A stretch of DNA of 37,646 bases from a virus: the UHGV virus genome UHGV-0149030. One strand, given 5' to 3'. The notes below the pieces were generated by a model. That model made no database searches, was not told where the DNA came from, and saw nothing but the letters and a program-made list of their open reading frames with translations. Position numbers and translations under genes: made by a program. This document shows positions 1 through 37,646 of this stretch, one piece after another. The stretch's first letter is position 1, and the number at the start of each line of letters is the position of its first letter.

Positions 1-1140
1 GGCTACAATGCTAGTGGTATTTACGAGCAGTATACCTATAAAACGCAAGTAGCAAGTGCTATTGCCCAAGGCAAACGTGCGCATACCTACATTTGGTATG
101 ACACTTGGGGAAACATGGATATTGCGAAAACAACAATGGATTACTTCTTGCCGCGTATTCAAACGCCTAAAAATTCCATCGTTGCATTAGACTTTGAACA
201 TGGAGCGTTGGCTAGTGTTCCAGATGGATATGGAGGATATGTAAGTTCAGATGCCGAAAAAGCAGCAAATACAGAGACAATTTTGTACGGTATGCGCAGA
301 ATCAAACAGGCTGGCTATACTCCAATGTATTACAGCTATAAGCCATTTACACTAAATCATGTAAACTATCAACAAATCATCAAAGAGTTTCCTAACTCTT
401 TATGGATTGCTGCGTATCCTATTGATGGTGTGTCACCAAATCCATTGTATGCTTATTTCCCAAGCATGGATGGTATTGGCATTTGGCAATTCACATCCGC
501 TTATATTGCAGGTGGTTTAGATGGTAACGTAGATTTAACAGGAATTACGGATAGTGGTTATACAGATACCAATAAACCAGAAACGGACACGCCAGCAACA
601 GATGCAGGTGAAGAAATCGAAAAAACACCGAATTCTGATGTTAAAGTTGGTGATACCGTCAAAGTAAAATTTAATGTCGATGCTTGGGCAACTGGTGAAG
701 CTATTCCAGATTGGGTAAAAGGAAACAGCTACAAAGTGCAAGAAGTAACTGGAAGCAGAGTATTGCTAGAAGGTATCTTGTCATGGATTAGCAAAGGCGA
801 TATTGAATTGTTGCCAGATGCTACAACTGTTCCCAATAAGCAACCAGAAGCAACACACGTGGTTCAATATGGCGAAACATTATCGAGCATTGCGTACCAA
901 TACGGAACGGACTATCAAACCTTAGCTTCCTTAAATGGGTTGGTAAATCCTAATTTGATTTATCCTGGTCAAGTTTTGAAAGTCAATGGATCAGCAGTAA
1001 GCAACGTTTATACAGTCCAATACGGCGAAACTTTATCAAGTATTGCCGCTAAGCTTGGCACGACTTATCAAGAGTTAGCTACATTAAACGGATTATCAAA
1101 TCCTAATTTGATTTATCCTGATCAAACATTGAATTATTAA
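1..1140 (+). CDS. Endolysin C-terminal part: end of GH25 muramidase domain, SH3-like segment and two LysM repeats. The N-terminus is at 37485..37646, so the gene spans the window junction.
   Basis: Frame 1 is open from nt 1 and is the direct in-frame continuation of the ORF ending at 37646 (..AIAQIG|GYNASGIY..). Two LysM repeats are visible: [42 protein letters not shown] and [43 protein letters not shown]. Confidence 0.8.
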
Positions 1141-1153
1141 GAAATAAGCAAAT

Positions 1154-1190
1154 CCCTACTTCTCACTGTGAGAGGTAGGGATTTTTTTAT
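1154..1190 (+). terminator. Rho-independent terminator downstream of endolysin
   Basis: Stem ccctacttctc / gagaggtaggg (11 bp, one G-U pair), loop actgt, followed by the run attttttta. Confidence 0.7.
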
Positions 1191-1381
1191 TTATTCGGTA
1201 TATTTTACATGTCTATTCGCTTGCCTTTTTTTATTTTTTGATGTAGATTTTATCTTGTTGTTATAGTCTATTTTGCTAATTTGAATTAAAATGATATTAC
1301 GCAAACCCTTGTGAGTTCTAGTCTGTCTAAATATGGTGTTGTAGAAAAATTACACCGTGAAACTAAATAATTTATTTGAAT

Positions 1382-1427
1382 AGAGCCTAGAATCCTTGCT
1401 TTATAAGGGTTCTAGGCTCTTTTTTTG
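1382..1427 (+). terminator. Long perfect hairpin (agagcctagaa..ttctaggctct, 11-bp stem plus an inner cctt/aagg stem) followed by T7. It is either a terminator or a structured site inside the putative attP.
   Basis: Read directly: agagcctagaatccttgctttataagggttctaggctct ttttttt. Confidence 0.5.
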
Positions 1428-1472
1428 TTGTTAGGAATTTACTGATTTAGTTATTGATGTAGATTTGCTATT

Positions 1473-2654
1473 TTAAAAATTTACATAGCTACTGAAAGCA
1501 TCTGTTGCTTCTTTAGTAACTTCATCAGAAACATGAGTGTAAGTATCCATAGTTATTTGTAAAGAAGAATGTCCTAAACGTTCTTGGATTATTTTAGACC
1601 TAACATTATCTGATTCGAATAATAATGTTGCGTGGGTATGCCGAAAACCATGACAACCAATAGAATGTAAGTTAGCCTTTTCTGCCAATCTTTTGGAACG
1701 TTGGTAAATGTCTTGACTTCGGAACATGGTACCATCAATTTTTGTAAAAATGAGTTGTGTTTTAAACCCACCTTTTTTCATTAAAGCTTCACGCTGTCTA
1801 AGTTTCCATTTTTTTAAGATATAAGCAGTCTTGTTATCAAAAGAAATTTTACGAATAGAATTGGAAGTTTTAGGATCGTTTATAGTCAATCCATTTGTAC
1901 TGATAGCAGTAGTTTTATTTATATTAACTACCTGCTTTTTTAAATCAATATCATTCCAATTCAATGCTAAAGCTTCACCAACACGTATACCAGTAAAAGA
2001 AAGTAAGCGAAAAATAGCACAGTCTAAGTCAGCATAGTATTTTAGAACTAAACTTTCTTCTTTGGCTTGATTGGCAATGCTATCAGCTGTATTTAAGAAA
2101 TGTTCCAGTTCGTCTTTTGTATAGAACTTTCTTTTTGTATCCTTTTCTACTTTCTTTAGCGAACTAGGCTTAGTTATTTTCTTAAATGGGTTTGAGTCTA
2201 TTATTTCTAAACCAACAGCATAGTCACAAACACGAGAAGCATAACTCAAAAGTACTTTTCCCATCTCATTCTTTTTATACCATTCATTAACAGATTTTTG
2301 CACGATCTTGACTGTTAAACGCTCAAGTCGCATTTTCCCGAATGTGGGTAAAATGTGTTTTTTCATACGTCGTTCAGTAGCTATAAATGTGGATTCCCTA
2401 ACTGTTTTTTTGTATTCGTCCAACCACATATAATAAACTTCTTCAAAAGTGGTTAAATGAGTATGCTCGTTAGCTAGATTTCCATTATCAAAATCTAATT
2501 TTTTTTGATTAAGCTTGAGCTGTGCTTCTTTTTTTGTATTACAGTTTCTGATAGTGACATTAATTTGTTTTCCAGTTAAATAATCTACGCCTAAATAGGC
2601 AGTTACTTTCCAGTATTTTTTTCCTTTTTTTGTATATTGTTTAAAAGTTGCCAT
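1473..2654 (-). CDS. int: Tyrosine recombinase, phage integrase family
   Basis: C-terminal catalytic signature ..HGFRHTHATLLFESDNVRSKIIQERLGHSSLQITMDTYTHV (R..HxxR..Y). The N-terminal KKGKKYWKVTAYLGVDYLTGKQ segment is typical of the arm-binding domain of Firmicutes phage integrases. Confidence 0.92.
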   Translation of the reverse strand: MATFKQYTKKGKKYWKVTAYLGVDYLTGKQINVTIRNCNTKKEAQLKLNQKKLDFDNGNLANEHTHLTTFEEVYYMWLDEYKKTVRESTFIATERRMKKHILPTFGKMRLERLTVKIVQKSVNEWYKKNEMGKVLLSYASRVCDYAVGLEIIDSNPFKKITKPSSLKKVEKDTKRKFYTKDELEHFLNTADSIANQAKEESLVLKYYADLDCAIFRLLSFTGIRVGEALALNWNDIDLKKQVVNINKTTAISTNGLTINDPKTSNSIRKISFDNKTAYILKKWKLRQREALMKKGGFKTQLIFTKIDGTMFRSQDIYQRSKRLAEKANLHSIGCHGFRHTHATLLFESDNVRSKIIQERLGHSSLQITMDTYTHVSDEVTKEATDAFSSYVNF

Positions 2655-2839
2655 TGTTTATCCTTTCCACTTGGGCAAGCGAATAGAAGGAATGACAAAT
2701 TTCTAGCACCTCCTTATTAAATTTTAAAGCCCCTGGCATGAATCGAACACGCTTAGACTCGCCAGAGAGGGGGATTTATAGAAGAAATTATGTTATAATT
2801 GGTCTATGAAGAGGTCATCCAATTGTAAAGGGGTTTTCT

Positions 2840-3487
2840 ATGATGGTTACTGAATACTTAAATATTTTTGCAGTACTTATACAATCTACTGCTACAGGAT
2901 ATTTTACCTATTTCTTAATTAAGAGTAATGACTTGTTAGTTTTATCAAATGCACAAAAAGAAGAAAAAATAGCAGTAGTATCAATATTGTCAGCTATTAA
3001 TTTAGCTGTATTTTTGTTAGCTCAAAGTATCATTTCTTACAATTTGTCGAATATGGAACCGTACATCCAACAAATTGCGGCTGCAATACTATCATTTGTA
3101 TTAGTATTAGTAATTGGGTTGTTCGTTTTACCTAAAGCAATTTTATCTTTTTTTTCTTGGATAAATAAACTTAGAAAAAAGAAGGGTAAGCTAGAATTTA
3201 CACATAGAGCAATTAGAGATACTGCGTTGGATAATTCTTATCATCAATACATCTATGTTTTTGATTTTGCAAATAACTATATCGCTTCTGGCTATTTAAA
3301 TGTTTATCAATATAATACGGATGAATACAATGAGTTACTATTATATGCACCAAAAGAACCTGAAAAAAGACGAACTGTCGAAGCAGTTGAAATTCTATTT
3401 AAAAATAATGATATAAATATTTTGATTGATTATGAGAAAAAAGTGAAATTGTATATAGTGCCTATGGACGAGGCTGAGGGCGAGTAG
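2840..3487 (+). CDS. Polytopic membrane protein (3 predicted TM helices plus a ~110-aa C-terminal soluble domain). Moron, candidate superinfection-exclusion or abortive-infection protein.
   Basis: Hydrophobic segments LNIFAVLIQSTATGYFTYFLI, IAVVSILSAINLAVFLLAQSII and IAAAILSFVLVLVIGLFVLP. It lies between int and the immunity genes. A TATAAT box sits at 2795..2800 upstream. Confidence 0.6.
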   Translation: MMVTEYLNIFAVLIQSTATGYFTYFLIKSNDLLVLSNAQKEEKIAVVSILSAINLAVFLLAQSIISYNLSNMEPYIQQIAAAILSFVLVLVIGLFVLPKAILSFFSWINKLRKKKGKLEFTHRAIRDTALDNSYHQYIYVFDFANNYIASGYLNVYQYNTDEYNELLLYAPKEPEKRRTVEAVEILFKNNDINILIDYEKKVKLYIVPMDEAEGE

Positions 3488-3527
3488 GTGGCGGAGGAGG
3501 TGCTCCTTTGCCACCATTTCTTTTTTC
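3487..3527. terminator. Bidirectional terminator between the convergent morons
   Basis: ggtggcGGaggagGTGctcctTTgccacc hairpin followed by atttcttttttc, with an A/T run on the other side. Confidence 0.6.
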
Positions 3528-3580
3528 TCCATAATCGGGCATTGTTCTAGTAGTTGGCATTTTTAATATTCCTTTCTAAT

Positions 3581-4345
3581 TTATTTAATTCGTAGTGGTT
3601 GACCAGGATAAAAAACAGAGGTGTCAATGCCTGGATTCAATGCTAATAGTTGTTCTAAGGTTAAGCCATTTCTTTCAGCTACTTGTCGAGCTCCTTCACC
3701 GCTTCGTACTTCGTCATATACAGGTTGTTCAGATTCAGAGCTTTGAGGTTGTTCAATTACTGAAGATGATTGAGTAGATGGCAATGGTTGTTGTGATGTA
3801 GAAATTTCCGTGTCAACAGCAGCTAATTCGGTGTACAGGTCTGTTAACTTATTTGCTTCAGCAGTATAAACATCTGTTAGTTTATTTGCCCAAGATTCAT
3901 ATAATGAATAGTCGTCTTTATTAGAAAGTTGTATGCTTGCCATTTCCGAAATTCCAGTATTTGAAATATCTGCTAATTTTCCTATTTTAGAGTTTAAAAC
4001 CTCAGCTAATGCTGAAACATTGCCTTTTATAGGTTCTCCTTCATTTCGCAGTTCTTCAATCAATATAGGTGTAGTTGTAGTCAACTTTTGAGTATAAGTC
4101 TCTAAAATTTGGGAATAGGTAGACCCGCCTAATTCTTTTTGTGTTGTTTCATCTGTTTGTGTACTTGAATAATGTATAGTTGATGACTCACTACTTGAGC
4201 TATTATTTTTTTTAGAATCAGAAATATCTTTCTTTTCAGATGTAATTGAGGTAGAACTTGAGTTTTGCTTTGAAACCTGTTTAGTTTCGTTAGAACAAGC
4301 AGTCAGCAGTAATAATGATAAACCTAAAGTAACAATTTTTTTCAT
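3581..4345 (-). CDS. Secreted lipoprotein with a Ser/Thr-rich linker and a C-terminal LysM domain. Moron, candidate Ltp-like superinfection-exclusion lipoprotein.
   Basis: MKKIVTLGLSLLLLTAC is a signal peptide with lipobox LTAC. The C-terminus DEVRSGEGARQVAERNGLTLEQLLALNPGIDTSVFYPGQPLRI is LysM-like. The ORF track starts at 4363 (MRINLK); MKKIV at 4345 is the likelier start. Confidence 0.65.
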   Translation of the reverse strand: MKKIVTLGLSLLLLTACSNETKQVSKQNSSSTSITSEKKDISDSKKNNSSSSESSTIHYSSTQTDETTQKELGGSTYSQILETYTQKLTTTTPILIEELRNEGEPIKGNVSALAEVLNSKIGKLADISNTGISEMASIQLSNKDDYSLYESWANKLTDVYTAEANKLTDLYTELAAVDTEISTSQQPLPSTQSSSVIEQPQSSESEQPVYDEVRSGEGARQVAERNGLTLEQLLALNPGIDTSVFYPGQPLRIK

Positions 4346-4432
4346 TTTTAAATTAATCCTCATTTCTGTTATAATATGCTTGTCAGTAAATCTCTAAATG
4401 AGATTGAAGTCCGTGTCCCCACACGGGCTTTT

Positions 4433-4855
4433 TTACTGTGCGTAAGAATAATTCTTTTTGAAGTATGAATGACAAACATCGAAACATTCCGTTCTTAAAT
4501 TACTATTTATAGAATAAAAATCAATAAAATTATCTAATTTAAATTGTGATTCATCCGTTAGTTCATTTTCTACAAAAATGTTTAATAGAATTATAATTGC
4601 TATTTTATTAGCTTCTGTCTCGAACTTTGAATGAAAAGTAATAGAGCTATCATATAACGTTGTATATTCGTAGTGTGAAGCGATAAAATGGCCTAGCTCA
4701 TGTGCTAAATGAAAGGCTTCCGCTCTATCCTCATGTAATTTTTCGTTTAAAAATACGATTCTTGGCTTAGGATAGTAGAATCCAGATTCTTCCATTTCCA
4801 TATAAACCAATTTTAAATTATAATCACTTAGCAATTCTTTTAATTTTAAATACAT
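4433..4855 (-). CDS. immA: ImmA/IrrE-family zinc metalloprotease (anti-repressor protease)
   Basis: HEXXH motif HLAHELGHFIASH. It is co-oriented with and immediately downstream of the XRE repressor gene, the immR-immA arrangement known from ICEBs1 and Firmicutes prophages. Start taken at MYLKLKELL (4855); the longer ORF to 4948 overlaps the repressor gene. Confidence 0.75.
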   Translation of the reverse strand: MYLKLKELLSDYNLKLVYMEMEESGFYYPKPRIVFLNEKLHEDRAEAFHLAHELGHFIASHYEYTTLYDSSITFHSKFETEANKIAIIILLNIFVENELTDESQFKLDNFIDFYSINSNLRTECFDVCHSYFKKNYSYAQ

Positions 4856-4871
4856 ACCAACACCGCTCCAA

Positions 4872-5192
4872 TTACTCGTTTTCTTCCAAAGCTTTAGCGA
4901 TAGCAATTGCTTTACGCATTGTCTCCTTTGATATTTCTTTTCCATCAAATGAAAATACAGTATCGTCTTCTGATAAATCTACTTTTTTTGGAGCTTCTTT
5001 GAGTTCTCTTCCTAGAAGGTAGTCAACAGATACATTAAAATATTCTGCTACTTTTTCTAAATCTTTTGCTTTAGGATCATTTGTTTTCCATTTATAAAAT
5101 AAGTTCTCACTAAATCCTAGCTCAAGAGCTACTTGTTTAACATTTTTATTTTTCGCTTTTGCTAAAGATTTTATCCTCTCAAACAGTGACAT
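4872..5192 (-). CDS. XRE-family HTH repressor (CI/ImmR-like) with no S24 peptidase domain
   Basis: HTH segment VKQVALELGFSENLFYKWKTNDPKAKDLEKVAEYFNVSVDYLLG. Start chosen at MSLFERIK, preceded by GGAG; the ORF track extends to 5207. Confidence 0.8.
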   Translation of the reverse strand: MSLFERIKSLAKAKNKNVKQVALELGFSENLFYKWKTNDPKAKDLEKVAEYFNVSVDYLLGRELKEAPKKVDLSEDDTVFSFDGKEISKETMRKAIAIAKALEENE

Positions 5193-5237
5193 AAAAGCAT
5201 TCTCCATTCTAAAACAAATAAAAAGTACCTGAACTTA

Positions 5238-5266
5238 TATATTTTTGTTGACAAATGTATAAGTTC
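5238..5266 (+). promoter_or_regulatory. Sigma-A-like promoter TTGACA-17-TATTAT (rightward). A mirrored TTGACA is on the minus strand at 5419..5424.
   Basis: Hexamers and spacing read directly. The region is AT-rich, so this assignment is tentative. Confidence 0.35.
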
Positions 5267-5282
5267 GTATTATTATTTGTTT

Positions 5283-5302
5283 GTAAGTTAATTAGATAGA
5301 AA
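5283..5302. promoter_or_regulatory. Operator half of a 20-bp perfect inverted repeat, GTAAGTTAATTAGATAGAAA (left copy)
   Basis: Exact reverse complement present at 5437..5456. Contains a palindromic TAATTA core. Confidence 0.6.
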
Positions 5303-5436
5303 AAAAAGCAAACTAAAAACACACCTTACAGCATTAAGTTTGGCGACCGAGTGCAAAATAAAGGCTTTGTTATAGGCTTATTTAACTATGTATTTATAGT
5401 ATATGTTTGGGTACTTTTTGTCAACATATTTTTATA

Positions 5437-5456
5437 TTTCTATCTAATTAACTTAC
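5437..5456. promoter_or_regulatory. Operator, right copy (TTTCTATCTAATTAACTTAC) of the 20-bp inverted repeat
   Basis: Perfect reverse complement of 5283..5302. Lies 28 bp upstream of the cro-like start. Confidence 0.6.
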
Positions 5457-5483
5457 TAAATACTATAGAAAGGAGTATAGACT

Positions 5484-5675
5484 ATGCCAGATACGTCAGT
5501 GGGCAGAACGAAAATTCGCGAGTATTTCGATGATAAGAAAATATCATTAACATCTGTAGCAACATATTTTAACATTCCAAAACAGGACTTAAACGATTAT
5601 CTTTCTGGAAAAAATCAAAGTAAAAAGGCTCACGAAACACTAACGGCAATTATTGAATACTACAAAATCAGATAG
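5484..5675 (+). CDS. Cro-like small HTH regulator
   Basis: 63 aa, divergent from the repressor, RBS AAAGGAG. HTH-like segment ISLTSVATYFNIPKQDLNDYLSG. Confidence 0.6.
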   Translation: MPDTSVGRTKIREYFDDKKISLTSVATYFNIPKQDLNDYLSGKNQSKKAHETLTAIIEYYKIR

Positions 5676-5687
5676 GAGGTGTAAAAA

Positions 5688-5957
5688 ATGGAAGTGATTT
5701 TAACTCCAGAAAATGAAGCTTCTCTAAGAGATTTTGTACACGGAATTATTGTTGATGAAATAGAAAAAGCACGAAGAGATACCGCAGTTGATAAGCGAGT
5801 CTTAAATCAAACAGAGATTGCAAAATATTTCAATGTTTCCACAACAACAATAAGGGAATGGGAGAAGCTAGGTCTTCCACATGGATCAGTAAGTAAACAA
5901 GGGAAGTTCTACGACAAAGAAGAGTGTCGCAGATGGCTTCTATCACAAAAAAGATAA
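5688..5957 (+). CDS. Excisionase/AlpA-like HTH DNA-binding protein (Xis candidate)
   Basis: NQTEIAKYFNVSTTTIREWEKLGLP resembles the HTH_17/excisionase family. Strong RBS GGAGGTG. Confidence 0.5.
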   Translation: MEVILTPENEASLRDFVHGIIVDEIEKARRDTAVDKRVLNQTEIAKYFNVSTTTIREWEKLGLPHGSVSKQGKFYDKEECRRWLLSQKR

Positions 5958-5991
5958 ATCTTGGGCAAGCGAAATTTAGGGAGGAAATAAT

Positions 5992-6171
5992 ATGAAAAAA
6001 ATATATCACTTAAGACGTATAGCGGCATTGCTAATCGTTTTTGGCTTGGGGCTTTTAGTAGGTGGCAATATTGGTCCATTAATCCAAAACATATATATAG
6101 CAGCTTTTATCATTTGGTTGCTCTATTACGATTTAGCGTTGGAAGATCGAGAAGTAAAAAAACAAAAATAA
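5992..6171 (+). CDS. Small membrane protein (59 aa, 2 TM), not in the ORF track (below the length cut-off)
   Basis: RBS AGGGAGGAAATAAT then ATG. MKKIYHLRRIAALLIVFGLGLLVGGNIGPLIQNIYIAAFIIWLLYYDLALEDREVKKQK. Confidence 0.5.
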   Translation: MKKIYHLRRIAALLIVFGLGLLVGGNIGPLIQNIYIAAFIIWLLYYDLALEDREVKKQK

Positions 6172-6237
6172 AGACCCACTTCGACGGCCATCAAAGTAGG
6201 TCAATTACAAATATCAAATTCAAGGAGAGTGTACCAC

Positions 6238-6537
6238 ATGAATAAAGAAATTGAAAGAATGATTATTGAACTTGAAAAAGAATGTAAGGCACAGAATGTT
6301 GAACTTCTTCTATGTGCTACAAATTTTGAAACAGGCCAAGGAAGTACTGCGTTTTGTGGTTCAGTTATCGGGTTAGCTATACTCTTGCAAAAACTTGTAG
6401 GTGATCTAAAAGAGCAATTAAGTATAAGCGAATCTTGTGATTGTCCAGAATGCGTAGCAGAAAGAGCCGAAGATGCTGCAAATGAAAAATCTATGGATGA
6501 ATTACTAACTGCATTTTTACGAGGTGAACTGCAATGA
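6238..6537 (+). CDS. Hypothetical protein
   Basis: ORF with RBS AAGGAGAG 8 nt upstream of the ATG at 6238. The track starts at the GTG at 6229. Confidence 0.5.
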   Translation: MNKEIERMIIELEKECKAQNVELLLCATNFETGQGSTAFCGSVIGLAILLQKLVGDLKEQLSISESCDCPECVAERAEDAANEKSMDELLTAFLRGELQ

Positions 6538-6758
6538 TTGAAGTAAGAGGTTTAAGTGATGATGTTTACGAATTAATGTTAGCGAATGCTCAAAATAGAA
6601 TTGTTCAATCAATTCGAACTGCAGCATCAAATGGTAATACAAGTTGCGTGGTGAATAGTAAAGGTCTTACATCAACGTTTTTATCTCAATTAGAAACAGA
6701 AGGATTTGATCACGTTGAACTTGAAGAAAACAAAACGAAAATATTCTGGGAGTGGTGA
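6534..6758 (+). CDS. Hypothetical protein
   Basis: ATGA overlap with the preceding gene; compact early operon. Confidence 0.45.
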   Translation: MIEVRGLSDDVYELMLANAQNRIVQSIRTAASNGNTSCVVNSKGLTSTFLSQLETEGFDHVELEENKTKIFWEW

Positions 6759-6861
6759 AAATGCCTGAATTTGATTCATTAGGAGCTAGACAAGAGATGC
6801 CAGAAGAAAAAGAAGTATTAGAGCCAACATGGGAATATGACGAAGAAGAGGAGAAACAAAT

Positions 6862-7080
6862 ATGAATAGAAAGCAATTGATAATGAGAATGAGTTTAATG
6901 GATCAACGTGAAATTTTAGGTTTTGATTTAGATATTGAGGAAACAGCCTTGTACGATGAGTTAAAAAAGGTAATAAAAAAACATGGTCTTAGTTATGAAC
7001 AAATAAATAGGGTCATCACTGTAATTGATGACCGCTATTTTGAAAATGCGGTTACTAAAAACCGTACTTTTTCTCAATGA
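6862..7080 (+). CDS. Hypothetical protein
   Basis: ORF in the early operon. Confidence 0.45.
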   Translation: MNRKQLIMRMSLMDQREILGFDLDIEETALYDELKKVIKKHGLSYEQINRVITVIDDRYFENAVTKNRTFSQ

Positions 7081-7309
7081 GTTTTTCGAGTTCATCCTTA
7101 GATTTTTTAATGGGATATTTTTCAGCAGTTTCTTTAGATGCACCCAAAATAAAGAATGATGACGCAAAACCTTGTACCGTCGAAGAACCATCAATAGATT
7201 CTTGAACAATTGATAATATTTTCCAACCATGATCAAGCAAAAGATTTACAAGCTCTGTTTCACTAGTATCAATTTTTTCAACTCTATCAACATCATAATT
7301 CAGCAACAT
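7055..7309 (-). CDS. Hypothetical protein on the opposite strand inside the early region
   Basis: RBS AAGTGAGGTGAT upstream of ATG (MLLNYD..). Divergent from 7360..7665. Confidence 0.5.
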   Translation of the reverse strand: MLLNYDVDRVEKIDTSETELVNLLLDHGWKILSIVQESIDGSSTVQGFASSFFILGASKETAEKYPIKKSKDELEKLIEKKYGF

Positions 7310-7359
7310 AATCACCTCACTTTTACGAATAGTATAACAAAGAATAGGAGCAAAAATAT

Positions 7360-7665
7360 ATGAGTAACGATTTAGATGTAATAGCAGATCAAATTATAGT
7401 AGCAGTGATTGAACCGTTTTTACCTGCTTTGTATGAATTTCAAGAAAGTACAAAAGATATGATTAAAAAAAATGCAAGAACTTATAAAGAAGCGATGGAT
7501 TTGCAAAGAATGATAGATTCTAAAGTCGACAGCATTTTGTTAGATGTCTTTGGTAATGAGGACACCATGAGAAAGGACAATGCGTTTAGATTACTAAGTG
7601 CGACTTTATTATGGACGTACAAAGAAATAGAAAAAGAAGCTATGAATCAAGAAATCAATCCATAG
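7360..7665 (+). CDS. Hypothetical protein; N-terminus MSNDL is identical to the RecT start
   Basis: ORF. 16-bp identity at the start (7359..7374) with 8053..8068. Confidence 0.5.
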   Translation: MSNDLDVIADQIIVAVIEPFLPALYEFQESTKDMIKKNARTYKEAMDLQRMIDSKVDSILLDVFGNEDTMRKDNAFRLLSATLLWTYKEIEKEAMNQEINP

Positions 7666-7683
7666 CAAAGTTTGTTGTAAATT

Positions 7684-8004
7684 TTAGATGTATGCATAAT
7701 GCTCTTTTAAAATGTCATAGGCAGCATCAACGGCTCCTGTATATGTGGAACTGTTTTGTTCTTTCTCTATAGCGGAGAAAAAGTTTCGTAATTTATTTAC
7801 AAAACTCAAGAAATAATTGTTCTCACCAAAAACAATCAAAATGTCTGCTTTCTCTGCTTCTAATCGGAGTAATTTTAAATGCGCATTGAGTTCGTTTCTG
7901 CTAAGGGCTTCATGCTTTACGCTGAAATGAAACCGTATCGCCGAAGCATTTGCCATGATACTTTTAGCGCAGCATTTAGCTTCATCTGAATAGATAAATT
8001 TCAT
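7684..8004 (-). CDS. Hypothetical protein on the opposite strand
   Basis: Same RBS AAGTGAGGTGAT as the 7055..7309 gene. Divergent from recT. Confidence 0.5.
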   Translation of the reverse strand: MKFIYSDEAKCCAKSIMANASAIRFHFSVKHEALSRNELNAHLKLLRLEAEKADILIVFGENNYFLSFVNKLRNFFSAIEKEQNSSTYTGAVDAAYDILKEHYAYI

Positions 8005-8053
8005 ATAAATATCACCTCACTTAAAAATATTATACCAAGAAAGGAACATAAAT

Positions 8054-9070
8054 ATGAGTAACGATTTAACACAAATGACACAACGCTCTTTAGATGAACA
8101 AGTCATCGGAAATTTAAATAGATTGCAAGAGCAAGGATTAGAAATGCCGCCAGGCTATAGCCCGCAGAATGCTTTGAAAAGTGCTTTCTTTGAACTAACC
8201 AACAATTCAGGAGGGAACCTTCTTCAGTTGGCAGCTAACAATCCAGAAACTAAAACATCTATTTCTAACGCCTTGCTTGATATGGTCATCCAAGGATTAT
8301 CACCAGCTAAAAAACAATGTTATTTCATTAAATATGGAAATAAAGTCCAGCTTATGCGTTCATATTTCGGAACCATGGCTGTATTAGATCGAGTAACAGG
8401 AGGGGCAGATATCACGCCGGTTGTAGTAAGAGAAGGAGATGTATTTGAAATTGCTATGGACGGCCCCGACTTAGTTGTTGCTAAACATGACACATCCTTC
8501 GAAAACCTAGACAACGACATCAAGGCTGCTTATGTGGTTATTAAGCTAGCAAATGGTAAAGAAGTAACAACGGTCATGACAAAGAAACAAATTGATAAGT
8601 CATGGAGTAAAGCAAAAACAAAAAATGTTCAAAACGATTTCCCAGAAGAAATGGCAAAAAGAACTGTCATCAATCGAGCTGCTAAATATTTAATCAATAC
8701 TAGTAACGATAATGATTTATTTGTGCAAGCTGCTAAAGACACACTCGAAAATGAATTCGAACGAAAAGATGTGACACCAGAGCGAGAAGAGCAAGCTGCG
8801 GTACTTGAAGAAAAACTATTTTCCAACAATAAAAAAGCTGTTGATCAAGAAAACGATAATGAACGAATTACACGTGTAGCTGATGTACCAGGGCAACCCG
8901 ATATTGAACAAGCCAAACCAATTGAAAAAGAAGATTTAACGAAAGTGGCGGACCAAATTTTAGAAGAACCAGTTCAGGAAACTTTGGATGTAATGGCTGG
9001 TTATGAAACCAATCAGAAAGAGAGTGAATCTGATGTCTCAACGATTGAAGAAGACGATTATCCTTTCTGA
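8054..9070 (+). CDS. recT: RecT-family single-strand annealing protein
   Basis: 338 aa with an acidic C-terminus. Sequence and size resemble phage RecT, and a partner PD-(D/E)XK nuclease follows. Assigned by recognition, not searched. Confidence 0.65.
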   Translation: MSNDLTQMTQRSLDEQVIGNLNRLQEQGLEMPPGYSPQNALKSAFFELTNNSGGNLLQLAANNPETKTSISNALLDMVIQGLSPAKKQCYFIKYGNKVQLMRSYFGTMAVLDRVTGGADITPVVVREGDVFEIAMDGPDLVVAKHDTSFENLDNDIKAAYVVIKLANGKEVTTVMTKKQIDKSWSKAKTKNVQNDFPEEMAKRTVINRAAKYLINTSNDNDLFVQAAKDTLENEFERKDVTPEREEQAAVLEEKLFSNNKKAVDQENDNERITRVADVPGQPDIEQAKPIEKEDLTKVADQILEEPVQETLDVMAGYETNQKESESDVSTIEEDDYPF

Positions 9071-9848
9071 TGAAAATTATTATTCACAAGAAGCGGACCT
9101 ATCTTATATGTCTGTCTCTCAATATAAAAAATTTCTGGAATGTGAAGCTGCAGCTCTTGCCAAGTTAAAAGGCGAATGGACACCAGTTAGTGATCCAAAA
9201 GCATTGCTAGTTGGTAATTATGTTCATTCTTACTTTGAATCACCAGAAATTCATGAAGCATTTAAAAAAGAAAACAAAAGCAAGATGTTTTCTTCAAGAA
9301 AGCCGTTTGGGCTACTGAAAGATTTCCAAATTGCCGAGCAGATGATTGAAAGATTAAAACAAGAAGAAGCCTTTTTAAATATTTATCAAGGCGAAAAAGA
9401 AGTGATCGTCACAGGTGAAATCGGCGGTGCAATGTGGAAAGGGAAAATTGATTGTTTGAATTTAGAAGAAAAGTATTTTGTAGACATCAAAACAACCAAA
9501 GATATGCATGAGAAGAAATGGGATGAACGTTTAAACAGAAAAGCAAACTTCATTGAACGCTTCGGTTACGTGTTACAAATGACAGTTTATTGTGAACTGC
9601 TTCGCCAACAATATGACAAAAATTTTCTTCCTCTCATTGCAGCAGTTTCGAAACAAACACCTAGTGAAGCAAAACTAATCACTCTTAGCGAAGAAAAAAT
9701 GATTTGCGAATTAGAAGAATTAAAAGAAAACATCGAGCATGTTGTGCGAGTGAAAAACGGCGAAGAAGAACCAGTTAGTTGTGGAACTTGTGAATATTGT
9801 AGAGGACACAACAAAATTACAAATTTTACCAGTATGGACGATTTATAG
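9033..9848 (+). CDS. PD-(D/E)XK nuclease with Cas4/RecB-like Fe-S cysteines (phage exonuclease partner of RecT)
   Basis: Cas4-like N-terminal S..S..FLEC, core ..GKIDCL..VDIKTTKD.. (D..D/ExK), C-terminal CGTCEYC. The start is uncertain: 9003, 9033 and 9108 are candidates. Confidence 0.6.
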   Translation: MSQRLKKTIILSDENYYSQEADLSYMSVSQYKKFLECEAAALAKLKGEWTPVSDPKALLVGNYVHSYFESPEIHEAFKKENKSKMFSSRKPFGLLKDFQIAEQMIERLKQEEAFLNIYQGEKEVIVTGEIGGAMWKGKIDCLNLEEKYFVDIKTTKDMHEKKWDERLNRKANFIERFGYVLQMTVYCELLRQQYDKNFLPLIAAVSKQTPSEAKLITLSEEKMICELEELKENIEHVVRVKNGEEEPVSCGTCEYCRGHNKITNFTSMDDL

Positions 9849-9862
9849 GAGGTGCATAACGA

Positions 9863-10618
9863 ATGAATACTGGATATATAAAATTGTATCGAAAAGTGAC
9901 TAATTCATTCGTTTGGACCAATTCCGATATGTTCAAGCTTTGGATACTTTGTTTAATGAAAGCAAGTCATGAAGACAGGAAGTTTTTGTTTAATGGTCAA
10001 GAAGTACGCTTGACAAGCGGACAATTCGTCACGGGAGCCCATGCGATAGCAAAAGAGTACAACGAAGGAGTGTCGAGTGACAAAGCGATTGCATGGCGAA
10101 CGCTATGGAGATGGCTTAAGAAATTTGAAAATGAAGAATTATTGACAATCCAGTCAAACGCTAGATACAGCGTTATAACAATAAAAAATTGGTCTGATTA
10201 TCAATCAGGTGACAAGCCGTTGTCAAGCCAAAGACAATCGAGTGACAAGCCATTGACAACATACAAGAATGAAAAGAATGATAAGAATGAAAAGAATGTT
10301 GTAGTAGTAGAAGAGCAGCAGTCAGTTTTTCAACTTTATCAATCAATTTTCGGAATGCTAAATTCGGTCACTACTCAAAATTTAGAGTACTGGTGTAATG
10401 ATTTATCAACTGAATTAGTAAGTGAAGCTTTAAAAATTTCCGCAAAATCAAATGCTAGAAATTTCAAATATACAGAAAGCATTTTGAGAAATTGGGAACA
10501 AGAAGGCGTTAAAACTTTAGATGATGTAAAAGCATTAGCCGTAAAAAGAGAACGTACTACAACCAAGCAACAGAAATCAAACACAGGTCATTCGGATTAC
10601 GATGATCTTGGATTTTAG
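9863..10618 (+). CDS. DnaD-like replisome organizer / replication initiation protein
   Basis: N-terminal winged-helix-like domain. The C-terminal DnaD/DnaB_2-type domain ..YTESILRNWEQEGVKTLDDVKA is the family signature. Confidence 0.75.
   Translation: MNTGYIKLYRKVTNSFVWTNSDMFKLWILCLMKASHEDRKFLFNGQEVRLTSGQFVTGAHAIAKEYNEGVSSDKAIAWRTLWRWLKKFENEELLTIQSNARYSVITIKNWSDYQSGDKPLSSQRQSSDKPLTTYKNEKNDKNEKNVVVVEEQQSVFQLYQSIFGMLNSVTTQNLEYWCNDLSTELVSEALKISAKSNARNFKYTESILRNWEQEGVKTLDDVKALAVKRERTTTKQQKSNTGHSDYDDLGF
10208..10298. repeat. Iteron cluster (putative ori) inside the replisome-organizer gene: two 19-bp GTGACAAGCCRTTGWCAA repeats followed by four tandem 9-mers AAAGAATGA
   Basis: ggtgacaagccgttgtcaagcc ... 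agtgacaagccattgacaaca ... aagaatgaaaagaatgataagaatgaaaagaatg. Confidence 0.55.
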
Positions 10619-10629
10619 GAAGTGAAAGA

Positions 10630-11469
10630 ATGCAGTCAGCATCAGATGGATTTTCAAAAATGATTAAAACGTTACTTTATATTACACCTGATCCATGTCC
10701 AGATTGCGGAGGAAATCTTTATGCTTGGCGTGCAAAAAACAAGGATGGGTCCGATAGATGTCCGCCAACTTGTATGGAATGCGGATATAAAGCACGTAAA
10801 AAAGCAGAAGACCTCGAAACAGAGAAAATGTTTAACGATAGTTTGAAAGCCAGAGCGATTAATTACTTGAAGTACAGCTCTCTTTATACCGACAAAAATT
10901 TAATTAATTGTCGTTTTAAAACATACAAAACAGTAGACACAGAAACTAAGCTTGCTTTTGAAATTGCAAATCGAGCCACAACTGAAATTCTTTTGAATAA
11001 ACCAATTCATATGATTCTTTCAGGCAAAAGTGGTGTTGGTAAAAGTCATTTAGCTATGTCAACGGCTTGGGAAGTGTTGGAGAAATCAAACTATGATAAA
11101 CGCTGCTTATTTATTAGCTATGCGGAACTCTTAGAACAACTAAAATTTGCGATGAAAGATGAACAAGCCAGAAAGACAATAACAGGAACCTTAATGGCAG
11201 AGATAAAAAGCGCTGATTTAGTTGTTTTGGACGACTTAGGGGCCGAGTTAGGCGTTAAAGGGAATGACAGTACCAACTTCAATAATGACACCTTAAATCG
11301 CATTGTAGAAGCTCGGCAGAATAAAGCAACAGTATTTACAACGAACTTAACAGGTAAAGAAATGAGTCAAGCTTATGGGGAGAGAATCCTTTCTCGCATC
11401 ATGAGTAATTCACAAGGTTTTGTGATGAAAATTGAGGGAACATCGGATAAGCGAGTATCAGGTATCTAA
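10630..11469 (+). CDS. DnaC/IstB-like AAA+ helicase loader with an N-terminal zinc ribbon
   Basis: CPDCGG..CPPTCMECG; Walker A SGKSGVGKSHLA; Walker B LVVLDDLG. Confidence 0.8.
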   Translation: MQSASDGFSKMIKTLLYITPDPCPDCGGNLYAWRAKNKDGSDRCPPTCMECGYKARKKAEDLETEKMFNDSLKARAINYLKYSSLYTDKNLINCRFKTYKTVDTETKLAFEIANRATTEILLNKPIHMILSGKSGVGKSHLAMSTAWEVLEKSNYDKRCLFISYAELLEQLKFAMKDEQARKTITGTLMAEIKSADLVVLDDLGAELGVKGNDSTNFNNDTLNRIVEARQNKATVFTTNLTGKEMSQAYGERILSRIMSNSQGFVMKIEGTSDKRVSGI

Positions 11470-11607
11470 AATGTTGTTTTTAGCGAATATATTCAGCTTA
11501 GGACAGTTTTACAATCAAGTGAATATAAATAGATGCAAAGAAAGAAAAACGGCTTAAAACGCATTTTAAAGCCTTAAAAACAAATCGATAGAAAGGGGAA
11601 TCATTCA

Positions 11608-11877
11608 ATGCCGTATGTAGTGAAAATTTCAGCCTATCTTGGCAAAGATGGTCGACCAGTAGCCAATTTAAAAGATGCTGTGCTATTTGAGCATAAAGAG
11701 ACAGCAGCTATTGCAACAATCGTATCTGGCGGAACCGTTTCAGAAGTAAAGGAAGCCATCATAATGCCAGAAAAACCGAATAGGTATACAGCAAAATCTA
11801 CCAAAGTAGATTTAAAAAAGGAACCAATTGAAAAAGCAACAAAAGATAACCAAGCTTGGATGAAAGGGGCTAAATGA
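11608..11877 (+). CDS. Hypothetical protein
   Basis: ORF with RBS AAAGGGGAA. Confidence 0.45.
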   Translation: MPYVVKISAYLGKDGRPVANLKDAVLFEHKETAAIATIVSGGTVSEVKEAIIMPEKPNRYTAKSTKVDLKKEPIEKATKDNQAWMKGAK

Positions 11878-12047
11878 GAATGAAGTGTGTTAGATGTCAA
11901 GATCAGCGTGTTATTTGGGGAAAAGACAGATTTAATTATGCAACACCTATTCCTTGTCCTGAATGCAACAAAGATGGAAAAGCAGTTCGAGCGGAAACTG
12001 CTACCAAAGAAAGGGAGTTAAAACAATGCAATCCCCAACAGCCCTGA
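11874..12047 (+). CDS. Small zinc-ribbon protein (57 aa), not in the ORF track
   Basis: ATGA overlap with the previous gene. MRMKCVRCQDQRVIWGKDRFNYATPIPCPECNKDGK has two CxxC pairs. Confidence 0.4.
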   Translation: MRMKCVRCQDQRVIWGKDRFNYATPIPCPECNKDGKAVRAETATKERELKQCNPQQP

Positions 12048-12496
12048 ATAAACGAGGAAACAAAGTCACGATTGATGGTTACACATTTGATAGCCAGAAG
12101 GAAGCTAACTTTTATACAAAGTTTGTCAAAAATTGTGGGTTACCTTTTGAAGTTCATCCGCGTTTTAAACTAACCGAACTTACACCAACTGCGGATGGTA
12201 TAGGTAAAATTTCGGCGATAGCTTACTCACCTGATTTCATCATAAAAAACTTAGATGGGAGTTGGAGACATGTCATTGATATTAAAAACTCTTTTGGCGT
12301 GTATGGTATTGACCAATCCGTTAAGCTTCGTTTTCGTCTATTTGCCCTTAGATATGGTCATCCAGTTGAAGCGATTGTTGTTCGTGCTAGAGATTTTAAA
12401 GTGATCACACAAGGTGTAACTAAGCCTTTAAACGAAAAAAGACCATTCATAACCGATAATTTCGATTACGAATGGAAAGATGCAACTAATTATTAA
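12025..12496 (+). CDS. DUF1064-like phage protein (hypothetical)
   Basis: Start chosen at MQSPTALNK, preceded by AAAGGGAG. The VTIDGYTFDSQKEANFY motif resembles DUF1064. The track ORF starts at 11963. Confidence 0.45.
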
Positions 12497-12515
12497 ACGA
12501 AAGTAGGAAAATAAA

Positions 12516-13124
12516 ATGACAAAACAAGTAAATTTTAGACCAGAAGTGAAAAAAGTGACATCTAAATCAAACGGAAATATCGAAGTGCTATTAGTGGTTA
12601 GCAACGCTTCATTAAAAGGAAAATATGAAAGTTTAAACGAATTTTTAGGTAAAACAGTATCAACGACCATTGAGCCAGAAACAGTAGAATACAAGGTACC
12701 AGTTAACAAGCAGACGAATAAGCCAAATGTCGAATACGTTGTAAACAACGACGGAACAGTTGAAGTTCTAAAAGAAGAACAAACTTCTTTAGAAATGGGC
12801 GATGATGTGCAAGGAGTCGAAGAAGTTGCTGTGCAAGTATCGAAAGAAACCATTGACGAATTCATCAAGAAAGCAACGACTATCGAATGGCCAGAATCAG
12901 TAACAATCAACGTTCGTGGCGTGTTGCATCGAATCGATGAAGGGGAAGCGCTAGAAGAAATTGCAGCTGATCATGATGTTTCAGTTGATAATCTAATCAA
13001 TCAAGTAGAAATCGCACGCCAACATTTTGCACCGTTTGCAGATTCTTGGAGCAAAAACAAAGAGAACATCATTTTCCCTGAAAAGACAGTTGAAGATGAT
13101 GAAGAAGAAAACGGAAGGGGTTAA
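12516..13124 (+). CDS. Hypothetical protein with an acidic C-terminus and a possible LysM-like segment (..GEALEEIAADHDVSVDNLINQ..)
   Basis: ORF; the 160-aa antisense ORF 12428..12910 is rejected. Confidence 0.5.
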   Translation: MTKQVNFRPEVKKVTSKSNGNIEVLLVVSNASLKGKYESLNEFLGKTVSTTIEPETVEYKVPVNKQTNKPNVEYVVNNDGTVEVLKEEQTSLEMGDDVQGVEEVAVQVSKETIDEFIKKATTIEWPESVTINVRGVLHRIDEGEALEEIAADHDVSVDNLINQVEIARQHFAPFADSWSKNKENIIFPEKTVEDDEEENGRG

Positions 13125-13129
13125 AGGAT

Positions 13130-13522
13130 ATGTGCTATTACGATATAAACTATGGTGAATACGATCACTTTAAAGAATTGTTGATAAATAAACGTATTGT
13201 GGAATGGAATGAAGACAGTCTAATTTTGGAAGATGGAACAGAAATTACTATAGAGTGTTCTGAACAAGACTGCTGTGCGGGAGCTTATGGCAAATTTAAA
13301 AATGTAAAATTGGATGCTATGATAACGGATGTTTCTTTGCCGCAAATTACCAATATTCCAGATGACGATACGATTGTTAACCAAGCAAAAGTTACAATTT
13401 TTCACAACCAAAATCCAATTGCTATTGCTGATTTTTATGCTGATGCTGGCAATGGTGGCTATTACTATAGTGTTGCCTCTTTTGTTATTAAAGATGTTCA
13501 CTATAAAGTTGTTGAAGCATAA
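13130..13522 (+). CDS. Hypothetical protein
   Basis: ORF with RBS GGAAGGGG. Confidence 0.45.
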   Translation: MCYYDINYGEYDHFKELLINKRIVEWNEDSLILEDGTEITIECSEQDCCAGAYGKFKNVKLDAMITDVSLPQITNIPDDDTIVNQAKVTIFHNQNPIAIADFYADAGNGGYYYSVASFVIKDVHYKVVEA

Positions 13523-13531
13523 CGAAAGTGA

Positions 13532-13738
13532 GTGTTCATTTTGCTGGAGATTTATTATACGCCAACATCAGCAATAATTGCGGATGCATTGGCTAAAACA
13601 TATGAAGTCGTTTCTTTAGAAACAGCTAGAAATATTGCCAAGAAATTTAAGGCTAGTTTAAAGCAGAAAACGGACCTTTATGTGATTGAGGGAATTTTGA
13701 TTGATGCTGGTTATAAAAAAGAGTCAGTGAATTTGTAG
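13532..13738 (+). CDS. Hypothetical small protein (GTG start)
   Basis: ORF only. Confidence 0.3.
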   Translation: MFILLEIYYTPTSAIIADALAKTYEVVSLETARNIAKKFKASLKQKTDLYVIEGILIDAGYKKESVNL

Positions 13739-13789
13739 AAGGGAGTGGAGGTTTGGTCGACCACAAAGAATTCTTTACTCCTTTGAAAT

Positions 13790-14986
13790 ATGAAATTTTT
13801 AGATTTATTTGCAGGCATTGGCGGTTTCCGTTTAGGGATGGAATCAGCCGGTCACGAATGCATAGGTTTTTGTGAAATAGATAAGTTCGCACGAACTAGC
13901 TATAAAGCAATCCATGACACAACAGGAGAGGTGGAAATGCATGACATCACAACAATATCAGATGAATTTATTCGGGGAATCGGAAGTGTTGACGTTATCT
14001 GTGGAGGATTTCCGTGCCAAGCTTTCTCGATTGCAGGAAAACGAAAAGGTTTTGAAGATACTCGAGGAACTCTCTTCTTTGAAATTGCAAGGTTCGCATC
14101 TATTCTCAGACCACGCTATTTATTCCTTGAGAACGTCAAAGGATTGCTTAACCACGAAGGAGGGGCTACGTTCGAGACAATCCTCAGAGCCTTGGATGAA
14201 CTCGGGTATGATGTGGAATGGCAAGTGCTTAACTCTAAAGACTACGTACCACAGAACAGGGAGCGAGTATTCATTATCGGACATCTTAGAGGAGAACGTA
14301 CCAGAAAAGTATTTCCTTTCGAGAGAAAAAACGGAACAACTGCTAAAAACAATATAAAACCTATCAACAATTCAAAAAAGACTAGGGAATTGCTTAACTT
14401 CGATAGTACTAACAGATTTTACGATGTTAATGGTATTAGCCCTTGTTTAAATACTATGCAAGGTGGAGATAGAGAGCCAAAGATTGCAGTGGTAGGCAAT
14501 GTGAATCCTAGCGGCTCAGGGATGAACGGTCAAGTTTATTCAAGCAATGGGTTAGCACCTACTCTAACAACAAATAAAGGAGAAGGGGCAAAAATTGCAA
14601 TACCTGTCTTAACTCCTGATCGAGTAGAAAAAAGACAAAACGGAAGACGGTTTAAAGATGATGGCGAAGAAATGTTCACGTTAACTGCACAAGATAAACA
14701 TGGAGTAGCTATTATTCAGAAATCTAGTGGTTATAACGATGGAGGGATATATAAAGTTGCCCCAACTGTAACATCTAATAGTTGGCATGAAAATAACTTT
14801 TTAAAAGATAGTATTAGAATTCGCAAACTAACACCTCGTGAATGTTGGAGGCTTCAAGGATTTCCTGACTGGGCGTTTGATAAAGCAAAAGAAGTAAACA
14901 GCGATAGTCAGTTATATAAGCAAGCTGGAAATAGTGTAACAGTACCAGTCATTGCTGATATTGCCAGTAGATTAGAAAGCGAGTGA
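13790..14986 (+). CDS. DNA (cytosine-5)-methyltransferase, orphan
   Basis: Motif I LDLFAGIGGF, motif IV GGFPCQAFSIAG, motif VI ENVKGL, motif X QAGNSVTVPV. No restriction endonuclease gene is adjacent. Confidence 0.9.
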   Translation: MKFLDLFAGIGGFRLGMESAGHECIGFCEIDKFARTSYKAIHDTTGEVEMHDITTISDEFIRGIGSVDVICGGFPCQAFSIAGKRKGFEDTRGTLFFEIARFASILRPRYLFLENVKGLLNHEGGATFETILRALDELGYDVEWQVLNSKDYVPQNRERVFIIGHLRGERTRKVFPFERKNGTTAKNNIKPINNSKKTRELLNFDSTNRFYDVNGISPCLNTMQGGDREPKIAVVGNVNPSGSGMNGQVYSSNGLAPTLTTNKGEGAKIAIPVLTPDRVEKRQNGRRFKDDGEEMFTLTAQDKHGVAIIQKSSGYNDGGIYKVAPTVTSNSWHENNFLKDSIRIRKLTPRECWRLQGFPDWAFDKAKEVNSDSQLYKQAGNSVTVPVIADIASRLESE

Positions 14987-15420
14987 AGAAAATGATTCCA
15001 AAATTTAGAGCGTGGGATAAGCGAGAAAACACAATGAGAGATGTAGCTGTCTTACATTTTACTAAAGGTGGTAAGGTCAACAGTATCGAATATTGGAAGA
15101 CACCTTCCGAATTGAAATCATACCATGTACGAAATTTAGTCTTCATGCAATCAACAGGCTTGAAAGACAAGAACGGCGTTGAAATTTTTGAGGGTGATAT
15201 TTTGAAAATAATAGAATTAACAAATGAAGGTATTTCAGAATACATTACTGATGTTATTTGGGAAGACTGTTCATTCGTGTTTAAAAGTGAGGGTGTAGAA
15301 TACTATGACTCTTTTTTAGGGGCATTTTCAGGAGATCCAAATACGACATACCCACTTTTTGAACTATTAGTCATCGGAAATGTCTACGAAAATCCAGAAT
15401 TATTGGAGGAAGCGGAATGA
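14983..15420 (+). CDS. YopX-family phage protein
   Basis: N-terminal MIPKFRAWDK signature. The alternative ATG at 14992 is the likelier start. Confidence 0.65.
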   Translation: MKKMIPKFRAWDKRENTMRDVAVLHFTKGGKVNSIEYWKTPSELKSYHVRNLVFMQSTGLKDKNGVEIFEGDILKIIELTNEGISEYITDVIWEDCSFVFKSEGVEYYDSFLGAFSGDPNTTYPLFELLVIGNVYENPELLEEAE

Positions 15421-15635
15421 GTATGAGTATTCAACCAGGAGACAAAGTAAAGTATATCGGCAAAGGAGTTCCGCAATATACAAACCAATTTTTGGTGGTA
15501 AAAACAGTATTAGAAAAAGGGTTGATTCTTGAATTTCCCGAGAAAGACAAAAGAAAAGTTGCTCTTGAAGGCGGAGGCATTTGGAACATGAACTCATTAG
15601 TTTGCGGATTTAACGAAGTGGAGGAACAGCGATGA
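15417..15635 (+). CDS. Hypothetical protein
   Basis: ORF with overlapping start and stop. Confidence 0.4.
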   Translation: MSMSIQPGDKVKYIGKGVPQYTNQFLVVKTVLEKGLILEFPEKDKRKVALEGGGIWNMNSLVCGFNEVEEQR

Positions 15636-15829
15636 ATAAGCGCCAAAAAAATAAGCAATTAAAAAAATGGCTAATTAAAAACGGGTATCCAGACAAAAAA
15701 GTAAAACTTTATTGTGTAGAATGCGACAACAGATTAAGTCTTAAAAATGAATACCATAAAAGATATATGGTATGTAATGAATTGTGCTATATGCACAGTG
15801 TGGGATTTAGCTTGAGTGATTTTCTATGA
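15632..15829 (+). CDS. Small Cys-rich (zinc-binding-like) protein
   Basis: YCVECDN..CNELC. Starts inside the 21-bp repeat TGGAGGAACAGCGATGAATAA. Confidence 0.4.
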   Translation: MNKRQKNKQLKKWLIKNGYPDKKVKLYCVECDNRLSLKNEYHKRYMVCNELCYMHSVGFSLSDFL

Positions 15830-15847
15830 AAGAATGGAGGAACAGCG

Positions 15848-16051
15848 ATGAATAAACAAGAAATAGTGCTAAGTGAAGCAGATATTCAAAGCATTATTAA
15901 CGGTCGTGAAGTTATCAGAAAAGTTGCTGATAATACAATCGTCATCAGACAAAGCTATTTAAAAGATCTCATTGCACCAGTTTTAAACGATAGATTCGTA
16001 GTGAAAGACACTAATCTTACTAACAATTTTTTTAAAGGAGGAGCACTATGA
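15848..16051 (+). CDS. Hypothetical protein
   Basis: Starts inside the second copy of the 21-bp repeat. Confidence 0.4.
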   Translation: MNKQEIVLSEADIQSIINGREVIRKVADNTIVIRQSYLKDLIAPVLNDRFVVKDTNLTNNFFKGGAL

Positions 16052-16173
16052 ATAAACAAAAAGTAATTAACACAATTTACGGACAATATACAGGTGATGT
16101 CCATGTCGCAGAAATAACGTACATTACAGATTATGCCCAACAAGATGGCTATGTAGTGCTGGGGATTAAGTGA
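16048..16173 (+). CDS. Small hypothetical protein (41 aa)
   Basis: RBS AAAGGAGGAG, ATGA overlap. Confidence 0.3.
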   Translation: MNKQKVINTIYGQYTGDVHVAEITYITDYAQQDGYVVLGIK

Positions 16174-16186
16174 GGAGGATCAATAG

Positions 16187-16372
16187 ATGAAACGCAACTG
16201 GAAAAGAGCAATAAATAAATTTAGCGGCATCGCAATAATGATTCTTGTAGCAAAAGCAACCGTGAGCCATTTCGTGTATGGAAATTCCATAACAAGCAGT
16301 GACCTCGTTTATTTCCTTTCATGCTCTTTTATTTTTGGATTAGGGCTATATTTAGGAGGTTCCAGTGTATGA
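16187..16372 (+). CDS. Small membrane protein
   Basis: RBS GAGGAGG. Two hydrophobic helices. Confidence 0.4.
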   Translation: MKRNWKRAINKFSGIAIMILVAKATVSHFVYGNSITSSDLVYFLSCSFIFGLGLYLGGSSV

Positions 16373-16593
16373 GTTATCCAGAAGTTTATATCTTAGGAAG
16401 GCAAGTCGATGGCGTTTATGTTGAGTATTCAGAGCCATATCTTTCAAAAAAAGAAGCTGAATTTGATAAGCATCACTATGAAATGGGCCAATTAATGTCA
16501 CATGATGCTGGCTCTTGGAAAATTTTAAAGTATGGCAGACCAATAACGGTCGAATTAAACAATAAAAAAGCCAACCGACCACTGGTTGACTAA
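16369..16593 (+). CDS. Hypothetical protein
   Basis: Start chosen at MSYPEVY, preceded by GGAGG. The track ORF starts at 16321. Confidence 0.4.
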   Translation: MSYPEVYILGRQVDGVYVEYSEPYLSKKEAEFDKHHYEMGQLMSHDAGSWKILKYGRPITVELNNKKANRPLVD

Positions 16594-16777
16594 GAAGAAT
16601 ATTTTACCAGAAAAGTGGTAGCTTGTGATATGTGAGGTTACTTTGCCCCAAACATTGGTCACAATAAAAATATTTTATCATGAGTAAAGAAAGCTGCCAA
16701 TAAAAAAAGCCGGATTCCTCCGACCGTGGGTAATATTCTCGACACGAATATTATACCATAAACGGGGGAATCAAAGG

Positions 16778-17245
16778 ATGGTACTTTTTGACGTAAAGAA
16801 ATATGAAACACCAGATGCAAAGGACGTAGATATGGAGCAAACTAAACATAACGTCAGTGTGTTCCTGTCTGCCTATCTTGCTGCTAGATGTCGTGTTGGC
16901 CAGCCAAGGGAGCCAAAAGTAACAGCTTCATTCTCTTTGGTTCCACCATCAACGGCTAATAACACTTTTGAAGCCGAGCAGATGTTAATCCAGAAAGAAG
17001 AAGCACAAGAAGAGTTTGATTACCTTCATAAGCTTTTTGTTAGAGGCTATTCTGCAATTCAGCATCCGCACAAACCAGATGTTACCGAGCGAAGAAAAAG
17101 AATTTTCTATGACCGTTATATCAACGGCAATCCAATCTATCTAGCAGCGCAACGAAACTGTATTAGTGAAGAATCAGTAAAACAAGAATCTAATATGATC
17201 ATTGTTCAATTTGCTTCGGCACTGGAACTGGTTGCTTTTAAGTAG
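16778..17245 (+). CDS. ArpU-family late transcriptional activator (candidate)
   Basis: 155 aa. It sits immediately upstream of the packaging module, as ArpU/Alt-type regulators do in Firmicutes phages. The sequence resembles that family. Assigned by recognition only. Confidence 0.5.
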   Translation: MVLFDVKKYETPDAKDVDMEQTKHNVSVFLSAYLAARCRVGQPREPKVTASFSLVPPSTANNTFEAEQMLIQKEEAQEEFDYLHKLFVRGYSAIQHPHKPDVTERRKRIFYDRYINGNPIYLAAQRNCISEESVKQESNMIIVQFASALELVAFK

Positions 17246-17252
17246 CCATTTA

Positions 17253-17307
17253 TTACACTTTTTATACCTCTTTTATACACTTTATCTACACTTCATATAC
17301 CTTTGAA
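17253..17307. promoter_or_regulatory. Five tandem ~11-bp repeats (ttacacttttt / atacctctttt / atacactttat / ctacacttcat / atacctttgaa): candidate activator-binding array of the late promoter
   Basis: 11-bp phasing read directly. It follows the ArpU-like gene and lies upstream of the tRNA, HNH and terminase genes. Confidence 0.45.
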
Positions 17308-17546
17308 ACGGGTTATTATGATAGTGTCAAAAAAATAAGAAATGCGACACACTTACACAAATACATTAACGGAACGATTGCCTACTTATTTTTTTGATTT
17401 GAGATTACAAGGAAGTAAAAAAATTCTACTTTCTTCGTTTAGTCACTTGTGATCTCATTTAGATTCTCTCGCAAACTGCAAATTATAAAACTAAAGAAGT
17501 GAGGTGGATTTCCTCTCTCTTTTTTCTACAGGTTTGCGAGAGTTAA

Positions 17547-17618
17547 TGGAGCATAGCTTAATCGGTAGAGCAGCGGTCTCCAAAACCGTTAGTATAGGTT
17601 CGAGTCCTATTGTTCCAG
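17547..17618 (+). tRNA. tRNA-Trp (anticodon CCA), phage-encoded, no encoded CCA end
   Basis: Manual fold: acceptor TGGAGCA/TGTTCCA (one G-U), U8, D-arm GCTT-AATCGGTA-GAGC, anticodon arm GCGGT-CTCCAAA-ACCGT, variable TAGT, T-arm ATAGG-TTCGAGT-CCTAT, discriminator G. Confidence 0.55.
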
Positions 17619-17754
17619 TAAGTGGCATAAGCTACTTAAATAAAAGAATCGTCAATGAATGTTCGGACAAACAAATTGGCGCTACTACCTTTCACGAGGG
17701 CTGCATTTCTATGCAGTCCTTTTTACATAATCTTATAAGGAGGTTGTTACATCT

Positions 17755-18069
17755 ATGAGTAAAAAAGAACAGATTAAAAAGCAACAAGCACAGTTCTTAG
17801 AAATCATGAAGAAGGTTCGTGAAGAGAAAGATATAGATGCGCTTGCAGAACTGTTTATTGAAATCATTTCGGTATATGGGCTGAAGATGGATGAGACATC
17901 AGCATTACTTTATTACGTTCAGAAAGAAACACTTGAAGCAGATCACAATGCACAGTTCTTAAAAGAACGATTGAAACTTGATGTTACGTCGCTAGGTATT
18001 GAAGGTGTGCTGCAAGTGCAACGTGCTTTGGTTAATACTTATCTTTCTAATATTGCCAACAATGATTGA
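17755..18069 (+). CDS. Hypothetical protein
   Basis: RBS TAAGGAGG. Confidence 0.5.
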   Translation: MSKKEQIKKQQAQFLEIMKKVREEKDIDALAELFIEIISVYGLKMDETSALLYYVQKETLEADHNAQFLKERLKLDVTSLGIEGVLQVQRALVNTYLSNIANND

Positions 18070-18373
18070 TGTATCATCCAAACAAGCACGAGCAAAGTTC
18101 TATGGCTCATCAGAGTGGAGAAGATTAAGACAGCAGTGTTTAGAGCGTGACCATTACGAGTGTCAATGGTGTAAGGAACAAGGCAAGCTAACAACTCAAT
18201 ATGATTCAATACTTGAAGTGGATCATATTAAAGAGTTGGAGTATTATCCACAGCATGCCTTAGATATTGATAACCTACGCACACTGTGCAAGGATTGTCA
18301 CAACAAACGGCACGACAGATTTAACTATAGAGAATCGAAAAGAAAAAAGAAATGGGATGATGAATGGTGGTAA
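18062..18373 (+). CDS. HNH endonuclease (terminase-associated)
   Basis: CQWC..DHIKELEYYPQHALDIDNLRTLCKDCHNKRH is a canonical HNH motif with a zinc-binding Cys quartet. Start chosen at MIDVSS (18062); the track ORF starts at 17999. Confidence 0.85.
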   Translation: MIDVSSKQARAKFYGSSEWRRLRQQCLERDHYECQWCKEQGKLTTQYDSILEVDHIKELEYYPQHALDIDNLRTLCKDCHNKRHDRFNYRESKRKKKWDDEWW

Positions 18374-19089
18374 AGAAATGTTTGAAAGATTATGTGGAAG
18401 ATGGAAGATACACGATTGTTGTTGCTCCTAGTATGAAGTCATTAATGATTAAAATTAAGGAACTATATCCTACGGCAGTAGTAACGACTTCTGATGCTGA
18501 TGGGATCGGAGGTAAGAAACTCCTGGTTGATAAATGGGCGGCTGATGGGCTAGGTCTCAAAGCAGCATTACCAAAGTACAGAACCCAAGATGTTGTATAC
18601 GAAAACTTCACAAAGCAATTTGTTGAAGGCGGTAATGTAACTGTTAACTTTTCTTCGAAGTTACATGAGGGATGGGAGAAGGCATTTAATCAAATTAAAC
18701 AAACTACTAGTGAAAGTTTAAGGAGTTCTTTTATTGGATATGTAGCAGGTATTCATGCTCATCCTTACAAAGAACAAGGTGATGAAGACTACATGGATTA
18801 TGGCAAGCAGTTTTTCGAAGGTAATGTTTGGAAACAAAAGCGACAGGATATCTTGGATTCGAATAAACCATTAACCAAAGAAGATGTAAGCTTCTATTTA
18901 AACGGGAAAGTTCCTAAACTTTACATCAAAGGCCAAGAGGTTGGGGTTGCATCTATGACTGCACATTATGTTACTGACAGTGATATGCCAGGAACAAATG
19001 TAATCACATTTGTTTATATGACAAAAGATGATCCTAGAAACAAAGTCTTGTCGATCGATCTTAATAACGGAAGGGTGTTTAATCAATGA
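18364..19089 (+). CDS. Hypothetical 241-aa protein of unrecognised family, inserted between HNH and terS
   Basis: Long ORF overlapping the HNH stop (gaATGGTGGTAAag). Confidence 0.55.
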   Translation: MVVKKCLKDYVEDGRYTIVVAPSMKSLMIKIKELYPTAVVTTSDADGIGGKKLLVDKWAADGLGLKAALPKYRTQDVVYENFTKQFVEGGNVTVNFSSKLHEGWEKAFNQIKQTTSESLRSSFIGYVAGIHAHPYKEQGDEDYMDYGKQFFEGNVWKQKRQDILDSNKPLTKEDVSFYLNGKVPKLYIKGQEVGVASMTAHYVTDSDMPGTNVITFVYMTKDDPRNKVLSIDLNNGRVFNQ

Positions 19090-19352
19090 GTACTGATGAA
19101 AGAACATTTATAAAAGAAGGATCAGCAATTCGAAATCTAAATGAATCCAGCCACGATGCCAGCGCTTGGATTCAAGATACAATTGATAAGTTGAATTCAT
19201 TTAAGCAACGAGTTGATGATGGTCATGTGATCATAATGGGTGGGGACTACAATGAAACTCATCCAGCACCAGACAGAGAACAGGTAACGTACGATTACAT
19301 CTCATTGTCGATCGACTTCGTGGAAACCAAATCCCAAAACAGAACTGAATAA
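19086..19352 (+). CDS. Hypothetical protein (88 aa)
   Basis: ATGA overlap with the previous gene. Confidence 0.45.
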   Translation: MSTDERTFIKEGSAIRNLNESSHDASAWIQDTIDKLNSFKQRVDDGHVIIMGGDYNETHPAPDREQVTYDYISLSIDFVETKSQNRTE

Positions 19353-19497
19353 TAAATGAAAGTGGGGACTAACATACCCCCAGTCGAATTATTTTGGGGT
19401 CAAATCCCAATCTAGGGAACCGGTGGATGGGGTCAACTGTCCAAATATAAGAGATAATTTTTTTATTAGGGGGGTGTAGGACATTAGGATAGCAGAT
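19353..19497. other. G-rich structured non-coding region upstream of terS with two GGGGTCAA repeats: candidate cos / terminase recognition site
   Basis: gtggggact..ccccca, ttggggtcaaatcccaa, ggtggatggggtcaact, aggggggtg in an otherwise AT-rich genome. The HNH+TerS+TerL arrangement is typical of cos phages. Confidence 0.4.
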
Positions 19498-19797
19498 TTG
19501 AAAAAACAATTATTAAAACAAATTGATGAAAATGATCAGATTGAACTTGAAAAAGTTGAAAGATATATTGATTTAGTAAAGCTTTATCGGAAAATGAATA
19601 GTTCAATAACTAAATTCGGAGCAATAGTTGAGGTGGAAAATGGTACGCAAAAATTTGTAAAACCTAATCCTGCAATCGCTGAAAAAGTGAAAATATCTCG
19701 TGCATTAATAACGCTTGGTAAAGATTTAAATTTGGATCCACTGGATCAAACGATTACCGCTCCAGATGATGATTATGATGAGAGTGATTTAACATGA
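19498..19797 (+). CDS. terS: Terminase small subunit (P27-family-like), TTG start
   Basis: 99 aa immediately upstream of and overlapping terL. SD TAGGAT 7 nt before the TTG. Confidence 0.65.
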   Translation: MKKQLLKQIDENDQIELEKVERYIDLVKLYRKMNSSITKFGAIVEVENGTQKFVKPNPAIAEKVKISRALITLGKDLNLDPLDQTITAPDDDYDESDLT

Positions 19798-21476
19798 TAC
19801 ATCAAAAACACGTTGATTTTTATATTAATCAATTCAAAACTGGTCAGATTAAATTCAATCAGGAGCGGAAGGATTTAATTGAATATTTAGAGCGTGATGT
19901 ACTCAGTCGTGACGATGTTTATTTTGATGATGAGATGATTGATAAATGTATCGCCTATGGAGAGAAATGGTTTTTTCCAATGCAGCCATTCCAAAAATTT
20001 TTAATTGCGTTTGTCTTTTTCTTTTTCAAGAAAAATGACCGTCGGGTGTATAGAAAGTTTCTTTGGATGTTTGGACGTGGGGGTGGCAAGAATGGTTTGC
20101 TATCTGTGGTTCTAAACTTTTTACAAACCGAGGTACATGGAATAATGGATTACAACATATCGATTGTTGCAAACTCAGAGGAGCAAGCTAAGACGTCATT
20201 TGAAGAAATTTACAATACAATCAAACGAAATAAAACGTTGCAGAAAGCTTTTGAATATGGAAAATCAGTTATCACAAGCAAGAAAACTGGCAGCAAACTT
20301 AAGTATCGAACGAGCAACGGAGAAACAAAAGATGGTTTGCGAGATGGCGCAGTAGCATTCGATGAAATTCATCGGTACGAATCGAATAAAGATGTAAAGG
20401 TCCATATTAGTGGTTTGGGCAAAAAACCAAATTCAAGGGAGTTTTATTCTGGAACTGACGGATATGTTCGAGAAGGGTTCTTGGATAGTATGAAAGAAAA
20501 AGCGAAAAGAGTGTTGAATGGTTCAGTCCGTTTCAATGCTCTTTTTCCATTCATTTGTAAACTTGATTCAGAAGATCAAGTGAATAATCCTGAAAACTGG
20601 GAACTTGCGAACCCGATGTTTCATAAACCGTTATCTAATTATGCTGAAGAACTGTATGAAACGATCATGGAAGAATATGAGGACTTAGAAGACGATCCAA
20701 GTAACAGGGAAGAATTCATGACTAAACGTATGAATTTACCTGTCACAGACTTAGAAAGATCGGTGGCTAGTCGTGAAGAAATTCTAGCGACCAACAGACC
20801 ATTCCCAACTAACCTAATTGGAAAACAAGCCATTGGCGGTTTAGACTATGCCAGTCTGCGTGATTTCGCCGCCTGTGGACTTTTGTTTCGTGATGGGGAT
20901 GATTATGTATTCAAGACCCATTCGTTCGTTAGAAAGCAATTTGTGGACATTTACTATGGATATTCTCGTAAGGCTTCTGAAACCACAAAAGAAAAATTTG
21001 CGCCGATACGTGAATGGGAAGAAAAAGGATTACTAACGGTCATAGATGGCCCCACAATTGATCCTAAAACAGTCGTTGGTTGGTTTGTTGAACAACGGGA
21101 AAAATATGGCATAACAAAAGTAGTAGCTGATAATTTTCGTATGGATCTTTTGCGCCCTTTGTTTTTGAAAGAAGGCTTCGAAATCGAAGTAATCAGGAAT
21201 CCAACAGCTGCTGATAATTTGCTAGCACCTAGAATTGAAGATGCTTTTGCTAACAATCACATTATTTTTGGCGATAATCCGCTCATGCGTTGGTATACAA
21301 ACAATGTACTTGTTAAGACCAATGGCGATGGTAATAAATCATATAAGAAGAAAGAAGAGGTAAGGCGTAAGACAGACGGATTCAAGGCTTTTGAATATTG
21401 TTTATGGCGTGTTGATGAAATCGTAAATTACAACTATGAAGATGCCTTTGACATATTGGATGAAATTGAGTTTTAG
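19794..21476 (+). CDS. terL: Terminase large subunit
   Basis: 560 aa. ATPase P-loop-like FGRGGGKNG. Size and position are typical. Confidence 0.85.
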   Translation: MIHQKHVDFYINQFKTGQIKFNQERKDLIEYLERDVLSRDDVYFDDEMIDKCIAYGEKWFFPMQPFQKFLIAFVFFFFKKNDRRVYRKFLWMFGRGGGKNGLLSVVLNFLQTEVHGIMDYNISIVANSEEQAKTSFEEIYNTIKRNKTLQKAFEYGKSVITSKKTGSKLKYRTSNGETKDGLRDGAVAFDEIHRYESNKDVKVHISGLGKKPNSREFYSGTDGYVREGFLDSMKEKAKRVLNGSVRFNALFPFICKLDSEDQVNNPENWELANPMFHKPLSNYAEELYETIMEEYEDLEDDPSNREEFMTKRMNLPVTDLERSVASREEILATNRPFPTNLIGKQAIGGLDYASLRDFAACGLLFRDGDDYVFKTHSFVRKQFVDIYYGYSRKASETTKEKFAPIREWEEKGLLTVIDGPTIDPKTVVGWFVEQREKYGITKVVADNFRMDLLRPLFLKEGFEIEVIRNPTAADNLLAPRIEDAFANNHIIFGDNPLMRWYTNNVLVKTNGDGNKSYKKKEEVRRKTDGFKAFEYCLWRVDEIVNYNYEDAFDILDEIEF

Positions 21477-21509
21477 AAAAGAGCTAGGTGCTAGCCTAGC
21501 TCTAGTAAA

Positions 21510-21677
21510 TTACTTTTTAGTCCATTTATTACCGGGCTTTTGAGTTGGGGGTAATCTATCACCAGAATCGATTTTAACTTCTCTTGGTTTTGATACTTCG
21601 CCACCTCTAGGACCGACTTCTTTATAAGTACCTGGTCTTTGGTTGTCTGTGCCAGGCGGTATTAATTTGTCTGCCAT
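21510..21677 (-). CDS. Small Lys/Pro/Gly-rich protein (55 aa), opposite strand, not in the ORF track. Resembles small Firmicutes stress-associated proteins (possibly YjzC-like; uncertain).
   Basis: Strong RBS AAGGAGGA 8 nt before the ATG. MADKLIPPGTDNQRPGTYKEVGPRGGEVSKPREVKIDSGDRLPPTQKPGNKWTKK. Its own consensus promoter is upstream. Confidence 0.55.
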   Translation of the reverse strand: MADKLIPPGTDNQRPGTYKEVGPRGGEVSKPREVKIDSGDRLPPTQKPGNKWTKK

Positions 21678-21726
21678 AGTGAGTATCCTCCTTGCTTTAT
21701 TTCAGTTTATTACAACTGATAACTTT

Positions 21727-21754
21727 ATTATATCACCTATGGTAATGCTTACAA
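21727..21754 (-). promoter_or_regulatory. Near-consensus sigma-A promoter on the minus strand: TTGTAA-16-TGaTATAAT (extended -10)
   Basis: Reverse complement of ttacaa(21749..21754) ... attata(21727..21732). Drives the 21510..21677 gene. Confidence 0.55.
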
Positions 21755-21782
21755 ATTAAATCTTAGAAAGGAAGTAATTATT

Positions 21783-21950
21783 ATGTATAAACCGCAATAT
21801 CTAAACATTGTTAGAACAACAAAATCAGCTTATGGCAACAATATTGCTTATTTCAAAAAGACATTTGTTGCTCATAACGGCTATAAGTGGGATGTACCAA
21901 CGAAAAAAGAAAATAAATCAGGTCGTCATTTTTTAGGAAAAATAAAATAA
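21783..21950 (+). CDS. Small basic protein (55 aa), not in the ORF track
   Basis: RBS AAAGGAAG 9 nt before the ATG. MYKPQYLNIVRTTKSAYGNNIAYFKKTFVAHNGYKWDVPTKKENKSGRHFLGKIK. Confidence 0.45.
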   Translation: MYKPQYLNIVRTTKSAYGNNIAYFKKTFVAHNGYKWDVPTKKENKSGRHFLGKIK

Positions 21951-21981
21951 CGTGTAACTACAACAGAAAGGGGGTGAATGA

Positions 21982-23145
21982 GTGAGTTTATTCGATGTCT
22001 TCAAACTATCAGTAAAAAATGAAGAACCGTCCGACTGGCTTCCAGATTTTGTTGCAGGGGATGAATTAGCTACACGGTCATATTTAAAAATAATGGCTAA
22101 AAATACCGTTATAGATTTTGTTTCAAGGACTATGTCCACATTAGAAATAAAATTCAAAAGTACGGGAATGGAAGATTGGGACTATATATTAAACGTTCGG
22201 CCTAACTCGGATATGTCTGCTACCACATTTTGGCAAACCTTCTTCTTTCGCTTGTTAGATGAAAATGAAGTGTTGGTTATTTTAAAAGATGACCAACTTT
22301 TAATAGCTGATGACTATACAAGAGAACAAAAAACAATCACAGATGATTGCTTTACCAACGTTTACGTTAAAGATCAAGTGTTTACAGAAAAATTTTACAT
22401 GTCAGATGTTATTTATTTAAAGTACAACAGTAAAGAGCTTGATTCATTTACTAAGGGTTTATTTAATGACTATTCGGAATTGTTCGGACGAATACTAGAA
22501 ATCTCCATGCGAAATAATCAGATTCGTGGTTCTGTTTCAATTGAAGCCACTGGATCAATGAATGAAGAAAAAGGAAAAGATGGCAAAACACGTTCGGAAA
22601 GATTACAAGAGTATGTAAATAAAATTTATCACGCTTTTAGCACTAAAGCAGTTGCTATAGTACCAAAAGTTAAAGGATTTGATTATGAAGAATATACGAA
22701 CAAACAAGGTTCTTCTAATCAGTCTCTTGAGGAATTAAATAAAATGAAATCATCGTTAATTGATGATGTAGCCAACGCCATAGGGGTACCTACGGCGCTT
22801 ATTTATGGTGAAAAATCAGAACTTGATTCCAATATCAAAGCTTTTAGAAAACTATGTATTATTCCTTTAATGAAAAAGCTGCAAGATGAATTAACTGCAA
22901 AAGTTCTTACACGCCAAGAGTATAAAAATGGCGAACGAATTAAAGTAACTAAAGTTTTACCTGTAAGTATTCTAGAAAATGCAACTCAAATTGACAAAAT
23001 CGTCTCTAGTGGAACATTCCTAAGAGATGAAGTGAGGGAAGAAACGGATTATGATTCGTTGCCAGATGGAGAAGGTAAGAAGCTAATTATGACTAAAAAT
23101 TATGCACTCGTGAAAGGGGGTGAGGAAGAGAATGACAAAGACTAA
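21982..23145 (+). CDS. Portal protein (HK97-like), GTG start
   Basis: 387 aa, positioned between terL and the prohead protease. RBS GGGGGTGA. Confidence 0.8.
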   Translation: MSLFDVFKLSVKNEEPSDWLPDFVAGDELATRSYLKIMAKNTVIDFVSRTMSTLEIKFKSTGMEDWDYILNVRPNSDMSATTFWQTFFFRLLDENEVLVILKDDQLLIADDYTREQKTITDDCFTNVYVKDQVFTEKFYMSDVIYLKYNSKELDSFTKGLFNDYSELFGRILEISMRNNQIRGSVSIEATGSMNEEKGKDGKTRSERLQEYVNKIYHAFSTKAVAIVPKVKGFDYEEYTNKQGSSNQSLEELNKMKSSLIDDVANAIGVPTALIYGEKSELDSNIKAFRKLCIIPLMKKLQDELTAKVLTRQEYKNGERIKVTKVLPVSILENATQIDKIVSSGTFLRDEVREETDYDSLPDGEGKKLIMTKNYALVKGGEEENDKD

Positions 23146-23851
23146 AAACGTGCCGTTTCAGTTTTCTAACGAGTTAGTTGAAGGTAAAAGAGTTTTGACT
23201 CTTTCGGGAAATATCAGAAAAAAATATTGGTCCGATGATGATGTTATTGATGCGAAGAGCATCAGGGAAACTTTAGATGGAGTGACAGACGATATTACCA
23301 TTAAATTAAATAGCCCAGGCGGAGATGTATTTGAAGGTGTTGAAATTTACAATTATTTAAAAGATCACCCCTCAAAAGTAACGGTAGAAGTTACCGGTGT
23401 AGCAGCTTCAGCAGCAACATTCATTCTGTCGGCAGCTGATGAAGCAATCATGAATGTAGGGACTTCAGTTATGATTCATGAGGCTTCAACTTTTACATGG
23501 GGAAATAAACAAGACATTCAAAAGACTTTGAATGCTTTGGAAACTATCGATGATTCCATTCTTTCAATTTATTCACAAAAAACAGGTCAAACAACAGATC
23601 AATTAGAAACATGGATGAGGGAAGAAAAATGGTTCACAGCTGAAGAAGCTGTAGAATATGGTTTTGCAACAGAAGTTAAGAAAAACACCGAAAAAAATTC
23701 AACTGATTCAAAGGAAAATATAGCTGAAATGGTGAAAAATGCTGTTGCGGAAGCTATGTCTTTAAACCAACAAGCTGTGACGAATGAAGCAAAACAAGAA
23801 TCAAAACCAAAACAAAAATCTTTAATAAATAGATTAACTAAAGGAGCATGA
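23132..23851 (+). CDS. ClpP-family prohead maturation protease
   Basis: ..NSPGGDVFEG.EIYN.., GVAASAATFIL, IHEAST. Start chosen at MTKTKN after RBS GGGGGTGAGGA. Confidence 0.85.
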   Translation: MTKTKNVPFQFSNELVEGKRVLTLSGNIRKKYWSDDDVIDAKSIRETLDGVTDDITIKLNSPGGDVFEGVEIYNYLKDHPSKVTVEVTGVAASAATFILSAADEAIMNVGTSVMIHEASTFTWGNKQDIQKTLNALETIDDSILSIYSQKTGQTTDQLETWMREEKWFTAEEAVEYGFATEVKKNTEKNSTDSKENIAEMVKNAVAEAMSLNQQAVTNEAKQESKPKQKSLINRLTKGA

Positions 23852-23853
23852 TT

Positions 23854-25035
23854 ATGACATTAACATTAAAAAACAAAACAGATGAAGCGAAGAAACAATT
23901 TAATGCAGTATCAACAAATGAAGAGGCGACACCAGAACAGGTAAATGCTGCTTTAGAAGCATATGTTACTGCTGTTGCAGAAGATGCAGGAAAGCAAGTA
24001 CGAGCTGAATATGAAGAGCTGAAAAATGTAACAGATAACCGTGTGCTTGAAGCTCGTGGCATTCACACTTTAACTAATGAAGAAACAAAATTTTATAACG
24101 AAGTTGAAAAAGCGGGTGGATTTAATGAAGATTTAGTCTGGCCAGAAACAATTTTAGAACGTGTTTTTGAAGGTTTACAAGAAGAACGTCCATTGTTAAA
24201 AATTATTAATTTTACCCCTTCAGTAGGTAAAACTAAAATTACACGTTCTCGTCGTAAAGGTGTAGCGGTATGGGGGCCACTTCATAAAGATATTGAAGGG
24301 AAATTAGATGCACAATTTGGTGCAACAGAATTTAATCAATTGGCTTTAACAGCGTTTTTCTTAATTTCAAATGACACTTTAGAATTAGGTCCACGCTGGG
24401 TTGACCGATACGTTCGTTTATGTTTATCTGAAGCAATCGCAGAAGCATGGGAAAAAGCAATTATCAATGGGTCTGGTCATAATCAACCTATTGGACTAAC
24501 AAAAGATATGAATGCGGCAATTGATCCGACAAATGGATATGCTGATAAAGAATCAGCAGGGATCTTAACTTTTAAAGATTCACAGACAATGGTTAAAGAA
24601 TTCGCAATGTTATTGAAGAAAGCTTCTAAATATACCGATAAAGTCGGCGATGACGACGAGGGAGAGGAAAAAACAAGAAAAGTTAAAGGGAATGTATACT
24701 TAATTGTTAATCCATTGAACTATTACGATATTGTTGCTCGTGTCACTACGCAAAATGCAAATGGCGTATTCGTTTCAAACTTACCATTTATTTCTGAAGA
24801 CCATATCATTGAATCTTTAGAAGTAAAAGAGAATAAATTGATTGCTTTTGTTGGTGGAGAATATGATGCTACGCAATCACGTGCAGAAAAAGTCTATGTT
24901 TATAAAGAAACATTTGCAATGAAACGTGCAACATTATACGCTGCCGACTTATTGGGCAATGGTGAGCCAGCTGATAACGATGCAGCGCAAATTTATGATA
25001 TTAAAATTGACGATGGAGAACCAGCAACAAAGTAA
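23854..25035 (+). CDS. Major capsid protein (HK97 fold family)
   Basis: ~390 aa immediately after the protease. The N-terminal scaffold-like helical delta region is rich in E/K/A. Confidence 0.85.
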   Translation: MTLTLKNKTDEAKKQFNAVSTNEEATPEQVNAALEAYVTAVAEDAGKQVRAEYEELKNVTDNRVLEARGIHTLTNEETKFYNEVEKAGGFNEDLVWPETILERVFEGLQEERPLLKIINFTPSVGKTKITRSRRKGVAVWGPLHKDIEGKLDAQFGATEFNQLALTAFFLISNDTLELGPRWVDRYVRLCLSEAIAEAWEKAIINGSGHNQPIGLTKDMNAAIDPTNGYADKESAGILTFKDSQTMVKEFAMLLKKASKYTDKVGDDDEGEEKTRKVKGNVYLIVNPLNYYDIVARVTTQNANGVFVSNLPFISEDHIIESLEVKENKLIAFVGGEYDATQSRAEKVYVYKETFAMKRATLYAADLLGNGEPADNDAAQIYDIKIDDGEPATK

Positions 25036-25038
25036 ACA

Positions 25039-25077
25039 CCCCTGTTGTTAATAAGATAAACCCAACAACAGATGGGG
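25039..25077 (+). other. Stem-loop (cccctgttgtt..aacaacagatgggg) after the capsid gene, with a conserved 3' motif shared with 27189..27228
   Basis: Read directly. No T-tract follows it. Confidence 0.5.
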
Positions 25078-25111
25078 CAACTATCGATTTGAAATAGCAC
25101 GGGGGGATTAG

Positions 25112-25393
25112 ATGGAATCATATTTAAAGGAGTTCAAAGAAAGAAATCAAATCTTTCATTCGTCAGACGATGACTCTATAAAAGAACAATTAAATGATTC
25201 CTTTGAAGATATTCGAACGCTTATAGGAGATTTTGATCCAAAAGTATATCGAAAAGGAAAAGAACTTGTTTTTGAAAGAACTCGTTATGTAAGAAACGAA
25301 GCCTTAGAATATTTTTATCCCAACTTTCAGCAAAGTATTATGGATGCTTCCATCGATATTTCAGGAGGTGAAGGATTTGGCAATACATCCTAA
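25112..25393 (+). CDS. Head-tail connector (gp6-like) protein
   Basis: Size, position and sequence style (..SSDDDSIKEQLNDSFEDIRTLIG..). Confidence 0.55.
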   Translation: MESYLKEFKERNQIFHSSDDDSIKEQLNDSFEDIRTLIGDFDPKVYRKGKELVFERTRYVRNEALEYFYPNFQQSIMDASIDISGGEGFGNTS

Positions 25394-25754
25394 TTATAAA
25401 CGTCCCAAAATAGGAGCTGGCGAATTAAAAACGCCAGTTTCTTTTTTTCAGTTTATTCCGAGAGAAGGACCTGAACCTGGCGAAATAGTAAAGAAAGAAC
25501 TTCATTCATGTAAAGCGCAAATCTACAATCCGTCAATGAAAGATATGGAAATATTAAACGTAAAAGGAACTAAAGAGGGGCTGACAATTAAAATCCGTGA
25601 TCCACACCAAGACTATATTCCAACAAACAAACATAAAGTTGTTATTGACGACTATAGAGCCTTACCAATAGGAAAAGAATGGGAAATAGTAGACGTTTCA
25701 CCAGATTTTGAAGATAACCGTTTTATCAAAATCGTTTTAGGGGCTACGTCATGA
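25380..25754 (+). CDS. Head closure / head-tail adaptor protein (TTG or GTG start)
   Basis: Position. GGAGGTGA precedes the TTG at 25380. The track ORF starts at 25344, inside the previous gene. Confidence 0.5.
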   Translation, partial: AIHPNYKRPKIGAGELKTPVSFFQFIPREGPEPGEIVKKELHSCKAQIYNPSMKDMEILNVKGTKEGLTIKIRDPHQDYIPTNKHKVVIDDYRALPIGKEWEIVDVSPDFEDNRFIKIVLGATS

Positions 25755-26143
25755 GCGAAGTTACAGGGTTAGAAGAAATTCTCAAAAATATGGAAGATAA
25801 ACTAGGACAAGCACGAGTAAATAGAATTTCCAACAAAGCTTTAAAAAAACAAGGCGAAAGAAACAAGCAGATTGTTAAAAAATATATGGCTAGTTATATC
25901 GATTCAGGAAAAACACACGACTTAGTTATAAGTAGCGGTGTGAAAAGTAATCCAAAACGAGTTGAGACTGGCTGGGCTTCAAAGGAACGTGCGCCTATCG
26001 TCCATTTAAATGAGTTCGGCTATACACGCTATGGTACTTATGTGCGACCTCGTGGAATGGGAAAACTACAGGCTGCAGCTGATGAAATTCAAGCGAAAGC
26101 ATTTGGAGAGATGAAGTCGAATATGGAGGAATTAGCTAAATGA
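25751..26143 (+). CDS. HK97 gp10-family tail-proximal head completion protein
   Basis: Position. Motif ..IVHLNEFGYTRYG... Confidence 0.55.
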   Translation: MSEVTGLEEILKNMEDKLGQARVNRISNKALKKQGERNKQIVKKYMASYIDSGKTHDLVISSGVKSNPKRVETGWASKERAPIVHLNEFGYTRYGTYVRPRGMGKLQAAADEIQAKAFGEMKSNMEELAK

Positions 26144-26559
26144 AAGACATGATGATGGAAGTTTACAACCGATTAATTGATAATCCTCTGATTCGAGAAA
26201 AAACTAGTTTTATTAATGACAATGGTAAAACTGAATATCGCATTAAATTTTACGAAGTACCAGAAACTTTGGATACTACCAAACCTTTCATTGTCATTGA
26301 TAACTTTCTTGGTCCACAAACTAACGCTTATTTTGCCAACAACAAAGCTTTATCAATTAGGTTTAATTATCAAATTAACGTTGAAAGCATGGATAGAATG
26401 ACAACCAAGCAAATTTCTAAAGCAGTTGAAGAAACAATGAAACAAATTGGATTTGGCCGTCTTGATGGTGGCTTAGATCAGTACTTTAACGAAACAAAGC
26501 GTTTTGTGGATGCGAGACGTTACAGAAAAAATACACAAATTCACGACACCGACTACTAA
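26140..26559 (+). CDS. Tail completion / tail terminator-like protein
   Basis: Position between gp10-like and the major tail gene. Confidence 0.4.
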   Translation: MKDMMMEVYNRLIDNPLIREKTSFINDNGKTEYRIKFYEVPETLDTTKPFIVIDNFLGPQTNAYFANNKALSIRFNYQINVESMDRMTTKQISKAVEETMKQIGFGRLDGGLDQYFNETKRFVDARRYRKNTQIHDTDY

Positions 26560-26591
26560 GTTGGTGTCTATTTTTTAGGAGGAAAAAATAT

Positions 26592-27185
26592 ATGCAAACT
26601 TATGGATTTAGCAGAATCACTATTCAACAATTGGACAATGAATTAAAGCCAGTCGCTGGTAAGAAACATGTCATTGATGGCAAGCCAAAAGAAGGGGCCG
26701 CAGCAAGCTTTGAAATTACAGGACTAACCAAAGAACCGTCAAAAGTTTTCGGTTCAAACATTGCATATTACGTGGCACGTAAAGGGCACGGAGATATTGC
26801 AGCAAACTTAGGTATCTTAGATGTACCATCAGCCATTGAACATGAAATGTTAGGGCATAAAAAAGCTAGCGAGGAAAGCAAAGTTTATCATATTGGCGAG
26901 GATACAGAGCCACCTTACTACGCAGTATTAATCGAATCAGAAGATTTATATGGTGAAAAACTCGGCTTCGGCATGTATGCAGGCACATTCTCATTAGATG
27001 GTGTCAAAGGCGAAACATTAAATGATGACGACTTTACGCCAGAGCCTGGCGAATATGTTTATTCTGCTGTTTCTCGTCAAATTAACGGTAAAAAAGTTAC
27101 TGTCGGTTTTGCAGATAATTCAGAAGCTCTAGCAGAATTGACAACAGAATTATTTGGTGAAGAAACACCAGCGCCGGGAAAGTAG
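26592..27185 (+). CDS. Major tail protein
   Basis: 197 aa, strong RBS AGGAGG, followed by a stem-loop and then the chaperone/TMP genes. Confidence 0.7.
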   Translation: MQTYGFSRITIQQLDNELKPVAGKKHVIDGKPKEGAAASFEITGLTKEPSKVFGSNIAYYVARKGHGDIAANLGILDVPSAIEHEMLGHKKASEESKVYHIGEDTEPPYYAVLIESEDLYGEKLGFGMYAGTFSLDGVKGETLNDDDFTPEPGEYVYSAVSRQINGKKVTVGFADNSEALAELTTELFGEETPAPGK

Positions 27186-27188
27186 CAA

Positions 27189-27228
27189 GCCCCACAGTGG
27201 GAGCTGTTACTCCCACCACAGATGGGGC
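27189..27228 (+). other. Two-level stem-loop (gcccca-ca-gtgggag..ctcccac-cacaga-tggggc) after the major tail gene; paralogous to 25039..25077
   Basis: Shares ACAGATGGGGC plus ~13 of 20 downstream bases with the capsid-gene element. Confidence 0.5.
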
Positions 27229-27258
27229 CAATATTGAATTAAGTTAGGAGGACAAGAA

Positions 27259-27732
27259 ATGTCGTTTATTCCACCAGAAAAATTTAGACTTTATAAAAAA
27301 GGTGAAACTAATCCTGTTGCAGAAGGTGTTTCACCTTTAGCTATTACAGGAATTGCCGCAAATACGGATGTTTTAGCAGGTGACTTTACTGTCACAGGTG
27401 TTGCCACCGTTGACGGTGAAGAAAAAGAATCTGATCATGTTGATGTACCAGCATTTAAAACATTACCTATTGCAGTAACAGGAATTACCTTGGATAAGAC
27501 TGAATTAGCTTTAAAAGTTGGTGAAACAGCAACGTTAACACCTACAATCATGCCAGAAAACGCAACAAACAAAGCGTATAGATTCAGTTCTGAAGATGCA
27601 GCGATTGGAACGGTAACGCCAGTGCAAGGAAAAGTAACAGGCGTTTCGGAAGGTATTACAAAACTTGTTGGCACAACTGAAGACGGTAATTTTACAGCAG
27701 AATGTACATTAACGGTAACAGCAGCAGAATAA
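27259..27732 (+). CDS. Ig-like (Big_2) domain protein, tail decoration/accessory
   Basis: ITLDKTELALKVGETATLTPTIMPENATNKAYRFSSEDAAIGTV..GVSEGITKLVGTTEDGNFTAECTLTVT is a Big_2 pattern. Confidence 0.7.
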   Translation: MSFIPPEKFRLYKKGETNPVAEGVSPLAITGIAANTDVLAGDFTVTGVATVDGEEKESDHVDVPAFKTLPIAVTGITLDKTELALKVGETATLTPTIMPENATNKAYRFSSEDAAIGTVTPVQGKVTGVSEGITKLVGTTEDGNFTAECTLTVTAAE

Positions 27733-27787
27733 AAATTATTGATTAAGGACGGCTTTAGTTAGTCGTCCTTTTTTTGGAGGTTAAAAA

Positions 27788-28135
27788 ATGGAACGCAAGA
27801 TTGAACTTACTTTACGCATTGATGGCGAAGAAAAAACTTTTACTCAAGACTTTGTACCTTTCTCAAAACGTAATGACTACATTCGTTTAGAGAAAGAAGT
27901 AGAAGAAGCAGCGAAGAAACGTGATAAGGAGCCAATACAAAAAGATTATTTGGATATGCAAATTCAGTTTGTCGCAGATCTGTTTGACGAAAAAGAAGTG
28001 ACTAAAGAATCAATCATGAGTGGATTAGATTCACTAGACATCGAAAAAATTTGGGAAATCATACGGTACCGTGTTTTGGGATTCTCAAAAGAAGATGATG
28101 AAGAAGCAAAAAAAGCAATGACGGAGGAAATTTAA
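27788..28135 (+). CDS. Tail assembly chaperone (gpG-like)
   Basis: Position immediately upstream of the tape measure gene. Acidic protein. Confidence 0.7.
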   Translation: MERKIELTLRIDGEEKTFTQDFVPFSKRNDYIRLEKEVEEAAKKRDKEPIQKDYLDMQIQFVADLFDEKEVTKESIMSGLDSLDIEKIWEIIRYRVLGFSKEDDEEAKKAMTEEI

Positions 28136-28338
28136 CTTGGGATGAACTTTATGAGTTACAAGTTGATTTTGTCCGTAATGCTATCACTAATCTAGGGTGG
28201 ACGATTCGGGATTTCATGAATACTGATTGCTTGGATATTGATGAAATCTTATTGAAGGCACCAAAGAAAAAGAAAACTAAAAAGAAAAAACAAGAGGTGC
28301 GACCATTAAGCGAATTAGTAAAGCGTGGTGGCGCATAA
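27788..28338 (+). CDS. gpGT-like fusion made by -1 programmed ribosomal frameshift at A_AAA_AAA (28108..28114)
   Basis: The -1 frame is open from 28102 to the stop at 28336..28338. The heptamer is in the correct X_XXY_YYZ register relative to the zero frame. Confidence 0.6.
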
Positions 28339-28356
28339 AGGGAAGGAGGTAACTAA

Positions 28357-31300
28357 ATGAGTGGTGGAACGCCGTTAGGAAATATGGTTATAAAGCTAGG
28401 CTTGGATAGTTCTGATTTCGGTCGTGGTGCAGCAAATGCTAAAAAAGAAGTTCGATATTTAGCGAAAGAAATGCAAGCTAATGCAAAAATCGCTGATATG
28501 GCGGGCAATCAAATGGGCAAGCTTGGCACTCGTTTTGATGGTTTAACTAAAATTATTGGGGCGCAGGAGAAACAAGTTGCTGCATTGAAAAAAGCTTATG
28601 ACGAGTCATTTGTAGATGGAAAAGCGACAGAATCGACTAAAAGGTTAGCAACTCAATTGCAAGATGCCAATGGTAAACTAGCAAATTATCGATCTCAATT
28701 AATTCAAACAGCTGGTCAAATGGCAGAAATGCAGGTCAAAACCACTGGTGCCACTGGCGCCATTTATAATGCCAGCGAAAAAATGATTTCTAGTGGTCAA
28801 AAAATGGAAAAAGTGGGGGGAGCCTTAACAAAAGGTATAACTTTGCCAATTCTCGCAGGAGCTGCAGCAGTAACAACGGCCGCTGTGAAATGGGAATCTG
28901 ATTTTGCTGGTGTGAAAAAGACCAATGATGAAGTTGTTGATTCGACAGGTAAGGTTGTTTACTCATACAAAGATTTAGAAAATGGTCTTCGTGGACTAGC
29001 CAAAGAATTACCTTCAAGTCACACGGAAATTGCAAACGTTGCAGAAGCAGCAGGGCAGTTAGGGATTAAAACTAAAAATGTAGTTGGCTTCACCAAGACA
29101 ATGATTGACTTAGGCGAGTCAACGAACATGAGCGCAGAAGAAGCAGCAACTGCTTTAGCTCGATTGGCCAACATTACAGGAATGCCACAAACGGAATTTG
29201 ACAAGTTAGGTTCTGTGATTGTTGATTTAGGGAATAACTTTGCGACAACCGAGTCAGAAATAACCGCAATGGGATTACGTCTTGCTGGTGCTGGTCACCA
29301 AGTGGGAATGAGTGAAGCTCAAATCATGGGATTTGCGGCTGCATTGAGTTCGGTTGGTATTGAAGCAGAAGCAGGCGGTTCTGCATTTTCCAAAGTGATG
29401 GTTGAAATGCAATTGGCTGTAGAAAATGGAGCCAATGCATTTGCAGGGTTAGAGAGTTTAAGCCAACAAACTGGTGTATCTATGGAACAGGTTTCTAGCG
29501 CTGTTAGAAATGGCGGTAAAGAGTTAAAAAACACTGCTGGTGCAATGGGGTTAACTAGCAAAGAATTAAAAACAATGCATAAAGAAGCCACCGATGCATC
29601 AGGAAAATTAAATGATTTTGCAGAAGTAGCTGGAATGTCTGCAGAACAATTTTCTAAAGCTTTCAAAGAGGATGCTTCAGGTGCTATTATCAAATTTATT
29701 GAAGGGCTAGGAAAAACGAAGGAACACGGACAATCTGCAATTGCTGTTTTAGATGATATGGGGATTACCGAAGTTCGTCTTCGTGACAGTTTGCTACGTG
29801 CAGCTGGTGCCAGTGATGTATTTAAAAGTGCTGTAGATCGTGGAACTAAAGCATGGGGAGAAAACACCGCTTTAACAGAGGAAGCTAACAAGCGATATGA
29901 AACTACTGAATCTCAATTAAAGATGCTTAAAAATGAAGCAGTGGACGTAGGTATCACGTTTGGTGGTCCTTTAGTAAAAGCATTGAGAGATGTGCTTCAA
30001 GCAACTAAGCCAATGATTAAAACCGTAACGAACTTAGCGGAATCTTTCTCAAATGCTGATCCTAAAACACAGCAAACAATTGTTAAAATGATTGCATTAA
30101 CTGCTGCAATGGGTCCTGCTATTAAGTTAACAGGTACTTTAACAAAGGGTGTAGGATTTTTAGGCAAAGGCTTTGTTGAAACAATGGCTGCTATGTCTAA
30201 AAAAAGAGCAATCGAAGATGTTACAAAAGCTTTTGCAGAAGGCAGTTCTGTTTCTATTGGATTCGGAAAAGACATTGCTTCTTCTGGTTCGGCATTAGGA
30301 GGATTGACTGCTAAAATCGGAGGAACCACAACACAAATTGGTTCATTGACTAAAGGGTTTAGTTTATTGAATCCTTGGGTGTTAGGTGCAACTGCAGCGA
30401 TTGGGACAGGTGTAGCAGTGTGGAAACTCTGGGGAGAAGAAGCCTGGAATAGTTCCCAACGAACACAACGATGGGGAACTGATGTAGGAAAAGCCACTGA
30501 CGATGCTTTAACTAAGTTTCAAGGTTATAGCAGAGGTGCTAGTGGAGAGCTTGATTTGCTAGAAAAAGGCATTTCTGGGAATACCGGTACCATTGCTAAT
30601 AATTTCTCTAAGATGGGTCAATCAATCGAAGAAAATATGACGAAAAAGATTGAGACACTGAAAGACATTGTTAATAGGTTGCCAGATGATATAAAAGAAG
30701 CTGGAGATAAGCTAACCCAAGAAGAAGTGCTCAATCAGGAAAAATATTTAGCTGTAGTGAAAGAAAATAATCAAAAAATAACTCAAATTAAACAAGAAGC
30801 TTCAAACAATAACCGCAAAATAAGTTATGAAGAAACGATAAGAATTAAATCATTAGCTAAAGAAAGCGCAGAGGCTTATGTTAATTCTTTAGGTAAAAGC
30901 GAAACTGAAACCAAAGAAATTTTATCTGCAATGACAGGAAATGTAGCAGAAGCATCAGAAGATCAAGCAAAAACGTGGCTGCAATCTTTAGGAAAGCAAA
31001 GGCAACAATCCAAAATAGAATATAATAAGATGCAGGACGATTTGAAAGCAAAATTAGTAGATGCTGGTTATGATTTAAACAGTGAATATGCCAAAAAAAT
31101 GCTATCCTTATTAAAAGAAAGTGGCGATAGTGCCACGCAGATTACAGAAGATCAGATGTCAGCTATTCTAGCCAAATATCCAGAATTAGCTGATCAAGTA
31201 TTTTTAGCAAATGGACAATTAATTAGTTCAATGGGTGAAGCTGGTAAAGCGGCAGTTGGTCAAAATAAAAAAATGATGGATTCCTTCACCGATATGGCAG

Positions 31301-33105
31301 AAAAAGTATCAAAAACTGCCGGAGAAAACGCAAAAAAAATAGAACTTATTGCAGACGAAGCAAATGAGTTTGGCGAATTCTGGAATCAATTAATCTTAGA
31401 TACGAAAACAGGTGAAGTCAAAACAAATGCGCAAGAAGCAGTTAATGAAGCTGCAAGCTCTGAAAAAGGTTGGAATCAACTTATTTATGCTTCTAAAAAC
31501 GCAGATTTAAAGAGTAATGCTAAGTTGATGATTGCAGAAGCTGCCATCGCTAATGGACGTTGGGAAAAAATGACGTTTACCGAACAACAAGCTTTGTTAG
31601 ATAGTAACGTTACAAAAACAATGACACAAGCATTGCAAGCAAAAGGCAGCTGGGGTAAATTGAATTTCGAAGAGAAAAAAGCTGTTCTTTATTCAAATAC
31701 GCCAGAGGTAATGGCTGAAACAATGCTTAATTTGGGATTGTGGAAAGACTATCAGCCGCAGGTTAAAGAATTAAAGGCTAAAAACCAATCTTTTCTTGAT
31801 GTGTTGAGCCAATCCCAAGATAAAATCGTTCATTGGTCACAAGTCCCAGTAGATATAAAAGAAATTCTTGGTGATAATTACGATTTACTTTCAAAAATAT
31901 ACGGATCAGAGCAATCGTATAATCGTTGGAAAAATTTACCAGATGATGAGAAAAAACTTTTAGCTAATAATTCTGATGTGCTACAAAAAATTATGACTTC
32001 GGATACTAGTTTAAAACAATGGAATGCCTTGCCAGCTGATCAGAAAAAAATGCTTGGAGATAATACCGACTTATTAACAAAAGTTATGGCATCAGAAGAA
32101 AGCTTTAATGCGTGGAAGTTATTACCTAATCCAGTAAAAAAAATGCTTGGTAATAATGAAGATTTAGAAGCTAAGATAGCCGATGGAACAATTAGCATAG
32201 AAGAATATAACGGGATTAAACCACTACTAAAAACACTTTTAGGTGATTCTTCAATTGTTCAAAATGCAAGTCGTGCAGCTGGTGATCAACTAGATATTTA
32301 TAATAGGAATAATCCTACAAAAAAAATACTTAGTGGAGATTCTTCTAATACCCAAGCTGCAGCTCGACAAGGTGGCAATGCATTGAACACCTACAATGCC
32401 AATAATCCAGGAACGAAAAACCTGCGAGGAAATGCAGGTGGAGTTGTCGGTGCGGCTTCAAGTGGTAATAGTAGCTTAAATATTTTCGCAGCAAACAATC
32501 CAGTAGAAAAACTATTAAGGGCTAATGATCAAGCGAGTGGACCAGCATCTCAAGCGAAAAATGCAGTAAGTGACTTTAATTCTGGCCCTTCGGTAATTAC
32601 CAAAACTTTAAACGTAGTAGCTAATTTAGGCGCTGGCGTAGCAAAAATTTTAGGACTAGAAACAGGAACCAATAATCATATTGGTGGTCCAGCAATCGTC
32701 AATGACCAAAAAGGACGCACTTATAAAGAATTGGTAATTCCTAAAGGTGGTGTGCCTTTCATTCCAGAAGGTAGAAATGTATTCTTACCAGATTTACCAA
32801 AAGGATCAAAAGTAATCAAAGCTTCAGAAACAAAGAAACTAATTCCTCATTATGAAAACGGCGTGGGAGTTCCGAGAAACTCTTCAGTTGTTAAAAATCT
32901 AATTGCTGTTCAAGATTCACATGAATCAAATGATTTTAGCGAACTTGCTTCTCTAATGCGTGAAATGGTTTCTTACTTGAAAGACGGAAATATTAAAAAC
33001 ATGGAAGTAACACAATATATCACAGGTGCTGACACGAAAACACCGAGAGAAACAGCGATTGAAACAAAACGCCAACTTCGTGACTTGGCTAGGGGGTTTA
33101 AATAG
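28357..33105 (+). CDS. Tail tape measure protein (1582 aa)
   Basis: Length, position, coiled-coil N-terminal half, hydrophobic central segment and internal W-containing ~35-40-aa tandem repeats. Confidence 0.9.
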   Translation: MSGGTPLGNMVIKLGLDSSDFGRGAANAKKEVRYLAKEMQANAKIADMAGNQMGKLGTRFDGLTKIIGAQEKQVAALKKAYDESFVDGKATESTKRLATQLQDANGKLANYRSQLIQTAGQMAEMQVKTTGATGAIYNASEKMISSGQKMEKVGGALTKGITLPILAGAAAVTTAAVKWESDFAGVKKTNDEVVDSTGKVVYSYKDLENGLRGLAKELPSSHTEIANVAEAAGQLGIKTKNVVGFTKTMIDLGESTNMSAEEAATALARLANITGMPQTEFDKLGSVIVDLGNNFATTESEITAMGLRLAGAGHQVGMSEAQIMGFAAALSSVGIEAEAGGSAFSKVMVEMQLAVENGANAFAGLESLSQQTGVSMEQVSSAVRNGGKELKNTAGAMGLTSKELKTMHKEATDASGKLNDFAEVAGMSAEQFSKAFKEDASGAIIKFIEGLGKTKEHGQSAIAVLDDMGITEVRLRDSLLRAAGASDVFKSAVDRGTKAWGENTALTEEANKRYETTESQLKMLKNEAVDVGITFGGPLVKALRDVLQATKPMIKTVTNLAESFSNADPKTQQTIVKMIALTAAMGPAIKLTGTLTKGVGFLGKGFVETMAAMSKKRAIEDVTKAFAEGSSVSIGFGKDIASSGSALGGLTAKIGGTTTQIGSLTKGFSLLNPWVLGATAAIGTGVAVWKLWGEEAWNSSQRTQRWGTDVGKATDDALTKFQGYSRGASGELDLLEKGISGNTGTIANNFSKMGQSIEENMTKKIETLKDIVNRLPDDIKEAGDKLTQEEVLNQEKYLAVVKENNQKITQIKQEASNNNRKISYEETIRIKSLAKESAEAYVNSLGKSETETKEILSAMTGNVAEASEDQAKTWLQSLGKQRQQSKIEYNKMQDDLKAKLVDAGYDLNSEYAKKMLSLLKESGDSATQITEDQMSAILAKYPELADQVFLANGQLISSMGEAGKAAVGQNKKMMDSFTDMAEKVSKTAGENAKKIELIADEANEFGEFWNQLILDTKTGEVKTNAQEAVNEAASSEKGWNQLIYASKNADLKSNAKLMIAEAAIANGRWEKMTFTEQQALLDSNVTKTMTQALQAKGSWGKLNFEEKKAVLYSNTPEVMAETMLNLGLWKDYQPQVKELKAKNQSFLDVLSQSQDKIVHWSQVPVDIKEILGDNYDLLSKIYGSEQSYNRWKNLPDDEKKLLANNSDVLQKIMTSDTSLKQWNALPADQKKMLGDNTDLLTKVMASEESFNAWKLLPNPVKKMLGNNEDLEAKIADGTISIEEYNGIKPLLKTLLGDSSIVQNASRAAGDQLDIYNRNNPTKKILSGDSSNTQAAARQGGNALNTYNANNPGTKNLRGNAGGVVGAASSGNSSLNIFAANNPVEKLLRANDQASGPASQAKNAVSDFNSGPSVITKTLNVVANLGAGVAKILGLETGTNNHIGGPAIVNDQKGRTYKELVIPKGGVPFIPEGRNVFLPDLPKGSKVIKASETKKLIPHYENGVGVPRNSSVVKNLIAVQDSHESNDFSELASLMREMVSYLKDGNIKNMEVTQYITGADTKTPRETAIETKRQLRDLARGFK

Positions 33106-34004
33106 TGAAACTAGAATTAGTTTATACGAATCAAAATGGGGAGCAACTCGTTTTTAATGAGGAAGCTCCTTATTTTTTGCAAAATGTTGAAGGTCTAGAA
33201 GCGCCAGAAAATGTCGTGCTAGCAGAAGAAGTGTTTGGAGAGGACGGTGCAAAAGTTGTTGGCATCCGCTTAAGCACTCGGAAACCATTGCTAGAAGGAA
33301 CTTTAATTGGAAAAACAGAAGAAGAAATTTATCAGCTGCGCCGAGATATGATTCAAAAAATCGATCTAAAACAAACAGGTAAGCTAACACTTAAAGTCTA
33401 TGACAAAGAGTATGAAACCGACGTTCTACCAATTCAAGCGCCTAGCTTCAAGTTGTATGAAGATAATCCTTATAAGGTTGATGAATGGAACTTATTCTCT
33501 TTACAGTTTGAAGCATTCGATTCTTATTTCCGGGATGTATCGTTTTATAACTCGCTGGTTCCTTTGGCAACATTAAAGCCAACGCTTATTTTTCCAATGG
33601 TTTTTGTTCAAGGCGAGAAGCATACGTTTGGCCGCTTTGAATCAGGGAATATTGAAAAGATTGTAAACAATGGAGATGTGCAGGTTGGAGCAGTTTTTCA
33701 TATGAAATGTGTAACAACCGTAACTGATCCGCAGATTTACGATGTAACAAAACAAACCTTCTTTGGATTTAAAGGAACCTTTGAACCTGGAACAAGATTC
33801 GAACTTTCAACGGTACGTGGAAATTTGTATGCGAAAAAAATTGTTAATGGTGTAGAAACTAATGCTGTTCCAGAACGTATGGAGGGTAGTAGTTTCTTTC
33901 GATTATCTAAAGGAGATAACTATTTACAACTAAAAGCGGCCAACAATTCTCAAAATGGAATTACATGTGAAATGCAATTTACACCATTAGTTAGCGGGGT
34001 GTAA
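33105..34004 (+). CDS. Distal tail protein (Dit), GTG start overlapping the TMP stop
   Basis: Position and size (299 aa). Confidence 0.6.
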   Translation: MKLELVYTNQNGEQLVFNEEAPYFLQNVEGLEAPENVVLAEEVFGEDGAKVVGIRLSTRKPLLEGTLIGKTEEEIYQLRRDMIQKIDLKQTGKLTLKVYDKEYETDVLPIQAPSFKLYEDNPYKVDEWNLFSLQFEAFDSYFRDVSFYNSLVPLATLKPTLIFPMVFVQGEKHTFGRFESGNIEKIVNNGDVQVGAVFHMKCVTTVTDPQIYDVTKQTFFGFKGTFEPGTRFELSTVRGNLYAKKIVNGVETNAVPERMEGSSFFRLSKGDNYLQLKAANNSQNGITCEMQFTPLVSGV

Positions 34005-34006
34005 CT

Positions 34007-35131
34007 ATGGATTTTATGCCATTACCTTTTGTAGAGGTGTTTCGAAGAAAGTCTGGCTTTGATTATGAGTCAACGGCAGTTCTGGACATATGGAAATCAA
34101 TGAGTGTCAAAGAAAATTTCAAGTCAGCCAATACTTTTGAAACGGTTGTTCTTTTAAAGTATATGCCAAAAGAATTAATGGACGAAGACACAGTGCTATT
34201 AATTAATAATTGCTTTTACTATATTGATTCTATTATTTGCGATGATTTGAGCAGTGGATTAATTACAATTTCTGGGAAGTCTCTTTTTGCAAAATCTGGT
34301 AAGAGAATTGTTTATCGAATTTACAATCAAACAAAAAGACCAGAGCTGATTTGCTACGATCACTTACGGAACGAAGTGGTCTCTCCGTCAGATGCTAAAA
34401 GAAAAATAAATTACTTATCTGTTGAACAACCGCCAGCAATTACTAATTCAAACATTAGTTATCAAAACAGTTATGGGAATGTTGAAGAAGAAATAGAGGG
34501 ACTGTGTGAAAGTTACAATTTTGGTTTTGACGAAATTCCTATCTCGAATGGGCGTATTGGCTCAACATCAAACGGCCAAGTTGGAACAAATATTCGTTTT
34601 AGAAAAAGTGAAGATGTTTCTAGTGTAGTTCAATTTAGTGCAGAGTTTGAAAATGTTACTAATGAATCATTAGAAAAGAACAACTATGATGAAGCGACTA
34701 CAGCCCTTATTTATGGAGAAGGCGAAGGAAAAGCTCGTAAGCATACTCAAGTAAATAACAATTTGAGTGGCCTCGAACGAAAAGAAATATACGTCGATGC
34801 TCGTGACTTACAACAGACTGTTGATGATGTAAAAATGCCAGATGCACAATATATTGCCACATTGCAATCAAGAGGAAAAGAAAAATTAACTGAACAACCA
34901 AGAGTTTTGGCATTAAATGGGACTATCAATTTAAATGATAGTCTTTTTGTTTATGGTCGAGATTATAAATTGGGGGATCGAGTAAAACGTATTTCTTCTT
35001 TTGGCTATTCAGATACAGTGGTTCTAAATTCTGTAACGCAAACATGGGATGAGAAGGGATACCATATTGATGGCGAATTCGGTAACCAAAGTAAAACAAT
35101 TATTGATGTAATCAAGAGAAAAGGAAAGTAG
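34007..35131 (+). CDS. Tail-associated (Tal/baseplate hub-like) protein, short form
   Basis: Position only. Confidence 0.4.
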   Translation: MDFMPLPFVEVFRRKSGFDYESTAVLDIWKSMSVKENFKSANTFETVVLLKYMPKELMDEDTVLLINNCFYYIDSIICDDLSSGLITISGKSLFAKSGKRIVYRIYNQTKRPELICYDHLRNEVVSPSDAKRKINYLSVEQPPAITNSNISYQNSYGNVEEEIEGLCESYNFGFDEIPISNGRIGSTSNGQVGTNIRFRKSEDVSSVVQFSAEFENVTNESLEKNNYDEATTALIYGEGEGKARKHTQVNNNLSGLERKEIYVDARDLQQTVDDVKMPDAQYIATLQSRGKEKLTEQPRVLALNGTINLNDSLFVYGRDYKLGDRVKRISSFGYSDTVVLNSVTQTWDEKGYHIDGEFGNQSKTIIDVIKRKGK

Positions 35132-35141
35132 GTGGTTATTT

Positions 35142-36197
35142 TTGGCGGAATTAAGTTTATTTTATGATGCCGTTTTGCAAGATGATGGCACATACGATCG
35201 TGCTTATACATCGGCAGACTGGGCAAAATACTTTGAAAATATTTTTCGCAATGGCGTAATGATGTCAGTTGGTGAAGCATTAAGAGTGACTGCAGCTGAT
35301 TCTGTTGGGATGAGAGTTGTTGTAAAAGCAGGCTCAGCAAGTTTAAAAGGTTATCAATATATAAATACGTCTGCTTTTGCAGTACCTATTGACGTTGCTT
35401 CTTCAACACAAGATCGAACAGATTCAATTGTTGTTCGTCATGACTTGAACGCTAGACAAGCTTATGTAGCAGTCAAAAAAGGCAATGTCTCTGTAGAGCG
35501 CTCAACAGAAGTTTATGAAATCCAACTAGCAACGGTCAAAGTACCAAGGAACAGTTCGGCGATTACTGCAGATTTAATCACAGATAAGAGATCAGATGCA
35601 AAAGTTTGTGGTTATTCAACACCTTTTGCCAATGTTTCTGTATCAGGATTAGAAGCACAATATGAAGCAATGCTAAAAAAAATTGTAGAAACCAACAAGA
35701 CAAGTTATGAAAAAATCCTAAATGATTTTAAAAACTACGTTGCAAAAGCACAAACCGATATGGATTCTAATATTGAAGAGATAATCCGTACAGGAAATGG
35801 AAAAGTAAATGCTTTTGATGTTTTGATTCATGAATGGTTTGCGGCTTTAAAAAATGAGCTAGATGCTAATCAAGCATCAAATCTACAGAATCAAATCAAT
35901 GAAATGAAGGCTACTGAGGAACTGCCGACTATAGTGCATGATTTACGCGGCTATCCTAGTGTACAAGTTTTGTATTGGGAATACGGTATTGGCCTATCAG
36001 GGCTAGCTAATGAGCCAACAGGTCTAGGCGGTAGCAATGTGAAAAAGATTCCTCACAGTGTAGAATATCTTGATTTATTCAGTTTCAAAGTTAAAGTGCC
36101 AATGAACTTTAAAATGGTAAATCCAACAGTAACAAAAATAGATAGTCGAACTATTCGCTTTATTGAAGCATTTAAAGTTATAGAAATTAAATTTTAG
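35142..36197 (+). CDS. Baseplate upper protein (BppU-like N-terminal domain), TTG start
   Basis: N-terminus ..LFYDAVLQDDGTYDRAYTSADWAKYFENIFRNGVM.. resembles the BppU N-domain of lactococcal and enterococcal siphoviruses. Confidence 0.5.
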   Translation: MAELSLFYDAVLQDDGTYDRAYTSADWAKYFENIFRNGVMMSVGEALRVTAADSVGMRVVVKAGSASLKGYQYINTSAFAVPIDVASSTQDRTDSIVVRHDLNARQAYVAVKKGNVSVERSTEVYEIQLATVKVPRNSSAITADLITDKRSDAKVCGYSTPFANVSVSGLEAQYEAMLKKIVETNKTSYEKILNDFKNYVAKAQTDMDSNIEEIIRTGNGKVNAFDVLIHEWFAALKNELDANQASNLQNQINEMKATEELPTIVHDLRGYPSVQVLYWEYGIGLSGLANEPTGLGGSNVKKIPHSVEYLDLFSFKVKVPMNFKMVNPTVTKIDSRTIRFIEAFKVIEIKF

Positions 36198-36207
36198 GAG
36201 GAAAAGA

Positions 36208-36996
36208 ATGTATACATTTAAAAAAGGTGATGCAGACTATCAAGTCATGCTGAACGAAAACTTTAGCGAAATAACGGATGCTTTAGAAAATGGCGCACTG
36301 GTTTCTAAGAAAACCGTTATTAAGGCACAGGACTGGGATGAAATTTTAGACAAAGGAATTTACACCGTCTTCGGTGCTTCTGGAGCAAATAGACCTTATT
36401 CGGGTGCAGCTTATGGTGCTTTAGTTGTTTATGCTGATAATACATTTGTAAGTCAAACGTATATGTATAAAGGTGAAACATACACCCGTAGCAGACAAGG
36501 GAGCCCTGCCACGTGGACACCATGGAATAAACTTCTTTCAGATAATGAACAACCATTTGAAGTCTATTTTGGAAGAGCAGAGGATAGTAGCGATGTCAAT
36601 ACAGGTTTCCAGTATCCTATCGGCAGTATCGTTGCTACTGATAAATATCATAAACCAGAAGATTTACCATTTTCGATTAGCGCTGATAAAAAGAAATTAA
36701 CTTTTACTAAAACAACAACGATTCATGTTAGTGGTTCAGCGAAGTTTCATGGAAACTCTTCTGGAACAGATTACGCTTATTTTAAAATATTTTGGGGCGC
36801 TTCTAATGATCACATGATTCAATACGGTACTCCGACAAACACAGCAATCAATGTGTCAACAACGATTGGGGGAGAAAAAACTCTAACAATCAAGGCTGGG
36901 GATTCACTAAGATTTGAATTAGAGAGTCGACCAAACAAAAGTTTATTTAGAACACAGATTGCTTCATTATCTATCAAAGAAGTGAAAAGTATCTAA
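36208..36996 (+). CDS. Tail fibre / receptor-binding protein candidate
   Basis: Last structural gene before the holin. RBS AGGAGG. Confidence 0.4.
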   Translation: MYTFKKGDADYQVMLNENFSEITDALENGALVSKKTVIKAQDWDEILDKGIYTVFGASGANRPYSGAAYGALVVYADNTFVSQTYMYKGETYTRSRQGSPATWTPWNKLLSDNEQPFEVYFGRAEDSSDVNTGFQYPIGSIVATDKYHKPEDLPFSISADKKKLTFTKTTTIHVSGSAKFHGNSSGTDYAYFKIFWGASNDHMIQYGTPTNTAINVSTTIGGEKTLTIKAGDSLRFELESRPNKSLFRTQIASLSIKEVKSI

Positions 36997-37031
36997 TATG
37001 TTTCAAGTAGACATAAGTGGGAGGTGAGTTA

Positions 37032-37430
37032 GTGGAAAAATATTTTAACCACCTATCAATTGCAGCAAGTATTGTAGGTGGTATTTGCGTTAGCTTTCTT
37101 GGGGGAATGGATCAGTTGCTAGATGTTTTGTTATTTTTGATGATTGTTGATTTTGTAACAGGTTGGCTTAAAGCAATCGCTACTAAATCACTATCAAGTA
37201 AAATAGGTATGTTGGGAATCGCCAAAAAAGTAATGATTTTATTTGTAGTGGCAGTTTCTGTGAAAGTTGAATGTATAGTAGGGAATAATATTCCTATTAG
37301 GGAAATGGTGATTATTTTTTACATTGCAAATGAAGGCATTTCATTTTGCGAGAATGTATTGGAATTCATTCCTTTACCAGAAAAGTTAAAGGATTATTTT
37401 ATTCAATTACGAAATAAAGACAAGAATTGA
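37032..37430 (+). CDS. Holin (phi-LC3 / Phage_holin_1-like), GTG start
   Basis: Three hydrophobic helices (LSIAASIVGGICVSFLGG; LLDVLLFLMIVDFVTGWL; VMILFVVAVSV) and a charged C-terminus, directly upstream of the lysin. RBS GGGAGGTGA. The track ORF starts at 37017. Confidence 0.7.
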   Translation: MEKYFNHLSIAASIVGGICVSFLGGMDQLLDVLLFLMIVDFVTGWLKAIATKSLSSKIGMLGIAKKVMILFVVAVSVKVECIVGNNIPIREMVIIFYIANEGISFCENVLEFIPLPEKLKDYFIQLRNKDKN

Positions 37431-37484
37431 AGCGGCTTGTGTCGTTTCTTTTTTTGTTTAAAAAAATAGGAAAGAGGTTTTTAA

Positions 37485-37646
37485 ATGAAAAAGAAAATTT
37501 TAGCAGGAGCGCTTGTCGCTCTGTTTTTTATGCCTACAGCTGTATTTGCCGCAAAAGGAGACCAAGGTGTGGATTGGGCGATTTATCAAGGTGAACAAGG
37601 TCGTTTTGGCTATGCACATGATAAATTCGCTATTGCCCAGATTGGT
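37485..37646 (+). CDS. Endolysin N-terminus: Sec-type signal peptide plus the start of the GH25 muramidase domain. Continues in frame at nt 1.
   Basis: MKKKILAGALVALFFMPTAVFA|AKGDQGVDWAIYQG.. shows n-region KKK, a hydrophobic core and an AxA site. 162 nt is exactly 54 codons and nt 1 continues the frame. Confidence 0.8.
   Translation, partial: MKKKILAGALVALFFMPTAVFAAKGDQGVDWAIYQGEQGRFGYAHDKFAIAQIG

Follow-up and report, generated by a model that had tools for sequence, protein, structure and literature searches.

The window analyzed here (the whole 37,646-nucleotide stretch of the virus genome UHGV-0149030) derives from a temperate phage of mosaic make-up that belongs to the Enterococcus faecalis gene pool. 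It contains a repressor/protease operon read leftward and a cro-like/xis-like operon read rightward, separated by a 291-nt intergenic region. The genes on either side are as follows.

1473-2654, - strand: tyrosine integrase gene
4433-4855, - strand: ImmA-like metalloprotease gene (140 aa from the ATG at 4855, HELGH in the translation)
4872-5192, - strand: ImmR/cI-like HTH repressor gene (106 aa, ATG at 5192, Shine-Dalgarno [SD] sequence GGAG from 5205 to 5202)
5467-5675, + strand: SD sequence GAAAGGAG (5467-5475) and cro-like 63-aa HTH gene (5484-5675)
5688-5957, + strand: excisionase/MerR-like 89-aa gene, second gene of the rightward (PR) operon

The repressor matches the Pfam domains HTH_19 (E = 9e-9), HTH_26, and HTH_3, as well as PHROG 8 (E = 8e-22), these being generic XRE-type HTH families. 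Its length of 106 aa, as given in the original prediction, agrees with the ATG at 5192, the SD sequence, and an alignment in which the start codon lines up with those of the homologues. The adjacent co-oriented gene encodes an M78 metalloprotease with an HExxH motif, matching Peptidase_M78 in Pfam (E = 1e-9) and PHROG 87 (metallo-protease, E = 3e-24). Judging by these domain matches, the region serves a temperate phage as its lysis/lysogeny (immunity) switch, with a repressor of the ImmR-like and a protease of the M78/ImmA-like kind, which upholds the earlier assignment to the ImmR type. The cro-like product matches PHROG 1337 (DNA-binding protein, E = 1.4e-8) and is 76% identical to its homologue in SEsuP-1, and the product of the next gene matches Pfam MerR_1 and PHROG 66 (excisionase and transcriptional regulator).

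Several minor features accompany these genes. Only two terminator-like hairpins were found between positions 4400 and 6200: one at 4406-4431 (+), just beyond the stop codon of the protease gene, and one at 6175-6200 (-), following a small membrane-protein open reading frame (5992-6171) on the opposite strand. A predicted 215-aa membrane protein is encoded between the integrase and protease genes on the opposite strand (2840-3487, +), and a 260-aa protein resembling a lipoprotein, with a LysM domain at its C terminus, is encoded at 3581-4363 (-); both are possible lysogenic-conversion or exclusion genes. Within the cro-like gene, at 5515-5561 (+), there is a sub-threshold Rfam match (E = 4.6e-4) to a domain-5 model of plastid group II introns, with 27 bits where the gathering score is 61, and this match inside a coding sequence is probably due to chance.

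In the Enterococcus phages SEsuP-1, 4995_2, and phiEG37K, the intergenic region is recognizably conserved at the DNA level and the rest of the module is not. Homologues were collected using the invariant core described below as a search pattern, followed by a similarity filter with blastn/nhmmer; the first pattern was loose, and about two-thirds of its matches were chance hits that were filtered out. The final set comprises 95 window-type leaders, 60 of them distinct, from IMG/VR, metagenomes, Enterococcus ratti, “Candidatus E. ferrettii,” Ligilactobacillus salitolerans, and a Streptococcaceae metagenome-assembled genome. A sister family with the same gene order and layout, and with repeat arms of the form [G/A]TAAGCTAA...TTAGCTTA[C/T], includes phages phiFL1A-3B, Efs 1-1-1, EH-TP1, vB_ElaS_B1578, Listeria phages LM 4-11-1 and LP-030-2, and Psychrobacillus phage Spoks; 100 further IMG/VR loci and three named phages yielded 77 distinct sister-type sequences. 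Overall, well over 100 phages of Enterococcus, Listeria, and their relatives share this layout. Among the homologues, the repressors have at least six kinds of recognition helix and the cro-like proteins fall into five types; the two sets are reassorted with each other, and the only protein conserved across all members is the protease.

Predicted convergent promoters and the segment between them

The intergenic region contains the following features, listed from left to right.

5212-5282, no strand: type-specific segment around PR, with inverted repeats 5212-5224/5270-5282 and 5231-5244/5253-5266 and the left AAAAAGTACC...TATA element (5220-5239)
5248-5276, + strand: PR-like promoter (TTGACA at 5248-5253, 17 nt, TATTAT at 5271-5276; predicted start ~5283)
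5283-5302, + strand: left arm GTAAGTTAATTAGATAGAAA, the predicted first 20 nt of the PR transcript and 5' strand of the putative helix
5303-5395, no strand: conserved core, predicted to be transcribed on both strands, with an A-tract (5299-5307), GTTTGGCGAC (5338-5347), and CTTATTTAACTATG (5377-5390)
5396-5424, - strand: PL-like promoter of the repressor operon (TTGACA from 5424 to 5419, 17 nt, TACTAT from 5401 to 5396; predicted start ~5389, within CTTATTTAACTATG)
5437-5456, + strand: right arm, the exact reverse complement of GTAAGTTAATTAGATAGAAA, upstream of PL and 3' strand of the putative helix

The PR-like and PL-like sites match the consensus in 11 and 10 of 12 positions, respectively; they are the only sites in the intergenic region with at least 10 matches, and they face each other. 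The terminator scan detected no terminator-like site between either promoter and its gene. The predicted leaders of ~200 nt (PR) and ~197 nt (PL) would overlap by ~107 nt. At the same places, sites with at least 9 of 12 matches are present in all 59 scorable window-type homologues for PR and in all 59 homologues scored for PL, and in 58 of the 59 the left arm begins 6 to 7 nt after the end of the PR -10 box. The two -35 boxes stand out in the alignment as invariant islands amid variable sequence. The same pair of promoters is found in the seven sister-type phages that were inspected (phiFL1A, Efs 1-1-1, EH-TP1, B1578, Listeria phages LM 4-11-1 and LP-030-2, and Psychrobacillus phage Spoks).

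The strong promoter-like sites thus point inward and do not form the divergent, back-to-back arrangement of ICEBs1. The switch promoters are better predicted to be convergent, as in coliphages 186 and P2, because both are kept in the 59 homologues and in the seven distant phages; the original prediction had offered this face-to-face layout as one of two alternatives. Its leftward TTGACA at 5424 was found as described, with TACTAT 17 nt further on. For the rightward site, the elements and spacing (TTGACA-17-TATTAT) were correct but the start at 5238 was not, the site running from 5248 to 5276; likewise, TTGTTGACAA and its inverted partner TTGTCAACA begin at 5246 and 5418 rather than at 5236 and 5417.

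The two copies of the 20-mer are its only matches in the 37.6-kb window, even when 3 mismatches are allowed, and none of 100 dinucleotide-preserving shuffles gave two matches, in line with the earlier claim of an exact and nonrandom inverted repeat. The start-to-start spacing of 154 and the TAATTA core (5289-5294 in the left arm) were also as claimed. The repeat extends imperfectly to 28 nt (5280-5307/5432-5459, 89% complementary).

Within the core, GTTTGGCGAC is invariant in all 60 sequences and lies in a small hairpin (5331-5354 in the window), which reads CGUU-UGGC-GACG in the window type and CGUU-GGGG-AACG in the phiFL type. In Listeria phages LM 4-11-1 and LP-030-2, EH-TP1, and B1578, the loop of this hairpin is inverted and its flanks are not, so the function of the motif seems to be independent of orientation, as would befit a contact point between sense and antisense RNAs or a double-stranded site. 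Such an inversion would be neutral for either of these but not for a strand-specific structured RNA. The loop variants include CGTTGGGGAACG in the phiFL type and CGTTCCCCAACG in LP-030-2; in the relatives, the core motif is located at positions 673-689 of locus L208 and is also present in L210, L213, and L214.

Neither RNAalifold, run on 34 and on 60 sequences, nor an exhaustive search for stacked column pairs revealed a robust conserved helix in the interior of the core. No small open reading frame of any length was found there on either strand, and in an Rfam 15 scan of positions 5100-5600 (E <= 10), the intergenic matches were at chance level (14 to 16 bits against gathering scores of 37 to 100). 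A leftward small RNA ending at the U8 tract complementary to the A-tract at 5299-5307 was considered and rejected: its stem has only 6 AU-rich pairs and was not flagged by the terminator scan, and the few wobbles favor the + strand.

Segments that change with the repressor type

The recognition helices of both the repressor and the cro-like protein differ between phage groups that share the arms and the core. Identities between homologues with the same or different repressor types are as follows.

Repressor start to PR -35: 0.88 for the same type, 0.45 for different types
PR spacer: 0.94 for the same type, 0.43 for different types
PL spacer: 0.90 for the same type, 0.50 for different types
Left arm: 0.97 for the same type, 0.86 for different types
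Core: 0.94 for the same type, 0.79 for different types
Right arm: 0.92 for the same type, 0.76 for different types

An operator is expected to change with the specificity of its repressor. The promoter-proximal segments do so (0.43 to 0.50 between types) and the arms do not (0.76 to 0.86), so, on this comparison, the arms are not operators tied to immunity type. The most likely sites of repressor action are the type-specific repeats overlapping PR and the PL spacer, not the 20-mers. In the window, the operator-like repeats are AAAAAGTACC...TATA at 5220-5239 and at 5400-5419, the latter in the PL spacer, together with GAACTTATA / TATAAGTTC around the PR -35 box; the corresponding repeats in relatives are ACTCTATAGAGT in SEsuP-1, ACACTATAGTGT in 4995_2, and TAGCTTTTAAGCTA in Listeria phage LM 4-11-1. 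The inverted partners AAAAGTACC (5221) and GGTACTTTT (5410) had been placed correctly in the original prediction and belong to the longer 20-nt, 85% inverted repeat formed by 5220-5239 and 5400-5419. These mirrored AAAAGTACC elements are better operator candidates than the 20-mers, and DNA looping, if there is any, is more likely to occur between them than between the 20-mers, for which it had originally been suggested.

A further inverted repeat, AAACAAATAAAAA / TTATTATTTGTTT (5212-5224/5270-5282), brackets PR and ends beside the repressor SD sequence. It is group specific yet self-complementary, with a duplex energy of -8.2 kcal/mol for a group's own pair versus -4.4 kcal/mol for pairs across groups, and could represent either a pair of operators or a helix of the repressor leader. 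Its interpretation as a mirror RNA helix of the repressor leader was rejected; the repeat covaries between groups without strand bias and, in the absence of such a bias, is treated here as a type-specific repeat at the DNA level.

The cro-like types are freely reassorted with the repressor and operator types (loci L001-L123); one repressor type, for example, is paired with cro type 1 in L122 and with cro type 3 in L092. The operator-like segment on the PL side tracks the repressor and not the cro-like protein. For these two reasons, the 63-aa protein, unlike lambda Cro, may share no operators with the repressor.

Probable pairing of the arms and its alternatives

It is on balance probable, from the pattern of substitutions in the arms, that the 5' end of the PR transcript pairs over a long range with the site 14 nt upstream of the cro ribosome-binding site. 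Such a helix would be confined to the PR transcript, as the right arm, located upstream of PL, is absent from the predicted leftward transcript. Both arms would be included in one RNA if PR starts at the predicted position ~5283, and a start downstream of 5290 would truncate the helix.

In the alignment of 60 sequences, the helix of 17 pairs was compared with 500 shuffles: 89.6% of the cells are paired against 82.9% in the shuffles, and the covariation score is 0.209 against 0.086, neither value being reached by any of the 500. Double changes are seen in 9 of the 17 pairs, and slid registers reduce the pairing to 28 to 46%. Pairing is therefore maintained by compensatory and wobble changes beyond what the shuffled and slid controls give. 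The helix is part of both the minimum free energy (MFE) and centroid folds of the window leader (z = -3.1) and of the MFE folds of 57 of the 60 window-type and 70 of the 77 sister-type leaders.

Covariation alone would fit two co-evolving copies of one protein site equally well, and it is only the wobble bias, whose events are partly non-independent, that separates RNA pairing from a protein-site reading. Among 30 well-aligned haplotypes, transition mismatches of the arms, read on the + strand, are G·U in 26 cells and A·C in 2, which by our count corresponds to about 19 independent events versus 2. In 35 of 39 haplotypes, the + strand version of the arm RNA duplex has the greater stability. 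To control for a strand bias of mutation at this locus, the operator-like palindrome of the PL spacer was scored in the same alignment, where it has 29 G·T and 23 A·C mismatches. Copies of an operator would be expected to diverge symmetrically with respect to the strands, as this palindrome does and the arms do not, and the bias in the arms against the unbiased control points to the rightward RNA as the molecule that pairs. The sister family has a weaker bias in the same direction (about 28 G·U versus 11 A·C, with three misaligned rows dropped).

Several observations speak against the helix. Two to three U·U or A·A mismatches are present in some groups, such as the 4995_2 type, and the core is conserved as sequence with no supported interior helix and with its central hairpin inverted in some relatives, a pattern that an RNA structured on one strand alone would not account for. 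In addition, each arm of the sister type (phiFL/Listeria) consists of two copies of an 8-bp palindrome, TTAGCTAA/TAAGCTAA, which looks like a site for a dimeric protein; being built from the TTAGCTAA palindromes, these arms could fold as local hairpins instead of the long-range helix. In phiFL1A, the palindromic arms are at 504-527 and 669-692 of locus L212, and similar arms are found in L208, L210, L211, and L214.

The original prediction regarded the 20-mers as repressor operators. In this scheme, they would be distal sites for the ImmR-like repressor, and a bound oligomer would loop out the intervening 154 bp, repress PR, and stabilize the control of PL. The left copy would indeed cover positions +1 to +20, a roadblock position directly past the PR -10 box, and the copies, exact in the window, covary in the homologues in the manner of co-evolving sites. 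Nevertheless, distal operators appear very unlikely: the arms remain 0.86 and 0.76 identical despite different recognition helices while other segments track the repressor type, a 26:2 excess of G·U over A·C on the + strand is unexpected for double-stranded sites (29:23 in the control), and a single window-type 20-mer is not itself a palindrome of the kind bound by an HTH dimer. Binding of another conserved protein to the arms, be it cro-like, excisionase-like, or a host factor, is distinctly unlikely. It would agree with the shape of the sister-type arms, whose two TTAGCTAA palindromes are typical of a dimer site, and with the fact that the right arm tracks the cro type (identity of 0.96 within and 0.74 between types), but this tracking can be explained by the adjacency of the right arm to the cro-like gene, the left arm is constant across cro types, and the wobble bias favors RNA. 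Besides the protease, moreover, no protein is common to all members. The three arm mismatches of the 4995_2 group are likewise accounted for by the left arm not following the cro type.

It is highly improbable that the repeat lacks a function of its own, whether as terminal inverted repeats left by an old miniature insertion or as a by-product of recombination in a conserved linker where modules are exchanged. Although the block delimited by the arms is better conserved than the genes beside it, and the repressor and cro types reassort on its two sides, it encloses PL, the only credible promoter of the repressor. Pairing is kept through compensatory and wobble changes in two families whose arm sequences differ, and this requires selection on pairing. 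A miniature inverted-repeat element was also rejected on its own terms: there are only two copies of the arm in the 37.6-kb window, the flanks show no target-site duplication, and the repeat-bounded element occupies the same place in every homologue. Long-range pairing of the arms in the PR transcript is accordingly the reading preferred here.

Possible mode of action and related systems

The mechanism that we propose would start from a lysogen in which the repressor silences PR at the type-specific repeats and transcription from PL runs leftward into the repressor-protease operon, crossing the core and the silent PR on the way. After loss of the repressor, PR would fire rightward from ~G5283 into the cro-like and xis-like genes, and convergent transcription, together with sense/antisense pairing across the core, could then depress or shut off PL. 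The first 20 nt of the PR RNA would pair with 5437-5456 and close the 174-nt leader as one domain, leaving the SD sequence (5467-5475) free, 14 nt past the closing helix. Our best guess is that this helix would hide the 5' end of the PR RNA from 5'-end-dependent RNases; it might also act as an RNase III stalk of ~20 bp that detaches the leader from the cro message, in which case the detached PR leader would be antisense to the repressor leader.

Examples of long-range RNA duplexes with a role in sequestering a 5' end or as RNase III stalks are the lambda N leader, the RNase III-processed early RNAs of Bacillus phage SP82, the 5'-terminal stabilizer stem-loops of Bacillus mRNAs, and the 5'-3' fold-back of the hok and par/Fst mRNAs. 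Like these, the putative duplex of ~20 bp in the window, with a length of some two turns of helix, begins at or near the predicted 5' end and stops just before the translation start region, and the resemblance suggests a role in 5'-end protection or RNase III processing. Unlike them, the putative window helix would hold an opposing promoter and an antisense overlap in its loop.

A more far-reaching reading, which we consider rather unlikely, is that the core is an RNA-level switch module common to ImmR/ImmA phages of Bacilli with any repressor specificity. The leaders would recognize each other via the G-rich hairpin, the RNase III stalk would free the antisense leader, and commitment to lysis would be achieved by RNA and interference rather than by Cro competition. 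The several flips of loop orientation would then be harmless for a sense/antisense pair, and the free reassortment of cro types with repressor and operator types would fit such a switch.

In the switch of coliphages 186 and P2, the lytic and lysogenic promoters are arranged face to face (Dodd, Kalionis and Egan 1990; Callen, Shearwin and Egan 2004, both as cited in PMC3675496 and PMC11318856). The window resembles that switch in that its predicted promoters face each other and give overlapping transcripts, the lytic promoter is closer to the consensus (11/12 versus 10/12), and repression of PR is proposed to relieve interference on PL. It differs in that its repressor is a short XRE protein with an ImmA-type protease rather than 186 CI; in the overlap of ~107 nt, with both predicted leaders ~200 nt long and a core conserved irrespective of immunity type; and in the conserved helix that is predicted to join the 5' and 3' parts of the lytic leader.

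Convergent promoters have already been predicted in two ImmR/ImmA-type prophages of Clostridium clostridioforme (PMC11318856), so the predicted convergence in the window represents a known design. In ICEBs1, PimmR and Pxis are described as divergent (PMC11318856). The window shares with ICEBs1-type ImmR/ImmA modules the HTH repressor, the co-oriented M78 protease, the integrase, and the small HTH and excisionase-like genes on the opposite side; in contrast to ICEBs1, its promoters are predicted to be convergent, and the ICEBs1 description contains no counterpart of the conserved leader and its putative closing helix.

A convergent sense/antisense system within the same host genus is the pheromone-controlled prgQ/prgX pair of the Enterococcus plasmid pCF10. 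The two systems have in common face-to-face promoters, predicted in the case of the window, with an overlap of one to a few hundred nt and the potential for both transcriptional interference and RNA-RNA pairing; the input is a pheromone in pCF10 and putatively repressor cleavage in the window.

No description of the conserved leader element was found in the open-access literature searched on Enterococcus, phiFL, phiEf11, and ImmR/ImmA switches, and a convergent-promoter switch in which a long-range helix putatively closes a conserved leader element independent of immunity type seems not to have been reported before. To our knowledge, there is no mapped switch for this group of Enterococcus and Listeria phages, and the literature searched contains none. 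Temperate phages of these two genera drive gene transfer and prophage induction in pathogens. If the proposed organization is correct, a large group of them would use a 186-like convergent-promoter design combined with a conserved leader RNA element that is independent of immunity type, and the protein called Cro may not work as it does in lambda. The pairing of the arms would then provide a concrete and cheap experimental handle on the switch.

For annotation, the present case cautions that an exact inverted repeat near a repressor gene is not always an operator, and the signature GTAAG...GTTTGGCGAC...CTTAC is offered for locating the switch region in unannotated prophages. Among the sequence records, PQ554527.1, named Acinetobacter phage D2SVT, has the same switch region as Enterococcus phage vB_ElaS_B1578, the two having equal coverage and identity to the query, which suggests host mis-assignment or contamination in the former record.
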